Shown: positions 1 through 64,000 of the stretch, one piece after another
Numbering within the stretch: position 1 is the stretch's first letter
How the letters are laid out: the number at the start of each line of letters is the position of its first letter
Sequence record: MT446423.1
Source: Escherichia virus TH58
Direction: 5' to 3' (one strand)
DNA: 64,000 nucleotides
Made by a program: the position numbers and the translations under genes
Notes under the pieces: model-generated
What the model was told of the DNA's origin: nothing
The model's database searches: none
What the model saw: only the letters and a program-made list of their open reading frames with translations

Positions 1-390
1 TCATCTGTTGGAAGTCAAACTATTGAAGTTACTGCAACTATTACTGCAACTGATTACGATAGCAAAACTATTACAGCAGAAGGTCAAGTTCAGGTAACTG
101 ATAGAGTTGCTCCAGAACCAGAAGGTGAACTACCTTATGTTCATCCTCTTCCACATCGTACTTCAGCTTACATCTGGTGCGGATGGTGGGTTATGGATGA
201 AATCCAAAAAATGACCGAAGAAGGTAAAGATTGGAAAACTGAAGATCCAGATAGTAAATATTACTTGCATCGTTACACTCTTCAGAAGATGATGCAAGAT
301 TATCCAGAAGTTGATGTTCAAGAATCACGTAATGGATACATCATTCATAAAACTGCTTTAGAAACTGGTATCATCTATACATATCCATAA
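1..390 (+). CDS. hoc: Hoc-like outer capsid protein, C-terminal fragment (5' end outside window)
   Basis: Frame open from nt 1 to stop 388-390; Ig-like repeat TATITATDYD then W-rich C-terminal domain; sits beside 24.3/24.2/rnlB/24 as in T4. Confidence 0.55.
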   Translation, partial: SSVGSQTIEVTATITATDYDSKTITAEGQVQVTDRVAPEPEGELPYVHPLPHRTSAYIWCGWWVMDEIQKMTEEGKDWKTEDPDSKYYLHRYTLQKMMQDYPEVDVQESRNGYIIHKTALETGIIYTYP

Positions 391-396
391 TCGTAA

Positions 397-415
397 GGGG
401 CTTCGGCCCCTTTCT
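397..415 (+). terminator. intrinsic terminator hairpin GGGGC-TTCG-GCCCC plus T-run
   Basis: GC stem with UUCG loop followed by TTTCTTCGTTTTT directly after hoc stop. Confidence 0.55.
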
Positions 416-452
416 TCGTTTTTAAAGCATACAAAACACAACTTGAGATTGA

Positions 453-462
453 TGTGTATAAT
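453..462 (+). promoter_or_regulatory. possible early promoter -10 (TGTGTATAAT)
   Basis: TATAAT at 457-462 with upstream TG; no clear -35. Confidence 0.3.
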
Positions 463-479
463 GGCACAAACCAAATAAT

Positions 480-686
480 ATGGGATTGATTATGAGAGCT
501 GAAGTTGAAGTTTATACATTACACGAGGCGGGATTTTCATTCGTAGAAATTGCTCAAAAAATCGGTTTACAACCTAAAGAAGTTGGATTACTATGGACTA
601 AAGCCGAGACAGCTCGGTCAAAATTTAAAGCAAAAGAAAAAGTTGTATACCGTAAACGTTTGATTAATAAAAAGGTGAAGAAATGA
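480..686 (+). CDS. small basic protein, possible HTH (T4 24.3 position)
   Basis: 68-aa ORF; FSFVEIAQKIGLQPKEVGLL resembles a helix-turn-helix; lysine-rich tail; start 480 or 492. Confidence 0.4.
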   Translation: MGLIMRAEVEVYTLHEAGFSFVEIAQKIGLQPKEVGLLWTKAETARSKFKAKEKVVYRKRLINKKVKK

Positions 687-934
687 GTTTTGCACAGGAA
701 TTAAGAGAAAGGGCTCTAGCCACTAAAGCTAATTTGTTGAGTGATTTTATTACTAACTTCTCTGTGATGGCAGAGAAAGCCGCTGACAAAGGTCAGACAC
801 AATTCACGTACTATCCATCAAAGAATGATTTAACTATAACTGAACAGGTCGGGCAATGGCTTCGTGATAACGGCTTTCAGTACAAAATTAATCACGACCA
901 ACGTGATGGGCATTGGATAGAAATCAAGTTCTAA
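683..934 (+). CDS. hypothetical protein (T4 24.2 position)
   Basis: 83-aa ORF overlapping upstream stop (ATGA). Confidence 0.4.
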   Translation: MSFAQELRERALATKANLLSDFITNFSVMAEKAADKGQTQFTYYPSKNDLTITEQVGQWLRDNGFQYKINHDQRDGHWIEIKF

Positions 935-937
935 TAT

Positions 938-962
938 GCTTTACATTTTTTGATGGTATAAT
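938..962 (+). promoter_or_regulatory. possible early promoter upstream of rnlB (CTTTAC ... TATAAT)
   Basis: CTTTAC 939-944 and TATAAT 957-962; spacer short, so tentative. Confidence 0.3.
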
Positions 963-1053
963 GAATCTAGGTTCTATCCATTCAAATTAAACATCCGGTC
1001 AGAGATAGAGTCTCTGCTAATTATTTTGATATTATTATTTATAATGGTGATTT

Positions 1054-2052
1054 ATGTTTAAGAAATACAGCAGTCTTGAAAACCACTACAACTCTAAGTT
1101 TATTGAAAAACTCTACACTAATGGTTTGACTACTGGTGTTTGGGTAGCACGTGAGAAAATCCATGGAACCAACTTTAGTTTAATTATTGAACGTGACAAC
1201 GTCACATGCGCCAAGCGCACAGGCCCTATTCTTCTAGCAGAAGATTTTTATGGTTATGAAATCGTACTCAAGAAGTATGATAAAGCTATTAAAGCCGTTC
1301 AGGAATTAATGCACGCAGATCGAGCAGTATCATATCAAGTATTCGGTGAATTCGCTGGTGGTGGAATCCAGAAAGGTGTTGACTACGGTGAAAAAGATTT
1401 TTATGTGTTCGATATCCTTATCAATACAGAAAGTGGTGATAATACGTATTTGACCGATTACGAAATGCAAGATTTCTGTAATGAATTCGGTTTTAAAATG
1501 GCACCAATGCTTGGTCGTGGAACATTTGATTCTCTTATCATGATTCCAAACGACCTTGATTCTGTCTTAGCAGCTTATAATGCTACTGCGTCAGAAGACC
1601 TTGTCGAAGCAAATAATTGCGTATTTGACGCTAATGTTATTGGCGATAATACAGCAGAAGGTTATGTTCTGAAGCCTTGTTTCCCTAAATGGCTGCCAAA
1701 CGGTACTCGTGTAGCTATTAAGTGTAAGAACTCTAAATTCAGTGAAAAGAAAAAGTCTGATAAGCCTATTAAAACTCAGGTTCCATTAACCGAAATTGAC
1801 AAAAACTTGCTTGATGTCCTAGCTTGTTATGTTACATTAAACCGTGTTAATAATGTGATTTCTAAGATTGGGACTGTAACGCCAAAAGATTTTGGCAAAG
1901 TGATGGGATTGACTGTTCAAGATATTCTGGAAGAAACTTCTCGTGAAGGTATTGTATTAACAACATCCGATAATCCGAATCTTGTTAAGAAAGAATTAGT
2001 CCGAATGGTGCAAGATGTTCTGCGTCCTGCATGGATTGAATTAGTATCATAA
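1054..2052 (+). CDS. rnlB: RNA ligase 2 (Rnl2)
   Basis: 332 aa; N-terminus [16 protein letters not shown] and adenylation motif KIHGTN; size and position as T4 Rnl2. Confidence 0.85.
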
Positions 2053-2086
2053 CAAAAAAAAAAGGGACCTTACGGTCCCTTTTTTA
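2053..2086. terminator. bidirectional intrinsic terminator between convergent rnlB and gene 24
   Basis: A-run, GGGACC-TTAC-GGTCCC hairpin (2064-2079), T-run. Confidence 0.7.
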
Positions 2087-3367
2087 TTCATCTATAATAA
2101 TTTTAGGCAATTTAACACCGAGTAAAACAGACAAGTCTGAACGTCCTGCCATTTTATCCATGTCCCCACCATCAATTATTCTCGCTTCTTTTTCGTCTTT
2201 TGCTACTGTGTAAGGATTTGCTGATAAAGCATATCTAACCAATAATCCGATAGACGGTTGCAAGCTTTCTGGATCAACTACAACTTTAAAAGCACCGACG
2301 TGTTCTGGGTCATCTAAATCTACTCCTTCAGTGTATGGAGCATAAAAGACAGACCCTACAATTTCTTTTTCGCCGAGATTTTCTACAACACCCACAATAA
2401 CATAATCTAATGGGCTGTTGGTATCGCAGTAAAGAGGTAATCCATTTGCCAAGAATCCATAAGCATTTTGTGAAAGATACTTGTCATCTTCTGGCTTATG
2501 TTTTAACCAACCAGAAGCAGCAAGAATAGCAGCTGCACGAGCTGAGGCTACACAAAACGTTGCAGTATAAGTTGTCTCTTTTTGAATGTGTGATACCATT
2601 TCGCATACCATTCGATATAACGAACGACCTGCTTCTGGAGCGGATGCATAGCTCAAGTCAATAAATCCAGTGTCAGTAATTCCAGTAACTTTATAGCGTT
2701 TCGATACAGTAATTAAAGACTGAAGAATATCTTTATTAATTTCATCAGCCATTTCAGTAGCAAGCAAATCTTCTAAGAAGTTAGGGGCATCAAATCCATT
2801 CGCTTCCAAATCTTGCGCTAATTCAACCGTGAGACCAGTTTTAAGTTTACGAGATTTGACTGAAGTTTGCCATTTATTAATCTGGAATCTTGCATCAGAA
2901 ATTTCGCTGCCAGAGCTTTCAAATTTGCTTGTTACCGCTGCATCTGAAAATAACCGTACCTTTAAATGAACGACTGCAATCTGAAGAGCTAATTCTAGAT
3001 CACTTTCTTGAATATCTGCAAATGGTGTATCTTCTAACACTTTATAGACGATATTATTATATTTGAAAAAATCGCCTTTATTTAGTGTGGCTTTTGATTC
3101 TTCTGTGAGCTCAGTAATTTTTTCTCGGTCTACATATCCAACTTCGCCTGCATAAGTAGCACCAGTTTTAAATGTGAATTCGTTATCTGGGTTAAGATAT
3201 TTGATACCATAAAAAGCAGCAACAGGCTGATTAGTTCTTTGTGTTGCTACAATGTCAGAATATATTAATTTAGTCGTAGCGCGAGTCAAAGCAACGAGAT
3301 TTGGGCGACCGATTGAGTTGCTGGTAGACGTTGTAGATTCACGCAATAATTTTTGGATTTTACTCAT
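2084..3367 (-). CDS. 24: head vertex protein gp24
   Basis: 427 aa, same length as T4 gp24; capsid-fold similarity to gp23; synteny. Confidence 0.9.
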   Translation of the reverse strand: MSKIQKLLRESTTSTSNSIGRPNLVALTRATTKLIYSDIVATQRTNQPVAAFYGIKYLNPDNEFTFKTGATYAGEVGYVDREKITELTEESKATLNKGDFFKYNNIVYKVLEDTPFADIQESDLELALQIAVVHLKVRLFSDAAVTSKFESSGSEISDARFQINKWQTSVKSRKLKTGLTVELAQDLEANGFDAPNFLEDLLATEMADEINKDILQSLITVSKRYKVTGITDTGFIDLSYASAPEAGRSLYRMVCEMVSHIQKETTYTATFCVASARAAAILAASGWLKHKPEDDKYLSQNAYGFLANGLPLYCDTNSPLDYVIVGVVENLGEKEIVGSVFYAPYTEGVDLDDPEHVGAFKVVVDPESLQPSIGLLVRYALSANPYTVAKDEKEARIIDGGDMDKMAGRSDLSVLLGVKLPKIIIDE

Positions 3368-3394
3368 TGCATTTTTTCCTTATGTGATATAGAT

Positions 3395-3402
3395 TATTTA
3401 TA
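3395..3402 (-). promoter_or_regulatory. late promoter TATAAATA for gene 24
   Basis: TATAAATA on minus strand about 30 nt upstream of gp24 ATG. Confidence 0.6.
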
Positions 3403-3408
3403 AAGATT

Positions 3409-3439
3409 GTTTACAACGTATTTGGTATGTGATACTATA
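3409..3439 (+). promoter_or_regulatory. early promoter cassette (GTTTAC-N17-TGTGATACTATAG)
   Basis: Member of the dispersed GTTTAC/TGnTAYWRTA family; 30 nt upstream of ORF 3469. Confidence 0.5.
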
Positions 3440-3468
3440 GACTTATCAACTACAGAGGAGTAAACAAA

Positions 3469-3738
3469 ATGACTAAAGCACGTTTCTTACGAGATACTTT
3501 AAAAGTTCTGGAAGCTGAAGCAGTTAAGTTAGTAGAAAAATATGGTGCAAAAGTTAATGGTAATGCCTTCAACAAAGTATGGATGAAAGTTGATTCTGAA
3601 GCTCGAGCTAAAGGTTATTGGGCCACTGATAAACTTGCATCATTCAAAAACAAAGACGGCTCCCCAGCATACGTCCAAGAAGGTATGCCTAATTGGCAAA
3701 ATATTTTGAAAACTTACATCGAAATTGCACAGAAATAA
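3469..3738 (+). CDS. hypothetical early protein inserted between genes 24 and 23
   Basis: 89-aa ORF with GAGGAG RBS, own early promoter, opposite strand to flanking late genes. Confidence 0.45.
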   Translation: MTKARFLRDTLKVLEAEAVKLVEKYGAKVNGNAFNKVWMKVDSEARAKGYWATDKLASFKNKDGSPAYVQEGMPNWQNILKTYIEIAQK

Positions 3739-3748
3739 AACCAAAAAT

Positions 3749-3766
3749 GGGAGACCGAAGTCTCCC
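3749..3766 (-). terminator. hairpin GGGAGAC-CGAA-GTCTCCC; T-run on minus strand (gene 23 terminator)
   Basis: Stem-loop directly downstream of gp23 stop on minus strand followed by U-run in that orientation. Confidence 0.55.
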
Positions 3767-3795
3767 ATAAGGTTATGTATTTTAACGTTAAAGCA

Positions 3796-5364
3796 TTAAA
3801 TTCCTTTAACGTAGACGCGTCTAAAGTAAGCGTTCTTACCAAGGCTGTTCAGGATAGACGGCATACCGGACTGGATGCGAGCACCTGGAGCCTGCAGGGA
3901 ACTTTCAGCAAACGGGTTAACACCGATACCGTAACGAGTTTTAAAGCCCATTACCGGCTGGAAGTTCTTAGGATCGGAACCACGCAGTGGGGTAAGTGCA
4001 ACGTAAGGAGCATAGTAAATACCTGCATCCATTTCGTTAGCGCCTTTGTAACCAACGGTGAAGTAATCCTGTTTAGCATACTGGTCGATGTATACGCGGT
4101 ATTTACCGCCAAGTACACCGGCAAATACAGACTTAGTAGTGTCGGTATTAAAACCAGAAGCCAGACCCTGTGCAGCATAAGAAATACCAGTATCAACTGA
4201 AGCCAGTACGTTAACTACGTTACGGGAAGCGATAATGAAGTTACCTTCACCACGACCGGTTTGACGAGCAATTTCAACTGCTTCTTTATCAATCTGGAAC
4301 AACAGAGCTTTAAAGCTTTCACCGGCCCAACGAGCACCACGGATATCAATCGGGTCCTGGAAGTCAAATACACCAGCTTTAGAACCAACGATATTAGTCA
4401 TACCAGATTTACCAACCTGAGCGGAGTAGTTAATCCAGTCAACAACTTCACGGTTGATTTCCAGCATAATTTCAGTAGCAAGAATACCACTCAGTTCAGC
4501 ATCAGCATCCATACCGTGTACTGCACGGAGGTCTTGTGCCAATTCGATAGAGTAAGCTGCTTTCAGCTGACGAGATTTAGCTTCAATAACTTGTTTGTCG
4601 ATACGGAAGCCCATTTCGTTCCACGGGTTGTCGGTAGAACCATTGAAGCCTTCCTGAAGTTCAGCGATAGAAGTAGCCATACCTTCAGCGATTTCTACCA
4701 GTGCACCAGCTTCCATTTGTTTCTTAATTTCAGCGTCTAATTTAGTTGCATCGGTAGCGCCAGCATCAATTGTTACTACAGCGGAAGCTTGTAGATACAC
4801 AGTACCAGTGTCCTGGAAGAAGTGAGTATAGATATCACCTACAACGGTTTGTGTGCTATCAGCCAGAAGTGGGAATTTCTTAGCAGCACCCTGACCAGAG
4901 AACATCGCGTCCGGAGCATACATCGGATGGAAAGCTTCTTTAGCGTCAGCAGCGATAGGGTCTTTACCATATACTGCACGGAGAGCAAATACCTGACCGG
5001 TAGGGCTGTTCATAGGCTGAACACCACAAATATCAAAAGCGATCAGATTAGGAATAGCACGACGAACCATACCCATAACTGCTGGCCCAATTTGGGTTAC
5101 TGCACCAGAGGTTTGACCTGCTGCGATGTTCTGAGCATTATAACCATGGTCCCCACCAATTTCAGCTTCGGTCAAGAAAGAACCAAATGCCTGAGCGATT
5201 TTCTCGTCTTTATATTCAGGGGATACTTCGAAATCTTTTTCCTGGTTTTCGAAGATTTTAGCGATAATAGCCTGCTTGCTATTAGCGATTTCCGGCAGGC
5301 CTTCACCTTCCAGCAGTTCTTTCCATTTGTCTACGAGCTGAGCTTTAGTTTTGATAGTAGTCAT
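3796..5364 (-). CDS. 23: major capsid protein gp23
   Basis: 522 aa; N-terminus MTTIKTKAQLVDKWKELLEGEGLPEIANSKQAIIAKIFENQEKDFEVSPEY matches T4 gp23. Confidence 0.95.
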   Translation of the reverse strand: MTTIKTKAQLVDKWKELLEGEGLPEIANSKQAIIAKIFENQEKDFEVSPEYKDEKIAQAFGSFLTEAEIGGDHGYNAQNIAAGQTSGAVTQIGPAVMGMVRRAIPNLIAFDICGVQPMNSPTGQVFALRAVYGKDPIAADAKEAFHPMYAPDAMFSGQGAAKKFPLLADSTQTVVGDIYTHFFQDTGTVYLQASAVVTIDAGATDATKLDAEIKKQMEAGALVEIAEGMATSIAELQEGFNGSTDNPWNEMGFRIDKQVIEAKSRQLKAAYSIELAQDLRAVHGMDADAELSGILATEIMLEINREVVDWINYSAQVGKSGMTNIVGSKAGVFDFQDPIDIRGARWAGESFKALLFQIDKEAVEIARQTGRGEGNFIIASRNVVNVLASVDTGISYAAQGLASGFNTDTTKSVFAGVLGGKYRVYIDQYAKQDYFTVGYKGANEMDAGIYYAPYVALTPLRGSDPKNFQPVMGFKTRYGIGVNPFAESSLQAPGARIQSGMPSILNSLGKNAYFRRVYVKGI

Positions 5365-5381
5365 TTGTGTTAACCTTTAAA

Positions 5382-6194
5382 TTAGAAACGAGATGCGACT
5401 TTCGCATATAAACTTACATTAGAATTCTGTTCTACCTGAGTTGTGGTAGTGTCAACTGCTTCGGCAACAAAATTAAGACCGGCAGCGTCATTGTCAACTG
5501 TATTTATATTTTCGGTAATAGCGGCTTCTTCTTTAGTAGAACCTTTAACCATTTCTACAATAGCAGTTAACTTAGTACCAAATGCGTCAGAATAATCCAT
5601 ACCTTCAACCAGGCCAATAACTTTTTCTTTCTGAGATTCAGTCAGGTCTTTTACACTTTCATTAATAGCGGTTTCACGCTGAACGTAATTGATATATGCA
5701 TCACGTTTGGTAACTTCTTCGAACAAACGAGCGGTTTCTTCTTTATGTTCGGCCAGCTCTTCTTCCATTTCTGCTACAACATCTACAGATTCTTCTGGAA
5801 CGACAACGTTATGTTCAACAAACAGTTCTTTCAGACCACCAAGCATGGATTCGAACAAATCAGCTTTAATGCCTTTATCAACTGCGATTTGGTTTTCTGC
5901 GAGCCATTCTTTTGCAAGATGGTCTAGGAATTTAGAAGCTTGTTCAGCCAATTTTTTATCAGCTTTCTCTTCAGCATCTTCTTTAGCCTTTTCAACTTCT
6001 TCTTCAGCCTTTTCGGCGATGGCTTTGATATGAGATTCAGCCAGTTTGACTGCTTCCTGCTTAACGGTGGCTTCGAATACAGTGCTGAAATTAGCTTTAA
6101 CGTCCGGAGACAGTTCTACTGATTCGAAAACACTATTAAGAGCAACTGAAGTCTCGATGTTCTGAGCTTCTTTCAAAAGTTGTTCTTTGATCAT
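5382..6194 (-). CDS. 22: prohead core scaffolding protein gp22
   Basis: 270 aa, acidic coiled-coil-rich; position and size as T4 gp22. Confidence 0.8.
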   Translation of the reverse strand: MIKEQLLKEAQNIETSVALNSVFESVELSPDVKANFSTVFEATVKQEAVKLAESHIKAIAEKAEEEVEKAKEDAEEKADKKLAEQASKFLDHLAKEWLAENQIAVDKGIKADLFESMLGGLKELFVEHNVVVPEESVDVVAEMEEELAEHKEETARLFEEVTKRDAYINYVQRETAINESVKDLTESQKEKVIGLVEGMDYSDAFGTKLTAIVEMVKGSTKEEAAITENINTVDNDAAGLNFVAEAVDTTTTQVEQNSNVSLYAKVASRF

Positions 6195-6224
6195 TTTAGT
6201 GTCCTGTGGTTTAGATTACATTAT

Positions 6225-6232
6225 TATTTATA
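6225..6232 (-). promoter_or_regulatory. late promoter TATAAATA for gene 22
   Basis: Minus-strand TATAAATA 31 nt upstream of gp22 ATG, overlapping gp21 stop. Confidence 0.6.
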
Positions 6233-6869
6233 ATGCTTTTAAACTCTCTGCGAGAGCTTTAAATGCTTCGTCAGCACTGTTTTTGGTGATTTCCACCGAA
6301 TTTTCTGATTCTGATATTTGTTTAGGAGTAACCCAAGCATCTGGAGCAGAAGGTCCCCATACAGCATCTACGCCGACGGTTAATTTAAATCCTTCGTTAA
6401 CGATACGGTACCCTTTATTGGTGTCGGTTAAAGAACCAAGACCACGAGAGGAAACACCTGGAATCCAACCAGCTCGTATATTAGCAGCTAATTTATCGCC
6501 GGGACCATGGTCGCCTTCAATAATTCTAGCACGTCCATATACATCGTTTCCTTTCCACCACATATCTTCAATAATGATAGCGGCTTGCATGGGGTCAACA
6601 TTTGCACGAGGTGGATGGTTTAATTCTCCAAGGGCTTGTTTGGTTGCGACTTGTTCTTTAATATAGTCACTTACTGCTTTTTCTAAAACGCGTTTAGGAT
6701 ATAAACGTTTATTTCGGTTAACAACCTCTGCCTGAAGAAAAATACCTTCTATATAAAGCCCTGGTTTTAAGCCAGAATCTTTTCCATCATGAGATTCCAA
6801 CATTGGAACGCCATCAATAATCTCACCGGGTTGACCCCAAGTTTCAATAAGTAACTCGGGTTTATTCAT
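6228..6869 (-). CDS. 21: prohead core protease gp21
   Basis: 213 aa; size and synteny with T4 gp21 (212 aa). Confidence 0.85.
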   Translation of the reverse strand: MNKPELLIETWGQPGEIIDGVPMLESHDGKDSGLKPGLYIEGIFLQAEVVNRNKRLYPKRVLEKAVSDYIKEQVATKQALGELNHPPRANVDPMQAAIIIEDMWWKGNDVYGRARIIEGDHGPGDKLAANIRAGWIPGVSSRGLGSLTDTNKGYRIVNEGFKLTVGVDAVWGPSAPDAWVTPKQISESENSVEITKNSADEAFKALAESLKAL

Positions 6870-7294
6870 TAGCTTAATCCTAATGCTTTACGACGTTTAA
6901 GAGCTTTTTTACGCTTACGCAAGCCTTTAACTTGGCCTGAAGGGTTAGCTTTTTTAGCTTTAACGACCTTACGAGCGATTTGTCTACGTTTTGCTTTAGA
7001 AAGACCGGTTGTTTGGAACGCGTTACGTTCACGAGTTTTACGGTCTTTAGTGCGGGTGACTTCACCACGAGAAGAAACATGTTTAACGATAAACTCGTTT
7101 AACTGTTCTTCATTAATAATGGAAGCCATTGCAACAGCTAAATCCGTTTCAGTTTCAAGCATGTTCTCGATAATAGTATTTATATCGTCAATATCGAGAG
7201 CAGAAGACAATGCATCGATTCGGCCCTGTGCTTCAGGAATAAGTGCTTCGACATTTTCGAGTACCAATTCATAAGATTCAGGGATAAGATACAT
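6869..7294 (-). CDS. 68: prohead core protein gp68
   Basis: 141 aa as T4 gp68; basic C-terminus; synteny. Confidence 0.7.
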
Positions 7295-7518
7295 TATTCA
7301 TCGTCCTCATCGTCTTCGTCGTCATCGCCTTCATCAGCGTCGTCTTCCGAAGCTTTCTTTTCTTCTTCAGGTTCTTCGCCTTCAATCAAAAATTGAGAAG
7401 CGATTTCTGCTTTGCGTGCTTCAATCAAACGAACCGTTTTTTCTGCCATTGCACTTTCAAAAAACTTTCGAGTAGCAACGAGGTCGTTTGATTTAATAGC
7501 TTGAATTAAATCGTCCAT
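7294..7518 (-). CDS. 67: prohead core protein gp67
   Basis: 74 aa with poly-acidic C-terminus; position as T4 gp67. Confidence 0.65.
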
Positions 7519-9089
7519 TAAAAATCCTCTTGTTCTTGGTCGGGGTCTTGGAAACGAGCCTCTTTCGACTCTTCTTCAATTTGCTTAGCCTCTTGTTCAA
7601 TTTCCTCGTCAGACATCTGAAGAATATCTTTCATAGCTGTTCTGTGAGAAATATATTTACCAATAAATGGTTCGGCCATCTGAAGCATATTAATGCGACG
7701 CTCCAGAATCTCAGCATCCTTTAATTCCGAGAAATAACTATCCCGATGAAATTTTATCTTAATATTATTTATTTCATCATTCCACTCATCTTCTGTAATA
7801 ATTCCTTTAAGAATTAAATTAGTTTTAAGCGGGTCTAGGAATATCTCTTCAAATTTATGTTGCAGCTCACGAATAAATTTACCAAATGACAATTCATCTC
7901 GTGTAATAGAAGTACCAGCATCAAACTGTATACCACCTTGGTCACTTGGAATACGGGTAATAGGAATACGTAAAGCCATATAAAGCGCATTACGGAACCA
8001 ACGTACATCTTCCATATTTCCAGTATTATCTGCACCCGGTAATGTGTCAACTTCTGTTACTGCTTTACCATCACGTCGTTGTAACCAATAATCTTCGGTC
8101 ATTGACATAATATGCTGTTGGTTTTTAATCTTGCCTGTAGTAGCATCATATGCAATACGGTTTTTCATCGTATTCATAACATGTTGCATATGTTCTGCTG
8201 CTTTTCTTGAAGGCATATTACCCGTATCAACGTACCATACACGACGATCGGGAGCACGAGTAATACGATAAATTACGACGGCATCTTCAAGAAGTTTTAA
8301 TTGGTTCGCTGGCTTAATAGCCCGATGCAAATAACCGATGATATTTTTACCACAACAATCAACTAAACCAGAATGGGCATAAACAATCGCGGCTTTAGGG
8401 ATTTTTATTTTTGTGCCAGCTTCATATATGCGTCCATCACAAGCATAAGATTCGTGTGATGTGTCATAAATGAAATATTCTTTATAACCCTTGACTATTT
8501 TAACACCGGCTTCAGTGGTTGTAATAACTTCACGGACATACTGAACTTGACGTGGGTCTAAACGACGAAGCTCTTTAATACCTTCTTTAGGGCGTTTAGG
8601 GTCAATAATTTTATGGAAGAAAATTCGAGAATCCACATACCAACGTCTAAAATGATCTGAACCTTTACGTTGGAAAGATAAATGATTTAACACTTCATTA
8701 AATTCATCCAACATCATTGATTTGATATTTGGACTAAATTTTGTGTTGTCTAAATTTATAGAAACGACTTCTGTATCATCTTCATACACGATAGCATCGG
8801 AAACTATTTCAGAGACAGCGTTATCCACTTCATAGTTCGTCATCAAATTTCGATACGTATCGATTAATTCACGGGTTGATTTGAGCCCTGGTTCTTGACT
8901 ACCGAACATTCTCTGAAACATAGCATTATATGTTTGCTGTGCTTCATTTTCAGATACTTCGTATTCTTTAGCGCCGTCGTCTAATTTTGGTGTGGTGATA
9001 GATTCTAAATTTTCTTTTTCTTGGTCTTTGTAATCACGTTCGTCCATTTTTGCCCATGGAGCAAACAAACTTAAGATATTAAATTTCAT
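7518..9089 (-). CDS. 20: portal vertex protein gp20
   Basis: 523 aa; size and synteny with T4 gp20 (524 aa). Confidence 0.9.
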
Positions 9090-9117
9090 TGTATTCTCCG
9101 AATGGGAATTATAGTTA

Positions 9118-9125
9118 TATTTATA
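9118..9125 (-). promoter_or_regulatory. late promoter TATAAATA for gene 20
   Basis: Minus-strand TATAAATA about 30 nt upstream of gp20 ATG. Confidence 0.6.
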
Positions 9126-9173
9126 TGGACTTCTCCGTCATCACGGGAAGCTGGGGATTTCTCCCCAACCAGA

Positions 9174-9665
9174 TTATTCCCACCAATCAAGAGCAAGAGT
9201 TACTTCAAACGTTTCAATCTCGTTATTGCTGTCCCAGTCAAGAGATACTTCACCAACGTTAGTAGGCCACAAGCCAACAATTTCAACTTCTTTAGTGACC
9301 GTTTTAGCATCACGAGCAAATTGACGAACGATAGCAGTCTTTTTATATTCAGCAGGTTTACCACCGGTAATTTCATTACCTTGTCCTGCTGCAATTCCTT
9401 GCCAATCAACAAATTTCTGACGAATGCTATGAGCATCATCGTTCATTACTGTAATAGTCCAATCATCGAATGTACGATCACCAGCCACGTTAATTTTACG
9501 GTTCATATAAGAAACAGGAACCTTTTCAACGATCGCAGCAGGAAGAGCCGTAGCACGACACTGGAAGCTAAAGTTTTGCCCAAGATAAGAGATTTCTACT
9601 TCAAACAGGTTAGGGCGAGCGAAATCACCTGATTCGAAGGCACGAGTTACGTCATCTACAAACAT
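9174..9665 (-). CDS. 19: tail tube protein gp19
   Basis: 163 aa as T4 gp19; synteny. Confidence 0.9.
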   Translation of the reverse strand: MFVDDVTRAFESGDFARPNLFEVEISYLGQNFSFQCRATALPAAIVEKVPVSYMNRKINVAGDRTFDDWTITVMNDDAHSIRQKFVDWQGIAAGQGNEITGGKPAEYKKTAIVRQFARDAKTVTKEVEIVGLWPTNVGEVSLDWDSNNEIETFEVTLALDWWE

Positions 9666-9738
9666 ATTAGCCTCTGTAGTAATATGGGCTTAGGATTAAC
9701 CAGATGCCCATAGAATTAATTTTTAAACGATATAGTTA

Positions 9739-9746
9739 TATTTATA
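9739..9746 (-). promoter_or_regulatory. late promoter TATAAATA (gene 19)
   Basis: Minus-strand TATAAATA in the 18/19 intergenic region; embedded in a 19-nt duplicate of the gene 20 promoter. Confidence 0.5.
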
Positions 9747-9778
9747 TGGGCTACCGAAATAGCCCATCAGGCGTCTTA

Positions 9779-11761
9779 TTAGCCACTTACAGCACCAATT
9801 AGTTCGTCGAAATCGGCACCAGTTGCTGTTGCTACAAAGTTCAACGTAATATAATTTATCGAGCGGGCAGGTTGTAAGTAGAAAGTAGCTACAAATTCAT
9901 TACGGTCGATAACTGCTGGGGTGTTATTGGTAGTATCACAAACAACTTTAAAGTTATATACACCGCCAAGAGCTTTAATACCCTGTAGATATTGAGAAGT
10001 CTCTGTACGGAAAGAAGAACGGGTAAATGCGTTGTTCAATTCAAACAGGCGATATTTAGATGCTGAACCAATGTTCGTTTTAACCATATTGAACAAACGA
10101 CGAACGTTAATACGGTCAAATGGTGAAGGAACAGAAGTGGCAGTTTTATCACCGTACAGAACATACCCATCACCACCGGTACCAGTAACAGGGTTAATAG
10201 CTTCCTGATACAAACGATCACGCTGTGGTTGGCGAGTTTCAATTGCAAGCTTAATAACGTTAAGAATTTGTCCACGGTTATAACCGGCAGGAGACATCCA
10301 AGGCTTAGAAATATTGTCTGTGCGAGCACAAAGACCAGCAATATCAGCAGCTAATGGAACCCAACGATTCACGTCATTATATTTGTCATATTGATATTTA
10401 TAGTTACCGTCAATAGCAGCGTAAGTAGAACTTACATTAAAGTTATTATCAGTGTAAGCTCCTGACGCAGTACGCCAATCAACCAGATTATCAACTGCAC
10501 GATTAACAGGAATACCGACTATAGTTGCACGTGGCGGTGAGCAAAGAACCAAACAATCTTGGCGAGAATCACCAATTGCTACAACATGTTTCTGAACTGT
10601 AGAAGCAACTTCTAAAGATTCACCTGCACAAGATCCGGCAATAAACAACTGCGCATTAACAGATTCACGGTCAGCAAACAAATCCCAAGCTTCCATTAAA
10701 TCACCAGCGTCAACCGTTTCATTAGATGATAAGCCACCGTTCAGTTTGATTACACCAGAGAAACCTTTTGGCCAACCTTGTGCCGTAGCGAAAATATAAT
10801 TGCTTGCGCCTTTAGCAAAGAAATCATCAATAAAGATATTACTACCGTAAATATCGCGTTCACCACGTTTAGTAGAAAGAATTACGCTCTGAACTACAGC
10901 ATCGTTACGACGAACGATAATTGCATATTGGTCATCAGTTTGTGGGCCATATCCAAACACTGCTTTAGCAGTAGATGCACGAGTACCACCATCAGGATAA
11001 ATTTTTAACTGGGCTGAAGCACCTTTGTCATAGTCTGCTTTAGATACGATTTCAATTTCGAGCTGGTCGCCAAGTTCACCAGGATAAAGAGCAACTACGC
11101 CTGGGACACCATATTTTTTAATAGATTCTTGGAAAGTTAGAGAAGTAATAGCTTCTTGAGAAGTTTCAACTTCAGTTAACAGAATACCCGAATCAGTTAC
11201 GATAGAACCAATTGTAATAACGCCAGAAAGTCCAGAAGAAGAACTGGCAACTTCGGCTGTCCAATTAGAACCCAATGCCGGATATTCATTAATTTCTTTT
11301 GCACGAGCAATAATTTTACCGGTTGGGATATAAATGTTAAGAATTTTACCATCGACATCAACTGAAGTGACATAACCATCTGCTTCAACAGTTTCGGTCA
11401 AATACTTAACGATAATTTTATCACCAACTGCATAGTTACTACCAGCAGCAGAGATTGTGAATTCAATATTGCCTGCTACAGGAGATGAGTTCTTAGCAGT
11501 ATCACGATCAACTGCGCGTACAACACGAAGGTCATTACCATATTGAAGGAAGTTCATAGCAGACATGAAATAATCTGCTGTATCCGTATTAGGAGTACCA
11601 AACATATCAACTAATGCAACTTCATCAGTGATTTGTTTAATCTGGAATGCAGGTCCCCATTGGAATTTTCCAGCCAGGGCAGCAGTACCAGTGGAGTTAT
11701 TAACTACAGTACTCTGTACGGTAGTTTCTTTGAGCTCAACGCCCGGAGAGAGAAGTGCCAT
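9779..11761 (-). CDS. 18: tail sheath protein gp18
   Basis: 660 aa; size and synteny with T4 gp18 (659 aa). Confidence 0.9.
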   Translation of the reverse strand: MALLSPGVELKETTVQSTVVNNSTGTAALAGKFQWGPAFQIKQITDEVALVDMFGTPNTDTADYFMSAMNFLQYGNDLRVVRAVDRDTAKNSSPVAGNIEFTISAAGSNYAVGDKIIVKYLTETVEADGYVTSVDVDGKILNIYIPTGKIIARAKEINEYPALGSNWTAEVASSSSGLSGVITIGSIVTDSGILLTEVETSQEAITSLTFQESIKKYGVPGVVALYPGELGDQLEIEIVSKADYDKGASAQLKIYPDGGTRASTAKAVFGYGPQTDDQYAIIVRRNDAVVQSVILSTKRGERDIYGSNIFIDDFFAKGASNYIFATAQGWPKGFSGVIKLNGGLSSNETVDAGDLMEAWDLFADRESVNAQLFIAGSCAGESLEVASTVQKHVVAIGDSRQDCLVLCSPPRATIVGIPVNRAVDNLVDWRTASGAYTDNNFNVSSTYAAIDGNYKYQYDKYNDVNRWVPLAADIAGLCARTDNISKPWMSPAGYNRGQILNVIKLAIETRQPQRDRLYQEAINPVTGTGGDGYVLYGDKTATSVPSPFDRINVRRLFNMVKTNIGSASKYRLFELNNAFTRSSFRTETSQYLQGIKALGGVYNFKVVCDTTNNTPAVIDRNEFVATFYLQPARSINYITLNFVATATGADFDELIGAVSG

Positions 11762-11788
11762 TTTAATTCCTCTTAATTTGCTTTATTT

Positions 11789-14114
<2,326 letters not shown>

Positions 14115-14936
14115 TTATTGTTTTCTAGGACCAGGAGGGGTTGGTGGAGTCGGGATTGGAATATCATGAGTATAAGTTTGTTCAACTTCACCATTCCAAT
14201 CTTGTGCTTCAACGTCTCTCGGTTTAATTTCTGTATCAACTGATTCAAAAACACTGGCGGCTGATTGAAGGTCTCGTTCATTAGCATGAAAATCAAGATA
14301 AGTCGTTTTAATAAGGCCTTCTGCTGCGCCTACCGGAGGATACATCCATCCATTTACTTCAAATGTTAATGACCACTCTAAACGTCGACGGGATAAATTA
14401 TCACCGTCTATTTGTTCATCCATTGCTGCTGACATCCATACGACTTTAATATCCCTTTCAAACGGAATATCCTGTCCATATTGCTCAATCATAGTCGTAT
14501 TAAAATGCGGCTGAAAATATGGAATAATTTGCTCAACGATTTGGAACATATCATCTTCATAACGAGTAAAGATGCTCAGTTCAAAAATCATTTTAATTGG
14601 TGATGGGTTGTATTGGTCTACAATATCCTTAGTCGATTTACTCAAAAGAGAGTTATTCAATATATTCGTTTTAAACGTTGGGTTATAAACGAAATCTACC
14701 ATTTGGAGATTTATACGTGGTAGAATAGTTTCGACTTTAGCCACATCTTCTTGTGAGTTTATAGAGGTCCATTTATTAAGTTTCATCATAAAGCGCTCTT
14801 TAGATGCGTACGTAATAGGAACTCTAATTAATTTATTGCCTGTAGACAATTGACGGTTAACTTGGATATTTGAAAACAAATCGCCCATCATTGTGATATA
14901 TCGCCTGAATGACGAGTTGTAAAAATAACCAAACAT
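14115..14936 (-). CDS. 15: tail sheath stabiliser/completion protein gp15
   Basis: Start MFGYFYNSSFRRY; about 273 aa as T4 gp15. Confidence 0.8.
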   Translation of the reverse strand: MFGYFYNSSFRRYITMMGDLFSNIQVNRQLSTGNKLIRVPITYASKERFMMKLNKWTSINSQEDVAKVETILPRINLQMVDFVYNPTFKTNILNNSLLSKSTKDIVDQYNPSPIKMIFELSIFTRYEDDMFQIVEQIIPYFQPHFNTTMIEQYGQDIPFERDIKVVWMSAAMDEQIDGDNLSRRRLEWSLTFEVNGWMYPPVGAAEGLIKTTYLDFHANERDLQSAASVFESVDTEIKPRDVEAQDWNGEVEQTYTHDIPIPTPPTPPGPRKQ

Positions 14937-14988
14937 CATTTCTCCTAACCGGCCTTTCGACCGGTGTTTGCTTTATCTTATCTATTTA

Positions 14989-15753
14989 TTAATTCATAAA
15001 CCCATCGTCAAATGGTGAATTTTGTCTACCACGGTTGTTAACTACTACATACGGCTCAACGTATTCACTTGCCTCTGAATTGATTTGCTCAACTTCAGAA
15101 TATTCATCGATATTAATGTCATGGATACCGTCAAGATTTCTAACAGGGTTAAGTTCCAAGTCACTAAATTCAGGTATATTGATACCTTCATTTTTCTGAA
15201 GCACCGGATTGATTTCTTCGCCAGAGTAAATAAACTTGCCTGCAGTAATTTTACGAATCGCATTTTTACCTACTTGATAGAATGGGTCATATGGTTCAAC
15301 CCAGTTAATCTCAAACAAACTGTTGTCCATTGGGAAGTATATTAAATCACCTTCCTTAGGCTCCTGATTGTTGACCTGGTGTTTGAAAAGACCTGGGTTA
15401 ATAGATAATGTAACTTCGTCTTGAACTTGCATTCCGAAGTTGCTGAAGAACGATTTCGCTCCTTCATAACCTTCAAAAGAGTTCAGATATGCAGCAAATT
15501 TCCATGCTTTAGTAAATTTATTTTTAAGGTCCTCACCAAAGATAAGGTCCACGGCAACATATTCACGTGGAACATAAAAACATTCAATACCGCGCATCTG
15601 TATGCTTTCTGCCACTAGAACATCGGCTAATGTCTGACTATTTTCGTATTTGTTGAAGTTCACGTATTTGTTTAAAATCTCGGTTTCATTAGTTTTAGAA
15701 TAGCCACCACGATTTTCTAGTTTGGCGAAAAGATTTTTATCATAAGTTGCCAT
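14989..15753 (-). CDS. 14: neck protein gp14
   Basis: 254 aa; synteny with T4 gp14 (256 aa). Confidence 0.8.
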
Positions 15754-15754
15754 A

Positions 15755-16681
15755 TTAACCTACCAAAATACCTGCAGGAGGGTCCAGTAAATATAACTCT
15801 TCTCGTAAAGCTTCTTTCTCTAAACGAGCTTCTTCAATTAATCGAACACCATCAACAGTGACGCCGCCCGGTAACATCATACCTTGATGTTTAGCAAGAA
15901 TTTGTCCATTAAGCTCTTTAGCTAATGCAGTTGCATAATCTTTAACCCAGCGGTTGTTATATGCGCCTTGTTTGGTTGCAGGATCTTCACCAACTCGACG
16001 TCTGGCTAAATTATGGTCTGGATTATCATAACGTTCAGAAAGAGACCATGAATCACGAGGACCGACCCGACCGTACCCTACTGTATTTCCTACCATCTTA
16101 TGGGTCTCGATATAAGAGCGAACATACGATTCAACGATAATGACATCTTTCTGTCTAAAGTTACCCATTACTTTTAATTGCTCGTTTGCAGAGTTAAACC
16201 AAAAGTCTGGAAGAGGAGCAATCATATCTTGAAGCATACCCATATAAGATACTAATTGAGAATAATACCCGAGGTCAGCGCCAAAAGCGTTCGGGCCGTA
16301 GAATTTACCACAATTACTGCCCATACCACCTGAAACACCTGCCATTCCTAAAAGGAAATCAGTGAACCATGGATAAGTTGCGTTACCATCCATTGAAGTA
16401 ATAGAGCCAACGTTTGTTCTTATAATTCTTGTTACAGCAAATACGTTAGAACCACGCATATCAAATACGCCGTGACGGTATTTTTCTTCATCATCAACAA
16501 AAAATACATGGAAACCTTTATTCAACCCGTCAAAATGGTATTCGCCATAAAGTTCTAACGCTCGTGAAATACAATCATAAATTTGATCTGTAGTTAATTC
16601 AACATTTACAATAGGAGCGCCTAAACGACGTAATATTACGTCCTTTAATTCTTTAGGGTTTTGTGCATTATAACCTGACAT
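15755..16681 (-). CDS. 13: neck protein gp13
   Basis: 308 aa; synteny with T4 gp13 (309 aa). Confidence 0.8.
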
Positions 16682-16713
16682 ATAAATCCTTTAGGGCCCG
16701 AAGGCCCTTTTCA

Positions 16714-18162
16714 TTAAGCTGTAGGAAGTTCAACCCATGCACCGTCTTTGCGAACATAGAATTTACCGTCTGAAGGAGCATCTTCAATATATCCAGCGTC
16801 CTTAAGAGTTTGGATTTCAGCTTCTGCAGCGGCCAAATCAGTTTCAAGAGTAGCAATTCTAGAAGTTAAACCATTAATTGTCGTATCATGACTTTTAACT
16901 GTAGGCAATATACCACGTTCTTCAACAGTCGAACCATTTGGGTTGGTGCCGTTTATAAGAGTATTTAATGTGTTTACAGAACCCTTAATTCCTGTGGAAT
17001 TAGTCCCAACATCAGTTTGAATGTTCTGAATGTCATTACTCATCCAACTGATAGTTCCTTCAAGCTCTCGAGTACGATAAAGCAAAGAGCCGTCTGGTTC
17101 TGGTTTCCCGCCTGAAGCGTCAACACCAACTACATTATTTAACCATGACACATTAAAACGCAATCCTGACGAAGAATCAGAGCCAACAACGGTGTTCAAT
17201 GCTCCAATAGCATCAGTATTGAGTTTAATACGTCCTTGGATTGTAGTAGGCAAATCATCAGCACCAATGGCGGTTTCTACTTTGGTCAAACGAGGTTTAA
17301 TACCACCTAATTGATTGAGCTCAAGATTAATGTCGTTTATTACTGAACTATTCGCATTAGTTGTAGTGATAATAGAAGTCATATTAGGATACCCAATAGA
17401 CCGTTTAATGCCGTCCAAGTCAGCATTTTGACGCGACAAAGTTAAATCAATATCAGAAAGACGACTAAACACTGGAGTAGTGAAAGAAGTACGAGGTCCC
17501 ATTTCTTCGCGCAAGTGTTCAACTTCAGTAGTTAAAGATCCGACATCAGAATCAGCAAATTTAGTTTCTAAATCGGTTAATCGGACGCCGTGGTCAACAA
17601 TTATAGAGCTATTAGTCATAATACGGCGTTTCATACCAGTGCTATCATTTCCTGGAGTAGGAACCCCATTAATATCTTGACCAGTATATTGTCCTAATTC
17701 GTTTTTAATCCAAAGCAGGTCGTTACGAACCGTTCTATAAACTGAATCTGTTTCCTGATTATAAACACCAATATCATCAGTATTAGCATCAATATGTTCA
17801 TTCAAATCATTCAATTCACCAGCATGGGTTTGAATTGTGACTTTAATGACATCAATATCTTGGGTGTTCTGGCCTATCTGTGCAAGAGCATCAACGTCCC
17901 CAGAAACATCTAAAATACCTTGAATAACTTTGATATCTTCATTGGCTGTATTCAAAGAAGATGCTATAGTTTTAATATTAACATCTAACGCTTCTACGTT
18001 ACGTTGAACTTCAACAATAGGACGGTTCATTACACCTTCAGAACCGTATTTTGTGTCAGCACCTGTTATTTCTTCATCGTTTTTAATCCATTCAATACGA
18101 CTCTGACCCGCGTCTGGCGGGCCGTCAACATATGGTAAATCTACCAGAGTTATATCAGTCAT
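16714..18162 (-). CDS. wac: fibritin (whisker antigen control)
   Basis: 482 aa with heptad coiled-coil segments and C-terminal foldon-like end GYIEDAPSDGKFYVRKDGAWVELPTA. Confidence 0.85.
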   Translation of the reverse strand: MTDITLVDLPYVDGPPDAGQSRIEWIKNDEEITGADTKYGSEGVMNRPIVEVQRNVEALDVNIKTIASSLNTANEDIKVIQGILDVSGDVDALAQIGQNTQDIDVIKVTIQTHAGELNDLNEHIDANTDDIGVYNQETDSVYRTVRNDLLWIKNELGQYTGQDINGVPTPGNDSTGMKRRIMTNSSIIVDHGVRLTDLETKFADSDVGSLTTEVEHLREEMGPRTSFTTPVFSRLSDIDLTLSRQNADLDGIKRSIGYPNMTSIITTTNANSSVINDINLELNQLGGIKPRLTKVETAIGADDLPTTIQGRIKLNTDAIGALNTVVGSDSSSGLRFNVSWLNNVVGVDASGGKPEPDGSLLYRTRELEGTISWMSNDIQNIQTDVGTNSTGIKGSVNTLNTLINGTNPNGSTVEERGILPTVKSHDTTINGLTSRIATLETDLAAAEAEIQTLKDAGYIEDAPSDGKFYVRKDGAWVELPTA

Positions 18163-19745
18163 TCTTTTACCTTAATTATGTAGTTTAAAGAAATGTTCCA
18201 TGGGCGAGTTTCATTTCCAATTAGTTCTGGACGATTCATAGTATATCTAGAGTTACGCTGAGGTGCCGGATCAATTTCGTATCCATCATTAGTAAAATAC
18301 GAACGGTTATCCCAGTCAAGTCCTTTGCGTGTACCGACAAAAGTTGATCTACGGGTATTACCAAATGCTCCAGCATCATCCTGTTCGCCAAATCCACCAG
18401 CATGTTTATGATAAGACATCTGCTGTTTTTGTACTTCACCAACATATCCACCAGTACAACCAACTCCTAAACGAGGTTTACCAAATTGGTCATCACCATT
18501 AACGTTAGGGTTAGTTAAATGCGAACCACGTCCTGAGCCGCGAACAAACAATCCACGCATATCAGGTAAACCTGGATTAGTTGAATCACCACCATATCTA
18601 GTTCCAATTCTAGCCGCATATAAAGGGCATTCATATGCTGAAACAGCTCCACCGTGACAGAAACGCCATGCATCACTAGGAAGACTATCAGCCGCCCACA
18701 TCATAATAGCTCCAACTGGAACGGTTCTATCTAATTCATTCTGTGTAACAATACGATTACCTTGAATATAACCGCCGGTCATATTGACATTACCAGTTAT
18801 ATTAGCTCCACCAGAACCAACCGTCAACGTATTATTAATACGAAGCGTGCCATTAATAGTTTGTCCACCTCGTTGGTGGATAACATCAGCATTCCAAGCA
18901 AGGGCAGAAGAACCATCACCACCTGATTGGCTACCCGCTTGTGTAGTTAAACGAACAACTCCGCGTAAAGAAGTTGTAGCCCCACGCCCGTTTAATGTTG
19001 CGCCGGTCACTACAACTGAAGAGTTGTTACTATTTACTTCAGTCTGTGTCCCTAGTTTAACGACACCTTTATTAGTTTCTGATGCTACTGAATTCATAAA
19101 GGTATAAGGTGAAATTGCATAGCCTTCACGCAGGGTGCCTTGTTGTGCTTGAGCAACTGTAGCCAAACGAACAACACCTGTAATAGATTCGGAGGCGTCA
19201 CTATTATTTGGAGCAATTTGCGAAATAAGTTTAATTGCTAATTGTTGCGTTTTTAACGGAGTCATTGCCGTTGTATCATCAGAACCAGCTAATGCCGCAG
19301 CAGAAGTTGAAATTTTAATTACACCATTTGTTGCTTCTGTTGACACTTTTGTCTGAAATACATTGTCTATTTTTTGATTCAATTTAAGCGGAGTAATTGA
19401 TGCATCGTCAATAGCTCCGATTACTGCTTCATCTTCAGTAGCATAACGAGTTAAGCCGTATTGTGTTTCGGATGCATTAGGATATTGTAGACGAGCATTC
19501 AGCGTTGCCGGAGTAACAGCTTTACTATTATCTAATCCATCAATAACTTCTTGTGGAGTAGCTATTTGAATAATTCCTGGTGTAGTAGTTGTTGCTTCCG
19601 GTACGCCATTAACACCTGAAGGAGAAATAGCAGCTAATGCGGCTTGGACATTAGTGACTGTATCTGGAAAATTCGACCCCGTAGGGTCGAATTCAACGTA
19701 AATGGATTCGTTTGAAACGTGTTGGTATGTATTGTTATTACTCAT
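18159..19745 (-). CDS. 12: short tail fibre protein gp12
   Basis: 528 aa; N-terminus [21 protein letters not shown] and C-terminus [12 protein letters not shown] as T4 gp12. Confidence 0.9.
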
Positions 19746-20401
19746 GAGGCTCTCACAAAGTGGTAGAAAACGGTGGGAGTGCTATGGTTATCAAGAGTAA
19801 CCGTTTGGGCACCCAATAAATTCCATGTTCCGTATCCGGATTTTGCTTCAGACAAAATTTCTTGCGAAATTGTTACACCAAACGAAGCGTATGTTGGCAA
19901 CACATGACGTTGGTTATCTAAATATGTCACCTGAAGTTTATTACCTTCGGTCGGATGGTCTTTATAAGAAGAAATAGCGATTTGATTAGCAATGGCTTCT
20001 TGTAAAGCTATACGAACTTGTGCCGTTAATTCGTTATCAGTCATACCGATTGTTGCTTTAACAGCGAGTCCAAATACGTTAATAACGACCGGCGTTCCAG
20101 GGGCCAAAGTATCGTCGAGAACATCGCCAGAAAAAGTCCAATAATCAACTTGTGCTGTACCTTCAGGCGATACGCCTGAAGTGTTTGTGACAACAGTACC
20201 AATATCAGCTCGTGCCATATTATGGACATCATTTATTGCAGATTCTACGTTGGCATCATAAAAACCGCGAGCTAACTGAGAAATAGTCACGGAACCTACA
20301 GCTTGGTTGTTTAAAACATCAATTTGAGCTGGATTTTTTCTGTAATTCAAAAAATCAGCATGACGGGAAATAACTCCCGCCTTTGTATTAAGTACAGTCA
20401 T
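19742..20401 (-). CDS. 11: baseplate wedge protein gp11
   Basis: Start [18 protein letters not shown]; 219 aa as T4 gp11; ATG overlaps gp10 stop. Confidence 0.85.
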
Positions 20402-22206
20402 TATGCAATCCTTACCCAACGGTATACAGTTATAGATGGCTGAATATTAGTTATAGAACGCGCTGGAACATGAGATCCATTAGTCTTTGCATGGTCTTCA
20501 CGGTATTTAGTGTAAATAGGACCTTCTTCATCCGGGTCATATTGGCAACCGCCTATAATTACTGTACCATTATCATCAGAAATAAGAACCTTTTCATCGG
20601 TTTGTGTAGCTGGTAAATCAGCATTTTCTAATGTGATGGTTGTTACACCAACAGTCCCACCTGCGGTATGAGTAGGGTTACCATTGACGTCAAGGTCATT
20701 ATTATTTAATGCAAAATTAGGATCTGACGCGTCATCATTCCAACCTGCTAATACTTTGCCTTGTCCCCAAATTTTCCACGAACCAAAACCTAAATAAGTT
20801 GCCGGATTATTAGGGTTAACCGCATTTTCGTAAATAGTCCCGACAGGATAAATTGTATCAAATATTGCTGAGATAGTCGAGAATTCACGTTCATATTTAG
20901 GAACAGGTTCTACATTAGGCCATCCAATTTTATCGAAATCGGTTAATGCAACGTCACCAGTAATTTCAATGTTAGACCCTTGAGAAACATATTTCTCATC
21001 AGCGACATCAAGGATTTCGTCCATTTCAAGAAGAGTTCCTAAATCGTTATTAAACCATGTGATGGTAATAATGTCTTGGTCTTCAAATTGACGGTCAAAC
21101 AAAATTGCGCTAGGGATATTATCAGTATATTCAATCGCATAATCTGTATACGATTGAGTCCATGTCCCGCCGAGGTTTGCGCATGACTCTTCAGAATCAG
21201 CATCCACACCTTCACAACGGAAAATAGGAGTTCCAACAGTACCAGCTAATTCTTGGAGAATACCGTTGAAGCGAACTTCTAATGAATTCGGGTTAGGTGG
21301 TTCTGTAGGATTAATACCAAATGCTGTAAATGGAATAGAGCGGAACGTACTCAAATCGGTGACGTAAATACTTCCATCAATAGACTTTTTAGTAGTCAAT
21401 TTATTATCTAAAATGCGAACTTGGCGACGAGTATATGAACTACGCCACTGAGAAACACCATCTAGGAATGTCTCAATTTGTACGGTGTCCCCGATATTAC
21501 ATGGTTGGCGTAATCTAATATTAAATCCATCAAGTGCAACCAGTTCACCAGGATTAGCGCCTGGAGAACCAAAATCACTATTATCACTGAATACATCACC
21601 ATAATACAATTCGTTGCCACGATGTTTTACGCGAATGTTATTAACGTTATAAGAGGTCCCGTTAAAAACATCCATGAAATCGGTCTGACCTTGGGTTTCA
21701 ACCAGATATTCTCTACGAGCAACGTTACTAATGTCAGAGCTAACTATTTTATCAATTTGTTTATTCTTGATGTATTCCCAACGTCCAGGAGCACAATAAA
21801 CTAATTCCAAGTCGGAGAACTGAACGTTAATTTCTACCGGAGATGAAGAACCTTTAATCGTGTCTCCATTTGCCGGAATTAAAGTAACAGGGTTAATGTT
21901 CCAAGTTGCAAATACGTCACGAGCACGAATAACTTTATTATAGTCTGCAATTGTCCCTTTAGGAAGATTTACCGAAACTCGTCCAGAAGTAGTATTAATC
22001 GCATAAGATTTACCCCAAGCAGCCTTAAGATTAAGACCATCGGCCGCATCATAGGTCTTCCATGCACCAGCGGCATAAGGAACTTCACCATCACCTAATT
22101 CATAATAGATTTCGTCAAAGTTCTCATTTATCTTTTCACCACCTCGACGAAGGTAATCGCCTTGTCCGTCATCAACGACGTTACCAATTTTAATATTTTG
22201 TTTCAT
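20401..22206 (-). CDS. 10: baseplate wedge protein gp10
   Basis: 601 aa; synteny with T4 gp10 (602 aa). Confidence 0.85.
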
Positions 22207-23078
22207 TATTGAGCGACCCCAATTTTCTGAGTTGAGATAATTTTAACTGCTGAACGTAATCCAATAATATCGGATGTAATCGTCATAGTAGCAAAGTTGT
22301 TAATAATACTAAAGCTAATATTAGCAATCTCGTCGGTTTCATCTACATTACCAACTCGCATTACTGCAAATTCGGTAGAAAGAACTTCTGAGTTAATTGT
22401 ATCTATTAGAATATTTATTTCACATGTTTTTATTTTTCTACCGTCAGCGGATTGGCATGTAACAAGCAATTTAGCCATGTTATAATCCGTGCGATAAAAC
22501 AGAGGAATAGAAACTGTGTTTCCTGTAAGACTCCAAGTCCCATCAACAGGAGATTCTTTTTGTCCAAACATGCTATCAGTAGAATAATTCCATACTGAAG
22601 TTGGCCCATTAATTTCAACACAACGAAGAACAACGTGGGTATAAGGGGTGAAAATAACAAGATTATTAAGAACGCCTTTAATTGAACCATCGGTTACTTG
22701 GATACTTAAAGGATTGTTAACAGAAATAGACCCATTAGAGTTTATGAATTCTACGGAGTCACCTAATTCAGGACGGTCAATAATAACAATCACACCGCCA
22801 TCAGAAGCATCAATATCATGCATGGTGCCGGGTTTAATAGGAGTTTGATAATCGACCGCCTTTCCTTTTTGATAATAGCCTGTGGCATGAATAGTTTGAC
22901 CTGTAGGTCCGGTTCCATCTGCTACGGCCATTTTACGTTGATCGCCAAATGCATTGTAAATAGCGTTGATATCGTCATTTATTTTATTACCACCGTCGAA
23001 TAAGATATCACCTGTTGAGGCATTACCAATTTCGCCGGTATCGATTAATTGTTTAGGAGTTTGCTTAAAAAATGCCAT
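22206..23078 (-). CDS. 9: baseplate wedge / long tail fibre connector gp9
   Basis: 290 aa; synteny with T4 gp9. Confidence 0.8.
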   Translation of the reverse strand: MAFFKQTPKQLIDTGEIGNASTGDILFDGGNKINDDINAIYNAFGDQRKMAVADGTGPTGQTIHATGYYQKGKAVDYQTPIKPGTMHDIDASDGGVIVIIDRPELGDSVEFINSNGSISVNNPLSIQVTDGSIKGVLNNLVIFTPYTHVVLRCVEINGPTSVWNYSTDSMFGQKESPVDGTWSLTGNTVSIPLFYRTDYNMAKLLVTCQSADGRKIKTCEINILIDTINSEVLSTEFAVMRVGNVDETDEIANISFSIINNFATMTITSDIIGLRSAVKIISTQKIGVAQ

Positions 23079-23110
23079 AATTCTGCCTTTTGTTGTCCTA
23101 TATTATATTC

Positions 23111-23118
23111 TATTTATA
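23111..23118 (-). promoter_or_regulatory. late promoter TATAAATA for gene 9
   Basis: Minus-strand TATAAATA 33 nt upstream of gp9 ATG. Confidence 0.6.
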
Positions 23119-23129
23119 GATACAAAAAT

Positions 23130-23147
23130 GGGAGCCCGAAGGCTCCC
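23130..23147 (-). terminator. hairpin GGGAGCC-CGAA-GGCTCCC after gene 8
   Basis: Stem-loop directly downstream of gp8 stop on minus strand, followed by U-run in that orientation. Confidence 0.5.
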
Positions 23148-23150
23148 TAA

Positions 23151-24155
23151 TTAAAACATAAACAAAATGTTAATTTCTTCTGTTTGGTCCATTGCCATAA
23201 TAACAGGTGGTCGGTTTTCCATATAAATCATTTCACCTGAATGACGTTGCAGGTCTCTAGGGTCGTAATAATCCTTTTCTGCTTTAACATTAGGGTCATT
23301 TGGATTTTTCTTAGCTTCTAATGGGTTTGTGATAATTGATATCTGTCTAAAACCCTTGTTACCAGGCAAAGCCGCCTCAGGGAAATAAACAGAATCAAAA
23401 TATGCTTTAAACCGCATCGTATTGGCTTTAACACGGTAAATCAAGCCGTAGTCGTCTTGTTGCCAAGTTAAGTTATTTTCATATCCCCAACGGGTGGGGT
23501 CTTCTTTAATTTCTTCCGGCCATGGAACTACAAGATATTCATTAGTGCAACGGTTAATTGACACATCGGCAGGAATCTCATAAAGATATTCCCAAATATA
23601 TCCATCACCGGTTTCGATAACCCCATTAGCATCGCCTCTGCCTTCAGGAGGAGACATAGAACGAACAGACGGAGTCCATTTACCACCTAATTTAAGACAT
23701 TCATCTTTATTATCTAAAGATTCTATTGAACAGAGCCCTACGTCAGGGACATCTAAACAGCGGTAAATTAACCAACCAGCCCCAACTTCTGTCGCGTTGT
23801 ATGGAGCAGTATTACATGCGACTATATCGTTAATTCTAAACGTGTAAGGGTCTGGATATCGTACATCTCCCCAATCACGTCTAGGAATAACAGAATCTAA
23901 CATTGAAGGTAAAACTTTAACGGTGCCCATCATATGGGTCCACATATCAGTAACACCAAGAACAGAATCTGTAGGATAAGGTGGGGCGAAGCCCACCTCA
24001 TTTTCATTTGACGCCCAAGGCTCTGAACGTCCAAACGTAATATAAATGGAGTTCTTATCATCTCCATCCCCAACTGAATTATAAAAATTCAGCATTTTCT
24101 CTGTTCTAAATTTTGATGTAACTATTGCACGATAGATAACACTTGAATCATTCAT
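23151..24155 (-). CDS. 8: baseplate wedge protein gp8
   Basis: 334 aa, same length as T4 gp8. Confidence 0.8.
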   Translation of the reverse strand: MNDSSVIYRAIVTSKFRTEKMLNFYNSVGDGDDKNSIYITFGRSEPWASNENEVGFAPPYPTDSVLGVTDMWTHMMGTVKVLPSMLDSVIPRRDWGDVRYPDPYTFRINDIVACNTAPYNATEVGAGWLIYRCLDVPDVGLCSIESLDNKDECLKLGGKWTPSVRSMSPPEGRGDANGVIETGDGYIWEYLYEIPADVSINRCTNEYLVVPWPEEIKEDPTRWGYENNLTWQQDDYGLIYRVKANTMRFKAYFDSVYFPEAALPGNKGFRQISIITNPLEAKKNPNDPNVKAEKDYYDPRDLQRHSGEMIYMENRPPVIMAMDQTEEINILFMF

Positions 24156-27100
24156 CTAATTTAACCTGTGGTGGATTCACGGGGTCTCTTGGATTTCCTA
24201 CATTATCGATTAACCGTTGTTCAACCAAATCTCTAAATCTAGAGAATGTTGTTCCGGACGCATCAAATAATGGGCTCATCAGTTTACGTCGTTCCGATGG
24301 AAGTTGACCTTGAAATATGGAGTTATTGTTTTCAGCGTTATAATCTTCAGGCAATGGATAATCTTGACCAGCCATAGGGCCTATTTCATATATTGCTTTA
24401 CCTGTAATAGGGTCAAACTCAACATTTCCTTGTGGGTCTAATTTAGCCACTCGGTCTGCATATTTAGTCGGTAATCCAGAATCCCACTTATAGTTTTTGT
24501 ATTTATTAATAATGGTTTCAACATGTTTAAGTGTTAATCCGGTGTTAATAAACATTGTGAGAAGGGTAATTGCGATAAATCCAAATCCAACCGGATGAAC
24601 AAAACGTAATACGTCTGATTTCCAACGAGATGATGGAAGTTTAGATTTAATCTTCATTACGTAGTATGCTCTACCACGATTTATGTAATCGATGTTGTTC
24701 TGAGAAAGCTCTTTACCTTTAATACCACGAACAATTTCACCTTCAAAACCAGGGAGTCTTTCAGCTTTAACTTCCTGTCCTTGGATTAAACGACCTAAGA
24801 GGTTGTGAATTGTTACAGTCCATTGTAATTTACCTTTAGAGTAACTTCTCTCGATATACGTCACATTACAACGTCCTGTAGCGGTGTATATGGTTTGTCC
24901 GACCAAATCTTCTGTCAACGAATCAGATTCAATGATGATATCATATTCGGTCCCGGAACTAGATTCAATTTCAATTTCAACATCTTCGTTATAAAGCACT
25001 TTAAACAAGAATTTATATGATGCTTCAGTTCCTTTAGTTGAATAGAAGTCATAACTTCTTGATTCAAAGAAACGAGACACTAAATCGCGTTTTTCGGCGT
25101 TTAAGTAAATGTTTCGTTTATAAATCTCAGACCATAAATATTCCCACGCATGTTCTTCTCGCGGATATTTATTTTTAATAAGATTTAAAAGGTTGTTATA
25201 ATGGGTCCCATAGCCGTCAGAAAGATACTGAATATAAGCCTCGCAGAACGCTTCGAAGTTTGTATTATCTAAAAGATAAGACTCCGGCATCATTGTAGTG
25301 AGCAATGGACGTAAATCTGGGTCCGCAATACCATTCTCTTCCACAGGAGTCCATGTGGTATCTTTTTCTTGGTTTTGTAACGATGCTGTTAAGAATATAT
25401 TAGTAGGCTTCCAAATTATAGAAACATTATCTCTAACACGGTAACTAAAATCATAATAAGAAATAATCTCACCTGATGCTTTATAGAAAATCATGCCAGA
25501 TGCATATTTTTTAAATCCGGTGAAATCTACGTTAGGCATCACTATTGTACAGTCACCGTCCTTCCAATATTCATGAACTTCACGGTCTGAAGAACTAAGT
25601 GGATGATTCTCAATAACCTTAGTGTAAAGTAAATCAGAATAAATTACAACGGCCTTGTCTGAGTTATTAATCCAGCAGCGAGTACCAGACTTTCTAGAAT
25701 AACTAAAGAATGGCTCAGCGTAGTATTCCATTGGTTGGGGGGTGAACGATTCCCATTGAGAGTCTTCAGTTGAAATAAATGCCATCATATGATAATGTTT
25801 ATCAGCCAGCCATTCACGAGGATACTCATATTTAACAGCACCGATTAAACCGTGCTTGACTTGTGTTTTTGGGTCATCAACAATATCCGATTCTAGAAAT
25901 TTAAAATTACTAGATGAAATAGATAACTCAACACCATCAGTAGACATACTGGTGTACCCTGGTTCAATACGGTGACGTTCTTCTTCAGTATTACCAAACA
26001 CACGTTTAAATGTGCCAGCATCATGGTCTAGAACGTAAACACCTTTATCAGCAGAATCAACAATAGGAGTGGTCCTCGGGTCGTCGTTAAGATTAACAAC
26101 TTCACCGATAATCAGTGCAAATATTTTACCACCGACAGAATCCATTTTATAACAAACGGCCTTAGGGTTACCTGTGATGTTAAACGTTTCTTGTTCAAAC
26201 AAACGTTCAGAATATGTCGGAGATAATGGGTCTGAATCGATAGGGGCATTACTAGTTTTAATAAAACGAACTTTATCTCGAGCAGCAACATATATATAAT
26301 CGTCATTGCAAACGATAGCTTCTGCAATACGTGATACGTTAGCGGGTAATGATGCATAATTACCAAATATTTCTACATCAAATCCTAAATTTAATTGGTC
26401 ACCGATTTTAGCAAATGTTATATCTTGAGAACTAAATCTCACGTCATTTGCAGACCAACGAATATCAGTTGATTTACGGCCGTAAAATAATTTATCGTAC
26501 CCAAGAACATACGTGGTGTAATCTGTCTGGTAATATACTGTTCTTGATACAGGGTACCCTACACGGTCATTAAACAATTTAACCGATTTCCAGGTTTGTC
26601 CCTTATCATTAGAGACTTTAACCACAGGCTGATATCGTTCAAACAAATAAAGAATTCCTTCGGATTCCATCAAATAAACACGGTTTATATCATGACACAC
26701 CTGTTGAATCGAACCTTGAATTTCATGATACTCATTTTCGCCAATAATGAAATTTTTAATAGACGAAATATCCGCATAAGCAGGGCTAAATTGGAATGAT
26801 TCATTCATTAGAGCGGCCATTATAGTGTCGTTATTAAAATCGACATAAGCCATGTTGTTATTTGTAAATTTTTCTCTAATAAAAGTATTAGCCAATTGCA
26901 TTTCAATCATATGTTGAAATGTATACGCGTTAGTCTGAAATGATTCAAATATTTCAGTATATACCCAATCAGATCTCTCGAAGCCTTCGGCGGCAGTTGA
27001 TACACGAATAATATAAGAAGTTAATGGGTCTAAGCTACTTTCGAACCAGTTGCTATTAGGAGTATATCCTAAATTTATCCATCTATAGTTGGCAGGGGGA

Positions 27101-27246
27101 ATTATTTCCCCGTCTGCCGTTTTAGTCTCAGCGATTTCTACGAAATAGTAGAAATTAGCACCAACGTCATCCCAGCGTATTTGAACTTGGTTAGCGGACA
27201 ACTTGGATATTCTGAGACTTGTGACTGCTGGCGCTTTTACTGTCAT
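24148..27246 (-). CDS. 7: baseplate wedge initiator gp7
   Basis: 1032 aa, same length as T4 gp7. Confidence 0.85.
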   Translation of the reverse strand: MTVKAPAVTSLRISKLSANQVQIRWDDVGANFYYFVEIAETKTADGEIIPPANYRWINLGYTPNSNWFESSLDPLTSYIIRVSTAAEGFERSDWVYTEIFESFQTNAYTFQHMIEMQLANTFIREKFTNNNMAYVDFNNDTIMAALMNESFQFSPAYADISSIKNFIIGENEYHEIQGSIQQVCHDINRVYLMESEGILYLFERYQPVVKVSNDKGQTWKSVKLFNDRVGYPVSRTVYYQTDYTTYVLGYDKLFYGRKSTDIRWSANDVRFSSQDITFAKIGDQLNLGFDVEIFGNYASLPANVSRIAEAIVCNDDYIYVAARDKVRFIKTSNAPIDSDPLSPTYSERLFEQETFNITGNPKAVCYKMDSVGGKIFALIIGEVVNLNDDPRTTPIVDSADKGVYVLDHDAGTFKRVFGNTEEERHRIEPGYTSMSTDGVELSISSSNFKFLESDIVDDPKTQVKHGLIGAVKYEYPREWLADKHYHMMAFISTEDSQWESFTPQPMEYYAEPFFSYSRKSGTRCWINNSDKAVVIYSDLLYTKVIENHPLSSSDREVHEYWKDGDCTIVMPNVDFTGFKKYASGMIFYKASGEIISYYDFSYRVRDNVSIIWKPTNIFLTASLQNQEKDTTWTPVEENGIADPDLRPLLTTMMPESYLLDNTNFEAFCEAYIQYLSDGYGTHYNNLLNLIKNKYPREEHAWEYLWSEIYKRNIYLNAEKRDLVSRFFESRSYDFYSTKGTEASYKFLFKVLYNEDVEIEIESSSGTEYDIIIESDSLTEDLVGQTIYTATGRCNVTYIERSYSKGKLQWTVTIHNLLGRLIQGQEVKAERLPGFEGEIVRGIKGKELSQNNIDYINRGRAYYVMKIKSKLPSSRWKSDVLRFVHPVGFGFIAITLLTMFINTGLTLKHVETIINKYKNYKWDSGLPTKYADRVAKLDPQGNVEFDPITGKAIYEIGPMAGQDYPLPEDYNAENNNSIFQGQLPSERRKLMSPLFDASGTTFSRFRDLVEQRLIDNVGNPRDPVNPPQVKLDE

Positions 27247-29216
27247 TGTGAAATAGGCTCCAAATCTATAGTTAAGTACTGAGGACGTAAGTCATTTTCG
27301 AATACGATTAAAGAACCATCCTTTGTAAAAATAATATCATCTGCAGGGTCGGAATAAAGTTCAATTGTTTGGACTTCAAAACGATCTGAAGTGAGGTCAA
27401 TTTTAGCAATGTTCCAATAAATCGAATCAGCAGGATAATTCACTTCACCAATTGAATAGTATTTGTTTCGTCCGTCAGTAACAGTAAGTTTATTAAAATC
27501 ATTACCTGTATAAGGTTGTATATTTTCGTTTTCAACAACATCACCGTCTGCAAATGGACCAATAATAACTTGACCTATGCCACGGTCATTACGGTCAGAA
27601 GATACTATGCGAACACCGTATTTAATAGTTTCGTTTGCATTTTCTGGATTAGGTCTGTGCGAATCAAACGAGAATATATTAGATTCCATCGATCTATCTT
27701 TAATCTGATTATTGTATTTAATACCGGCCTCAGGCGTTTTATAGAAGTTTTGTACTTCGCGAACCATTTGAATAGTAGCTGAAGAACCAATAATAGAAAT
27801 ATCTGCATCATCGACATAAGTTAGCATTTTAGATTTTGCAAACGATGAGTTAAAAATTTCTACATCTTCAATATAATATCGGTCAATTTTATTAATAATT
27901 TGCCCTTCAAGATATTGTTCTGATTCTTGGAGCTTATTCAACGCGTACGTAACTTTGATATTCATTTTGATAAACAAATAATCAGGAGAAATAACAACAG
28001 GAGTAATAGTCCCTAAGTTATAATCATTCAAATAATTTTTGATATCATCACGTTGGACAGAAGTCAAATACAATCCAGATTTAGGCTTAGCGGCAATATA
28101 GGCGTATCCTGGTTTAGATGAATCTGTGAATGTTTGAACCGCTTGAATAATAGAACCAAACCGCTCAGAGACGAATGTGTCATAGTCGGAAGCGGTTACA
28201 CAACGTTGTTGAGTTTCGCGTTTAATTGTGCCTAATTCTCGAATACGTTCAATATCTTCAGGGTCACCGCCGCCATCGGCCCCAACAAAGTCTGGGTTAT
28301 TGCTAGGGTTCTCGTTAATATCGATTACCGTGATATTAGCTAATGTATCAGCATAAGAAAATCCTACAGCGCCGTTAGCATCTGCGCCGTTAGTAGAAAT
28401 ATACTCAATTACGATTTTAGAACCCTGAACAGGTTTAAGGCCACCAATATAGTTAGATGTTAACGCACCTTCTGATGTGTTAATAGAAATTTCGCCTTCA
28501 CCAAAATAAAATTCGGTGTTCCCATCAACTGTTTCACGCATATAATAGATTGTTGACGTAGAACCAGCGTGAACCATCGACTTACGAGTCCAGTTAATCC
28601 ATTCTGCTCCGTCAACATACAACTTAACTAAATTACGGTCAATATTCTTATCACGAATAATGATAGGTTTTAATCTATCAAATGTTAATTCAGTGCGAAC
28701 AATACGTCCTTGAGCTAATCGAAGACGTGGAAAATATTGGTTATTTTTATCTTTAACTACAATGACATCTTCAGTAGAAACAAAGTTATACGGGTTAACA
28801 GAAGTATCTTTAGCGTATGCTAAGAAGCGAGTGCCACGTGGAATGGTGATATAGTTTCTATTTAATGCATCCGTGCAGGTGAGCATAATTTCTGTTTGTG
28901 CTGCTGATTTAGATGAAGGCAGATATCCGTTATCTTGAGCCGCTTGTACAACAGAACTACGCAAGTTTGCAGTACGCATAAAACTTTCATACACTGCACT
29001 ATTACTGAACTGTTGGATGTAAAGAGTGTTATATGCTAAAAGGTCACACAATACGTTTAAACGCGAACCTTCAAAATCATAATCAAGAAATTCATTCTGC
29101 CCGTTGAGCCATTCGATAATATTCTGTTTGATTTCGGCAAATGTGCCCCCGATAAAAATCTCGGGAATAGCATTCGCTGTTCGGGTTAATTGATAATTTA
29201 CAGGAGTGTTTGCCAT
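27243..29216 (-). CDS. 6: baseplate wedge protein gp6
   Basis: Start MANTPVNYQL with RBS; about 657 aa as T4 gp6 (660 aa). Confidence 0.85.
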   Translation of the reverse strand: MANTPVNYQLTRTANAIPEIFIGGTFAEIKQNIIEWLNGQNEFLDYDFEGSRLNVLCDLLAYNTLYIQQFSNSAVYESFMRTANLRSSVVQAAQDNGYLPSSKSAAQTEIMLTCTDALNRNYITIPRGTRFLAYAKDTSVNPYNFVSTEDVIVVKDKNNQYFPRLRLAQGRIVRTELTFDRLKPIIIRDKNIDRNLVKLYVDGAEWINWTRKSMVHAGSTSTIYYMRETVDGNTEFYFGEGEISINTSEGALTSNYIGGLKPVQGSKIVIEYISTNGADANGAVGFSYADTLANITVIDINENPSNNPDFVGADGGGDPEDIERIRELGTIKRETQQRCVTASDYDTFVSERFGSIIQAVQTFTDSSKPGYAYIAAKPKSGLYLTSVQRDDIKNYLNDYNLGTITPVVISPDYLFIKMNIKVTYALNKLQESEQYLEGQIINKIDRYYIEDVEIFNSSFAKSKMLTYVDDADISIIGSSATIQMVREVQNFYKTPEAGIKYNNQIKDRSMESNIFSFDSHRPNPENANETIKYGVRIVSSDRNDRGIGQVIIGPFADGDVVENENIQPYTGNDFNKLTVTDGRNKYYSIGEVNYPADSIYWNIAKIDLTSDRFEVQTIELYSDPADDIIFTKDGSLIVFENDLRPQYLTIDLEPISQ

Positions 29217-29224
29217 TTTAATTC

Positions 29225-29518
29225 CTATTTTATAAAGACTTTTGACGAGGCCTGAGAAACAGTATCCCCGCATGAAATTGGGTCAGCCATTTGAACGGCC
29301 TTTTTACCGGTGACGTATACTTTAGATGTACGAGGTTCAGTAACACCCCCATGAGTCTCGTATGGTTTTTTAATTTCTGTATGAGGTGTTATTTGGTCTC
29401 CTGCCACAAGAACAGGAATACCGCCGGTGAATACTTTAGATTGGGAAGCATTTATTACAGTAGGAGGCCATGCTTCATGACCTGTTGTAACGCACTTGTC
29501 GTAACTTAAGCCAGACAT
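29225..29518 (-). CDS. 5.4: gp5.4 PAAR-type tail-spike tip protein
   Basis: 97 aa from [10 protein letters not shown], same length as T4 gp5.4; lies between genes 5 and 6. Confidence 0.7.
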
Positions 29519-29520
29519 TT

Positions 29521-30036
29521 TCACGGCCTCACATAAACATAGTTTCGTAATTGTTGAGCCCATTTGCTCCAATTTCCTACTATAGTTTTTGTATAAACCT
29601 TAGTAAGAGTTTTTTGTACTGGAGCCGGTGGAGGTTCTGTACCAGAGGCACTTCTAGAATCGCCTGATGAACTTTCTTCTTGGTAGTTATAAATCATTTC
29701 AACCGTATAACTAAACACTTTACGAAGATTCTGAGGAGCTCTCCACAAATATAACTGTGTGGATTCATCTTTCGGTAAATCATCCCATGAAGATGCGGTT
29801 TCAAAATCATCATTTAATCGGTATTTCAATGCATCTGAAGAAAAGCTAAACACACTTTCATATGTTCCGTATAAATGATTACCATCTACCGTAATGCCTT
29901 GTGTCGGTTCATAATCTGTTATATTTATTGACACTAAAGTTTCGGTTGTTTCTAACTGTGGAGTAAAAAGGACGTCAATAGACGCCCCTTCCATGTCTTC
30001 TCCTAAGTCGGTATTTAAAGGAAGTATTTGTGCCAT
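29521..30036 (-). CDS. hypothetical protein (T4 5.1 position)
   Basis: 171-aa ORF between gp5 and gp5.4. Confidence 0.45.
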
Positions 30037-30039
30037 ATA

Positions 30040-31773
30040 TTACCCAATATCAATACGAGATCCGTCAACAGTGTATTGTCCTGAAGCTACTGAGCTCATT
30101 GTAGACATTGTTTCTGCCCAATCACCTGCAACAGTCATATCAACATTACCATTAACAGTCCATTTAACGTTTCCGTTGACGGTGTAATCATGATTCCCTT
30201 CGACCTGAGTTTTAGCATCGCCTTTAACAAGAATATCTGCGTTTCCGTCAACAACTATTTTGATATTGCCCTTAACGTAAAGAGTTCCATCGCCTTCAAC
30301 AGTTTTAGATTGGTTACCACGAATAAAGATTGTGTCATTGCCGTCTATTTGATGGAGGTGGTCTGCCATGTTATAATATATTTCATTAGCACCAACGTTA
30401 ACAAGCTTATCACCAGAAATCAAGAAGTTCCCATCACCATTAGTGATGTCAAAAAGGTCTTCTACAGTTTTACGAGTACGACGCCCAGACGGAGAAACTT
30501 CCTCATATGACCCTGTTGGATGAACTAAGCGATAACGTTCATTACCTGGAGTATCGTCAAATTCTTGGATATGACCACTTTCTGTTTCCATAGCATGGAC
30601 GTATGGATACTCACCACGATAACTTGATTCCGGTTCTTTAAAAAGGATGCGTGAATCTAACGGAACAGGAGGACCAGCTGGGTCTTCTGGATCGGTATTT
30701 CTAGTAACTAAATCAGCACCAACTCCTGGTGAAGGTGGTGTTTTAACAGGAACGCCATATGATTCCATGTTACCAGTTAAAATAATTGTTGTTACACGTG
30801 AAGCACGCCCTTTAGTCTGTTGGAACCATAACGAATCGCGTCCAGATTTGTATGCAGTTTTCCAATCGCCTGTGGCCATTGCTTTAAGCATAGTATTGAA
30901 TTTTGCTACACCACCAACGCCCATCTGGAAGCACATGTTTTCTAATGCCATTTGGCGAGATCTGTTCATTTTAGCATAAACAGGACCTACTTTAGAATTA
31001 GAACGAATGTCTTTCTGCATCTTAGCAAGGTCCTTCTCAAATAACGCTGTTGCTTCTTCTAATGTAATAGTTCCCGGATTTCCTGTTACTTCACGCCCTA
31101 CTTGATCAGATAACAATTTATTAATTCGAGACATATCTCGGGTTTTTTCCATTACTATAAGGTGTCCAATACCTACTGTAGGATATCCGAGATGGTCCCA
31201 ATACACTTTATCACGAAGACCTTCGTCACGACGTAACATTTCTGTTATTGTAAAATTAGGGTCATCATCTTCTGGAATATTTGCTAAATCTGTATCATCT
31301 GGGTTTATACCATAATCCAAGTTGTTATCTTGAATTACATTAGAGTTTGAATAATAACCAGCTTCACCGCCTTGGTTTAATACGTTCGTATCATTACCTA
31401 AACGTCGCGGATACTGGCCTGTCGGGTCCGAAAAACCTTCAAGTCTATTAGGCTTTTCACGTACTATTCCGCCGTATGTACCAAGTACAATCCCGTTTGT
31501 TTTCCATTTGTCTAAGAAATGACCATATACTCGAGTTCCTTCAACAGGACCTGTAACAGAACCACCAATACCTGACATTGATGCAGACGTAATAGGTTGA
31601 ATAACAGTCATCCATGGAAGTTTTTCTGTAGGAATACCTTGTACATCACCTTGTGTTCTCTGCGCCGGATGAAGACCAACGACTCGAACTCGAACTCGCC
31701 CTTGTTTTAATGGGTCCATTCTGTCCTCGACAACACCCACGAACCAATTAAGGCTACTGCTAATCATTTCCAT
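30040..31773 (-). CDS. 5: baseplate hub subunit and tail lysozyme gp5
   Basis: 577 aa; N-terminus MEMISSSLNWFVGVVEDRMDPLKQGRVRVRVVGLHP as T4 gp5; C-terminal beta-helix repeats (VxGxxxxxV). Confidence 0.9.
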   Translation of the reverse strand: MEMISSSLNWFVGVVEDRMDPLKQGRVRVRVVGLHPAQRTQGDVQGIPTEKLPWMTVIQPITSASMSGIGGSVTGPVEGTRVYGHFLDKWKTNGIVLGTYGGIVREKPNRLEGFSDPTGQYPRRLGNDTNVLNQGGEAGYYSNSNVIQDNNLDYGINPDDTDLANIPEDDDPNFTITEMLRRDEGLRDKVYWDHLGYPTVGIGHLIVMEKTRDMSRINKLLSDQVGREVTGNPGTITLEEATALFEKDLAKMQKDIRSNSKVGPVYAKMNRSRQMALENMCFQMGVGGVAKFNTMLKAMATGDWKTAYKSGRDSLWFQQTKGRASRVTTIILTGNMESYGVPVKTPPSPGVGADLVTRNTDPEDPAGPPVPLDSRILFKEPESSYRGEYPYVHAMETESGHIQEFDDTPGNERYRLVHPTGSYEEVSPSGRRTRKTVEDLFDITNGDGNFLISGDKLVNVGANEIYYNMADHLHQIDGNDTIFIRGNQSKTVEGDGTLYVKGNIKIVVDGNADILVKGDAKTQVEGNHDYTVNGNVKWTVNGNVDMTVAGDWAETMSTMSSVASGQYTVDGSRIDIG

Positions 31774-32348
31774 TATGCAATCTCCATCTCACGAATCAAA
31801 TCAGTAATAAACGAGTTTATATCTTCTTTTGCAACAATTTTTATTTTACGAAGTTTTTCATTATCTAATATTGCCGCTTCATAAGTATCTACTGCAGCTA
31901 AAGGTCCTTTATATTGCGGATACTTACGAGCTTCATCACCTTTATCATACCACACTAAAGGCTCGTCCGGATATGAAACTAAATTGTAAAATTTCTCACG
32001 GTTCTCGTTAATATGGTAAAGAATTTGGTCTCCACCAGCATTTGCATATTTCTGAATAGACGCTTGATACGCTGCTTCCTGAGATGTAATCCAACCATAA
32101 TACGGGTCATAGTTATCGTTACACATCAAAAGGACCCAGTATAATTGAGGGTTGCCATAAATTATGTTTGATAGTTCTTCAGGACGTGGAGAGCCTTTAA
32201 TGTAATAAGAACGTAATCTATAATTGGCAGCCACACGCTTAAAGTACTCTTTATAGTTACGAAATATGTCTGTCATAGGAATAGTAGGTGCATTCTTATC
32301 AACTGTTTTAGCACTATATCCTATTGGGTCGAAGAATGTAAATAACAA
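31773..32348 (-). CDS. 53: baseplate wedge protein gp53
   Basis: 191 aa; synteny with T4 gp53. Confidence 0.8.
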   Translation of the reverse strand: MLFTFFDPIGYSAKTVDKNAPTIPMTDIFRNYKEYFKRVAANYRLRSYYIKGSPRPEELSNIIYGNPQLYWVLLMCNDNYDPYYGWITSQEAAYQASIQKYANAGGDQILYHINENREKFYNLVSYPDEPLVWYDKGDEARKYPQYKGPLAAVDTYEAAILDNEKLRKIKIVAKEDINSFITDLIREMEIA

Positions 32349-32375
32349 AATAGTCTCCTTCCAATATTAAATTGG

Positions 32376-32383
32376 TATAAATA
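32376..32383 (+). promoter_or_regulatory. late promoter TATAAATA for gene 4
   Basis: Plus-strand TATAAATA 27 nt upstream of gene 4 ATG. Confidence 0.55.
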
Positions 32384-32390
32384 ATAATAC

Positions 32391-32398
32391 TATTTATA
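32391..32398 (-). promoter_or_regulatory. late promoter TATAAATA for gene 53 (divergent)
   Basis: Minus-strand TATAAATA upstream of gp53 ATG, in the 53/4 divergent intergenic region. Confidence 0.5.
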
Positions 32399-32409
32399 AG
32401 GAGGACAAC

Positions 32410-32859
32410 ATGGCCTACTCTGGTAAATGGGTCCCGAAAAATTTAAAAAAATACCGTGGAGACCATACCAAAATAACGTATCGTTCAAACTGGGAAAAAT
32501 TCTTTTTCGAATGGTTGGATAAAAATCCGGAAATTATTGCATGGGGTAGTGAAACAGCAGTAATTCCATATTTTTGTAATGCTGAAGGTAAGAAACGTCG
32601 ATACTATATGGACGTATGGATGAAAGATGCATCAGGTCAAGAGTTCTTTGTAGAAATAAAACCAAAGAAAGAAACTCAACCGCCTATTAAGCCTGCAAAT
32701 CTTACTACCGCAGCAAAGAAACGTTATATGAATGAAATATACACCTGGTCTGTGAACTGCGACAAATGGAAAGCTGCTTCTGCTGTCGCAGAAAAGAGAA
32801 ATATAAAATTTCGAGTTCTAACCGAAGACGGACTTAGGAAACTCGGATACAAGGGGTAA
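32410..32859 (+). CDS. 4: head completion protein gp4
   Basis: 149 aa; N-terminus [18 protein letters not shown] as T4 gp4. Confidence 0.85.
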
Positions 32860-32861
32860 TT

Positions 32862-33683
32862 ATGAGCATATTCCAAATTATATCTGAAGGCGTACAAGCC
32901 ACTAAGATTGCTCAGTCTATGAATGAAAGAAAATGGATTGAGATAGGATTAGAGTACAAGAAAGCTAAAGAGAAAGGAATCACTGCAAAAGCATTTGCAG
33001 AATCAAAAGGAATAAAATACTCGTCGTTTACATCTGCAATGTCTAGATATGCATCATCTATTAAGATTGCACAGAAAATTGAAACGCTTGAATCTAAACC
33101 TAAAAATAAACTCAATAAGCAAGAACGTCAACTTCTGATGATAAACTCGTTTCGCAGTTCAATACGAGAAAAGATTAGAAATGAAGGCGCAGCAGTAAAC
33201 AACAAATCATCTAAGTGGTTTGTTGAAACAATTAAGAAAAGTGTAAAAGGTCATAAAGTAGTCAAGCCTATGCCAGGCAAAATTTATACTTACGTGTATG
33301 ATGCTAAACATAAAGATACTCTACCATACTGGGACCGATATCCTTTGATTATTTATTTAGGATTAGGTAAACATAATTTGATGTATGGGTTAAACTTGCA
33401 CTATATCCCACCTAAAGCACGACAACAGTTTCTTGAAGAATTGCTGAAGCAATATGCTAGCACAACTACTATTACTAATAACACAAAGTTGAAGATAGAC
33501 TGGAGCAAGGTGAAAGGATTTCAAGGTGCTGACAAAATGATTAAAGCATACCTGCCAGGCCACATTAGAGGAACAATAACAGAAATCGCTCCTAAAGACT
33601 GGGCTAACATAATCATGTTACCTACTCAGCAATTTATGTCAAAAGGAAAACGTTTCTCTGCGAATACTGTTTGGAAATCTTAA
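32862..33683 (+). CDS. 2: DNA end protector protein gp2
   Basis: 273 aa; size and synteny with T4 gp2. Confidence 0.8.
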
Positions 33684-33785
33684 TTCTATTCTCTTCCGTT
33701 CTTCTGATATTCTGTTAAACCGGATTAATGGAAGAGACCTAAAACCATTATACTGCATTTTTATTAAAGCGTTTTTGAGGTGCTT

Positions 33786-34370
33786 ATGACTCGTCCAGCG
33801 AGACAGATTTTTAACCAAACAAATATAACAAACTTTGTTGTGGATATCCCGGATAGTACACGAACTTCAGGTTTTGTGCTCAATGCCCAAACGGCTCCAT
33901 TACCTGGTGTGAGAATTCCTGTTGTTGAAACTGTGACGGGCACAATGGGGTTAGGACGTGCAATGCGCGCAGGCACTACATTTGAATATGACCCTTTTAT
34001 TGTACGATTTATAGTTGATGAAGACATGACGTCCTGGATGAACATGTATAAATGGATGCTCAGCACTAATAACTATATAACCGGTCATAATACAGCCCAT
34101 GCTGATGGTCCTGAGTTTGTTACTTTGCACATTTTAAACAACAATAAGACTGAAGTAGTTTTGACGGCGAATTTCTATAAACCATGGATTTCTGATTTGA
34201 GTGAAATTGAATTTAGTTACACCGAAGACTCTGACCCTGCCGTTACGTGCGTAGCAACTATTCACTATGCGTATATGACGATAGAAAAGGATGGTGAAGT
34301 CATTGTATCTCAACAACCACGTCAAGCAGTCGAATCTAAATCCATTTCTAGACACCCTTCCTTGCGTTAA
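33786..34370 (+). CDS. 3: tail completion and sheath stabiliser gp3
   Basis: ATG 33786 with GAGG RBS; synteny with T4 gp3. Confidence 0.75.
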   Translation: MTRPARQIFNQTNITNFVVDIPDSTRTSGFVLNAQTAPLPGVRIPVVETVTGTMGLGRAMRAGTTFEYDPFIVRFIVDEDMTSWMNMYKWMLSTNNYITGHNTAHADGPEFVTLHILNNNKTEVVLTANFYKPWISDLSEIEFSYTEDSDPAVTCVATIHYAYMTIEKDGEVIVSQQPRQAVESKSISRHPSLR

Positions 34371-34423
34371 TCGCTTCTAGCTCCGTATGTTATAATCACT
34401 CATAAATTATATGAGGAAAACCT

Positions 34424-35158
34424 ATGGAGCTAATCTTTTTAAGTGGCATCAAACGTAGCGGTAAAGACACTACTGCTGATTACATCAATTCAAACTTTAA
34501 GTCCGTAAAATACCAATTGGCATATCCGATTAAAGACGCTCTAGCAATAGCCTGGGGACGTAAACATGCTGAAAACCCTGATGTATTCACAGAGTTGAAA
34601 TACGAATACTTTGAAGGTGTTGGATACGACCGTGAAACACCATTAAATCTCAATAAGTTGGATGTTATTGAATTATTGGAAGAAGCGCTAATTTATTTAC
34701 AAAGTCAATATTTACCAATTAATAATGTTAAAGTATTATCATCATTAGAAGGTGGGTATTCATATCTAGATATTAAACCATATGAAGCCCTGCGTGAAGC
34801 TATAAATAATATCAACGACACATGGTCAATCCGCCGTCTTATGCAAGCCCTCGGTACGGATGTTGTCGTTAATTTATTTGACCGTATGTATTGGGTTAAA
34901 CTTTTTGCATTAAACTATATGGATTATATTGGAAGTGATTTCGATTACTATGTTGTAACCGATACACGCCAAGTCCATGAAATGGAAACCGCTAGAGCGA
35001 TGGGTGCTACAGTTATTCATGTGGTTCGCTCTGGTACGGAATCCACCGATAAACATATTACAGAAGCTGGGTTGCCTATTGAAGAAGGCGATTTAGTTAT
35101 TACAAACGACGGCTCTTTAGAAGAGCTTTATTCTAAAATTGAAACAATCTTAAGGTAA
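34424..35158 (+). CDS. 1: deoxynucleoside monophosphate kinase gp1
   Basis: 244 aa; P-loop GIKRSGKDT at N-terminus; as T4 gp1. Confidence 0.9.
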   Translation: MELIFLSGIKRSGKDTTADYINSNFKSVKYQLAYPIKDALAIAWGRKHAENPDVFTELKYEYFEGVGYDRETPLNLNKLDVIELLEEALIYLQSQYLPINNVKVLSSLEGGYSYLDIKPYEALREAINNINDTWSIRRLMQALGTDVVVNLFDRMYWVKLFALNYMDYIGSDFDYYVVTDTRQVHEMETARAMGATVIHVVRSGTESTDKHITEAGLPIEEGDLVITNDGSLEELYSKIETILR

Positions 35159-35162
35159 TAAA

Positions 35163-35848
<686 letters not shown>

Positions 35849-35861
35849 TTTTCACAAAACA

Positions 35862-35891
35862 GTTTACATAAGGATGATGGTGTGTTACTAT
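35862..35891 (+). promoter_or_regulatory. early promoter cassette with inverted repeat (GGATGAT / ATCATCC)
   Basis: GTTTAC 35862-35867, TGTTACTAT 35883-35891; arms flank the -10. Confidence 0.5.
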
Positions 35892-35926
35892 CATCCTATC
35901 AAATAAACAACCAAATGGAACCTAAA

Positions 35927-36190
35927 ATGAAAACTTTCAACGAATTCATCTCAGAATCGTCTGGTGTGAAAATTAACAAAGCGGTTAATCAGGTTATTGC
36001 TGATATTCTTAATTTGTATAACATTGACTTAACTCCGCATATCACGCTTGGTAACAAACGAAACTTTTTTATATTTGACACATCCGAACTTGATGAAAAC
36101 CAGTTCAATAACATTCAACGTTTTGCGAATGATAAAGGTCTTCGACACGAGCCTGGCGGCTATAAAAAATACGCAATATATTTGAAATAA
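35927..36190 (+). CDS. internal protein (ipI-like) with capsid-targeting sequence
   Basis: N-terminus MKTFNEFISE matches the T4 internal-protein targeting motif MKTYQEFIAE; position of ipI. Confidence 0.55.
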   Translation: MKTFNEFISESSGVKINKAVNQVIADILNLYNIDLTPHITLGNKRNFFIFDTSELDENQFNNIQRFANDKGLRHEPGGYKKYAIYLK

Positions 36191-36192
36191 AG

Positions 36193-36223
36193 GTATACAA
36201 ACCTATAGGGATATGTTATAGTA
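36193..36223 (+). promoter_or_regulatory. early promoter cassette (GTATAC ... TGTTATAGTA)
   Basis: Family member; inverted repeat ATAGGG / CCTAT around the -10. Confidence 0.5.
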
Positions 36224-36259
36224 GTCCTATCAAAACAAATGAGTAAATGGAGAAATAAA

Positions 36260-36445
36260 ATGAAACGCGCTGAACTGATTCGTAATGTTGCTGTAGTAAT
36301 TGCTTCAGTAGCTTTTAGTTTTTCGATGTTTGTAGGATTCATTTGTGGACTACTGACAACAACAGAAAATTCTATCTCATTGGTAGTAGCATTTCTAATC
36401 GGCTTAATCGCTATCGTTATGGATAAAATTGCAAAAGGTGAGTAA
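36260..36445 (+). CDS. small membrane protein
   Basis: GGAG RBS then ATG 36260; about 61 aa with two hydrophobic segments. Confidence 0.4.
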   Translation: MKRAELIRNVAVVIASVAFSFSMFVGFICGLLTTTENSISLVVAFLIGLIAIVMDKIAKGE

Positions 36446-36446
36446 A

Positions 36447-36809
36447 ATGAAATATCATGTATATGCGGATTTTGAAGCAAATCCTTCTAAAGACCCTGAT
36501 TGTCGTTTGATACGCGAACCATTTGATTCAGCAGCTCAAGCATGGGCTTGGATTAAATCTAAATCGCCTGGTTATATGTTCTTTGAAGTAGTCGATGACA
36601 ATGGTACACTGCATCCAGAACCTACAGAAACTATTAATTTCCTTCTGTTTGCTGGTTACGACTGTTATCCTCTTGGTGGTATTGACGACCTTGTTGCTAC
36701 AGGAAAAACCGTTGAGGCTCTTCGCGAAATTTATAAAAACGCAGAAGAAAATTTTGACTGGTATCATATTGTTGATGCTCACACCTTTGAAGTGGTGGAA
36801 CACTCATGA
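36447..36809 (+). CDS. hypothetical protein
   Basis: 120-aa ORF, tightly packed with neighbours. Confidence 0.45.
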   Translation: MKYHVYADFEANPSKDPDCRLIREPFDSAAQAWAWIKSKSPGYMFFEVVDDNGTLHPEPTETINFLLFAGYDCYPLGGIDDLVATGKTVEALREIYKNAEENFDWYHIVDAHTFEVVEHS

Positions 36810-37096
36810 TTCTTTATGCTAAAGTAAAATCTGTTGAGAATGGATATGAAAGCGATCGACGTGCAGCTAAAGCACTAGTCGATGACTATGGTATTTTGAC
36901 CCACTTTGAGGTTGAAAAGGTTTACGTCGACCGTTCATCTTCACAGGTTAAATTACTTTGGGAAGACCGCAAATTTAATAGTGTGAACTTTGATTTCTTT
37001 ATTGAAACAGAAAAAGGCCCTCTTGAATATGATATTTTCAAGAATCCTTTGAAATTACGTTGCATTGAATATAATTACATTAATATGGTACGGTGA
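36806..37096 (+). CDS. hypothetical protein
   Basis: 96-aa ORF overlapping upstream stop. Confidence 0.45.
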   Translation: MILYAKVKSVENGYESDRRAAKALVDDYGILTHFEVEKVYVDRSSSQVKLLWEDRKFNSVNFDFFIETEKGPLEYDIFKNPLKLRCIEYNYINMVR

Positions 37097-37100
37097 GTAA

Positions 37101-37616
37101 ATGAATATTTGTTTAGGCAGTACAATTCCTAAAGGTTACGTAATTGATGTCACTACTTGGGAAAATGATGGCGACAATTATAAAACCAAAACATTATTTG
37201 GTGTAGAAGAGCATGAGCTCCAACAGTTTAAATATCTCTTGAAGAAATTTAAGAGTCGCCATTCTAGCACTAAAGCTGAACGTTACTGTGGTAATACACC
37301 ATTCAGTGATTGCTCGCTTTTAATCTATGAATACTTGGTTGAAGGACTGTTCTCAGACCAGCTTTATCCAGAATTCATTAAAAAGGTCTTTGATATTGAA
37401 GTCGACCTCGGTAATAAATCTGAAGAAGACGAATCACGTGTATTTGACCTGTTCCGTGAGAATGGATATTTGGTATCAGAAGGTCTCACTGATATTCTTG
37501 GCCATGCTTCTGAATATTATGATTATGATTTCTTGCGTGTAGTTGAACGTGTTGAATTCGCTTATATTGAAGAAGAAATTGTTTTGCCGACTGTTAAAAT
37601 GATTGATTTGCTTTAA
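37101..37616 (+). CDS. hypothetical protein
   Basis: 171-aa ORF. Confidence 0.45.
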   Translation: MNICLGSTIPKGYVIDVTTWENDGDNYKTKTLFGVEEHELQQFKYLLKKFKSRHSSTKAERYCGNTPFSDCSLLIYEYLVEGLFSDQLYPEFIKKVFDIEVDLGNKSEEDESRVFDLFRENGYLVSEGLTDILGHASEYYDYDFLRVVERVEFAYIEEEIVLPTVKMIDLL

Positions 37617-37695
37617 GAATTATGTGTTATTATTAATTCATACCCTCTATTACCAAAGGTGCTCTAAAGTGCCTTTCATAATAGAAAGTTATTTA

Positions 37696-37769
37696 GGCCC
37701 TGTAGCTCAATGGTTAGCAGCAGTCCCCTCATAAGGGAAAGGTTACCAGTTCGAATCTGGTCTGGGCCA
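37696..37769 (+). tRNA. tRNA with anticodon CAU (Met or Ile2)
   Basis: Acceptor GGCCCTG/CTGGGCC, T-arm ACCAG-TTCGAAT-CTGGT, anticodon loop CTCATAA; no encoded CCA; D-arm non-canonical. Confidence 0.6.
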
Positions 37770-37775
37770 TATATT

Positions 37776-37852
<77 letters not shown>

Positions 37853-37870
37853 ACTTCAAATGAGGAAAAT

Positions 37871-38215
37871 ATGAAAGGCAATATTTATTTGGTAGTTCAT
37901 GATTTAACGTTTTATTTTAACGAACAGGATACAGTTATTTCCGACCGGTTGATTAATTCGTTATATCAACACGCTGATTACGTTTATTTTAAAAATGAAT
38001 TCGGACATTGGAAGTTTCTTAAAAACCGTTCCGGGTTAACTAGTTTTGAATACTTTGACCGTAAAGACCTTTTAAACGAAATCCCATTGCAACATCGGTT
38101 CCAGAAACGCGAATCATTATATTATTGCCGTCATATACCAAACGCAGAATGTGCTTATGAAGCGATTAATCTATGGCGTCGGCGTCGAGAACAAATTGAT
38201 GATATGCCAAAATAA
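37871..38215 (+). CDS. hypothetical protein
   Basis: 114 aa from ATG 37871 with GAGGA RBS; lies between the tRNAs and the RNA region. Confidence 0.4.
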   Translation: MKGNIYLVVHDLTFYFNEQDTVISDRLINSLYQHADYVYFKNEFGHWKFLKNRSGLTSFEYFDRKDLLNEIPLQHRFQKRESLYYCRHIPNAECAYEAINLWRRRREQIDDMPK

Positions 38216-38520
38216 GAAACCGGGTCGCTACCGGTAAGTCGTCGGACTGATGTTCCCTGGAGTATAGTTCCTCCCACAGTTTTACTGTGTTCTGGTTCTT
38301 TACTATCACAGCTGAAACGGCGCACAGAATTATCGATTCGAGGAAATATCTTTGCCGTAAGCCGAGTAGCGTTTTTGACGGAACGTTCGGATATGGTCGA
38401 GATATGGCCTTTTAAAAATATTGAGTAGCGTCAACTGCTTAATAACCGGGTTCGAATCCCGGCGTTTCGTACAAACACTTGCCTTAGCAGGTGGAACCCC
38501 GACAAGGTTGCCGCAAGGCA
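38216..38520 (+). ncRNA. candidate stable small RNA region with tRNA-like T-arm (possible T4 rnaC/rnaD analogue or decayed tRNA)
   Basis: No credible ORF; CCGGG-TTCGAAT-CCCGG T-arm at 38446-38462 with pairing acceptor-like arms (38398-38404 / 38463-38469); ends at a strong terminator. Confidence 0.25.
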
Positions 38521-38522
38521 TA

Positions 38523-38554
38523 GCCCCTTCCGAAAGGTTGGGGCTTTTTTTTTT
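38523..38554 (+). terminator. intrinsic terminator GCCCCTTCC-GAAA-GGTTGGGGC plus T10
   Basis: GNRA-loop hairpin followed by a 10-nt T-run; one of four near-identical copies. Confidence 0.75.
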
Positions 38555-38596
38555 GGCATAATAAATAGATAAGTTAATTAACTTAGGAAAAGCAAC

Positions 38597-39061
38597 ATGA
38601 AATCATACGCTGAATTTTTGACTGAACAATCTAGTTCAGATGTAAAAGCCGCTGCGATTGCAGCAATTCGAGCAGGTAAATATTCTTACAAAGACGCCTC
38701 TGATGAAGAACGTTTCCGTTTTATTAGAGATTTTAAAGCCGAAGGTTTTACTAATGCTAATACTGTTAGCCGAGTTTTTAAAAGCCTAGCTGCATCAGGT
38801 GAATTGTTCCAGAAAGCTACAGGTAAAGCACCTGCGCCAAAAGCGGACCCTAAAGCCGCTCAAGAAAAAAATATCGCCAAAGGAATTATTTCTAAGTATG
38901 AAGCAATTCTTAAAGAGCTTTTAGTAATCAAATCAGAAGGCCAGAAACTGGCACGAGCACATAGCTTCAAAGATAATCCTCACGCTCATAGCCTTGAGTA
39001 TGTTGAAGATATCCAAAAACTTATTAAAGACCGTATCTGGTCTGCTAAACAAATTAAATAA
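38597..39061 (+). CDS. internal-protein-like protein with capsid-targeting sequence
   Basis: N-terminus MKSYAEFLTE resembles the targeting motif; 154 aa. Confidence 0.5.
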   Translation: MKSYAEFLTEQSSSDVKAAAIAAIRAGKYSYKDASDEERFRFIRDFKAEGFTNANTVSRVFKSLAASGELFQKATGKAPAPKADPKAAQEKNIAKGIISKYEAILKELLVIKSEGQKLARAHSFKDNPHAHSLEYVEDIQKLIKDRIWSAKQIK

Positions 39062-39067
39062 TAGAAT

Positions 39068-39095
39068 GCCCCTTCCTTACGGTTGGGGCTTTTTG
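39068..39095 (+). terminator. intrinsic terminator GCCCCTTCC-TTAC-GGTTGGGGC plus T-run
   Basis: Near-identical copy of the 38523 terminator. Confidence 0.7.
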
Positions 39096-39127
39096 GTATC
39101 TAGGGCATAAAAATATTTCATAAAGAT

Positions 39128-39157
39128 GTTTACTTCTTCTAAGGACATGATACTATA
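39128..39157 (+). promoter_or_regulatory. early promoter cassette (GTTTAC ... TGATACTATAG)
   Basis: Family member upstream of ORF 39185. Confidence 0.5.
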
Positions 39158-39184
39158 GACTTATCAACCACATAGGAAAATGTT

Positions 39185-39688
39185 ATGAGTCTTTATACTG
39201 AACTGAATAAAAAATCTGAAGAATCTGCTGAAACTATTTTTAAAAACGTGCAAAAACGTATTTTAGAAAAGATGTATAACGCTGCATCTAAAGGTGAAAA
39301 ATCTTGCCGGTTCCCGATGAGGTGTTCCTCCGATTTATGCGCAAATACTATTGAATGGCTGGAAAGTGAAGGTCTTACGGTAGAGAAAAACCCGGCGACT
39401 TCTATTGACAGCGAATCATATATTAGTATTTCTTGGGATAAATCAAGGGTAGAAGAGAAAGATGGTGATTGGGTTGTAGATGTTAAAACTTCTGATGGTG
39501 GACGTTCTGTTGAAGTTTCAGCTGTAGTTAAAGGTACCCACGAACAAAGGACTTGGGGTTGGGGTGGTGAAGAAAAAGAAATTGTTCTTAGTGTGATTGC
39601 CAGGTCAACTAGTAATAAAATTGCACAAAGCATCATTGACGCTGCAATTGCTGAAGCAGAAAAAATTTGCAAAATTAAAAATAAATGA
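39185..39688 (+). CDS. hypothetical protein
   Basis: 167-aa ORF. Confidence 0.45.
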   Translation: MSLYTELNKKSEESAETIFKNVQKRILEKMYNAASKGEKSCRFPMRCSSDLCANTIEWLESEGLTVEKNPATSIDSESYISISWDKSRVEEKDGDWVVDVKTSDGGRSVEVSAVVKGTHEQRTWGWGGEEKEIVLSVIARSTSNKIAQSIIDAAIAEAEKICKIKNK

Positions 39689-39712
39689 TGTACAAACGCC
39701 AAGGATGGTGAT

Positions 39713-39994
39713 ATGATTACTCCACCAACAAATGAGGAAAACAAAATGTTTAAGTCTGATATCGAACAAGCTAAAGAAATCGCCTCAGAATACTTTGGTT
39801 CATTCTTACGTCTTTTTGGAGAAATTCCTGAATTTAATTCTGCATCAGAATCTGCGGAAGCTTTAAAGGCCATTGAAAATATTATTTTGGAAGACCTTAA
39901 ATCTTTCGACGGTTCTAATCTTTCGGCACTTCCTCGTATAATCGATATCCATGTTCTGGATAAAATGGAAGAGATTATTAATTCGTACAAATAA
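39713..39994 (+). CDS. hypothetical protein
   Basis: 93-aa ORF. Confidence 0.4.
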   Translation: MITPPTNEENKMFKSDIEQAKEIASEYFGSFLRLFGEIPEFNSASESAEALKAIENIILEDLKSFDGSNLSALPRIIDIHVLDKMEEIINSYK

Positions 39995-40024
39995 GTGTAC
40001 AAACTCTTGAGAGCAGAGTATAAT
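39995..40024 (+). promoter_or_regulatory. early promoter (GTGTAC-N18-TATAAT) with GAGAGC / GCTCTC inverted repeat
   Basis: -10 TATAAT 40019-40024 flanked by inverted repeat. Confidence 0.45.
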
Positions 40025-40066
40025 GCTCTCGTTGGATAATAAAACCACCAATTGAAAGGTAATAAT

Positions 40067-40660
40067 ATGAACACACTAAAGAAACTTGTTGAATTCATCC
40101 GCACTAAACTGGGTACTGCTATGGCTAAAAATCTGACTGTCGAAGAACAGTATAACGCAGCCGCAGATAAGTTGATTACCCAAATCAAAGAACTAAAAAC
40201 GGCTTCTGTTAAATCTATTAATGAAGAAAAACGTATTCGCGAACTTGCTAATGAAAAGAACAAGCAAGCTGCTTCTAAGGAACGTGAAATTCGTAAGCTC
40301 CTGGCTGAAGGACAAGATGTTACCATGCATGCTAAGCTTGGTCTTCTGTATCGTCGAACTGCCGAACAACTTAATACAAAAGCTGCCGGGTATGCCGCTA
40401 TGCGAATTGAAATTGCTCGTAAGGTGGTTGAACTTGATGATGCTCGTCAGAATCTGGCAATCAAACTCGAATACATTCGTGAAACTCGAGCAGCTAATGC
40501 CCTTGGTATCTCTACGGCTGATGATGTAATTGAAATCGCTGCACTGACTAAGGTTGATATCGAAGACACTCTGACTCGTGTTGAAACGTTCAATGGCACT
40601 CCAACCGGTGTCGAAACCACTTCTGCTGATGTACAAGAATATATTAACTCTTTGAAATAA
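40067..40660 (+). CDS. coiled-coil protein (weak PspA/IM30-like character)
   Basis: 197 aa, almost entirely heptad-like helical sequence. Confidence 0.4.
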
Positions 40661-40668
40661 AATAATAC

Positions 40669-40691
40669 GGAGGACTCCGGTCCTCCTTTTG
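40669..40691 (+). terminator. intrinsic terminator GGAGGAC-TCCG-GTCCTCC plus TTTT
   Basis: Perfect 7-bp stem then T-run after the coiled-coil gene. Confidence 0.65.
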
Positions 40692-40709
40692 GATAATAAA
40701 GGAGTTAAC

Positions 40710-41306
40710 ATGCGAAACCAAAATAATGATATTGACTCGATGTTCGAAGAGTTCCGAAATAAGGTAAATCCACCTACGTCTTTAGTTGATTCATTACGAT
40801 ATATTGCAACTGGACGTAAATGGTACTGGTCGTCTTCTTATGAGACAACTGAATATGCAAATAACCGAAAATCTTTATTAGCCCCAGGTATTATGATTCA
40901 TGATATCGGAGCTATTGCTAAACTAGTTGCAGACCATGATATTAGATTCACTGATTTCGTTGCTCCTACGTGGTCTGTTTGTTGTTTAAACACTGAATGG
41001 GACTATATCAGTGAACGCTCTGAAGATTATTATGGTTTTAGAGATAAGCTCTTAAGGTCTAACATGTTTTATATCGATACTGAAGTCCTAGTCGATAATA
41101 AAAAATATTACTTTACGTTAATCGTCGATTCTGAAACTATGTATGAAGGCAAGCCTTTGCTTAAAAGAGTTGATGCTTTAAGTGCTATTGATGCGCTTTA
41201 TGAAACTATGGTTGTTAGTCCTAATTTCACTAACAATTTAATCCTTGAGCAATTTATTATGGAATGTAGAGAATATGTCAAAGCCAACCCTATACATGCC
41301 AAGTAA
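40710..41306 (+). CDS. hypothetical protein ending in FIMECR motif
   Basis: AAGGAG RBS then ATG 40710; 198 aa. Confidence 0.45.
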   Translation: MRNQNNDIDSMFEEFRNKVNPPTSLVDSLRYIATGRKWYWSSSYETTEYANNRKSLLAPGIMIHDIGAIAKLVADHDIRFTDFVAPTWSVCCLNTEWDYISERSEDYYGFRDKLLRSNMFYIDTEVLVDNKKYYFTLIVDSETMYEGKPLLKRVDALSAIDALYETMVVSPNFTNNLILEQFIMECREYVKANPIHAK

Positions 41307-41670
41307 GCCCTGGGCATACGAATACAAACGTAAATTAATTCCTAATGAAGTGTTGTTTGGTCCTATTTTAGCTTTAGCATTTTTAATCTTTATGATTATA
41401 GGAGCTATTTTAGATTCCAATAAAGTTATATCGTCTGATGCAGTGTTTTTACTTATTATAGTCGGGTCGTTTATTGTACCATTTTTATTAATGCCTATTA
41501 ACTGGGTGGGATATTGGTACCAAGGACGTCATCATAGAGCCCGATTAAGAGAATGGAAAGTTCAGTGCGCAAAAGCCCAAGCTCAGTATGACGAAGCTGT
41601 TAAAAAGTATGAATATGAAGAAGCTATGGAATTCGTTAAGGAAATAAGATGCAAAAGCCTCAACTCTTAA
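41275..41670 (+). CDS. small membrane protein ending in FVKEIRCK motif
   Basis: About 131 aa with two TM segments. Confidence 0.45.
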   Translation: MSKPTLYMPSKPWAYEYKRKLIPNEVLFGPILALAFLIFMIIGAILDSNKVISSDAVFLLIIVGSFIVPFLLMPINWVGYWYQGRHHRARLREWKVQCAKAQAQYDEAVKKYEYEEAMEFVKEIRCKSLNS

Positions 41671-42008
41671 CCGTATGGCCTTCTCTTGGTGAGAACATTC
41701 TAATTTTTATTATGAGTATTGGCATGGGATTTGCCTTTGGACTAGTTGGATTTCTTATTGACGGTGTTGTGTTAGGATTTATAGGGAACACCGGTGGATT
41801 CACAGACCAATGGCAGGACTTACGGTATACCCAAGCCTTTGCATCCATCGCATCCTTTTGTACTGTAGTCTATTTTTACTATGATTTTATAAGCCATAAC
41901 AAGAAAAATAAAAAGGTTTACGCTTCTCAAATGATTAGTTATAATGAACTCCTAGCTAGACGTGAAAATGAAACAATAGAAAACTTTATTAAGGAATGTA
42001 GAAAATGA
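41649..42008 (+). CDS. small membrane protein ending in NFIKECRK
   Basis: 119 aa with two TM segments. Confidence 0.45.
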   Translation: MQKPQLLTVWPSLGENILIFIMSIGMGFAFGLVGFLIDGVVLGFIGNTGGFTDQWQDLRYTQAFASIASFCTVVYFYYDFISHNKKNKKVYASQMISYNELLARRENETIENFIKECRK

Positions 42009-42310
42009 GTAAGATTATTGAAATTAAAGTACCAGAGTTTAATGATGCCAAATCCGCTTCAGATGCAATTTATAAACTTCTGAATCAAGCTGAACGTATC
42101 GAAGAAGAGGCAACAAAGATCGCAGACCAATACGCCGTATCATTTTCTGTAGGTGATTATGGTAGCGGTCGTACTTATTATCCTAAGGGTGAAATCGTAT
42201 CCCAGTGGATGAAAGATGAAATTGAAAATAATGGTGGCGATGTTAAGCGTGAAGGTAATGGTTACGTTATTACTGAAGGTGCTTGGGTTTCGTCTTCTGC
42301 GTTGTGCTAA
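42005..42310 (+). CDS. paralog 1 of tandem trio (C-terminus GAWVSSSALC)
   Basis: 101 aa. Confidence 0.45.
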   Translation: MSKIIEIKVPEFNDAKSASDAIYKLLNQAERIEEEATKIADQYAVSFSVGDYGSGRTYYPKGEIVSQWMKDEIENNGGDVKREGNGYVITEGAWVSSSALC

Positions 42311-42321
42311 GGGGAATCATT

Positions 42322-42594
42322 ATGTCTAAAGAACAAACCGAACTGGCTGAAGCTGTAGCAAAAATCTATGCAGCTATTGAGGCTGCCAAAGAAATTGCTG
42401 ATAAACAAAACACAACATTCGACTTGTGTCCAGCTTATGGTATGGGCGGAACCTATCATTCACCCGGACAACTTAAAGCCGATCTTGAACGTTGTACAAA
42501 AAACGGCTATGCTGAATGGGCTGACGTTTACCAATACGACTACAATCTGAGCCTCGAAACTGGTGGTTGGATTGCATCTTCTCACACTTGTTAA
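42322..42594 (+). CDS. paralog 2 of tandem trio (C-terminus GGWIASSHTC)
   Basis: About 90 aa. Confidence 0.45.
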   Translation: MSKEQTELAEAVAKIYAAIEAAKEIADKQNTTFDLCPAYGMGGTYHSPGQLKADLERCTKNGYAEWADVYQYDYNLSLETGGWIASSHTC

Positions 42595-42603
42595 GGAAAC
42601 CAT

Positions 42604-42801
42604 ATGTCTCGTGAATTAGATTGTGCTGTACGTACGGCAGTAGCTGCTCTGGAAAACCTGTTCCAAATTGCAACAGAAGAACGCGAAGAAGTTACATTAT
42701 GGATTGAAGATAACGCAGGTCTGAATCTCCAGAACGCAATCTCGGTATCAAATAATAGTATTACTGTTCAAGGCTGGGTATCATCTAGTTATTCTTGCTA
42801 A
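42604..42801 (+). CDS. paralog 3 of tandem trio (C-terminus QGWVSSSYSC)
   Basis: 65 aa. Confidence 0.45.
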   Translation: MSRELDCAVRTAVAALENLFQIATEEREEVTLWIEDNAGLNLQNAISVSNNSITVQGWVSSSYSC

Positions 42802-42805
42802 AACA

Positions 42806-42836
42806 GTTTACAACAAGATAGGGCTATGTTATAGTA
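42806..42836 (+). promoter_or_regulatory. early promoter cassette (GTTTAC ... TGTTATAGTA) with inverted repeat
   Basis: GATAGGGCT / AGTCCTATC arms around the -10. Confidence 0.5.
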
Positions 42837-42863
42837 GTCCTATCAAATTAAATGGAGTCCACA

Positions 42864-43103
42864 ATGATTTATTACGAAAGTGTTGGAACCAAAGTGGTTG
42901 GTAAAACCATTACTCGTGAAAAGTTTGCTAAGATATTCGATATGCGTTATAAAAAATCTGAACACAAAGGCATTCGATTCGAAGATGCGCACTGTACAAT
43001 TTGCCCTTATAATGAAGACATAAATGGTACAATCGTTCCATTGGTAGAGGCTTCACACGATGACCTCTGGGATGAATATGATATCGCATGTCGTGAAATT
43101 TAA
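42864..43103 (+). CDS. hypothetical protein
   Basis: GGAG RBS then ATG 42864; about 79 aa. Confidence 0.4.
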   Translation: MIYYESVGTKVVGKTITREKFAKIFDMRYKKSEHKGIRFEDAHCTICPYNEDINGTIVPLVEASHDDLWDEYDIACREI

Positions 43104-43131
43104 GTTAATGAATTAATCCGAGGAAAATATT

Positions 43132-44088
43132 ATGATGTTAGTTATTGGTTCTCGTGCACTTCACTATCACGGTCTTATTGATTCTAATGCTATCAAAAAT
43201 AGTGACTGGGACTTTATTGCAGACCAAGGTTCTTGGAATGCATTTAAAAATCAAATGATGGGTGTATATGTTCATCAAGATAACCCTGATGTCCAAGTTT
43301 TCAAATGCTTCCATAACGGACGCGAAACTCATTTTGAAGCATATATTGTTCCGGCAATCACTAATGTCCGTGAATTAGTAGGTGAACTCACTCCTGAAGA
43401 TTTCACGTCTTCTTATGACCTTTTAAAATACGCCAAGAAAAATTTGTCTAAAGATCATTTGAACGGGTTTTACTGGGCAACTCCTGAGATGTGTCTTGCA
43501 ATTAAGATGTCTCATCGTTTCAAGAAAAATAATCCATTCTTTTTAAAGACTATGAACCATATTCAGTATCTTCGTGGTAAAGGTGTTACACTGAACGATG
43601 AACTTACTGAAATTATGCTGAAACGCCAGAAAGAAACCTTGAACTATGCTCACCCAGTTCTTGACACTTCTAAAAGTGCGTTCTTTAAAGATGACATCTA
43701 TACTTATGACCATGATACTATTCATGAAGCCATTGCACTAACAGACCGTCCAGCGTATACATTTTATATGAAAGACGGTTCTGAAGTCATGACCTCACGT
43801 GAGAAGTTCGAATCATTACCAGAAATGGTCAAATTGGCCGGTGTATATGAAGAATCATGTGTACTAGCATTAGAACGTTCTCAGATTCCTAATGACTTTA
43901 AAATTAACCCTGAAGCCAGTTTTATGATGGCATTGGAAAAAGTCTGTACAAGCATCACCTCCGGTTGGTTCCGTGAGTACGCATACGAGAACTATTATGA
44001 AGTAGTGGCTATGTATCATAAGCTCGGCAAAAATGATTACGTCAAACGTTTCAAACAAAATTTCCATATGGTAAAACCTTTCAAATAG
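43132..44088 (+). CDS. hypothetical protein, possible nucleotidyltransferase fold
   Basis: 318 aa; N-terminal VIGSRAL...SDWDFI loosely resembles a GS...DxD motif. Confidence 0.4.
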   Translation: MMLVIGSRALHYHGLIDSNAIKNSDWDFIADQGSWNAFKNQMMGVYVHQDNPDVQVFKCFHNGRETHFEAYIVPAITNVRELVGELTPEDFTSSYDLLKYAKKNLSKDHLNGFYWATPEMCLAIKMSHRFKKNNPFFLKTMNHIQYLRGKGVTLNDELTEIMLKRQKETLNYAHPVLDTSKSAFFKDDIYTYDHDTIHEAIALTDRPAYTFYMKDGSEVMTSREKFESLPEMVKLAGVYEESCVLALERSQIPNDFKINPEASFMMALEKVCTSITSGWFREYAYENYYEVVAMYHKLGKNDYVKRFKQNFHMVKPFK

Positions 44089-44100
44089 TTTCGCAAAGCT

Positions 44101-44131
44101 GTTTACAACATGATAGGACTATGTTATAGTA
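44101..44131 (+). promoter_or_regulatory. early promoter cassette (GTTTAC ... TGTTATAGTA) with inverted repeat
   Basis: ATAGGACT / AGTCCTAT arms around the -10. Confidence 0.5.
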
Positions 44132-44158
44132 GTCCTATTAAAACATGAGGAGAATATT

Positions 44159-44464
44159 ATGAAATTAGGCGAAACCAACCGAATTGGTCTTTTAACAATA
44201 TTTGCATCACCTTTTTACGCAGCTCTTTCTGTTGCAGTATTACAAAAGGCTTACGATATGGATGGTGTTCCTGGTTTTGTATTCTTATCGCCGTTTTTGC
44301 TATTCGTTGGAGCATTGTTATTATATGCCACGACTAGTTTCGACCATAATGTCTGGGTCAATTATAAATGTAAATTGTCTGAAGAAGAACACGCGGAAGC
44401 TCGTAAAAAAGCTATTGAATCTACCAATCTAGAAAATTTCATTAAAGAATGTCGAGGAAAATAA
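44159..44464 (+). CDS. small membrane protein ending in NFIKECRGK
   Basis: 101 aa with two TM segments. Confidence 0.45.
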   Translation: MKLGETNRIGLLTIFASPFYAALSVAVLQKAYDMDGVPGFVFLSPFLLFVGALLLYATTSFDHNVWVNYKCKLSEEEHAEARKKAIESTNLENFIKECRGK

Positions 44465-44465
44465 T

Positions 44466-45152
44466 ATGAATAGTTCTAAAGTGTTTAATAGTCAAGCTCG
44501 TGCAGTAGGTGGTTTTGCTCATGCGATTAAAAACGACCAGATTAAAAACGAGCCTATGTTCTTTAACTGTGATTTGAATTTTGCTTTTGATAATGGCGGC
44601 CCAATTACTCGTAGCTTTATCCAAAATCTTCCCGACGATTGGAAAGACTCGGATGTAGTATTTGATTCACGAGTTCACATGCTGATGCCTGGTTGGTATC
44701 CTGCTATTCCTGGATATCACCATGATGATGTTCCTCGCCCTGATATTCCAGTTGGTCAACACTTTATTACTGCAGGACAACCTGATTATGACAACCCTCG
44801 TTACCATTCTGAACATATTCTTGGTCTTGTTAACGCTGATGTGTGTCCTACTCATTTTGCAACAGGAACTGCAGAGTTCAGTCAGATTCCTGATGGCGAA
44901 CTTATCTATCGCCAGTGGCACAAAGAAGTCCTCGAAAAAATCGAAAAAGGCGAACTAGAGAAATGGGAAGCTCCAGATCATACTCTTCTTCAGTTTGATT
45001 GGCAAACATGGCACACTGGTTCTCGTGCAATTAGTAATGGATGGCGTTGGTTCGGCCGTGTATCTCGTAATACAGACCGAGTTAAAAAGATTACCAATGA
45101 AATTCGTGTCAACGCTCAAGTTTATCTGGAATTCCCTATGGAAGGCTGGTAA
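44466..45152 (+). CDS. hypothetical protein (weak HxD...H pattern)
   Basis: 228 aa; YHHDD and WHTGSR motifs. Confidence 0.4.
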   Translation: MNSSKVFNSQARAVGGFAHAIKNDQIKNEPMFFNCDLNFAFDNGGPITRSFIQNLPDDWKDSDVVFDSRVHMLMPGWYPAIPGYHHDDVPRPDIPVGQHFITAGQPDYDNPRYHSEHILGLVNADVCPTHFATGTAEFSQIPDGELIYRQWHKEVLEKIEKGELEKWEAPDHTLLQFDWQTWHTGSRAISNGWRWFGRVSRNTDRVKKITNEIRVNAQVYLEFPMEGW

Positions 45153-45631
45153 TGATTAACAATAATATAGACGATGGCAATGAAGGTATTTCATACTATT
45201 CAGTAGATTGGACAGGATGTCCATCCTACTTAGTGAAACATATTTGCCAAGAATTTAAAATCGACCAGCCAGCAGGTATTATCGTGAACAGATACATTAA
45301 TGGATATCAACCTATCGATGAAGTAATACGAACAACTCAAGCTGAGCTTGAAAGGTTTTTCAATAAGTGCCAATGGATAACAGGATGGATTATATTTGTA
45401 CCATCTATATGGTTTTTCAGTACTAAGGTGAGTTCTTTCGGTTTTGTTGATATTATTGCTATCTTATTAGCATCTAGTATCATAAGTGTTGTTGGTGGCA
45501 TCATCGGCGGCGGTACCGCCGCCATCATTATTAATCTTATTAAAAGTAGTTTACAAGAACATAAAGACAAGATAAAGGCCAAGAATAATGAAGTTGAACG
45601 TTTTATTACCGAATGCAGGAATTTGAGATGA
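45152..45631 (+). CDS. membrane protein ending in RFITECRNLR
   Basis: 159 aa with glycine-rich TM segment. Confidence 0.45.
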   Translation: MINNNIDDGNEGISYYSVDWTGCPSYLVKHICQEFKIDQPAGIIVNRYINGYQPIDEVIRTTQAELERFFNKCQWITGWIIFVPSIWFFSTKVSSFGFVDIIAILLASSIISVVGGIIGGGTAAIIINLIKSSLQEHKDKIKAKNNEVERFITECRNLR

Positions 45632-45864
45632 GTATAGCAATTTACATTAAATCAGAATCATGTGATTCTTATCTGTATTCCTATGATACCGGAACGTCAG
45701 AAGAGAAAATCAAAGAAGATTTAGAAAGCGACTTGGATATGTTCCGACCTATTTCTGATTATATGGTCCAAATATCTGATAGTGAAAGTCCGTCAACAGA
45801 AACATGTGTTGAAATTATTATACGAGATATCTTTAAACGATCATGGGACCGAGATGATGAGTAA
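45628..45864 (+). CDS. hypothetical acidic protein
   Basis: About 78 aa from ATG 45628 with AGGA RBS. Confidence 0.4.
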   Translation: MSIAIYIKSESCDSYLYSYDTGTSEEKIKEDLESDLDMFRPISDYMVQISDSESPSTETCVEIIIRDIFKRSWDRDDE

Positions 45865-46312
45865 GAAAAATAAAGTGAAAGAACTATCAGCCGGTATTAT
45901 TTTCCTTACCGAAGATAAAGAATTATTCATGGGGCGTGTAACTGGTTCTCGTCCTAAAGGTTCTTTAGCTCATCGGTGGGATATTCCTAAAGGTCATGTC
46001 GAGCCCGGCGAATCTCCTATTGAAGCCGCTATTCGTGAATGCGAAGAAGAAACTGGGTTTACACAATATGACCCTGCCTTCCTGAAAGACCTAGGTGAAC
46101 ATCGTTACTCAGACAATAAGAATATTCATCTGTTCCTATATACCATCCCTGTAGAGCACGAGCAATTCAGAAACAGTGTTTGTAATTCCTATCATACGTT
46201 CCCAGATGGTCGACAGATTCCTGAATTTGATGCATTCGCTTTAATTAAACCTTCTCAATGGGAATATGTAATGGGCAAATCATTATATAAGGTGCTCACT
46301 ACCATCCTATAA
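45854..46312 (+). CDS. nudE: Nudix hydrolase
   Basis: Nudix box GHVEPGESPIEAAIRECEEETGF; directly upstream of lysozyme e as T4 nudE. Confidence 0.8.
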   Translation: MMSKKNKVKELSAGIIFLTEDKELFMGRVTGSRPKGSLAHRWDIPKGHVEPGESPIEAAIRECEEETGFTQYDPAFLKDLGEHRYSDNKNIHLFLYTIPVEHEQFRNSVCNSYHTFPDGRQIPEFDAFALIKPSQWEYVMGKSLYKVLTTIL

Positions 46313-46320
46313 GTAATAAA

Positions 46321-46344
46321 TACCTCCTATAAACGTGGGAGGTA
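46321..46344 (+). promoter_or_regulatory. RBS-sequestering hairpin (TACCTCC / GGAGGTA) upstream of e, with TATAAA in loop
   Basis: 7-bp inverted repeat whose 3' arm contains the GGGAGG Shine-Dalgarno of e. Confidence 0.5.
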
Positions 46345-46346
46345 TT

Positions 46347-46835
46347 ATGAATATATTTGAAATGCTTCGTAATGACGAAGGTCTTAGACTGTCTTTATAC
46401 AAAGACACTGAAGGCTTTTGGACGATTGGCATAGGTCATTTAGTAACAAAGAACCCGTCTTTAGCCGTAGCTAAAGCTGAACTTGACAGAATGATCGGAC
46501 GTAAATGCAATGGTACAATTACCCTTGATGAGGCTGAAAAGCTATTTAATGAAGACGTTGATAAAGCCGTTCGCGGAATCTTGGGTAATGCTAAACTTAA
46601 ACCGGTATATGATTCTTTAGATGCAGTTCGTCGATGTGCATTGGTCAATATGGTCTTCCAAATGGGTGTAGCAGGCGTCGCTGGTTTTACTAATTCTCTT
46701 CGTATGCTTCAACAGAAACGTTGGGACGAAGCGGCAGTAAATCTAGCCCAATCTAAATGGTATCGTCAGACACCTAATCGCGCGAAACGCGTAATCTCAA
46801 CATTTAAAACAGGAACTTGGAAAGCGTATATATGA
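46347..46835 (+). CDS. e: endolysin (T4 lysozyme)
   Basis: N-terminus [32 protein letters not shown] matches T4 lysozyme; 162 aa. Confidence 0.9.
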
Positions 46836-47113
46836 AAACATATAGTGAATTTTTATCAGAATCTATTCTTAACGAAGCTACTGACACATTTGCAACTAAG
46901 CTAGGTGCAGCTTTGGTTGAAGCTGAAAGTCTATTAGCACGTATTTCTGAACTTGCTAGTAAGATAGATACTCGCAAATTTGAGCGCACCAGTGATATCG
47001 TTAAGCTTGAAGCCTTGTTGCGTATGTGCGATAAACCGGAAGAAATCGCTAAGAACGGCTCGCTGATGAAACAACGTCTTGAAAAATATATTTCAGGCGC
47101 TTCAGAAAAATAG
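46832..47113 (+). CDS. internal protein with capsid-targeting sequence
   Basis: N-terminus [10 protein letters not shown]; ATG overlaps e stop (ATGA). Confidence 0.55.
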
Positions 47114-47114
47114 T

Positions 47115-47145
47115 GTTTACTTCCTCCAAGGACTTTGATACTATA
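47115..47145 (+). promoter_or_regulatory. early promoter cassette with inverted repeat masking the denV RBS
   Basis: GTTTAC 47115-47120, TGATACTATA 47136-47145; TCCTCCAAG (47122-47130) pairs with CTTGGAGGA (47159-47167). Confidence 0.5.
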
Positions 47146-47171
47146 CATTCATCAACTACTTGGAGGAAATT

Positions 47172-47585
47172 ATGACTCGTATCAATTTAACACTTGTTTC
47201 TGAACTGTCCGACCAACATCTTATGGCTGAGTATCGTGAATTACCACGCGTATTTGGTGCAGTCCGTAAACATGTTCAAAACGGTAAATGTGTAAAGGAT
47301 TTTAAAATCTCCCCGACATTTATCTTAGGCACAGGTCATGTAACATTCTTTTACGACAAACTCGAATTTTTACGTTTACGTCAAATCGAGCTAATCGCTG
47401 AATGCTTGAAACGTGGTTTCAAAATCAAGGACACGACTGTCCAAGATATTTCCGACATCCCTGCCGAATTTCGTAATAATTATGTCCCGACCGAAGCGTC
47501 CATTGCGATAAGTCAAGCTCGTTTAGATGAAAAAATTGCTCAACGTCCTACTTGGTACAAATACTATGGTAAATCAATTTACTAA
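47172..47585 (+). CDS. denV: endonuclease V (pyrimidine-dimer DNA glycosylase)
   Basis: N-terminus [31 protein letters not shown] and C-terminus [14 protein letters not shown] as T4 DenV. Confidence 0.9.
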
Positions 47586-47616
47586 GGAAAAAGGTTGCGA
47601 TGGTAAAGCTTAAACA

Positions 47617-47646
47617 GTTTACGCTTAAGTATTAATATGGTATAAT
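47617..47646 (+). promoter_or_regulatory. early promoter (GTTTAC-N18-TATAAT)
   Basis: Upstream of internal-protein gene 47677. Confidence 0.5.
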
Positions 47647-47676
47647 TACTCTATCAAAACAAACAAGGAAACAAAA

Positions 47677-47979
47677 ATGAAAACATATCAAGAATTTATT
47701 ACTGAAGCGCGAGTGAGTGCAGGTAAATTAGAAGCCGCTATAAATAAAAAGGCCTATTCATTTCACGATTTGTCCGATAAAGACCGTAAGAAACTTGTAA
47801 GCCTTTATATTGACAAAGAGCGTATTCTCGCTCTTCCTGGCGCTAATGAAGGTAAACAGGCCAAGCCTTTGAATGCTGTCGAAAAGAAAATTGATAACTT
47901 TGCTTCTAAATTCGGTATGTCTATGGATGACCTTCAGCAAGCGGCTATCGAAGCAGCTAAAGTAATTAAAGGTAAATAA
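47677..47979 (+). CDS. internal protein with capsid-targeting sequence
   Basis: N-terminus MKTYQEFITEARV; 100 aa. Confidence 0.55.
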   Translation: MKTYQEFITEARVSAGKLEAAINKKAYSFHDLSDKDRKKLVSLYIDKERILALPGANEGKQAKPLNAVEKKIDNFASKFGMSMDDLQQAAIEAAKVIKGK

Positions 47980-47981
47980 CA

Positions 47982-48010
47982 GTTTACTTTCTCCTAGAAT
48001 TGTGATAGTA
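47982..48010 (+). promoter_or_regulatory. early promoter cassette (GTTTAC ... TGTGATAGTA)
   Basis: Family member upstream of the denV-remnant ORF. Confidence 0.45.
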
Positions 48011-48058
48011 TATTCATAATTACTTGGATGGGTAAAATGACTCAATGAAAAAATTTTA

Positions 48059-48241
48059 ATGAAGCCACACTGGTATAAGTATTACGGCAAAAATATTTAC
48101 ATTCAAATAACATGGGAACAACCTGGACCTCATGATTCTATGAGGGATTCCCGCCAACCTGTAATAAGGTCGAGCCCAAGTGCGGTAATGGGTAAATACA
48201 GAAATGGACAATTCATGTGCCATGGAATGGCCCAAACCTAG
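48059..48241 (+). pseudogene. ghost of a denV 3' end (PHWYKYYGKNIY) fused to a short ORF
   Basis: Codons 3-14 (48065-48100) duplicate the denV C-terminus with many synonymous changes. Confidence 0.4.
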
Positions 48242-48245
48242 AGAG
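48154..48245 (+). repeat. direct repeat copy A (about 92 bp) upstream of the internal-protein gene
   Basis: CCAACCTGTAATAAGGTCGAGC...GCGGTAATGGG...ATGTGCCATGGAATGGCCCAAACCT repeated at 48651-48745. Confidence 0.6.
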
Positions 48246-48251
48246 AACAAA

Positions 48252-48581
48252 ATGAAAACATATCAAGAGTTTATCACTGAAGTTACATTATCTGCGGAAC
48301 AGAAAGCTGCTATCGAAGAAGCTAAAAATCCCAAAGTAACATATAAAGTAAATAGTAAAGGCGTTTTTGATGACTTGGTTCAAGACCCTGAATTGAAAAA
48401 AGCTCTTTCTAAAACTAATGCGTACTTTGCTCCTAAATTTAACACAGCCGGCGTACTTATTGGATTGGATGTATTCAACTCTAAAGGTGTTCTATCTAGT
48501 GCCTTTGGTTATGCCGCTAACAAAATTACCAAAGCCGCATGGGAATCCAATACCAAACAAGCTCAAAAGCCTAGAGTATAA
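48252..48581 (+). CDS. internal protein with capsid-targeting sequence
   Basis: N-terminus MKTYQEFITEVTL; 109 aa; flanked by direct repeats. Confidence 0.55.
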   Translation: MKTYQEFITEVTLSAEQKAAIEEAKNPKVTYKVNSKGVFDDLVQDPELKKALSKTNAYFAPKFNTAGVLIGLDVFNSKGVLSSAFGYAANKITKAAWESNTKQAQKPRV

Positions 48582-48650
48582 TTCTTGCCTAATAAAGGGA
48601 AACGCAACCTCTCCTTATGAACGTCGAGTCCTCTAAGTGATGTACCTTTT

Positions 48651-48745
48651 CCAACCTGTAATAAGGTCGAGCGCAATGCGGTAATGGGTTTACATAGCGA
48701 GTCGAAGGACCTAACATGTGCCACGGAATGGCCCAAACCTTAAGA
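48651..48745 (+). repeat. direct repeat copy B (decayed, 1-nt indel versus A)
   Basis: See copy A. Confidence 0.6.
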
Positions 48746-48753
48746 GAAATAAT

Positions 48754-49293
48754 ATGAGAACATTTTTAACTGGACCTTATCTATCCCTGATGAATGCTTT
48801 TACACACCATTCTGATGCTAGAGTAGAAGAAATTTGTAAGAACGGTTATGTCCCGCCGTTTGAAGACGTACTCAAGCAGTACTGTACACTTCGTTTAGAC
48901 GGCGGCCGACAATCAGGTAAATCAATTGCTGTGACTAACTTTGCTGCTAATTGGCTGTATGACGGTGGAACAGTTATTGTTCTTTCTAATACTTCAGCTT
49001 ATTCTAAAATTTCTGCCTGCAACATTAAAAAAGAATTTTCTCGTTATTCTAGCGATGATATTCGATTCCGTTTATTTACTGATTCTGTCCGTAGTTTTAT
49101 TGGCAATGAAGGTTCTAAATTCCGTGGATTAACGCTTTCTCGTATTCTGTATATAATTGACGAGCCTATTAAAGCTCCTGATATGGATAAGATTTACAAT
49201 GTCCATATTAAATCAGTACAGCACTGCTGCAAAAGCAAATATTGCATCGGCGGTAATGCTCGTCCTCAATTTTTTGTGATTGGAATGCAATGA
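48754..49293 (+). CDS. small P-loop NTPase (T4 vs.8 position)
   Basis: Walker A GGRQSGKS and Walker B LYIIDE; about 179 aa. Confidence 0.5.
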   Translation: MRTFLTGPYLSLMNAFTHHSDARVEEICKNGYVPPFEDVLKQYCTLRLDGGRQSGKSIAVTNFAANWLYDGGTVIVLSNTSAYSKISACNIKKEFSRYSSDDIRFRLFTDSVRSFIGNEGSKFRGLTLSRILYIIDEPIKAPDMDKIYNVHIKSVQHCCKSKYCIGGNARPQFFVIGMQ

Positions 49294-49598
49294 TGACAAC
49301 TATTGAAGTTTTTGAATATTGTTATAATAGCCCAGTATGCAATAAAAGGGCCCTTGTAGAAAATTACGAGATTTACCATTTTAAACCTAAACGATATCGT
49401 TTGACTAAAGGCCCGTTCGCAGGGCAGCAGGTTCTTTGTACTGCTCCTAATGAGCGGTTGATGACTAGTATTCCGCATTTCAAAATGGAATTTATTGATG
49501 GGCCATTTAAGGGATTAATCACTCAAAGTTTAATGGCGTTTAATTCCGACCCATTTTTGATTAAAGAAAAAACTTGGATAAATTTATTTTCTAATTGA
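49290..49598 (+). CDS. hypothetical protein (vs.7 position)
   Basis: 102 aa, overlaps upstream stop. Confidence 0.4.
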   Translation: MMTTIEVFEYCYNSPVCNKRALVENYEIYHFKPKRYRLTKGPFAGQQVLCTAPNERLMTSIPHFKMEFIDGPFKGLITQSLMAFNSDPFLIKEKTWINLFSN

Positions 49599-49604
49599 GG
49601 TTAT

Positions 49605-49967
49605 ATGAAAGCATATCAAATTCTTGAAGGTGCACATAAAGGCACTATTTATTTTGAAGACGGTACTCAAGCCCGGATTATCGTCTCTAAGACTTTTAAA
49701 GAAGACGCTATTGTAGACCCGGAAATTTTCTACGGTTTGAATGCCCGTGAAATTGAAATTGAACATCAACCTAAAGTTAAAATTGAAGGTGGTCAACACC
49801 TGAACGTTAACGTTCTGCGTCGTGAAACTCTGGAAGATGCAGTTAAGCATCCAGAAAAATATCCGCAGCTGACCATCCGTGTATCCGGTTATGCGGTTCG
49901 CTTTAACTCTCTGACTCCAGAACAGCAGCGCGACGTTATCGCTCGTACCTTTACTGAGAGTCTATAG
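49605..49967 (+). CDS. autonomous glycyl radical cofactor (GrcA/YfiD-like)
   Basis: C-terminal half [61 protein letters not shown] matches the E. coli GrcA glycyl-radical motif (RVSGYAV). Confidence 0.85.
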
Positions 49968-50191
49968 TGGCTAAATTGATTATAGAAGGGTCTGAAGATG
50001 TTTTAAAATGTTTTGCCGCCTGGTTTAGTTGCTCAGGCGAGCAATCATTCACTGAAGCATTTAGAATGGGTGATATTACTGGAAACTATCCGACAACTGA
50101 TATCACTGTACGTGGATATGGTATTAATGAGCCTATCCAATTGGTCGAATATGACCTTGCCACCGATGAGGAAATTCCTTATGTCGATTGA
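49967..50191 (+). CDS. hypothetical protein (vs.5 position)
   Basis: 74-aa ORF. Confidence 0.4.
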   Translation: MAKLIIEGSEDVLKCFAAWFSCSGEQSFTEAFRMGDITGNYPTTDITVRGYGINEPIQLVEYDLATDEEIPYVD

Positions 50192-50447
50192 AGATATTAA
50201 AGGTTACAAACCGCTCACCGATGACAAAATCGGCAAAGTGAACGCTATTAAAGATGCAGAAGTCCGTCTTGGATTGATGTTTGATGCTCTGATTGAAGAA
50301 GCATATATCTTGAAAGAAAATGAATCAGAGCAACAAACCAAAGAAGATATGGATGCAGTGCAGGCTCTTAAGTATGCTAAGCAACATCTAAAAGAAGCCA
50401 GTATGTGGGCATGTCGTGCAGTATTTCGACCTGAGGAAAAATACTAA
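50184..50447 (+). CDS. small helical protein at T4 vs.4 position (candidate Acb2-type cyclic-nucleotide sponge)
   Basis: 87 aa from ATG 50184 with GAGGAA RBS; assignment by synteny only. Confidence 0.4.
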   Translation, partial: SIEDIKGYKPLTDDKIGKVNAIKDAEVRLGLMFDALIEEAYILKENESEQQTKEDMDAVQALKYAKQHLKEASMWACRAVFRPEEKY

Positions 50448-50662
50448 TGGCTTCTACTATTACTGGGTTATTGGACTTTCAAGAAAAGGTCAACAAAATT
50501 TGTAGTGAATACTTAAAGTATCTTGAAGAAGACCTTGAAGATTGTAAGGAAGAAGGCGAAGAAGACTATGCTGACCAGCGTCGTCGCCAAATCGAAGAGA
50601 TGAGGCATTTCACCGATATAGTATCTAAAGAATCTTGGGCTTTAACTCCATTTTATCAATAA
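50447..50662 (+). CDS. hypothetical acidic protein (vs.3 position)
   Basis: 71-aa ORF. Confidence 0.4.
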   Translation: MASTITGLLDFQEKVNKICSEYLKYLEEDLEDCKEEGEEDYADQRRRQIEEMRHFTDIVSKESWALTPFYQ

Positions 50663-50666
50663 AGTA

Positions 50667-50696
50667 GTTTACTTCTCCTCTAGTTGTGTTACTATA
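50667..50696 (+). promoter_or_regulatory. early promoter cassette inside a 12-bp perfect inverted repeat that sequesters the regB RBS
   Basis: GTTTAC 50667-50672, TGTTACTATA 50687-50696; CTCCTCTAGTTG (50675-50686) pairs with CAACTAGAGGAG (50704-50715). Confidence 0.55.
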
Positions 50697-50723
50697 GAAC
50701 TGTCAACTAGAGGAGAAATCAAA

Positions 50724-51182
50724 ATGACTATCAATTCAGACGTTTTTATCCGCCGTAATAAACTCCGTCGAATCTTTGAAACGGAGTTCCGCAAAATAAA
50801 TGCCGGTATAAAAGATGCTGCAAAGTCTCTTGGACTACCAGGCTTTCATATCAAGTATTCTCAACATCTCTTAGATCGTGCCATCCAGAGAGAAATAGAT
50901 GAGAACTACGTTTTTGAATTATTTCATAAAGTAAAAAATCATGTTAAAGAAGTTGCAGAATTTTTATCAATGCCGGCACGTCCGGATGTTGATGAAGATT
51001 TTGACGAAGGTGTCGAATATCGCCCAGGCCGTTTAGAAATAACTGATGGAAATCTTTGGTTAGGACTTACAGTTTGTCGCGAAAATCCGGCATTCAAAAT
51101 GAAGACTCTTCAATGCAGAATGGCTATTATTAACAGTAAACGATTACCAGGAAAAGCTTCTAAAGCAGTGATTAAAATCTAG
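50724..51182 (+). CDS. regB: RegB endoribonuclease
   Basis: 152 aa; N-terminus MTINSDVFIRRNKLRR; size and position between vs genes as T4 RegB. Confidence 0.7.
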   Translation: MTINSDVFIRRNKLRRIFETEFRKINAGIKDAAKSLGLPGFHIKYSQHLLDRAIQREIDENYVFELFHKVKNHVKEVAEFLSMPARPDVDEDFDEGVEYRPGRLEITDGNLWLGLTVCRENPAFKMKTLQCRMAIINSKRLPGKASKAVIKI

Positions 51183-51190
51183 AGGTAAAC

Positions 51191-51733
51191 ATGAGAAAAG
51201 CACTACTCGCTGGTCTATTTGCTCTTTCATTATCAGCACATAGCTCCGAGCATACTTTTAGTAATGTCCAACTCGATAACTTGAATTATGCTTATCAGTT
51301 TGGGGAACAGTTTTCTAAGGACGGAAAATTTAAAACGCATGAAAATATGCATAAGAAAGGACTTGGATACATAATGGCCGCAATACTATGGCAGGAATCA
51401 TCTGCCGGTATTAATCTTAAAGATAAGAAAGGTCACCATGCGTATGGAATGTTCCAAAATTATCTACCAACAATGAGGGCAAGAATTAACCAGCTTGGTT
51501 ATAATATGTCTGATGCCCAAATTAAGAAAATGCTATCTAAGCGGTCTAATTCAGCCAGATGGGCTTATATCGAATTTTCTTATTGGTTAAATATACATAA
51601 CGGGGATATAAGAAAAGCTATATCCTCATATAATGCGGGATGGAAGACAAGTGCTGGAAGTAAATATGCTTCTGAAGTCCTAGAAAAGGCTAATTACCTT
51701 AAATCAAATAAACTACTGGAAATAAAAGAATGA
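51191..51733 (+). CDS. secreted lytic-transglycosylase-like protein (T4 vs.1 position)
   Basis: Signal peptide MRKALLAGLFALSLSAHS; SLT motifs QESS, AYGMFQ, SSYNAGW. Confidence 0.6.
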   Translation: MRKALLAGLFALSLSAHSSEHTFSNVQLDNLNYAYQFGEQFSKDGKFKTHENMHKKGLGYIMAAILWQESSAGINLKDKKGHHAYGMFQNYLPTMRARINQLGYNMSDAQIKKMLSKRSNSARWAYIEFSYWLNIHNGDIRKAISSYNAGWKTSAGSKYASEVLEKANYLKSNKLLEIKE

Positions 51734-52077
51734 CCAAAATGTTGGCTTTAATAGTTGGCTTGGTTTCATTTAACGCTCTTGCTAATACTACATATACTGA
51801 TGTAACGGAGTATACAAACAGAACGGCGTCTGATTATTGTGGTCAAAGTCAAGAGTGTAAAGTAGATTTTTCACAAAAATTGTTATATGCGTATAAAGAC
51901 GGAGAAAAAGATGGGGCGTCTAGTAGGTTCAAGGCGTCTACCTTAATTAAAAGATACTATAAAAAATGGCAAATATTAGAATGCTCGGTGGCGGAACCTA
52001 AAGATAAGGCAGCATGCAATTCTATGGTGGACCGTCTAGTTGACTCTTATACTAGAGGACTTGCAGCAAGTGATTAA
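51730..52077 (+). CDS. small secreted cysteine-containing protein (T4 vs position)
   Basis: Signal peptide MTKMLALIVGLVSFNALA; four Cys; ATGA overlap with the SLT gene. Confidence 0.5.
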   Translation: MTKMLALIVGLVSFNALANTTYTDVTEYTNRTASDYCGQSQECKVDFSQKLLYAYKDGEKDGASSRFKASTLIKRYYKKWQILECSVAEPKDKAACNSMVDRLVDSYTRGLAASD

Positions 52078-52537
52078 AAACTATATCAAGGGCGATATTG
52101 TCGCCCTGTTTTCTAAAGGTAATAATATTGCTCATGGGTGTAATTGTTTTCATACAATGGGCGCCGGCGTGGCAGGACAATTAGCAAAGGCTTATCCAAA
52201 AATTTTAGAAGCCGATAAACTTCAAACCGAATTCGGAGACGAGTCTAAACTCGGGACTTATTCGGTTTATGAAAAATATTTTAAGACACATAAAGCTTAT
52301 TGCTTTAATCTTTATACACAGTTTGAGCCGGGACCTAATTTTGAGTACTCTGCTTTAATGAATTGTATAATAGAATTAAATGAATTCGGAAAGAATAAGA
52401 TAACAAAGCCTGTAATTTATATGCCAAGAATTGGTGCAGGTATCGGTGGTGGAAACTGGGATGTCATCGAAGAGATTTTAGATACGTATTCCACTAAACT
52501 AGAAATTGTGATTGTTGATTGGGAACCATTATTATGA
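52070..52537 (+). CDS. TARG1/OARD1-like macrodomain protein (T4 tk.4 position)
   Basis: KGDIVA...IAHGCNCFHTMGAGVAG and YMPRIGAGIGGGNWDVIEEIL align with TARG1 motifs; start uncertain (GTG 52070 with GAGGA RBS, or TTG 52040). Confidence 0.6.
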   Translation: MIKNYIKGDIVALFSKGNNIAHGCNCFHTMGAGVAGQLAKAYPKILEADKLQTEFGDESKLGTYSVYEKYFKTHKAYCFNLYTQFEPGPNFEYSALMNCIIELNEFGKNKITKPVIYMPRIGAGIGGGNWDVIEEILDTYSTKLEIVIVDWEPLL

Positions 52538-52746
52538 ATATACATTATCCGCATCCATATGACCCAAAGAATAAGGCAGTAATTATTCGACAATGGGAAC
52601 GCATTTGTCGTACCAAATGTCCAATTAATAGTCCACATGATGTAGATAAAGACTACATCGGAACATTCGTTGAATATACCTTTATTGATAAGAAAGGTCG
52701 TAAACAGCATGTAGAAGAATACTGCTTAAAGGTGACATGGTTATGA
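52534..52746 (+). CDS. hypothetical small protein (tk.3 position)
   Basis: About 70 aa from MNIHYPHPYD. Confidence 0.35.
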   Translation: MNIHYPHPYDPKNKAVIIRQWERICRTKCPINSPHDVDKDYIGTFVEYTFIDKKGRKQHVEEYCLKVTWL

Positions 52747-52928
52747 GTTTAAGCAAAGAACAAAAAGACAAACTCTTTTCTCTTATCCACGAAGTTATGG
52801 ATAAAAACAGTGAATTGGAAAAAGTTTGTGATGAATGCGGTCCTTTTAATGCAAACGAGTACGAAGAACTTTCTAAAGAATTCGATAATAAAGAACAAGA
52901 ACTTATTAATTATATAAATTCCTTATGA
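52737..52928 (+). CDS. hypothetical small acidic protein (tk.2 position)
   Basis: 63 aa; resembles the next ORF. Confidence 0.35.
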   Translation: MVMSLSKEQKDKLFSLIHEVMDKNSELEKVCDECGPFNANEYEELSKEFDNKEQELINYINSL

Positions 52929-53122
52929 TTACTCGCGAACAAAAGAACGAAATATTATTTTTAGTTGGTGAAATTATTAGTTTAGAAAAGGATTTGTCTT
53001 TTGAATTATCTTCTGATTATGGAGATGCCGAAACATATTACGAATTAGTAAAATCTATCGATAAAGCTGAAAATGATTTAGAAACATATTTAGAAAATTT
53101 AACTAAGGACTCTTATGGCTAG
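52925..53122 (+). CDS. hypothetical small acidic protein (tk.1 position)
   Basis: 65 aa. Confidence 0.35.
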   Translation: MITREQKNEILFLVGEIISLEKDLSFELSSDYGDAETYYELVKSIDKAENDLETYLENLTKDSYG

Positions 53123-53696
53123 TTTAATTTTTACATATGCCGCTATGAATGCTGGTAAGTCTGCTTCATTACTTACTGCCGCACATAACTATAAAGAACG
53201 TGGCATGGGTGTATTAGTTCTTAAACCGGCTATTGATACTCGCGATTCAAAAGGTGAAATAGTCTCTCGTATTGGTATTCGTCAAGACGCCAATATAATT
53301 ACAAAAGACATGGATATCTTTGAATTCTATAAATGGGCTGCAGCACAAAAGGATATTCATTGTGTATTTGTTGACGAAGCTCAATTCTTAACTACTGAAA
53401 AGGTGTATCAACTTAGTCGTATTGTTGACGTATACAATGTGCCGGTAATGGCATATGGACTACGAACAGATTTTAAAGGTAATCTATTTGAAGGTTCTCA
53501 AGCATTAATGGCTATTGCCGATAAGCTTGTTGAACTTAAAGGTGTCTGTCATTGTGGTAAAAAGGCCACAATGGTAGCTAGAGTCACGGAAGACGGACTT
53601 CCAATTACAGATGGCAGTCAAATTGAAATTGGTGATACTGATAGATATGTGTCATTATGCCGGAAGCATTGGAATGATTTGACAGGGTTGTTATAA
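53115..53696 (+). CDS. tk: thymidine kinase
   Basis: 193 aa; P-loop AAMNAGKS at N-terminus; CHCGKKA zinc motif. Confidence 0.9.
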   Translation: MASLIFTYAAMNAGKSASLLTAAHNYKERGMGVLVLKPAIDTRDSKGEIVSRIGIRQDANIITKDMDIFEFYKWAAAQKDIHCVFVDEAQFLTTEKVYQLSRIVDVYNVPVMAYGLRTDFKGNLFEGSQALMAIADKLVELKGVCHCGKKATMVARVTEDGLPITDGSQIEIGDTDRYVSLCRKHWNDLTGLL

Positions 53697-53723
53697 ATAC
53701 TAATATCTAACCAAGAGGTATAT

Positions 53724-53936
53724 ATGCAGCAATTAAACGAAAGACAACTTCGTAATCTTACTGTAACCCAATTGGATGAAATCCGAAGAGAATTAGGACA
53801 TTCTATTTCTCATTTAAACGAGGATATCCGTCAAACTGGTTCTAAAGCTGATTATACACGCAAGCGCAAGCTGGAAAAATACCTCACAGATGTTAAGGCC
53901 GTCCAAAGGCGAAAAATAAATACTGGCCAAAATTAA
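53724..53936 (+). CDS. hypothetical protein
   Basis: 70-aa ORF between tk and rI. Confidence 0.4.
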
Positions 53937-53948
53937 CAGGAGGCCTAT

Positions 53949-54252
53949 ATGGCCTTAAGAGCGATAGCTGTCATGGCGATGCTGGGGTTTTTTTGCAGCA
54001 ACAACTCCTATCGTTGGTACTGCACATATTGACCCATATTTTGATAACTTTATGGAATCAGGGATTAAAAACGTATATACTTTGTTTGAAATTCAAAATG
54101 TCGAGAATTCTGAAAAATTCTATAAGTATATGGCAAAGCATTACAAAAATAGCCCCTGTGATGATGCATTTGAATGTCATGAACAAGGCATAAAAACTGC
54201 CAGACAATTTGCCGAGTTCATGAAAATAAAATTAGAGCCTACATCTATCTAA
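53949..54252 (+). pseudogene. rI: rI lysis-inhibition regulator (antiholin), interrupted by a +1 frameshift in a T7 tract
   Basis: AGGAGG RBS and ATG 53949 give MALRAIAVMAMLGFF then stop at 54030; the RI-like periplasmic domain (DPYFDNFMESGIK...KIKLEPTSI) continues in the +1 frame to 54252; T7 at 53988-53994. Confidence 0.6.
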
Positions 54253-54259
54253 TTTACCT

Positions 54260-54287
54260 GCCCCTTCCGAAAGGTTGGGGCTTTTTG
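54260..54287 (+). terminator. intrinsic terminator GCCCCTTCC-GAAA-GGTTGGGGC plus T-run
   Basis: Copy 3 of the repeated terminator, directly after rI. Confidence 0.7.
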
Positions 54288-54295
54288 TATAAATA
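54288..54295 (+). promoter_or_regulatory. late promoter TATAAATA
   Basis: Perfect TATAAATA 25 nt upstream of ORF 54320. Confidence 0.5.
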
Positions 54296-54319
54296 TCCTT
54301 GTAAACTAAGAGAGGATAT

Positions 54320-54877
54320 ATGAAATTTTTAAAATATGTAAGTTGGGTTGTTCTTGTTCCTATAGATTGGATCGCAGCGATTTTAGCAATTATTCTAGCG
54401 CCATTTGTAGTTCCATTCCATAGTGAAAAAACCGGTAAACTACCTTATGGCTTTAACTGGATGATGACTTACGATAATCCTATCGATGGTGACCGCGGCC
54501 ATGTTGAACGTTGGTCTAAAATACGTAAAATTCCTGTTATAGGTAAATATGCTCAACGCGTAGCTTGGCTATGGCGCAACAAAGCATATAATTTTTCGTA
54601 TCATGTTTTAGGTCGCGAAGCTTCATCAGAATGGCATTATAAAGGCAACGCCGAAACTAAATCTGGATCTCCTGATCCAGCACATCATGGATATCTTTTA
54701 GTTTGGAACGAGTCGGCATGGGGATTATTCGCTGCTATACCTTATCTTAAGGTTGGTGGTATTACATTTTATCTGCGTGTTTACTGTGGTTGGAAACTTA
54801 AGAGTCTTTTGAGTCGTCCTATTCCACGCGCAATGCTTTCATTCCATATCAACCCTTTACGATATTACAAAAACTAA
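54320..54877 (+). CDS. membrane protein
   Basis: 185 aa with N-terminal TM helix, Trp/Tyr-rich; late promoter upstream. Confidence 0.45.
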   Translation: MKFLKYVSWVVLVPIDWIAAILAIILAPFVVPFHSEKTGKLPYGFNWMMTYDNPIDGDRGHVERWSKIRKIPVIGKYAQRVAWLWRNKAYNFSYHVLGREASSEWHYKGNAETKSGSPDPAHHGYLLVWNESAWGLFAAIPYLKVGGITFYLRVYCGWKLKSLLSRPIPRAMLSFHINPLRYYKN

Positions 54878-54882
54878 TCAAA

Positions 54883-54910
54883 GCCCCTTCCGAAAGGTTG
54901 GGGCTTTTTG
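54883..54910 (+). terminator. intrinsic terminator GCCCCTTCC-GAAA-GGTTGGGGC plus T-run
   Basis: Copy 4 of the repeated terminator. Confidence 0.7.
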
Positions 54911-54920
54911 GCATCTATCA

Positions 54921-54950
54921 GTTTACTTCTCCTCAGGTTGTGTTATAGTA
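54921..54950 (+). promoter_or_regulatory. early promoter cassette (GTTTAC ... TGTTATAGTA) with CTCCTC / GAGGAG inverted repeat
   Basis: 3' arm GAGGAG (54965-54970) is the RBS of ORF 54977. Confidence 0.5.
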
Positions 54951-54976
54951 GTCCTTACTTAATAGAGGAGAATGTT

Positions 54977-55156
54977 ATGACACGTAAAGAAAAAATTTCT
55001 AAGTTAATGTTTTTGATTGAAGAGTATGCTAATGCGGTGTCTGATTGGGAAAATGCTCATGGTTGTGAAGATGGAGACATCGACATTAACAGAGCTATGA
55101 AAAAGATGGCTGAAGCCCACACCGAATTGCAAATGTATGTTAACGAGATTATGTGA
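54977..55156 (+). CDS. small acidic protein
   Basis: 59 aa from MTRKEKISKL. Confidence 0.35.
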   Translation: MTRKEKISKLMFLIEEYANAVSDWENAHGCEDGDIDINRAMKKMAEAHTELQMYVNEIM

Positions 55157-55163
55157 GGATATT

Positions 55164-55328
55164 ATGCTTTACGATTATACTGGAAAATCTGAAGACGGTG
55201 TACTTGAACTTTTACCTGAAAGCGCTGAAGATGATATGGTGGTGATATATTGTGTTGGTTGTCAATCAATGCATGATGAAATTTTTAAACGTGAACCAAG
55301 AAACTGTTGGCACAGGAGCATGAGATGA
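55164..55328 (+). CDS. small protein (MLYDYTGKSEDGV family)
   Basis: 54 aa; paralog of 55420 ORF. Confidence 0.35.
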   Translation: MLYDYTGKSEDGVLELLPESAEDDMVVIYCVGCQSMHDEIFKREPRNCWHRSMR

Positions 55329-55420
55329 TTTATTATCTTGAACCTTGGGCTTGGTTAACAATGGCTGTAGGACCTGTTTTAATTGGTTTATTCTTTTCAT
55401 GGTTAGCGAGGAAACTGTAA
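55325..55420 (+). CDS. 31-aa hydrophobic micro-protein
   Basis: MIYYLEPWAWLTMAVGPVLIGLFFSWLARKL; start and stop overlap neighbours. Confidence 0.3.
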   Translation: MIYYLEPWAWLTMAVGPVLIGLFFSWLARKL

Positions 55421-55635
55421 TGTTATATGACCCAAGCGGTTGTTCTGAAGATGGTGTGATTGTTCTGGAGCCTGAGCATCCAGTTGGTGATGTATATCGC
55501 ACCGTTGAAGTATGCGAATGTAATTTCGTTGAAGGTAATACTGGCGGAATTTCCATTGAGCAAGATGATGATGTTATTTACCTGGATGCAAGCCAAGTTG
55601 AAGAGCTTTATCAACATTTAAAACACAATCGGTAG
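55420..55635 (+). CDS. small protein (MLYDPSGCSEDGV family)
   Basis: 71 aa; paralog of 55164 ORF. Confidence 0.35.
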   Translation: MLYDPSGCSEDGVIVLEPEHPVGDVYRTVEVCECNFVEGNTGGISIEQDDDVIYLDASQVEELYQHLKHNR

Positions 55636-55665
55636 TTTACGTTTTGGTAGGACTATGATATAGTA
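55635..55665 (+). promoter_or_regulatory. early promoter cassette (GTTTAC ... TGATATAGTA) with GGTAGGACT / AATCCTACC inverted repeat
   Basis: Family member. Confidence 0.5.
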
Positions 55666-55692
55666 ATCCTACCAAAACAAATGGAGAACAAA

Positions 55693-55803
55693 ATGAAACT
55701 TTTGCTTATCGCTTATGTTGTAGTACAATACAATTATCCGATGTTTACTTATAACATGGTAAACGGCATAGTGAATCTTATTGAAACGAGTATGGTAAAA
55801 TGA
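55693..55803 (+). CDS. 36-aa hydrophobic micro-protein
   Basis: MKLLLIAYVVVQYNYPMF...; GGAG RBS; stop overlaps next ATG. Confidence 0.25.
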   Translation: MKLLLIAYVVVQYNYPMFTYNMVNGIVNLIETSMVK

Positions 55804-55979
55804 CCCGTGAACAAGCTAATAAATTGATGGACCTTATCCATGACTTACGTGAAGCTGATTCAGATTTGAATGATGTAGCTTATCATGCGGTAAATGATAA
55901 CGGAGATTTTTATGAAAATCAGGTTGATGCTTGCCAGAATGCTTTGGTGAATTTTGTTGAAACTTTAATTGGTGAATAA
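55800..55979 (+). CDS. small acidic protein
   Basis: 59 aa from MTREQANKLMDLIHDL. Confidence 0.35.
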   Translation: MTREQANKLMDLIHDLREADSDLNDVAYHAVNDNGDFYENQVDACQNALVNFVETLIGE

Positions 55980-55980
55980 T

Positions 55981-56511
55981 ATGAAAACTGTAATTGAAAC
56001 AACCGAGTTGTTTGGTGATTTATGTATCGAAAAACGTGGTTATGTGTATGTTCTAACACAAGAAGATGATGCTGCTACTATTCTTCCTATGGAACTGGAC
56101 AAGATTTTGAAACTCAATCCACCAGGTCATGCATCTGTAATTAACATCGGTGAAGACCTCCAAGTTCGTTTTTATCATGGACTTTATAGTGGGGTTAATA
56201 TCGAAACTGAAGACGAATGTTTTTCTATTAATAATTGGAAAACATTCGTCACTAAGGTGAAAGAATTAATGGAATCTGAAACAGCCAAAAAGGCCAAACT
56301 TCAATGGGCTAAATGCCGTAATGCTTTTATTACAAATCAGGACCGCCCTGACTATACAACAGTCCTAGGCGTTAATCCTTCTTATGAAGATGGTGATGTC
56401 GTAGTTATTCGTCAAATTGATGACCTTCGTCAACATATCATTACATTAGACAAAGATGAAGCAGTTGCTCTTAAAGCTTATCTTGATTCTATTATCCCGA
56501 CTTTGAAATAA
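55981..56511 (+). CDS. hypothetical protein
   Basis: 176 aa from MKTVIETTEL. Confidence 0.45.
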   Translation: MKTVIETTELFGDLCIEKRGYVYVLTQEDDAATILPMELDKILKLNPPGHASVINIGEDLQVRFYHGLYSGVNIETEDECFSINNWKTFVTKVKELMESETAKKAKLQWAKCRNAFITNQDRPDYTTVLGVNPSYEDGDVVVIRQIDDLRQHIITLDKDEAVALKAYLDSIIPTLK

Positions 56512-56520
56512 GGAATTATT

Positions 56521-56994
56521 ATGATTATCAATGAAAACTCTTGGCACTTTAAAATTTATGCCGCGTTCAATAGTACATGGAATCGCCCTAAAACATTATG
56601 TGCTTATTTTTGGAAAACGTTAATCCCGGTATTGTCTGTTTCAATTATCGGATTTGCGATTTTAGCAGCAGTAACAATCATTGGCCAGGAAATTTTAACT
56701 AAATTCTTTGTTTTTAGCAGTCTATGGACATTAGTTCCAGCCTCAATTGGCGTAGGCATTTTAATGACATCGGTCATGGCTTTTATTTCTGCCGGGTTGA
56801 TAATTGGTCCGTCTTGGTTGTTAGACAAATATAACGACAGAAAATATTATAAAGAAATTGAGTTCATTGCGAAAAACCAAGAACGAATTAAAAATGGACT
56901 TGAGCCTATTGAACGTAAGAAATCATTAATAGGTGAATACCTTAAAGCTCGTAAAGAAAAAGTCTGTCCTACTCTTGAATATAAGGCTAAATGA
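56521..56994 (+). CDS. membrane protein
   Basis: 157 aa with three predicted TM segments. Confidence 0.45.
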   Translation: MIINENSWHFKIYAAFNSTWNRPKTLCAYFWKTLIPVLSVSIIGFAILAAVTIIGQEILTKFFVFSSLWTLVPASIGVGILMTSVMAFISAGLIIGPSWLLDKYNDRKYYKEIEFIAKNQERIKNGLEPIERKKSLIGEYLKARKEKVCPTLEYKAK

Positions 56995-58004
56995 TGAAAA
57001 CAATTGTGAAAACTTATTTTGGTAGCCACCTTTATGGAACGTCTACCCCAGAATCTGACGTCGATTTTAAAGAAATTTATGTCCCTCATGCTCGTGATAT
57101 CTTGACCGGTAACGTTAAAGAACACATGAGCAAGAACACGAATAACACATCTTCTAAGAACACAAAAGACGACGTGGACCATGAGTTGTATAGTCTCAAA
57201 TATTTCTTTAAACTAGCTGCTGAAGGCGAAACCGTTGCTCTGGACATGATTCACACACCGGCTGAAATGGTGGTTAAATCTGATTTACCTGATGTATGGA
57301 AATTTATCCAAGACAATCGTTCACGCTTCTATACAACTAACATGAAAGCCTATTTAGGGTACGTCCGTAAGCAAGCTTCTAAATATGGTGTTAAGGGTTC
57401 TCGTCTGGCTGCTCTGCGTGGTGTACTGGCTATCGTTAACCAGATTCCTGAACAATGGGTTGATTATCAAGAAGGAATCCCTGATAGACTTCGTCGTACT
57501 AAAGTAGAAGATATCAAACACAGACTCCCTGAAAACGAGTTCTGTGAATGGGTATTCCATAACCATGAGAAAACAGGCCCACAAACGTTCTATACTGTTC
57601 TCGGACGTAAGTACCAAACAACGTTATCAATTACAGAGCTCAAGCAATCTCTGAATAAGCTTGATGCTGAATATGGTGAACGTGCTCGTAAGGCAGAAGC
57701 TAACGAAGGTATTGACTGGAAAGCATTGAGTCATGCATGTCGTGGTGGACTTCAACTATTAGAAATTTACAAAACCGGCGACCTGGTTTACCCACTTCAG
57801 GATGCTCCATTTATTCTCGATGTTAAGCTTGGTAAACATACGTTTAAAACTGTACAAGAATTCCTAGAAGATATCGTTGACCAAGTTGAACATGCGTCAG
57901 AACAAGCTGCCAAGAATGGTATGCAGCAAAAAGTAGATATGAGTTTCTGGGATGACTTCCTTGAACAAGTTTACTTAGAAAACCACAATTCGTACTATAA
58001 ATGA
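56991..58004 (+). CDS. Pol-beta superfamily nucleotidyltransferase
   Basis: 337 aa; N-terminal motif YFGSHLYGTSTPESDVDF (GS-x10-DxD). Confidence 0.6.
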   Translation: MMKTIVKTYFGSHLYGTSTPESDVDFKEIYVPHARDILTGNVKEHMSKNTNNTSSKNTKDDVDHELYSLKYFFKLAAEGETVALDMIHTPAEMVVKSDLPDVWKFIQDNRSRFYTTNMKAYLGYVRKQASKYGVKGSRLAALRGVLAIVNQIPEQWVDYQEGIPDRLRRTKVEDIKHRLPENEFCEWVFHNHEKTGPQTFYTVLGRKYQTTLSITELKQSLNKLDAEYGERARKAEANEGIDWKALSHACRGGLQLLEIYKTGDLVYPLQDAPFILDVKLGKHTFKTVQEFLEDIVDQVEHASEQAAKNGMQQKVDMSFWDDFLEQVYLENHNSYYK

Positions 58005-58007
58005 TAA

Positions 58008-58024
58008 GGGCCTTCGGGCCCTTT
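58008..58024 (+). terminator. hairpin GGGCC-TTCG-GGCCC plus TTT
   Basis: Stem-loop directly after the nucleotidyltransferase stop. Confidence 0.5.
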
Positions 58025-58051
58025 AGGGGGTCAAAATATTTTTAAAAAGTA

Positions 58052-58081
58052 GTGTACATGCTTTTAGGATATGTTATTATA
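58052..58081 (+). promoter_or_regulatory. early promoter cassette (GTGTAC ... TGTTATTATA)
   Basis: Family member upstream of the AAA+ gene. Confidence 0.5.
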
Positions 58082-58118
58082 GACCTATCGAAACGAAATG
58101 AGTAAATTGGAGAATAAA

Positions 58119-59099
58119 ATGTTCAACGTTCAAATCAAAAAAGGTATCTATCGTAATAACGAAATCTCTGGTTCTTATGTTGCCACAAAGACATGGTTCC
58201 CGGCAAAGCTTAATCCTGAATGTTCCCACTTAGGTGACGGTAAAATTTTCGTTATGATCGATGGTTCTGAACGTGGAGTATGGGTCTTCAAATCAGACAT
58301 CGTAATGGAAGGAGTTGAGACGTCACCAGTTGCAGTTGTTGAAAGCACTGAAGATATGAAAACTCGTATCAACAAACGCTTTAAAGTAATGAACATGATG
58401 ACGAACGGCATTATCGATGGCAAAATTCGTTCACTCATTATTTCAGGTGCAGCTGGTATTGGTAAGACGTATTCTCTGGATAAAGCACTTAATAATGCTA
58501 ATGATAATGGTTTCATCAAATACAAAAGCATTAATGGTAAAATCTCCGGTATTGGCCTTTACGAACAACTTTGGCTCAACCGTGATGCAGACAGCGTTCT
58601 CTTAATCGACGACGTTGACGTATTCTCGGATATGGACATCTTGAACCTTCTTAAAGCAGCATTAGATACCGGTGATAAACGCAAAGTTTGTTGGAGCACT
58701 GCGTCATCTTATCTCGATGATAAGGGTATTGATAAAGAATTTGAGTTTGAAGGTACTATCGTTTTCATTACAAACGTTGATATCGATAAAGAGTTAGAAC
58801 GTGGTTCGAAACTTGCTCCACACCTTCAAGCTTTAGTATCTCGTTCAGTGTATCTCGACCTTGGAGTACACTCTAATGAAGAGATTATGGTTCGAGTTGA
58901 AGATGTAATATTATCTACTGACATGATGCAGAAACGTGGTCTGACGGATGCAGAAACGTATAAAGCATTGTCCTGGATGAAGGCTAACGTATCTCGTCTT
59001 CGCAATGTATCATTACGTACGGCTCTTTATGTAGCAGATTTTATTTCAACTGATAAAGATGGTTGGGAAGAAATCTCGGAAGTTACTTTACTGAAATAA
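58119..59099 (+). CDS. AAA+/P-loop ATPase
   Basis: Walker A GAAGIGKT, Walker B VLLIDDVD; GGAG RBS before ATG 58119. Confidence 0.55.
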   Translation: MFNVQIKKGIYRNNEISGSYVATKTWFPAKLNPECSHLGDGKIFVMIDGSERGVWVFKSDIVMEGVETSPVAVVESTEDMKTRINKRFKVMNMMTNGIIDGKIRSLIISGAAGIGKTYSLDKALNNANDNGFIKYKSINGKISGIGLYEQLWLNRDADSVLLIDDVDVFSDMDILNLLKAALDTGDKRKVCWSTASSYLDDKGIDKEFEFEGTIVFITNVDIDKELERGSKLAPHLQALVSRSVYLDLGVHSNEEIMVRVEDVILSTDMMQKRGLTDAETYKALSWMKANVSRLRNVSLRTALYVADFISTDKDGWEEISEVTLLK

Positions 59100-59237
59100 G
59101 CTTATAGGAAGTTCTGAGGTAACAAAAGCCATAAAGATGAATAATCATATGGCTTACCTCAAAGAAGGACACCAGGAACCTACTGAGGGCATAGAAATAT
59201 TTAAAAATAATGATGTACAAATCAAAGAGGATATGTT

Positions 59238-59525
59238 ATGGATTTTATGCAAAAAATTAAAGCCGCAGTCGAACTGTATGCTCATCGTATGGTTAGTTCT
59301 ACGATGCAATATAGCGAGGATGTTCGCCAGGACTCTTCCTTGAAAGGAAAAACTAAAGCCTTAATTACCTTAGATCGTTTGCAAAAGAATGCCATAGAGA
59401 TGCTCCAGTACGACAAGGATGCATATAAGAAAGAACAGGAAGAGAAACTTAAATCTGAAAAATTACAGAAAATTCCGAAATCGGTTTGGTTCAGTGGAAA
59501 AAATACCGAAAAAAGTTTCTTTTAG
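59238..59525 (+). CDS. hypothetical protein
   Basis: 95-aa lysine-rich ORF with AAGAGG RBS. Confidence 0.4.
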   Translation: MDFMQKIKAAVELYAHRMVSSTMQYSEDVRQDSSLKGKTKALITLDRLQKNAIEMLQYDKDAYKKEQEEKLKSEKLQKIPKSVWFSGKNTEKSFF

Positions 59526-59527
59526 TT

Positions 59528-59557
59528 GTTTACAAGGTCTATGGTTATGTTATTATA
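59528..59557 (+). promoter_or_regulatory. early promoter cassette (GTTTAC ... TGTTATTATA)
   Basis: Family member; GGAGG RBS follows. Confidence 0.5.
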
Positions 59558-59583
59558 GACCTATCAACTACTGGAGGTAAAAC

Positions 59584-60112
59584 ATGAACGCTAAAGATAT
59601 TTTCAACCTGGTAAATTATAACGACGGTAAATTTAAATCTGAAGCACAAAGCAAGTTCTTTAACGACGTTGCTTATGGTAACGAGATTACCGTGGACGGA
59701 GGTCAGATTTTCAAATCTCGCTGGAATTGGATTGCTATCATCGATTCAGTTGGAATTGTGGAAGTCTACAAAAACACTAGCAAAAAAACGTACATTATTC
59801 TGGTCTCGTGAAACTAACGAGCAGTACAAAAAGGATAAAGCATCTCGTTTATCCAAAGTAACCCAGGAAGATATCGAGTTTATCAAGAAAGATATCGAGA
59901 TGTACGAAAATTTAATCGCTGAAGACCAGGCAGTACTCGATAAGTTTGATGAAATTAAAGCTTCTCGTGAAATCCCTGACTTCATGAAAGAAACAGTAAA
60001 CGAACGATACGCTCTCACTTCAGAACGTATTGCAAACTATACAAAACAGAAAGCAGAACGTATTAGTACTCTTCGGAAATTTGAAGAACGTTTAAAGACG
60101 GTTCACGCATAA
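59584..60112 (+). pseudogene. early ORF split between two frames at an A7 tract
   Basis: Frame 1 (59584-59811) has the RBS and start; frame 2 is open from 59669 to 60112 without its own RBS; A7 at 59782-59788. Confidence 0.4.
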
Positions 60113-60115
60113 ACG

Positions 60116-60139
60116 CTTTACCCAAGGACGGGTTATAAT
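60116..60139 (+). promoter_or_regulatory. possible early promoter (CTTTAC ... TATAAT, short spacer)
   Basis: Truncated relative of the 61171 and 62163 promoters. Confidence 0.3.
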
Positions 60140-60174
60140 GGTTTTGAGTTCCAATTCAATCTGAGGAAATAGTT

Positions 60175-61170
60175 ATGAGCATTACATCTGATGCGGTAAA
60201 ACATGAAATTAACGGTTTATGTGCTTCACAGATTAAAGTGTGGTTTAAAGACCATAATGATCGCAGAGCACTTAATTATGAGCAAATTGCTATCCAAGTT
60301 CATCAATTACTGACTAGTAAATTTGATTTTCATATGCCATCTGAAATCTATACTAATCTACCGCGAGCGCTTATTAAAGCGTGTAAAGGTTACGGAAAAT
60401 CAATGGCCGATGGAATCTTCAGCGCGCTGAATAAACTTAACGTTCTATCGATGATTAACTCTAACAACATCCTGCGTAATCTAGGACGTACTGATTTGTT
60501 CGGTCGTGAACAGTGTAAAATGCCTTTGAAATGGATTGTTGCTCATCTTAACGAGAACCAAACACGTTTTCTGGCCGTATCAGCACGCTTACAAATGGGC
60601 CTAGATCGTCAGATGAACTTTAAAACTCATCCACGTTATTCAGGTTCAACAGACTTTTATAAATGTGAGCTTCAAAAGGTTGCAGGTAAAACTGTCTTAG
60701 TAGTTCGTGTAACGTTTGAAGGACGACGTCAAGGATATTTTGACCTAATCGGCTCCGGTCTTAAACATTGTGGATTTATTGTCGAAGTTGATATCAAGCG
60801 AGACGGCATTGGATACCGTATTGGATATGTTTGTACTCTTAAAGAAGAGATTTCAGGACCAGCACCAGGACTAAAAGACGTTAGATATAAAGACGAGCTC
60901 GTTGAAGAAATAAAAGAAGTTGAATATGATATCAACCAAGAAGATGCTCTTAAAGACCTTATTGATGAACTAAACCAAGACGTTATTCCGGTTCAGAAAT
61001 TTGAATCAAAACATGCTGAGCAAATCAAATACTTTGAAGCTTTGATTAACGAACTTAATGTAACTATTCAACAGACTGACGACGAAATCTCACGATTAGC
61101 AGGCTTAAACGGTAAAAATAAAACAGAACGAGCTAATCTTATTCAAGTAGTAAAACTTCTTAAGGAATGA
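60175..61170 (+). CDS. hypothetical protein with C-terminal coiled coil
   Basis: 331-aa ORF. Confidence 0.45.
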   Translation: MSITSDAVKHEINGLCASQIKVWFKDHNDRRALNYEQIAIQVHQLLTSKFDFHMPSEIYTNLPRALIKACKGYGKSMADGIFSALNKLNVLSMINSNNILRNLGRTDLFGREQCKMPLKWIVAHLNENQTRFLAVSARLQMGLDRQMNFKTHPRYSGSTDFYKCELQKVAGKTVLVVRVTFEGRRQGYFDLIGSGLKHCGFIVEVDIKRDGIGYRIGYVCTLKEEISGPAPGLKDVRYKDELVEEIKEVEYDINQEDALKDLIDELNQDVIPVQKFESKHAEQIKYFEALINELNVTIQQTDDEISRLAGLNGKNKTERANLIQVVKLLKE

Positions 61171-61199
61171 TGTACAACCAAGGATGGTTGGAGTATAAT
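61171..61199 (+). promoter_or_regulatory. early promoter (TGTACA-N17-TATAAT) with CAACCA / TGGTTG inverted repeat
   Basis: Near-identical to the 62163 promoter. Confidence 0.45.
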
Positions 61200-61225
61200 A
61201 AATTTTTCAACATGAGGAATATAAA

Positions 61226-62158
61226 ATGGCTTCTATTACACGTAGAGAACTTATCAAAGAATTTACCTCGAACGCATATACCCCAGGTCCTAATCCTATC
61301 CGTATGCCTGTAAAGACTCCTGAAGAGATTGAGGAAGTCTGTTCATATTATGGGATTACTTCTCGTAAGTTTACTCAATTTGAATGCGTTACTAACACAC
61401 CCGTTAAAGAGTTCATTAAAAATGGTGAGTTCAGCCGTTTATTAGCCAAACAGAAACTTCGTAATTTTTGTATCGGCGGCTACGGACAATATTTTGCTAA
61501 ACAGTTCAGAAATAACCTTAACAATCTGATGGCCATTGCTTCTCGTATTCGTCCTCAAGCAATTAACATGAAACATTTGAAATATACTTACGATAAGTTA
61601 GAAATCATGGTTATCAGTGAGAATGAGTTCACTCTTACGTATAAACCTAAGAATGATAACGTTGCTCGTGTATTCCACCAAGCGTTGGAAGTTTTAGGTG
61701 ATAATATCCACCAGATTAAAGCAATTTATTCTCGTGAGCTTAATATTATCGACCCTATCAAGAATAAGGGCCATATCGCTATCCAGGCTCGTGTATCTGT
61801 TGGTAAAAAGGTTCCTGCTCCATGGTGGCACAAAGACTCTGAATACTATCAAAATCTTAAAAAGGAAAATGCAACGTTCGAAGCGTCAATTATTGTTGCC
61901 CCAACTATCGGTAAGATTAATGCAGCTTCAGCACAACCTGTTATGTTTAATGGCACGCCGTCGACTAAACTGGAAATCTCTAATGGTCTTCTTCCTGCCG
62001 AAGATTACTATTATAATCAAATCAAAGCCACTGTGGACCAACTGTCTGTTGAACTTGACAAAGCACAAGCTAAACTTCGTGATGCTCAACAAGTAGTTAC
62101 CAAGCTCCAGTTGCAGTACTCTAAACTTTTTACCGCAATGAATGCGTTAAAATCATAA
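61226..62158 (+). CDS. hypothetical protein with C-terminal coiled coil
   Basis: 310-aa ORF. Confidence 0.45.
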   Translation: MASITRRELIKEFTSNAYTPGPNPIRMPVKTPEEIEEVCSYYGITSRKFTQFECVTNTPVKEFIKNGEFSRLLAKQKLRNFCIGGYGQYFAKQFRNNLNNLMAIASRIRPQAINMKHLKYTYDKLEIMVISENEFTLTYKPKNDNVARVFHQALEVLGDNIHQIKAIYSRELNIIDPIKNKGHIAIQARVSVGKKVPAPWWHKDSEYYQNLKKENATFEASIIVAPTIGKINAASAQPVMFNGTPSTKLEISNGLLPAEDYYYNQIKATVDQLSVELDKAQAKLRDAQQVVTKLQLQYSKLFTAMNALKS

Positions 62159-62162
62159 ATCA

Positions 62163-62192
62163 GTTTACAACCAAGGATGGTTGGAGTATAAT
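62163..62192 (+). promoter_or_regulatory. early promoter (GTTTACA-N17-TATAAT) with CAACCA / TGGTTG inverted repeat
   Basis: Consensus -35 and -10 with 17-nt spacer. Confidence 0.55.
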
Positions 62193-62220
62193 CTTTCTAT
62201 CTTAACGAGAGGAAAATATT

Positions 62221-63171
62221 ATGACACGTTCACATTACATTGATTATTTTGCAGGTCTTATCGCTAACGTTCATGCCCAACGTGCTTCTGGTTCATTAGG
62301 ATTTGATGTTCCACACCGAGTTGTAGTAAGTGGTATTCTTCGCGATTTTTGTACATACACAGGCCAAGAAAATCATATCTGTAAAGATACTCAGAATGCG
62401 TATTCTCATTCATTAGGGACACTGCTTCAATGGTTCAAACGTTCTCGTTTATTATCTTCTACTGTAGCTCGCGATAACATTAAAAACTTTATGAAGCCTA
62501 GCTTTATTAAATCTGTGACATCTAAAACCGATTTGGTTGAATTCACTATTGTTAATGATGTTAAAAAGACTCATTTGGCTGATTGGTTATCTACCATTCC
62601 TGAAACTAAATTCGCTGATAAATTTGCTTGTGAATTCAATAACCAAGTGAATATGCTTTTTAAACATTCTCGTAAATTATTCACTGGCGGTGATGGCCGT
62701 ACAAATAAAGTTCATGTTAAAGATTGGGTTACTGCAGTATTCAAACCAACTGGTAATGGTAACGCATCATTGTCAATTGATATCCAGGTTCCTTATTACT
62801 ACTCACGTAATCTCGGTACCATGAAAGCCGAAGAAATTAATAAGCACAACAAAACCGTTCGTTCGCTGTCTTATAAACTTCGTATGATGTTACAGACTAT
62901 GGATGTTGTTGAAATGTTCAGCGAAACCGAAGATAACGGTTCAATGTTATTCAGTTCTCGTATTCAAATTAAGCTGAAGAACCCTAACGAGTATAAGCCT
63001 AAGCCTATTAAAGAGCCTAAAGCAGAAAAAGTTGATAACTTAAGAGAAGAACGCGAATATCTCAAATCTCGTCTGAAAGAAGTCGAAGCCCAGATTGCAG
63101 AACAAACTAAATCATTAAAAGCTCTGAATGCAAAAGCTGATGGTTTACGAAATGCCATTGAGGTGTTATAA
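62221..63171 (+). CDS. hypothetical protein with C-terminal coiled coil
   Basis: 316-aa ORF. Confidence 0.45.
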   Translation: MTRSHYIDYFAGLIANVHAQRASGSLGFDVPHRVVVSGILRDFCTYTGQENHICKDTQNAYSHSLGTLLQWFKRSRLLSSTVARDNIKNFMKPSFIKSVTSKTDLVEFTIVNDVKKTHLADWLSTIPETKFADKFACEFNNQVNMLFKHSRKLFTGGDGRTNKVHVKDWVTAVFKPTGNGNASLSIDIQVPYYYSRNLGTMKAEEINKHNKTVRSLSYKLRMMLQTMDVVEMFSETEDNGSMLFSSRIQIKLKNPNEYKPKPIKEPKAEKVDNLREEREYLKSRLKEVEAQIAEQTKSLKALNAKADGLRNAIEVL

Positions 63172-63476
63172 TGAAACTACGTCTTTTAGAGGATATTGAC
63201 ATGAGCACTAATCACAGCTTGGTTAAGTTTATTGACTATAGTTCAAAGATTGAATTTGTTCAGCGAGATAAAATCCACGGTGAAGAAGAGTTCGTTCCTC
63301 CGGCATGGAACGAAATAATGAAAATGGTTGAACGACGTGAAAATGCTGCCAAATCGGCAGCAAAACATCCATGTCCGGAATGTGGAACTATCCAAGTCCA
63401 ACTGGTTAACTGGACCACTGATAACTTGAAATTGAAATGCCGTAAATGCTTCCACAAATTTGAGAGAACATTATAA
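63171..63476 (+). CDS. zinc-ribbon protein
   Basis: 101 aa; CPECG...CRKC four-cysteine motif. Confidence 0.45.
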   Translation: MKLRLLEDIDMSTNHSLVKFIDYSSKIEFVQRDKIHGEEEFVPPAWNEIMKMVERRENAAKSAAKHPCPECGTIQVQLVNWTTDNLKLKCRKCFHKFERTL

Positions 63477-63889
63477 TGAGATATAGCCTTCGTTGTTTTA
63501 TTGCAGCTTTAGTTTTTGCCATAATTCCATTCATTTGGAATAGCCAGAATACTTACATGGAAACTAAAGTAATTCCTGTGGAGGTAGTGGAATTAATCTC
63601 AGGCCAATCTACAGGAAAATATTCTAAATTAGAATTTATTGCCGTCTATAAAGATGAGCAAGGACGAGTTTTTGACAGGCATGTATCACCGTCGTTTTAT
63701 ACGCTTCTGAATAAAGGTGATACGATAGCTATAGAAATTCGTGAGATGGATATCAAACAAACTACTAAAGATAACTTGATTTGGTTCTTTGGTACAGTGT
63801 TGTTGGTTTCTATCTGTATCACAGGTTTTATTACATGTATTGTATTTGGCGTTGCATATTTAATCGATGAAAGGAAAAATAATGTTTAA
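63476..63889 (+). CDS. membrane protein
   Basis: 137 aa with N- and C-terminal TM helices. Confidence 0.45.
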   Translation: MRYSLRCFIAALVFAIIPFIWNSQNTYMETKVIPVEVVELISGQSTGKYSKLEFIAVYKDEQGRVFDRHVSPSFYTLLNKGDTIAIEIREMDIKQTTKDNLIWFFGTVLLVSICITGFITCIVFGVAYLIDERKNNV

Positions 63890-64000
63890 AGTGTACGGGT
63901 ATGACTCTACTATTCATAAATGCATTTATTGCGATAATGCGAAACGATTGCTGACTGTTAAGAAACAGCCATTTGAATTCATTAATGTTATGCCAGAAAA
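63882..64000 (+). CDS. nrdC: glutaredoxin-like thioredoxin NrdC (3' end outside window)
   Basis: N-terminus MFKVYGYDSTIHKCIYCDNAKRLLTVKKQPFEFINVMPEK with CxxC motif; as T4 NrdC. Confidence 0.75.
   Translation, partial: MFKVYGYDSTIHKCIYCDNAKRLLTVKKQPFEFINVMPE

What the first reader, a model, noticed from the sequence alone, without database searches (positions are those of the whole stretch)
52040..52537. TARG1/OARD1-like macrodomain among early genes, a candidate ADP-ribosylation eraser
The protein aligns with the TARG1 macrodomain at both signature blocks: KGDIVA…IAHGCNCFHTMGAGVAG against the TARG1 KGDLFA…LAHCISEDCRMGAGIA block, and YMPRIGAGIGGGNWDVIEEIL against MPRIGCGLDRLQWENV. TARG1-type macrodomains remove ADP-ribose from proteins, and the bacterial antitoxin DarG uses the same fold to reverse DarT ADP-ribosylation of DNA. 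A phage copy could neutralise DarTG-type defence, or tune the phage's own Alt/Mod ADP-ribosyltransferases, which are not in this window.
Basis: partly seen in the sequence, partly recalled or inferred. Interest (0 to 1): 0.65.

Follow-up and report, generated by a model that had tools for sequence, protein, structure and literature searches.

The report
T-even phage anti-DarTG2 macrodomain (Tk.4/AdfM)

Summary
The ORF is real and encodes a single-domain macrodomain, confirmed by Pfam Macro, a confident AlphaFold model (pLDDT 95.8), and best PDB fold matches to TARG1, Poa1p, DarG, BT1257 and SCO6735. The true start is probably GTG 52070 (155 aa), not TTG 52040.

The window comes from a Mosigvirus (RB69/HX01-like T-even phage). 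The gene is the orthologue of T4 tk.4: 85% identity and the same gene order, regB-vs.1-vs-tk.4-tk.3-tk.2-tk.1-tk. T4 tk.4 was named AdfM in a November 2025 preprint, where deleting it made T4 sensitive to DarTG2.

One correction. The protein lacks the TARG1 catalytic pair: Lys84 is Gln84 here and Asp125 is Gly126. It also lacks DarG's Lys80. Gln84 is invariant in 117 homologues and matches Gln85 of Streptomyces SCO6735, a lysine-less macrodomain that hydrolyses thymidine-linked ADP-ribose on DNA.

The likely mechanism is SCO6735-type removal of DarT2's ADP-ribose from phage DNA thymidines, possibly with direct DarT2 inhibition. Tuning of Alt/Mod is unlikely.

In passing, a conserved terminator-like hairpin lies inside codons 7-13.

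The parts
52070..52537 (+). tk.4 / adfM coding sequence (GTG start, 155 aa, TGA stop): a single macrodomain
   Evidence: ORF. Start supported by homologues and by the moskry and T4 annotations. Pfam Macro. AlphaFold2 pLDDT 95.8, pTM 0.91. Foldseek top hits are TARG1, Poa1p, DarG, BT1257 and SCO6735.
52040..52069 (+).
   Evidence: No homologue carries this extension. 117 homologues and T4 Tk.4 start at the MI..YIKGD position. The moskry CDS is 468 nt.
52055..52059 (+). Shine-Dalgarno GAGGA, 10 nt before GTG 52070
   Evidence: Read from the sequence. T4, teqdroes and EcWhh-1 have GAGGA at the same distance before their ATG.
52133..52144 (+). Codons His22-Gly-Cys-Asn25 (HGCN); equivalents of SCO6735 His24 and Asn27. 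Asn27 positions the catalytic Gln
   Evidence: Alignments. H22 and N25 are conserved in at least 90% of 117 homologues. SCO6735 N27S and the DarG Asn mutant lose activity (PMC9411070). PhiKZ AdfM N23A has reduced activity (PMC13309987).
52319..52321 (+). Codon Gln84 (CAG): occupies the position of TARG1 Lys84, DarG Lys80 and SCO6735 Gln85
   Evidence: MSA and profile alignment. Invariant in 117 homologues. SCO6735 Q85A is completely inactive.
52424..52459 (+). Codons Pro119-Trp130 (PRIGAGIGGGNW): the glycine-rich loop that in solved macrodomains binds the diphosphate. Gly124 = SCO6735 Gly128. Gly126 sits where TARG1 has Asp125
   Evidence: P119, I121, G122 and G124 are invariant. SCO6735 G128E loses activity.
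52089..52114 (+). Terminator-like hairpin inside codons 7-13 (AGGGCGAT-ATT-GTCGCCCT followed by GTTTTCT); role unknown; may be a regulatory element of the vs-tk.4 junction
   Evidence: Scan hit. Predicted free energy about -13 kcal/mol. The same hairpin is kept in T4, teqdroes, EcWhh-1 and AV108 (44% aa identity) and lost in Klebsiella phage F48. It is built from rare codons, P about 2e-4 given the window's codon usage. Codon identity is 6/6 to 7/8 in the hairpin against 0.47-0.61 in the rest of the gene.

Best explanation
The gene is the Mosigvirus orthologue of T4 tk.4 (AdfM), an early-region, stand-alone macrodomain that acts as an orphan antitoxin against the bacterial DarTG2 defence. DarT2 ADP-ribosylates thymidines in single-stranded phage DNA and so blocks replication. 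The phage macrodomain binds the ADP-ribose and hydrolyses the thymine-ribose bond, restoring the DNA. It most likely does this with the lysine-independent chemistry described for Streptomyces SCO6735. In that mechanism an invariant Gln (Gln84 here), held by Asn25, positions the distal ribose, and the reaction is water-mediated. This differs from the Lys/Asp dyad of TARG1 and the Lys80 of DarG. Shown here: the ORF, the fold, orthology and synteny with T4 tk.4, and the identity and conservation of the active-site residues. Taken from the literature: the T4 tk.4 knock-out phenotype on DarTG2, and the SCO6735 enzymology. Inferred: that this 85%-identical protein does the same, and that it acts enzymatically.
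For: The window is 98.7% identical to Mosigvirus genomes. Gene order regB-vs.1-vs-tk.4-tk.3-tk.2-tk.1-tk-rI.1-rI is identical to T4. The protein is 85% identical to T4 Tk.4 over all 155 residues with no gaps. T4 tk.4 was the single significant hit of a transposon screen on a DarTG2 host, and a clean knock-out sensitised T4 to DarTG2; the authors named it AdfM. T2 and T4 lacking adfN, and T4 lacking both adfA and adfN, stay DarTG2-resistant, so another factor was expected. The macrodomain fold is predicted with pLDDT 95.8 and matches TARG1, Poa1p, DarG, BT1257 and SCO6735 at TM 0.68-0.80. The DarG models of NCBIfam and PADLOC are the only hits in those libraries, at E 1e-7 and 1.4e-8. Gln84, Asn25, His22 and Gly124 match SCO6735 Gln85, Asn27, His24 and Gly128 and are invariant or nearly so in 117 homologues. 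SCO6735 removes thymidine-linked ADP-ribose from DNA, needs Gln85, and protects against DarT in vivo. A different phage macrodomain, PhiKZ gp104, has been shown in vitro to remove DarT2 ADP-ribose from DNA.
Against: No biochemical activity has been reported for T4 Tk.4; the preprint only says enzymatic removal 'seems likely'. Nothing has been tested for this Mosigvirus protein. The catalytic lysine used by DarG and by PhiKZ AdfM is absent. The SCO6735 DNA-positioning lysines Lys34 and Lys89 are not conserved here; Ala32 sits at the Lys34 column and there is no Lys at the Lys89 region. By profile score the family is about equally distant from BT1257, TARG1, Poa1p, SCO6735 and DarG, so the SCO6735 analogy rests on a few residues. 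The T4 evidence is a preprint using one DarTG2 system.
Confidence: 0.75

Rival explanations
1. The protein counters DarTG2 mainly without catalysis. It would bind DarT2 (or ADP-ribosylated DNA) and block the toxin stoichiometrically, as AdfA and AdfB do and as macrodomains can do by 'interaction-inhibition'.
For: Catalytically dead SCO6735 Q85A, DarG K80A and TARG1 K84A all inhibit DarT in vitro, with SCO6735 the strongest. The DarG/TARG1 catalytic lysine is missing here. No enzymatic assay exists for T4 Tk.4.
Against: All residues needed for SCO6735 hydrolysis (Gln, Asn, the Gly loop) are invariant across 117 homologues from phages of many hosts. That pattern fits a conserved active site better than a surface evolving against one toxin. 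The protein lacks the C-terminal DarT-binding domain of DarG: it is a single 155-aa domain. The two modes could also coexist.
Confidence: 0.1
2. Its main substrate is a small ADP-ribose derivative rather than DNA. It would be a Poa1p-like ADP-ribose-1''-phosphate phosphatase or an O-acetyl-ADP-ribose deacetylase. This is the historical annotation ('phosphatase, A1pp motif'), and it would clear by-products or signalling molecules of NAD-consuming host systems.
For: Yeast Poa1p gives the highest query-normalised TM-score (0.80) of the Foldseek matches listed and the third-best distinct protein among the single-sequence hits (1.4e-8). The HGCNC..T motif matches Poa1p H23 and S30 as His22 and Thr29, read from the alignment; these are the positions mutated in PDB entries 6LFS and 6LFT. 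T4 RefSeq, PHROG 335 and many records call it a phosphatase or an OAADPr deacetylase. A Nudix NudE gene lies 6 kb upstream in the same transcription direction; I recall the T4 enzyme cleaving ADP-ribose.
Against: These names are homology transfers, not experiments. At the Gln84 column Poa1p has Ser. The only phenotype known for the T4 orthologue is DarTG2 sensitivity. Macrodomains are often promiscuous, so such an activity could be secondary.
Confidence: 0.08
3. It erases or tunes ADP-ribosylation (or RNAylation) written by the phage's own Alt, ModA and ModB transferases on host proteins.
For: Aravind and colleagues note that phage morphotypes rich in ADP-ribosyltransferases are also rich in macrodomains. 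T-even phages encode Alt/ModA/ModB (background knowledge).
Against: As far as I know, Alt/Mod enzymes modify arginine, and removal of arginine-linked ADP-ribose is the job of ARH/DraG-type hydrolases, not ALC1-class macrodomains, which act on Glu/Asp esters and thymine (background knowledge, not tested here). The gene is not linked to alt or mod. None was seen in the annotated 32 kb around it, and by T4 map position they lie outside this window (inference). Homologues are common in phages of many genera; whether those phages carry alt/mod was not checked.
Confidence: 0.03

Closest known systems
T4 Tk.4 = AdfM (anti-DarT factor macrodomain), bioRxiv 10.1101/2025.11.20.689424
   Same: Orthologue: 85% identity over all 155 residues with no gaps, the same neighbours (vs upstream, tk.3 downstream), and the same active-site residues.
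   Different: 24 substitutions, none in an invariant column; for example Gly127 here is Lys in T4. GTG rather than ATG start, with an 8-nt rather than 4-nt overlap with vs. No experiment has been done on this allele.
Streptomyces coelicolor SCO6735 (PDB 5E3B) and Bacteroides BT1257 (2FG1/2AFC): stand-alone Gln-type ALC1-class macrodomains
   Same: Single domain with no adjacent darT. Gln replaces the catalytic Lys. Asn, His and the Gly loop are conserved. SCO6735 cleaves dT-ADP-ribose on DNA and protects from DarT. BT1257 is the best sequence match in the PDB.
   Different: Only 22-30% identity. SCO6735 Lys34 and Lys89, which position DNA, are not conserved. The loop after Gln is shorter. The phage family has its own conserved residues, D49 (invariant) and K60 (conserved in at least 90%), of unknown role.
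DarG (DarTG2 antitoxin; PDB 5M31, 5M3I, 7OMU)
   Same: Same fold and class (TM 0.73-0.77). Same target, DarT2-modified thymidine, by inference from T4 genetics. Gly at the TARG1 Asp125 column.
   Different: DarG has catalytic Lys80 where this protein has Gln. DarG carries a C-terminal DarT-binding domain (about 340-350 aa in total) and sits next to darT (DUF4433). NCBIfam DarG scores 31.6 bits against a 250-bit cut-off.
PhiKZ gp104, also named AdfM (PMC13309987)
   Same: A phage-encoded stand-alone macrodomain that neutralises DarTG2; removal of DarT2 ADP-ribose from DNA was shown in vitro.
   Different: A different lineage. It is DarG-like with Lys (motif PTKD) and is the weakest match to the Tk.4 family profile among the references, 37.5 bits against 66 for BT1257. 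It is imported into the phage nucleus. The shared name hides two independent recruitments.
Human TARG1/OARD1 (PDB 4J5S)
   Different: The catalytic Lys84/Asp125 dyad is replaced by Gln84/Gly126. TARG1 is mainly a protein Glu/Asp-ADP-ribose hydrolase.

Membership tests
Macro domain (Pfam PF01661) | Score above Pfam's gathering cut-off | tested here: met
   28.1 bits against a cut-off of 22, residues 32-146 of the 165-aa ORF, covering 2-117 of 118 profile positions.
Macro domain (Pfam PF01661) | Macrodomain fold | tested here: met
   AlphaFold2 pLDDT 95.8, pTM 0.91. The 50 listed Foldseek PDB hits are natural macrodomains or engineered proteins retrieved alongside them, with probability 1.00.
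ALC1/TARG1-like macrodomain class | Closest relatives are TARG1, DarG, Poa1p and SCO6735 rather than MacroD, PARG or viral Mac1 types | tested here: met
   Profile E-values are 1e-10 to 4e-17 for that group against about 1.5e-4 for coronavirus Mac1. Foldseek gives the same ranking.
TARG1/OARD1 | Catalytic Lys84 | tested here: not met
   Gln84 occupies that column and is invariant in 117 homologues.
TARG1/OARD1 | Catalytic Asp125 | tested here: not met
   Gly126 occupies that column.
DarG antitoxin (NCBIfam NF048014) | Score above the equivalog cut-off | tested here: not met
   31.6 bits against 250.
DarG antitoxin | Catalytic Lys80 (PTK motif) | tested here: not met
   The motif here is YTQF against PTKK in T. 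aquaticus and M. tuberculosis DarG.
DarG antitoxin | C-terminal DarT-binding domain and an adjacent darT (DUF4433) gene | tested here: not met
   The protein is 155 aa with a single domain, flanked by vs and tk.3. Real DarTG2 loci have DUF4433 next to a 346-356-aa macro protein.
SCO6735/BT1257-type (Gln) macrodomain | Gln at the catalytic-Lys position, held by a conserved Asn (SCO6735 Gln85 and Asn27) | tested here: met
   Gln84 and Asn25 are aligned and conserved. Their functional role in SCO6735 is described.
SCO6735/BT1257-type (Gln) macrodomain | DNA-positioning Lys34 and Lys89 | tested here: not met
   Ala32 is at the Lys34 column and there is no Lys in the post-Gln loop.
T4 Tk.4 / AdfM | Orthology: full-length high identity and conserved gene order | tested here: met
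   85% identity over 155/155 residues. The vs-tk.4-tk.3-tk.2-tk.1-tk order is the same in T4, moskry and the window.
T4 Tk.4 / AdfM | Protects the phage from DarTG2 | not testable with these tools
   Shown only for T4 by knock-out. It needs plaque assays with a deletion mutant of this phage.
Poa1p-type Appr-1''-p phosphatase | Poa1p H23 and S30 equivalents, and phosphatase activity | tested here: inconclusive
   His22 and Thr29 align with Poa1p H23 and S30. Activity cannot be tested here. Poa1p has Ser where this family has the invariant Gln.

The most novel reading that the evidence does not exclude
T-even AdfM is a lysine-less, Gln-type macrodomain (SCO6735/BT1257-like). It belongs to a different lineage from the Lys-type PhiKZ 'AdfM' and from DarG itself. 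On this reading, phages recruited at least two chemically distinct macrodomains against DarT2, and the very widespread Tk.4 family (homologues in about 2800 phage genomes) removes thymidine ADP-ribose by a water-mediated, lysine-independent mechanism. It may also have a wider substrate range or inhibit DarT2 directly. Neither paper read here comments on this difference. Separately, the conserved terminator-like hairpin in codons 7-13 could be a regulatory attenuator at the vs/tk.4 junction.
Probability: 0.55. Interest if true: 0.35.

Novelty: already known. Interest (0 to 1): 0.2.

Why it matters
Macrodomains like this one are very common in phages: homologues turn up in about 2800 of 50,697 phage records, and 41% of myoviruses carry a macrodomain according to PMC9503650. 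They may be a major reason why DarTG2 fails against T-even phages. For this window the practical value is a firm annotation: adfM/tk.4, an anti-DarTG2 factor, rather than 'phosphatase' or 'hypothetical protein'. The one open point of real interest is mechanistic. The T-even protein lacks the lysine that DarG, TARG1 and PhiKZ AdfM use, so it offers a second, phage-borne example of SCO6735-type chemistry that can be tested with two point mutants.

Tried and rejected
1. TARG1-type catalysis was rejected: both dyad residues are replaced.
2. Membership of DarG proper was rejected: score far below the cut-off, no Lys80, no C-terminal domain, no darT neighbour.
3. I asked whether bacterial relatives of the Tk.4 family sit next to darT, which would point to an antitoxin origin. 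Three plasmid-borne relatives (Chondrinema, Eleftheria, Vagococcus) are stand-alone with unrelated neighbours, so there is no support from this small sample.
4. Promoter scan of 49.5-54.5 kb: no more sigma-70-like sites than in shuffled sequence, 15 against 18.2 expected. It is uninformative.
5. Rfam on 51.7-52.6 kb: only a chance-level hit, RsaJ at E=0.11.
6. The hairpin palindrome is not a repeated cassette. It occurs once in the window, plus one weak 2-mismatch match, so it is not a repeated element within this window.
7. I tried to read LeRoux et al. 2022 for the DarTG2 phenotype of RB69-like phages. The paper is not held, so I make no claim about whether Mosigviruses resist DarTG2.
8. Two literature searches and two in-paper term look-ups failed on term length; three were rerun with valid terms.

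Full report
**Observation**

The TTG at 52040 is only the mechanical longest start. It lies inside the 3' end of the upstream gene. The GTG at 52070 is the likely start. It is preceded by GAGGA at 52055-52059 and overlaps the upstream stop codon. T4 Tk.4, the consensus of 117 homologues, and the annotation of the near-identical phage moskry all start at the equivalent MI..YIKGD position. The product is therefore 155 aa. Its stop codon overlaps the ATG of the next gene as ATGA.

**What the window is**

The 3 kb around the ORF is 98.7% identical to Escherichia phages PNJ-9 and AV112 and 98.2-98.3% identical to HX01 and moskry; moskry is classified in Mosigvirus, the RB69-like T-even genus. The local gene order is regB, vs.1, vs, the macrodomain gene, tk.3, tk.2, tk.1, tk, rI.1, rI. 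This is exactly the order in T4, where the macrodomain gene is tk.4, annotated 'phosphatase; contains A1pp phosphatase motif'. The protein is 85% identical to T4 Tk.4 over all 155 residues without gaps. It is the tk.4 orthologue.

**Fold and family**

- Pfam Macro passes its cut-off, 28.1 against 22 bits.
- PHROG 335 matches at 7e-67.
- The only NCBIfam and PADLOC hits are the DarG models, at 1e-7 and 1.4e-8. Both are far below the 250-bit NCBIfam equivalog cut-off.
- An AlphaFold2 model built on 117 homologues is very confident: pLDDT 95.8, pTM 0.91.
- Its best PDB matches are TARG1, Poa1p, DarG, BT1257 and SCO6735, at TM 0.68-0.80.
- A family profile scores these at 4e-17 to 1e-10, against about 1.5e-4 for coronavirus Mac1.

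The protein is therefore a stand-alone macrodomain of the ALC1/TARG1-like class, roughly equidistant from the characterised subgroups of that class.

**Active site**

I recovered the DarG and SCO6735 sequences from PDB alignments and checked my TARG1 sequence against 2LGR. A MAFFT alignment and an alignment to the family profile agree on the following.

| Column | This protein | TARG1 | DarG | PhiKZ gp104 | SCO6735 / BT1257 |
|---|---|---|---|---|---|
| Catalytic Lys position | Gln84 (YTQF) | Lys84 | Lys80 | Lys (PTKD) | Gln85 / Gln (IGQH) |
| TARG1 Asp125 position | Gly126 | Asp125 | Gly | not examined | Ala130 / Ala |

His22, Asn25 and Gly124 correspond to SCO6735 His24, Asn27 and Gly128. 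Gln84, Gly122, Gly124, Pro119 and Ile121 are invariant in 117 homologues, and His22 and Asn25 are conserved in at least 90% of them.

The SCO6735 paper (PMC9411070) reports that this lysine-less enzyme hydrolyses thymidine-linked ADP-ribose on DNA. Q85A is dead and N27S nearly dead, and the enzyme protects Streptomyces from DarT. It also inhibits DarT by binding. The SCO6735 DNA-positioning lysines 34 and 89 are not conserved in the phage protein.

**Function**

A November 2025 preprint (10.1101/2025.11.20.689424) screened a T4 transposon library on a DarTG2 host. It found tk.4 as the single significant hit, showed that a clean deletion sensitises T4 to DarTG2, and named the gene adfM. The authors consider enzymatic removal of ADP-ribose from DNA 'likely' but did not assay it.

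This fits earlier work showing that T4 lacking both adfA and adfN remains DarTG2-resistant (PMC11825919). A different phage macrodomain, PhiKZ gp104, also named AdfM, removes DarT2 ADP-ribose from DNA in vitro (PMC13309987). However, it is a Lys-type, DarG-like protein and only a distant relative of Tk.4, scoring 37.5 bits against the Tk.4 profile.

**Mechanism proposed**

The protein is made from the same-strand regB-tk gene block. During infection of a DarTG2 host, DarT2 ADP-ribosylates thymidines in single-stranded phage DNA. The macrodomain binds the ADP-ribose through its Gly-rich loops. Gln84, held by Asn25, positions the distal ribose, and the N-glycosidic bond is hydrolysed by a water-mediated route.

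- Shown here: the fold, the orthology and the residues.
- From the literature: the phenotype of the T4 orthologue and the chemistry of SCO6735.
- Inferred: that this allele does the same, and that it acts enzymatically.

Confidence is 0.75.

**Rivals**

- Stoichiometric inhibition of DarT2 without catalysis (0.10). SCO6735 Q85A inhibits DarT, but the invariant active site argues for catalysis.
- A Poa1p-like small-molecule ADP-ribose phosphatase or deacetylase (0.08). This is the historical annotation. His22 and Thr29 match Poa1p H23 and S30, but there is no experimental support.
- An eraser of the phage's own Alt/Mod arginine ADP-ribosylation (0.03). As far as I know, this class of macrodomain is not known to cleave that linkage.

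**Comparison and novelty**

The protein works like a DarG antitoxin but is not a DarG. It lacks Lys80, the DarT-binding domain and a darT neighbour, and it fails the score cut-off. It resembles TARG1 in fold and motif blocks but fails both catalytic-residue tests. It meets the Gln/Asn/Gly features of the SCO6735/BT1257 type, and it is an orthologue of T4 AdfM.

Near-identical genes are already annotated 'macro domain protein' in GenBank. The finding is therefore already known. What remains of interest is the mechanistic point that the T-even AdfM is Gln-type whereas the PhiKZ AdfM and DarG are Lys-type.

**Side observations**

A GC-rich 8-bp hairpin followed by a T-run lies at 52089-52114, inside codons 7-13.

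- It is retained, with its rare codons, in T4, teqdroes, EcWhh-1 and the Krischvirus AV108 (44% protein identity). It is lost in Klebsiella phage F48.
- The codon set has P of about 2e-4 under the window's codon usage.
- Codon identity in the hairpin is 6/6 to 7/8, against 0.47-0.61 elsewhere in the gene.
- One GenBank record annotates it as a terminator and truncates the CDS.

Its role is unknown.

Both Vs proteins (this window and T4) and Vs.1 of this window begin with signal-peptide-like sequences. A NudE Nudix gene and the lysozyme gene e lie about 6 kb upstream.

Noticed in passing
window 52089-52114 (+), inside tk.4 codons 7-13: A terminator-like hairpin, AGGGCGAT-ATT-GTCGCCCT followed by GTTTTCT, with predicted free energy about -13 kcal/mol. 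It is built from rare codons (P about 2e-4) and is conserved in T4, teqdroes, EcWhh-1 and AV108 (44% aa identity), but lost in Klebsiella phage F48. The NBG1 GenBank record annotates a terminator here and truncates the CDS. It may be an attenuator or an mRNA-end element at the vs/tk.4 junction.
   Followed up: partly
literature: PhiKZ gp104 (PMC13309987) versus T4 tk.4 (bioRxiv 10.1101/2025.11.20.689424): Two groups independently named two different phage macrodomains 'AdfM'. PhiKZ gp104 is Lys-type (PTKD, DarG-like). T4/T-even Tk.4 is Gln-type (YTQF, SCO6735-like). They are only distantly related: 37.5 bits against the Tk.4 family profile.
   Followed up: yes
window 51730-52077 (vs) and 51191-51733 (vs.1); L002 4387-4734 (T4 vs): Vs, the 'valyl-tRNA synthetase modifier', starts with a signal-peptide-like segment: MTKMLALIVGLVSFNALA here and MTKILVLCIGLISFSASASA in T4. 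Vs.1 does too (MRKALLAGLFALSLSAHS). This is odd for a protein said to bind a cytoplasmic synthetase.
   Followed up: no
window about 45857-46312 (+) and 46335-46835 (+): A NudE-like Nudix hydrolase and lysozyme e lie about 6 kb upstream on the same strand (T4 NudE is, as far as I recall, active on ADP-ribose). NudE could dispose of the free ADP-ribose released by the macrodomain. This is speculation.
   Followed up: no
public records matching window 51000-54000: Annotation of this gene block is inconsistent across GenBank records. tk.4 is called phosphatase, macro domain protein, O-acetyl-ADP-ribose deacetylase, leucine aminopeptidase or hypothetical protein. In moskry, vs.1 is labelled 'endoribonuclease' and tk.3 is labelled 'ABC transporter ATP-binding protein'. 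Several records call vs a 'valyl-tRNA synthetase'.
   Followed up: no
plasmid hits H107-H119 (Bacillus thuringiensis, B. velezensis, Cytobacillus): In Bacillus plasmids the Tk.4-like macrodomain matches lie under genes annotated 'SLOG family protein', which suggests a macro-SLOG fusion or neighbourhood. Three other bacterial plasmid relatives are stand-alone with no darT nearby.
   Followed up: partly
window protein residues D49 and K60 (codons 52214-52216 and 52247-52249): The Tk.4 family has its own conserved residues, D49 (invariant) and K60 (conserved in at least 90% of homologues). These are not conserved in SCO6735, DarG or BT1257. They are candidates for family-specific substrate or DNA contacts.
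   Followed up: no

What the first reader, a model, noticed from the sequence alone, without database searches (positions are those of the whole stretch)
54921..55979. Dense array of micro-ORFs, including two hydrophobic peptides and two paralog pairs
Within 1 kb there are six ORFs of 31-71 aa, each start overlapping the previous stop. Two form a paralog pair (MLYDYTGKSEDGV… and MLYDPSGCSEDGV…) and two are similar acidic proteins (MTRKEK…, MTREQ…). Two are 31- and 36-residue hydrophobic peptides that standard annotation would miss. The tk.2/tk.1-position ORFs (52737-53122) look like a comparable acidic pair.
Basis: seen in the sequence. Interest (0 to 1): 0.45.

Follow-up and report, generated by a model that had tools for sequence, protein, structure and literature searches.

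The report
T-even phage early micro-gene cassette array
The six tiny ORFs are real and mostly already-catalogued early genes in a known variable region of an RB69-like T-even phage, but one of them, half of the supposed MLYD paralog pair, is a recombination-made chimera rather than a duplicate, so the finding is largely ordinary.

Summary
The window comes from a Mosigvirus (RB69-like T-even phage). The finding lies in its variable rI–nrdC.11 early region. All six ORFs exist: 59, 54, 31, 71, 36 and 59 aa. Only 3 of the 5 junctions overlap.

Five ORFs are genuine genes. They have Shine-Dalgarno sites, conserved frames and dN/dS of about 0.04–0.5 against relatives. All belong to catalogued families:
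- O1 and O6, plus the tk.2 and tk.1 ORFs: Pfam DUF7438.
- O4: DUF7189.
- O5: T4 MobD.2.
- O3: phrog_12165.

All six are annotated in GenBank relatives, although O3 and O5 are missing from many records.

The "MLYD paralog pair" is not a duplication. O2 fuses the first ~27 codons of the resident DUF7189 gene to the last 28 codons of a DksA/TraR zinc-finger gene. A Gaprivervirus/Dhakavirus-type patch (ZnF 3' end, O3, O4) recombined into the resident gene and created it.

The ORFs form two early operons. Each is headed by a T4-type early promoter with a stem-loop, which fits the published PeSL cassette. In T4, MobD.3, MobD.4, Tk.1 and Tk.2 proteins are detected by mass spectrometry, and knockdown of mobD.1–mobD.5 and tk.1–tk.4 gives no fitness effect. 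Biochemical function remains unknown. Interest is low.

The parts
52743..52928 (+). tk.2 ortholog, 61 aa, DUF7438 helical-hairpin family.
   Evidence: Pfam DUF7438 E 3.7e-19. 93% aa identity to T4 Tk.2. It lies in a 358-bp patch that is 97.5% identical to T4 DNA.
52925..53122 (+). tk.1 ortholog, 65 aa, DUF7438.
   Evidence: Pfam DUF7438 E 5.3e-15. 97% aa identity to T4 Tk.1.
54260..54287 (+). Intrinsic-terminator hairpin, copy 1 of an exact 28-nt repeat.
   Evidence: -15.1 kcal/mol, followed by a T run.
54288..54295 (+). TATAAATA, a match to the T4 late-promoter consensus, just upstream of the DUF7338 gene.
   Evidence: Sequence. The consensus is the one quoted in the OL960576 annotation notes.
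54320..54877 (+). DUF7338 gene, 185 aa. It is an insertion/deletion cassette bounded by the two terminator copies.
   Evidence: Pfam E 7e-62. Absent from SA79RD, ST2 and PhAPEC2, which carry one terminator copy. Present in NHEP29, which carries two.
54883..54910 (+). Terminator hairpin, copy 2. It is the stem-loop part of the first PeSL-like element.
   Evidence: -17.9 kcal/mol, z -3.1. Annotated as a terminator in OL960576.
54921..54949 (+). T4-type early promoter, GTTTAC-N14-TGtTATAGT.
   Evidence: The homologous site is annotated as an early promoter in OL960576.
54977..55156 (+). O1, 59 aa, DUF7438. Ortholog of RB69 MobD.2a; T4 mobD.2a is a frameshifted copy.
   Evidence: and 46 (dN/dS 0.04-0.42).
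55164..55328 (+). O2, 54 aa. A chimeric ORF: the resident DUF7189 N-terminus (aa 1-27) fused to the C-terminal 28 aa of a DksA/TraR-type zinc-finger gene.
   Evidence: The chimera junction is present in 20 of 195 matching phage records.
55242..55631 (+). Gaprivervirus/Dhakavirus-type recombination patch, comprising the ZnF 3' end, O3 and most of O4.
   Evidence: 92% identity to VR20. ST2-type homology stops at 55253 and resumes at 55594.
55325..55420 (+). O3, a 31-aa predicted single-pass membrane peptide (phrog_12165). It always lies immediately upstream of an MLYDP-type DUF7189 gene.
   Evidence: (103 records, 80-100% identity, all full length); (dN/dS 0.12-0.36).
55420..55635 (+). O4, 71 aa, full-length DUF7189.
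   Evidence: Pfam E 4.4e-31. dN/dS 0.16-0.53.
55635..55664 (+). T4-type early promoter, GTTTAC-N15-TGaTATAGT.
   Evidence: Conserved in T4 upstream of mobD.2.
55644..55675 (+). 13-bp stem-loop overlapping the -10 box. It is the stem-loop part of the second PeSL-like element.
   Evidence: -20.3 kcal/mol, z -4.8. Four pairs show compensatory changes across orthologs and paralogs.
55693..55803 (+). O5, 36 aa, ortholog of T4 MobD.2 (phrog_3515; Pfam PF26864 as precomputed for its database homologs). Conserved core VQYxxPxFTYNxVN.
   Evidence: 837 records; (dN/dS 0.08-0.27 in most comparisons, and only 3 second-position changes).
55800..55979 (+). O6, 59 aa, DUF7438 (phrog_4859, labelled 'helicase loader' without support). 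Named Tk.1 in RB69.
   Evidence: AF2 model is a helical hairpin, pLDDT 85.5.
55981..56511 (+). MobD.1 (y05I)-like gene, 176 aa, the next cistron of the second early operon.
   Evidence: Pfam T4_y05I_N and T4_y05I_C. 45% identity to T4 MobD.1.

Best explanation
The finding is a stretch of the rI-nrdC.11 hyperplastic (accessory-gene) region of an RB69-like T-even phage.

Transcription (inferred from consensus matches). Host sigma-70 RNA polymerase reads two early operons right after infection.
- Operon 1 starts at the promoter at 54921-54949, which follows a terminator hairpin. It encodes O1, O2, O3 and O4.
- Operon 2 starts at the promoter at 55635-55664. Its -10 box sits inside a conserved 13-bp stem-loop. 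It encodes O5, O6, MobD.1 and the downstream genes.
- Read-through RNA from operon 1 can form the hairpin at its 3' end. RNA started at the second promoter, predicted near 55671, lacks the 5' arm of the stem, so the O5 ribosome-binding site stays free.

Translation (shown in sequence; coupling inferred). Each ORF has its own Shine-Dalgarno site or an overlapping stop/start (ATGA, TAATG), which suggests translational coupling.

Products. Their families are shown; their activities are inferred.
- Four Rop-like acidic helical hairpins of family DUF7438 (O1, O6, tk.2, tk.1). They probably act by binding other macromolecules.
- A 31-aa membrane peptide (O3), always paired with a DUF7189 protein (O4).
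- The MobD.2 micropeptide (O5).

Dispensability. Judging from their T4 counterparts (O3 and O4 have none in T4), these are dispensable accessory genes. Whether they help only in particular hosts is my guess.

Origin of the array (shown by comparison). Gene content was built by cassette recombination.
- A Gaprivervirus/Dhakavirus-type patch (ZnF 3' end, O3, O4) replaced the middle of the resident DUF7189 gene. This created the chimeric O2 and the false 'paralog pair'.
- A DUF7338 gene lies between two exact copies of a 28-nt terminator.
- The tk.2-tk.1 pair is a T4-type allele in a Mosigvirus backbone.
For: Identity and context. The region is 96-98% identical to Mosigvirus genomes, and the gene order vs-tk-rI-mobD.x-nrdC.11 is annotated there.

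Coding status.
- SD cores precede 5 of 6 starts, against a 7.3% background.
- Frames are intact in relatives from Mosigvirus, Tequatrovirus, Gaprivervirus, Dhakavirus, Jiaodavirus and Karamvirus.
- dN/dS is well below 1 for O1, O3, O4, O5 and O6.
- The antisense 96-aa ORF is broken by stops in relatives.

Families.

Chimera.
- O2 aa 27-54 are identical to the C-terminus of VR20_099, which hits zf-dskA_traR at E 5e-9.
- O2 aa 1-27 match the 68-aa ST2-type DUF7189 protein.
- The left junction lies in a GTGAT microhomology.
- The right junction lies in the conserved DUF7189 3' end and sits at a different place in PhAPEC2.

Promoter and stem-loop elements. They fit the PeSL definition in PMC2839356 and PMC4122927.

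Other cassettes. The DUF7338 cassette and terminator repeats. The T4-type tk.2/tk.1 patch.

Expression and dispensability of the T4 orthologs.
- MobD.3, MobD.4, MobD.1, Tk.1 and Tk.2 are detected as RNA and as protein.
- mobD.2 is detected as early RNA only (PMC9697503 supplements).
- mobD.1 to mobD.5 and tk.1 to tk.4 are all 'Not Fit' on knockdown (PMC11879866 supplement 15).

DUF7438 fold. The AF2 model is a helical hairpin with pLDDT 85.5, and the top PDB matches are Rop.
Against: - No protein in the array has an experimentally known function.
- The structure matches are non-significant (Foldseek E about 1) and generic for helical hairpins.
- The O4 model is unusable, with pLDDT 50.
- Promoters and terminators are consensus matches only. 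The scan finds as many sigma-70-like sites as in shuffled sequence (28 against 25.8), so their assignment rests on the specific T4 early motif and on conservation.
- The 55644-55675 hairpin has no downstream U-tract, so terminator activity is doubtful.
- There is no protein evidence for the MobD.2 family (protein NA) and none at all for O3.
- The left junction of the O2 patch is not at a PeSL, so that event was not PeSL-mediated.
- O2 may still be translated and could have some function. That cannot be judged, because the 20 carriers are nearly identical.
Confidence: 0.85

Rival explanations
1. O2 and O4 are a true tandem duplication, two functional DUF7189 paralogs with O3 inserted between them.
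For: Both begin MLYD..G.SEDGV and both score above the DUF7189 gathering threshold (35.1 and 107.4 bits against 27). O2 keeps an SD site and an ATGA overlap with O3.
Against: - O2 matches only positions 1-31 of the 68-position profile.
- Its last 28 residues are identical to the tail of a DksA/TraR zinc-finger protein of Gaprivervirus.
- Most Mosigvirus records carry a single 68-aa gene at this site.
- DNA homology switches donor at 55242-55253 and at 55594-55631.
- O2 is shortened by a premature stop in PhAPEC2.
Confidence: 0.05
2. The 31-aa and 36-aa ORFs are not protein genes but chance ORFs or parts of RNA or regulatory elements.
For: - The T4 omics data give no protein evidence for MobD.2.
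- O5 lies directly after a promoter/hairpin, and its DNA is conserved at about 70% to T4.
- Many annotators skip both ORFs.
Against: - O5's frame, start and stop are kept in 12 loci from 4 genera. Its core is invariant, and only 3 second-codon-position changes occur against 11-16 at positions 1 and 3.
- O3 is full length in all 103 records, with dN/dS 0.12-0.36.
- Both have SD cores.
- There is no Rfam match.
Confidence: 0.07
3. O5 (MobD.2) acts mainly as a translated leader ORF. Its translation would set expression of the downstream coupled cistrons (O6 and MobD.1 here, MobD.1 in T4), and the peptide would not be an effector.
For: - In Mosigvirus and T4 it is the first cistron after the early promoter.
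- Its stop overlaps the next start in both.
- The peptide is not detected by mass spectrometry.
Against: - Strong amino-acid conservation of an internal polar/aromatic motif (QYxxPxFTYNxVN) across genera is not needed for a simple coupling ORF.
- In Karamvirus and Jiaodavirus the homolog sits mid-operon, ahead of different genes.
Confidence: 0.15
4. O3 with O4, or O5 with O6, form two-component membrane/soluble modules such as a toxin-antitoxin-like, lysis-control or superinfection-exclusion pair.
For: - O3 is always followed immediately by an MLYDP-type DUF7189 gene, overlapping or abutting it, in 9 of 9 loci.
- The locus is next to rI, the lysis-inhibition gene.
- O3 is a predicted membrane helix.
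Against: - No homology to any characterised holin, antiholin, Imm/Sp or toxin family.
- DUF7189 also occurs without O3, as in the ST2 type.
- O5 occurs without O6 in T4.
Confidence: 0.1

Closest known systems
Phage T4 mobD.1-mobD.5 and tk.1-tk.3 small early ORFs, as annotated in NC_000866
   Same: - Same locus, between rI and nrdC.11 and upstream of tk.
- Same families: DUF7438 includes T4 Tk.1, Tk.2, MobD.3, MobD.4 and the MobD.2a remnant; O5 is MobD.2; the next gene is MobD.1.
- Same T4-type early promoter ahead of mobD.2.
- In T4 these genes are expressed early and are dispensable.
   Different: - T4 has no O3, no DUF7189 gene and no O2.
- T4 has no DUF7438 gene between mobD.2 and mobD.1.
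- T4's O1 ortholog (mobD.2a) is frameshifted.
- T4 carries mobD.5 and the MobD homing endonuclease here.
PeSL (promoter-early stem-loop) mobile regulatory cassettes of T4-type phages (Arbiol et al. 2010, PMC2839356; Comeau et al. 2014, PMC4122927)
   Same: - Composite of a stem-loop, a sigma-70-type early promoter (TTTACW-N17-TAYWAT in the T4/PST group), an SD site and an ATG.
- Repeated copies in a hyperplastic region.
- Indels between close relatives that coincide with the repeats, such as the DUF7338 cassette and the PhAPEC2 right junction.
   Different: - Promoter and terminator activity and mini-circle formation were not tested here.
- The recombination that made O2 used a 5-nt microhomology inside coding sequence on the left and gene homology on the right, not PeSLs.
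- The DUF7338 cassette is bounded by terminators and carries a late-type promoter rather than an early one.
Gaprivervirus/Dhakavirus ZnF-O3-DUF7189 module (for example VR20_099, an unannotated 31-aa ORF, and VR20_098)
   Same: Window 55242-55631 is 92% identical in DNA to this module. O3 and O4 are its orthologs.
   Different: In the window only the last 28 codons of the zinc-finger gene survive, fused in frame to a resident gene fragment. The first CxxC pair is lost.
Rop/Rom-type helical-hairpin proteins and the phage anti-activator Aqs1 (fold resemblance only)
   Same: The predicted DUF7438 fold is two antiparallel helices of about 27 and 24 residues. TM-scores are 0.8-0.86 to Rop and 0.68 to Aqs1.
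   Different: - No significant sequence or Foldseek E-value (about 1).
- The hairpin fold is generic.
- There is no evidence of RNA binding or anti-activator activity.

Membership tests
Pfam DUF7438 (PF24219) | Whole-protein HMM score above the gathering cut-off (25 bits), covering the 57-position profile. | tested here: met
   O1 61 bits, O6 59.8, tk.2-position ORF 69.3, tk.1-position ORF 56. All cover profile positions 1-3 to 57.
Pfam DUF7189 (PF23819), O4 | Score above 27 bits over the full 68-position profile. | tested here: met
   107.4 bits, profile 1-68.
Pfam DUF7189 (PF23819), O2 | Full-length match to the 68-position profile. | tested here: not met
   35.1 bits, but only profile positions 1-31. 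The remainder of O2 is identical to a zinc-finger gene tail.
DksA/TraR C4 zinc finger (PF01258), O2 | Two CxxC pairs that bind zinc, and an HMM match. | tested here: not met
   O2 keeps only the second CxxC (CVGC) and has no zf-dskA_traR hit at E<=1. The intact VR20 protein hits at E 4.9e-9.
T4 MobD.2 family (phrog_3515; Pfam PF26864 as precomputed for database homologs), O5 | Sequence match to the family profile, and synteny upstream of MobD.1 and downstream of an early promoter. | tested here: met
   phrog_3515 E 1e-20. 65% identity to T4 MobD.2. PF26864 is listed for the homologs. That model is not in the local Pfam copy, so it was not scored directly.
PeSL cassette | Sigma-70-like early promoter with T4-group consensus TTTACW-N17-TAYWAT. 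| tested here: met
   GTTTACT-N-TATAGT at 54921-54949 and GTTTACG-N-TATAGT at 55635-55664, both with an extended -10 TG.
PeSL cassette | Stable stem-loop upstream of, or overlapping, the promoter boxes. | tested here: met
   The hairpin at 54883-54910 lies upstream of the -35 box. The hairpin at 55644-55675 lies between the boxes and overlaps -10. Their z-scores are -3.1 and -4.8. Four covarying pairs.
PeSL cassette | Association with indels or replacements between closely related phages in a hyperplastic region. | tested here: met
   The DUF7338 indel is bounded by exact terminator repeats. The PhAPEC2 patch ends at the PeSL. However, the left junction of the O2 patch is not at a PeSL.
PeSL cassette | Demonstrated promoter and terminator activity, and mini-circle formation by recombination between copies. 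| not testable with these tools
   This needs reporter fusions and inverse PCR, as done in PMC2839356.
Helicase loader (the label attached to phrog_4859 and to O6 homologs in several GenBank records) | Homology to a known loader family such as T4 gp59 or DnaC/IstB-type. | tested here: not met
   O6 hits only DUF7438 in Pfam and nothing relevant in NCBIfam. It is a 59-aa helical hairpin. The label appears unsupported.

The most novel reading that the evidence does not exclude
The DUF7438 hairpins (four copies here and five or six in T4) and the MobD.2 micropeptide might be a set of interchangeable early effectors that each neutralise a particular host factor or defence. On this reading they are exchanged between T-even genera as ready-to-express cassettes. 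The T4-type tk.2-tk.1 patch, 97.5% identical to T4 inside a Mosigvirus backbone, and the Gaprivervirus/Dhakavirus-type O3-O4 patch would then be recent adaptive acquisitions and not neutral mosaicism.
Probability: 0.2. Interest if true: 0.55.

Novelty: already known. Interest (0 to 1): 0.17.

Why it matters
The result mainly serves as a calibration case. Dense arrays of overlapping 30-70-aa ORFs in T-even early regions are genuine, expressed accessory genes. They sit in known plastic regions and are already in Pfam, PHROGs and GenBank.

Three modest points are useful:
- Apparent paralog pairs in such regions can be recombination scars. O2 is an in-frame fusion of two unrelated gene fragments, so family counts and 'duplication' calls need junction checks.
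- The MobD.2-type and O3-type micropeptides are conserved under purifying selection, yet many deposited genomes omit them.
- Several propagated product names are unsupported and should not be used for inference. Examples are 'helicase loader' for O6 homologs and 'molybdopterin-guanine dinucleotide biosynthesis protein MobD' for mobD.4.

If the hairpin family turned out to be anti-defence effectors, the locus would become a convenient natural library of variants.

Tried and rejected
- AlphaFold model of O4 (DUF7189), built from 8 sequences: pLDDT 50, so no fold search was run.
- Foldseek of the DUF7438 model against PDB and BFVD: only generic hairpins (Rop, Aqs1, E about 1) and uncharacterised phage proteins.
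- Profile search of DUF7438 against 1.84 billion representatives: 15 clusters, all 31-67 aa. No fusions gave a functional hint.
- NCBIfam: nothing meaningful.
- Rfam on 53900-56700: no match.
- Literature searches for DUF7438, DUF7189, mobD.x and tk.x: no functional papers.
- The search for related loci with MobD.1 in IMG/VR: one near-identical locus only.
- hhalign of DUF7189 against MobD.1: a 26-column match to the MobD.1 N-domain at 78% probability. I judged this too weak to claim homology.
- Antisense ORF 55266-55556: considered and rejected, because it is interrupted by stops in relatives.
- The 55644-55675 hairpin as a canonical intrinsic terminator: considered and rejected, because no U-tract follows it.
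Full report
**What the window is**

The 2.3 kb around the finding matches 248 phage records. The best are 96-98% identical Mosigvirus (RB69-like) genomes. In those records the + strand gene order is vs.1, vs, tk.4 to tk.2, tk, rI.1, rI, small ORFs, a MobD.1-like gene, a membrane protein, and an nrdC.11-like nucleotidyltransferase. This corresponds to the T4 region from vs to nrdC.11. In the PeSL literature, such blocks of small variable ORFs between conserved modules in T4-type genomes are called hyperplastic regions.

**Checking the observation**

The six ORFs are present:

| ORF | Coordinates | Length |
|---|---|---|
| O1 | 54977-55156 | 59 aa |
| O2 | 55164-55328 | 54 aa |
| O3 | 55325-55420 | 31 aa |
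| O4 | 55420-55635 | 71 aa |
| O5 | 55693-55803 | 36 aa |
| O6 | 55800-55979 | 59 aa |

- Only three junctions overlap: ATGA, TAATG and ATGA.
- O1/O2 have a 7-nt spacer. O4/O5 are separated by 57 nt that hold a promoter and a hairpin.
- Coordinate 54921 is the -35 hexamer of a promoter.
- Five of six starts are preceded by a GGAG/GAGG/AGGA core, against 7.3% of all + strand ATGs.
- O3 is strongly hydrophobic, with a Kyte-Doolittle 19-residue maximum of 1.76. O5 is moderately hydrophobic, at 1.04.

**Are they genes?**

I extracted homologs from 19 related loci in six genera and compared them.
- O1, O3, O4, O5 and O6 keep their start, frame and stop.
- dN/dS against the window copy is 0.04-0.42 for O1, 0.12-0.36 for O3 and 0.16-0.53 for O4. 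It is 0.08-0.27 for O5, with one outlier, and 0-0.31 for O6.
- O5 keeps an invariant core, VQYxxPxFTYNxVN, from Mosigvirus to Karamvirus. Only 3 second-codon-position differences occur, against 11-16 at positions 1 and 3.
- By tblastn, O5 is found in 837 phage records and O3 in 103, all of the latter full length.
- The 96-aa antisense ORF at 55266-55556 is interrupted in relatives and is spurious.
- There is no Rfam match.

**Families**

- O1, O6 and the two ORFs upstream of tk all belong to Pfam DUF7438 (E 1e-15 to 4e-19).
- T4 Tk.1, Tk.2, MobD.3 and MobD.4 are also members, as is the N-terminal remnant MobD.2a.
- O4 is a full-length DUF7189 protein.
- O5 is the ortholog of T4 MobD.2 (phrog_3515). 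Its database homologs carry Pfam PF26864.
- O3 is phrog_12165.
- All six ORFs are annotated as CDS in OL960576, as SA79RD_099 to SA79RD_104.
- O3 is unannotated in JS10, dhaeg, IME281 and PSD2002. O5 is unannotated in many Tequatrovirus, Jiaodavirus and Karamvirus records.

**The MLYD 'paralog pair' is a recombination product**

- Most Mosigvirus relatives (ST2, NHEP29, mar005P1) have one 68-aa DUF7189 gene where the window has O2, O3 and O4.
- Gaprivervirus and Dhakavirus phages have a module made of an 85-aa DksA/TraR zinc-finger gene, O3 and a DUF7189 gene.
- In the window, ST2-type DNA homology runs to 55253 and resumes at 55594. VR20-type homology (92%) covers 55242-55631.
- O2 residues 1-27 are the resident DUF7189 N-terminus. 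Residues 27-54 are identical to the last 28 residues of the zinc-finger protein and keep only its second CxxC.
- The left junction lies in a GTGAT microhomology.
- The right junction lies in the conserved 3' end of DUF7189. In PhAPEC2 it sits further downstream, at the stop codon and promoter element.
- The junction is present in 20 of 195 matching records.
- In PhAPEC2, O2 is shortened to 47 aa by a premature stop and O6 is destroyed by a deletion of about 65 nt.

O2 is best read as an in-frame scar. It may matter only because it carries ribosomes, and the O3 Shine-Dalgarno site, up to the ATGA overlap. That last point is my inference.

**Regulatory architecture**

Two T4-type early promoters (GTTTAC, spacer, TGnTATAGT) lie at 54921-54949 and 55635-55664.
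- The first follows a terminator hairpin at 54883-54910 (-17.9 kcal/mol).
- The second has a 13-bp stem-loop at 55644-55675 that overlaps its -10 box (-20.3 kcal/mol, z -4.8).
- The same promoter-hairpin design recurs at 42806 and 44101 in the window and upstream of mobD.2 in T4. Four stem pairs show compensatory changes.
- This matches the published definition of PeSL cassettes, including the subclasses in which the stem-loop is upstream of -35 or overlaps -10.

**Further mosaic events nearby**

- The DUF7338 gene (54320-54877) is flanked by exact 28-nt copies of the terminator and preceded by TATAAATA, the T4 late-promoter consensus. Relatives with one terminator copy lack the gene.
- The same terminator flanks an internal-protein-like gene at 38597-39061.
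- Window 52749-53106 (tk.2 plus tk.1) is 97.5% identical to T4 DNA. Its flanks are 78-80% identical to T4 and 98% identical to Mosigvirus SA79RD, so it is a T4-type cassette in a Mosigvirus backbone.
- Hybrid tk.2/tk.1 genes exist in other phages (P0026 and P0047).

**What the proteins may do**

- The DUF7438 model is a confident two-helix hairpin (pLDDT 85.5).
- It resembles Rop and the phage protein Aqs1 only at a generic level (E about 1).
- BFVD neighbours are all uncharacterised.
- The family has only 15 clusters among 1.84 billion representatives. All are 31-67 aa and none are fusions.
- The O4 model failed.

In T4, the following is known from published supplements:
- MobD.1, MobD.3, MobD.4, Tk.1 and Tk.2 are detected as early RNA and by mass spectrometry.
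- mobD.2, mobD.2a and mobD.5 are early RNAs without protein detection (PMC9697503 supplements).
- CRISPRi-ART knockdown of mobD.1 to mobD.5 and tk.1 to tk.4 gives no fitness effect (PMC11879866 supplement 15).

The most likely reading is a set of early, dispensable small proteins that may be useful only in some hosts. Any more specific role, such as anti-defence or host takeover, is conjecture.

**Verdict**

The main correction is that O2 is a chimera and not a paralog. The "helicase loader" label on O6 homologs is not supported.

Noticed in passing
window 53949-54252 (T run at about 53988-53994): The rI lysis-inhibition gene carries one extra T in a T6 run relative to SA79RD, NHEP29 and ST2. 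This breaks the frame after about 14 codons, leaving a 27-aa stub and a separate 66-aa ORF. It is either a genuine rI (rapid-lysis) mutant or a homopolymer sequencing error.
   Followed up: partly
L003 (T4 NC_000866) 3550-3666, minus strand; L019:1267-1440: T4 mobD.2a (38 aa) is a frameshifted remnant of the O1 ortholog. Tequatrovirus SH-1 has the intact 57-aa gene, and the T4 C-terminal part continues in another frame.
   Followed up: partly
window 52749-53106: The tk.2 and tk.1 genes are 97.5% identical to T4 DNA. The flanking tk.4 and tk genes are 78-80% identical to T4 and 98% identical to Mosigvirus SA79RD. This is a Tequatrovirus-type cassette swapped into a Mosigvirus backbone, and the near-invariant tk.3 gene probably served as the left homology arm.
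   Followed up: yes
window 54260-54287, 54883-54910, 38522-38549 and about 39068-39102: An exact 28-nt terminator (GCCCCTTCCGAAAGGTTGGGGCTTTTTG) is repeated. One pair flanks the DUF7338 gene, which has a TATAAATA late-promoter match at 54288-54295. Another pair flanks an internal-protein-like gene at 38597-39061.
   Followed up: partly
proteins P0026 and P0047: Some phages, for example UFV-AREG1, carry a single hybrid DUF7438 gene with a tk.2-type N-terminus and a tk.1-type C-terminus. This indicates deletion by recombination between the adjacent paralogs.
   Followed up: no
window 42806-42845 and 44101-44140: Two more early promoters with an embedded stem-loop (GTTTAC...ATAGGxCTATGTTATAGTAGTCCTAT) lie ahead of small ORFs. 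They are near-copies of each other and relatives of the 55635 element.
   Followed up: partly
L003 (T4 RefSeq) mobD.4; L005 (UPEC07); phrog_4859: Several product names look like propagated errors. mobD.4 and its homologs are called 'molybdopterin-guanine dinucleotide biosynthesis protein MobD', apparently from the gene-name coincidence. In UPEC07, a MobD.1 homolog is called 'thymidine kinase' and a 78-aa ORF 'valyl-tRNA synthetase modifier'. O6 homologs are called 'helicase loader'.
   Followed up: partly
window 55420-55635 against 55981-56511; L015:2034-2258: The C-terminal beta-hairpin plus helix of DUF7189 (aa 41-66) aligns with MobD.1 N-domain residues 20-45 (hhalign probability 78%). An unannotated 74-aa ORF in Klebsiella phage PKO111 looks intermediate between DUF7189 and the MobD.1 C-domain. 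This hints at a shared small fold.
   Followed up: partly
L016:1483-1590, L017:1489-1596, L015:1489-1587, L014:1492-1602: In Karamvirus and Jiaodavirus the MobD.2-like micro-ORF is unannotated. It sits directly upstream of a DksA-like zinc-finger gene or another small gene rather than MobD.1, so the micropeptide moves independently of its T4 neighbour.
   Followed up: no

Follow-up and report, generated by a model that had tools for sequence, protein, structure and literature searches.

A one-base homopolymer expansion disrupts the conserved early gene nrdC.8 in the genome sequence of Escherichia virus TH58

The sequence analyzed here is a 64,000-nt stretch of the Escherichia virus TH58 record (MT446423.1; hereafter, the window) from a T4-type myovirus of the genus Mosigvirus; this RB69-like phage shares approximately 96–97% identity over 24 kb with JS09, SF, PHB12, and others. 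On the plus strand, a 75-aa ORF opens with an ATG at 59584 and closes with a TGA at 59809–59811. It is preceded by a Shine–Dalgarno sequence, GGAGG (59573–59577, 6 nt 5′ of the ATG), and by an early-type promoter-like site (59529–59556; TTTACA and TATTAT separated by 16 nt, with a TG extension). The coordinates given for this ORF (59584–59811) and its A7 run in the original prediction are exact; the promoter assigned to it is a consensus match only (10/12), as promoter-like sites are no more numerous in the region than in shuffled sequences, and the same sequence is also present in relatives. The ORF consists of native codons 1–68, carrying an N66S change, followed by seven out-of-frame codons (TYIILVS) and the stop. 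The frameshift site is an A7 homopolymer at codons 67–68 (59782–59788), and two nucleotides upstream of the run lies an A-to-G substitution private to the window (59780), which converts Asn66 (AAC) to Ser (AGC). From 59789 to 60112, codons 69–175 and a TAA (60110–60112) continue in the +1 frame, encoding protein 100% identical to that of JS09. This frame is open mechanically from 59669, so that the limits proposed for it (59669–60112) are right, as is the reported lack of start context: none of its six possible starts (TTG 59669, ATG 59675, TTG 59732, 59750, and 59756, and ATG 59900) has a Shine–Dalgarno sequence.

Alignment of the DNA with four relatives places one extra A (A6 to A7) and the A-to-G change two bases upstream of it at this site. 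Asn66 is invariant in JS09, RB69, T6, JS10, and VR20, which represent four genera, and is changed only in the window. A second private change, a synonymous AAT-to-AAC substitution at 59664, lies in the 5′ half of the gene; relative to JQD51, the closest relative, all three differences in an 897-nt region (59664, 59780, and the extra A) fall within 125 nt.

Removal of one A from the run yields a 528-nt ORF encoding a 175-aa protein, the length originally expected for the fusion. The repaired product is 99.4% identical to its JS09 counterpart, with N66S as the sole difference, and matches phrog_2274 from end to end (residues 1–175 of 175, E = 4e-105); the join is therefore not a chance one. Identity is 97% to RB69, 83% to T6, and 66–69% to JS10 and VR20. 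The family is that of the early T4 protein Y05D ("uncharacterized 20.7 kDa protein"), or NrdC.8 (Pfam PF26901, Phage_T4_Y05D; phrog_2274). Relatives carry a single annotated 528-nt CDS at this locus in the order nrdC.9–nrdC.8–nrdC.6, and the window retains the conserved position within the nrdC–mobD early region, flanked by nrdC.9 and nrdC.6. Additionally, precomputed PF26901 matches fall on both halves of an equivalent split gene in a Logan contig, SRR21291469. These data establish that a single nrdC.8 is divided between the ORF at 59584–59811 and the +1-frame ORF that ends at 60112. In place of one uninterrupted ORF of ~175 aa, the TH58 window has a 75-aa ORF and a +1-frame remainder, and the locus is therefore a disrupted NrdC.8 family member. 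The family is known, the kind of event that made the lesion is well known, and no new coding mechanism is involved.

What is recorded of NrdC.8 function is limited. The PHROGs category of phrog_2274 is "unknown function"; a Pfam search with a profile set that lacks PF26901 returned sub-threshold noise only, and comparison of the structure model with the PDB gave no significant match, the best hits (E = 0.2) being generic helical hairpins. The literature on its function comprises only cleavage of its Shine–Dalgarno sequence by RegB, which cuts the GGAG of T4 nrdC.8 moderately (PMC1702504), and down-regulation under DRT1. The label "nucleotide reductase," used loosely in the DRT1 paper, finds no support in the present results. 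Many phage records label NrdC.8, NrdC.9, and NrdC.6 "thioredoxin," and NrdC.8 has once been called a "spanin" and once likened to a "tail sheath protein"; neither sequence nor structure model supports any of the three for NrdC.8, and they appear to be misannotations that derive from the name of the nrdC locus and were then propagated.

A comparison of orthologues had been suggested as a check on whether a single 175-aa ORF is the norm, and it is. Searching by tblastn across Mosigvirus, Tequatrovirus, Dhakavirus, and Gaprivervirus, one uninterrupted full-length nrdC.8 ORF of about 175 aa was found in 737 of 745 matching phage records; in JS09, RB69, T6, JS10, and VR20, the single ORF spans 174–175 aa. 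The tract is A6 in Mosigvirus and Dhakavirus and A5 in T6 and VR20; nrdC.8 of T2, T4, and T6 has only A5 at this position, as against A7 in the TH58 window. Orthologues encoding two separate genes and a downstream start with its own ribosome-binding site were both looked for as evidence against a single gene, and neither was found. That the locus might instead encode a 75-aa N-terminal protein and an independently initiated C-terminal protein has in its favor that, in the Logan contig with the equivalent split, gene callers give a second ORF of 118 aa starting from the TTG at 59756; the N-terminus of its product is the +1-frame reading of upstream DNA. However, no +1-frame start is accompanied by a Shine–Dalgarno sequence, orthologues are single ORFs, and the break cuts through a predicted β-domain. 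The orthologue survey effectively refutes two genes, an arrangement we consider extremely improbable.

The frequency of the A7 allele was assessed by querying GenBank with an 81-nt sequence centered on the site. All 147 full-length Mosigvirus matches have A6 and none has A7 or the G at 59780; all match over 80 nt with the same two differences. The exact A7 pattern had no match in IMG/VR and JGI metagenomes; the A6 pattern was itself present in only one IMG/VR contig, and these collections therefore hold too few Mosigvirus contigs for allele frequencies. No match was on record for the window's 75-aa product or for the neighboring NrdC.6. A7 is accordingly rare, being seen in the window and one Logan contig as compared with 147 A6 records. 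That contig, SRR21291469, was reached by a protein search that returned the 118-aa product; it reads CTAAC-A7-CGT, the same A6-to-A7 change without the window's G, and shows the same split into a 75-aa ORF and an overlapping ORF. It differs from the window by 72 mismatches over ~3,800 positions and therefore represents a distinct strain.

Other inactivating alleles of nrdC.8 occur as well. In another Mosigvirus, represented by SRR10084837 and a 169-kb ENA contig (ERZ27275920 k141_79324), a GAA-to-TAA change creates a nonsense codon (E20*), and gene callers then start nrdC.8 at Val37 (139 aa). A T4-like contig, ERR2245455, has an added A near codon 57 (GGT-ATT to GGTAATT) where there is no long homopolymer; this is either a further disrupted allele or an assembly error arising from low coverage. 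Separately, the NrdC.8 variant encoded by a 663-bp ENA contig has 164 aa, having lost 11 residues (ANYTKQKAERI) of the C-terminal helix through a deletion that keeps the frame. Because a nonsense codon is never a homopolymer artefact, these alleles demonstrate that nrdC.8 is dispensable and has been lost repeatedly. Such repeated loss shows that, under at least some propagation conditions, the phage can do without this conserved early gene.

The window contains a comparable lesion in rI, the lysis-inhibition antiholin gene (53949–54252, ATG at 53949), which is frameshifted by expansion of a T6 tract to T7 (53988–53994) and truncated after 27 aa. The original prediction likened the two breaks, and the likeness holds insofar as both are 6-to-7 expansions, the same kind of event; the rI tract is, however, T7 on the plus strand rather than A7. 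The rI expansion also recurs. It is present in GenBank record MK373778 (vB_EcoM_WFbE185), in which rI is unannotated, and in a Logan contig, ERR14207008, whose rI haplotype is clearly distinct and resembles that of SF; the expansion has therefore arisen independently at least twice. Plaques of an rI null are of the classic rapid-lysis type, and the ease with which these are selected in plaque picking explains the recurrence at this tract.

Two apparent one-base gains in six-base runs raise the question of sequence accuracy, and homopolymer lengths were compared across the whole window. It contains 232 runs of five, 48 of six, four of seven, and two of ten. Of the runs that could be compared with JS09, 188 of 189 with five bases and 36 of 37 with six had the same length, and SF gives a like picture. 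When both JS09 and SF are taken as references, the T7 at 53988–53994 and the A7 at 59782–59788 are the only long runs to show an unpaired insertion of a single base, and the only coding 6-to-7 expansions are those in nrdC.8 and rI. A tblastn search for frame switches, run with every ORF of JS09 and SF, and a truncation scan revealed no other broken conserved gene, with ~36 kb of essential structural genes included; the remaining frame-switch flags proved antisense or intergenic. A flagged truncation of vs.5 was only an ATG-to-GTG start change in an intact ORF: at 49967, vs.5 starts with GTG as compared with ATG in JS09 and SF, and the same base turns the stop of the overlapping vs.6 from TAA to TAG, leaving both ORFs intact. 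Both expansions lie in dispensable genes, with none among the 27 runs of the late-gene half, although this test of location has no statistical power.

Three side observations were also made. An A10 (2054–2063) and a T10 (38545–38554), both apparently intergenic, could not be paired with JS09 or SF by the flank method. A 2-nt GG insertion relative to JS09 and SF lies in a G4 run at 42311–42312, in the intergenic region between homologues of RB69 ORF139c and ORF137c. In JS09, RNA ligase 2 (rnlB) is annotated as two CDSs (L005 2162–2881 and 3012–3161), as against one CDS of 1008 nt in SF; the split may reflect a further disrupted gene or else an error in this relative.

The original prediction offered systematic homopolymer overcalls as one explanation for the paired breaks. 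Such error should yield many length discrepancies, including in essential genes, and only two of ~52 runs of at least six bases differ, both coding; with the agreement of five-base runs and the lack of other broken genes, this explanation is not supported, and judging from these comparisons the nrdC.8 break is not part of systematic overcalling. The other explanation offered, that the two sites share a slippage-prone architecture, agrees better with the data, since the identical expansions were seen again in assemblies of independent origin. Overcalls by 454, Ion Torrent, or Nanopore sequencing do resemble the present case in adding one base to a 6–7-base run and making an ORF that is perfect elsewhere look frameshifted; here, in contrast, the rest of the ~280 runs of at least five bases agree in length with those of relatives, and independent assemblies contain the same alleles.

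A more restricted artefact deserves separate consideration, namely that the phage has A6 and T6 and an intact 175-aa nrdC.8, and that a homopolymer-sensitive platform or polisher overcalled just these two runs, possibly in a specific GC-A6-C context. After the A-to-G change, the nrdC.8 site (59779–59789) is the reverse complement of the mutated rI site (53987–53996, minus strand), and GCAAAAAAAC is the 10-mer common to the two tracts. Nowhere else in the 64-kb window does a GC-A(n)-C context occur; no unexpanded GC-A6-C is left, and three C-A6-C runs and one GC-A6-T run have not expanded. This pattern is just what an error of base-calling or polishing tied to a specific context would produce. 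It would likewise agree with both discrepancies being +1 calls in six-base runs, with a repaired ORF that is perfect and without downstream decay, and with the absence of A7 from the GenBank relatives. The 324 nt downstream of the run show no decay, which fits a very recent mutation or a sequencing error alike. Private substitutions number ~11 per 3.7 kb here, giving a chance of ~2% that one would lie 2 nt from the indel, and no local template (quasi-palindrome or direct repeat) for a joint A-to-G and +A event was found within 1.5 kb on either side. The shared context thus suggests that the process adding the base depends on context, be it polymerase slippage or base-calling, and does not discriminate between them.

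Several lines of evidence nevertheless weigh against this restricted artefact. The window has no general homopolymer problem, with ~36 six-base and 188 five-base runs concordant and essential genes unaffected; the same alleles appear in independently produced assemblies, and the A7 of SRR21291469 lacks the G and hence lies outside the GC-A-C context. Real inactivating nrdC.8 alleles exist, E20* among them. Furthermore, a real frameshift in rI would be unsurprising, as rI is a classic target of rapid-lysis (r) plaque selection. An artefact is best regarded as the less likely alternative, yet one to be taken seriously, a standing that it keeps mainly because of the common GC-A(n)-C context.

Replication slippage at homopolymers, as described by Streisinger, is established T4 genetics, and we favor the reading that the nrdC.8 break is probably a genuine null allele produced by slippage at a hot spot. 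Under this reading, the extra A would be present in phage DNA rather than in the assembly alone, and the conserved A6 would have become A7 by strand slippage of the phage DNA polymerase during replication. The tract expands recurrently, and the +1 frameshift allele, because nrdC.8 is dispensable, could be fixed by bottleneck or drift; the outcome would be a null or strongly hypomorphic allele. The classic Streisinger hot spots of T-even phages, the A-runs of rII and the lysozyme gene, are similar in that they show a one-base change in an A run, affect a dispensable gene, and recur at the same tract in independent lineages. The present case differs in being the consensus of a natural or laboratory Mosigvirus isolate, in affecting nrdC.8, for which no phenotype is known, and in having a private substitution 2 nt upstream.

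The predicted consequence for the protein is loss of function. In an AlphaFold (AF2) model of NrdC.8 (pLDDT 73), a β-rich N-terminal domain (residues 1–77) is followed by a long helical hairpin (79–174). In this model, the break after Lys68 costs the N-terminal domain its last β-strand, which holds the invariant W73-S74-R75, and eliminates the C-terminal helical hairpin entirely; on this structural basis, the 75-aa product, of 8.6 kDa, is most likely inactive. At most a trickle of full-length protein would be made, through RNA-polymerase slippage or a +1 slip of tRNA-Lys on A7.

A functional form of such recoding can also be envisaged, in which +1 frameshifting or transcriptional slippage at A7 yields useful full-length NrdC.8 (a "pseudo-pseudogene"), perhaps together with a 75-aa short form. 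Re-pairing of tRNA-Lys by +1 on AAA-AAA-A, or loss of one A from the mRNA, should restore the exact wild-type sequence, and a hairpin region is predicted 3′ of the run (z = −2.4). The hairpin sequence is, however, identical in relatives whose gene is in frame, so that the downstream structure is no evidence for recoding; moreover, no stimulatory Shine–Dalgarno-like element or rare A-site codon was identified. Transcriptional-slippage pseudo-pseudogenes and the A-run recoding of IS elements and dnaX (PMC1088944) likewise have overlapping ORFs joined at an A run where slippage could restore the frame, but the run here is seven rather than eight, nine, or more, and homologues do not share the split layout. 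About nine A/T, sometimes eight, are required for transcriptional slippage to be efficient (Baranov et al., 2005; PMC1088944), and because A7 is shorter than this, rescue by such slippage should be minor. Programmed frameshifting or slippage is expected to show a conserved two-ORF layout with its run and a sufficient run length; neither was found, the gene being in frame in 147 of 147 Mosigvirus records and in 737 of 745 of all matching records. Functional recoding is accordingly very unlikely.

Slippage rates in related phages have been measured directly. In T2 and T4, slippage occurs at ~3e-4 per population for runs of at least six and at 2e-3 for a 7-base run, and reversion of a +A in an rIIA run is ~10,000-fold faster than that of a point mutation; "phage contingency loci" is the authors' name for tracts of this kind (Gomez, Barrick & Waters, 2025; 10.1101/2025.10.21.683753). 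The nrdC.8 tract shares several of their features: it is a homopolymer of at least six within an ORF of a T-even-type phage (A6/A7, codons 67–68), +1 variants occur among related genomes, its length polymorphism has arisen more than once (the window and SRR21291469 as compared with 147 A6 records), and the companion rI tract affects lysis timing. It differs in that the OFF allele is rare and that T2, T4, and T6 have only A5 here, and the figures for mutation rate and reversibility are those published for T2 and T4. A broader proposal would be that A6/A7 in nrdC.8 and T6/T7 in rI form a natural contingency locus in RB69-like phages, a pair of reversible, recurrently flipping ON/OFF switches that the window has caught double-OFF, with the GC…C context, reached through the private A-to-G change, raising slippage; we hold this to be unlikely.

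On the preferred reading of a slippage-derived null allele, the sequenced strain is probably an nrdC.8 null and, more consequentially, an rI null, and the rI lesion predicts an r (rapid-lysis) plaque phenotype. In annotation, the two ORFs belong under a single entry for a disrupted nrdC.8 (pseudogene or frameshift allele) and should not appear as two hypothetical proteins. The added value is modest and lies in the recurrence of identical homopolymer expansions in independent Mosigvirus assemblies; these 6-to-7 changes contribute a small body of evidence from natural isolates bearing on the proposal that homopolymers serve as contingency loci in T-even phages.
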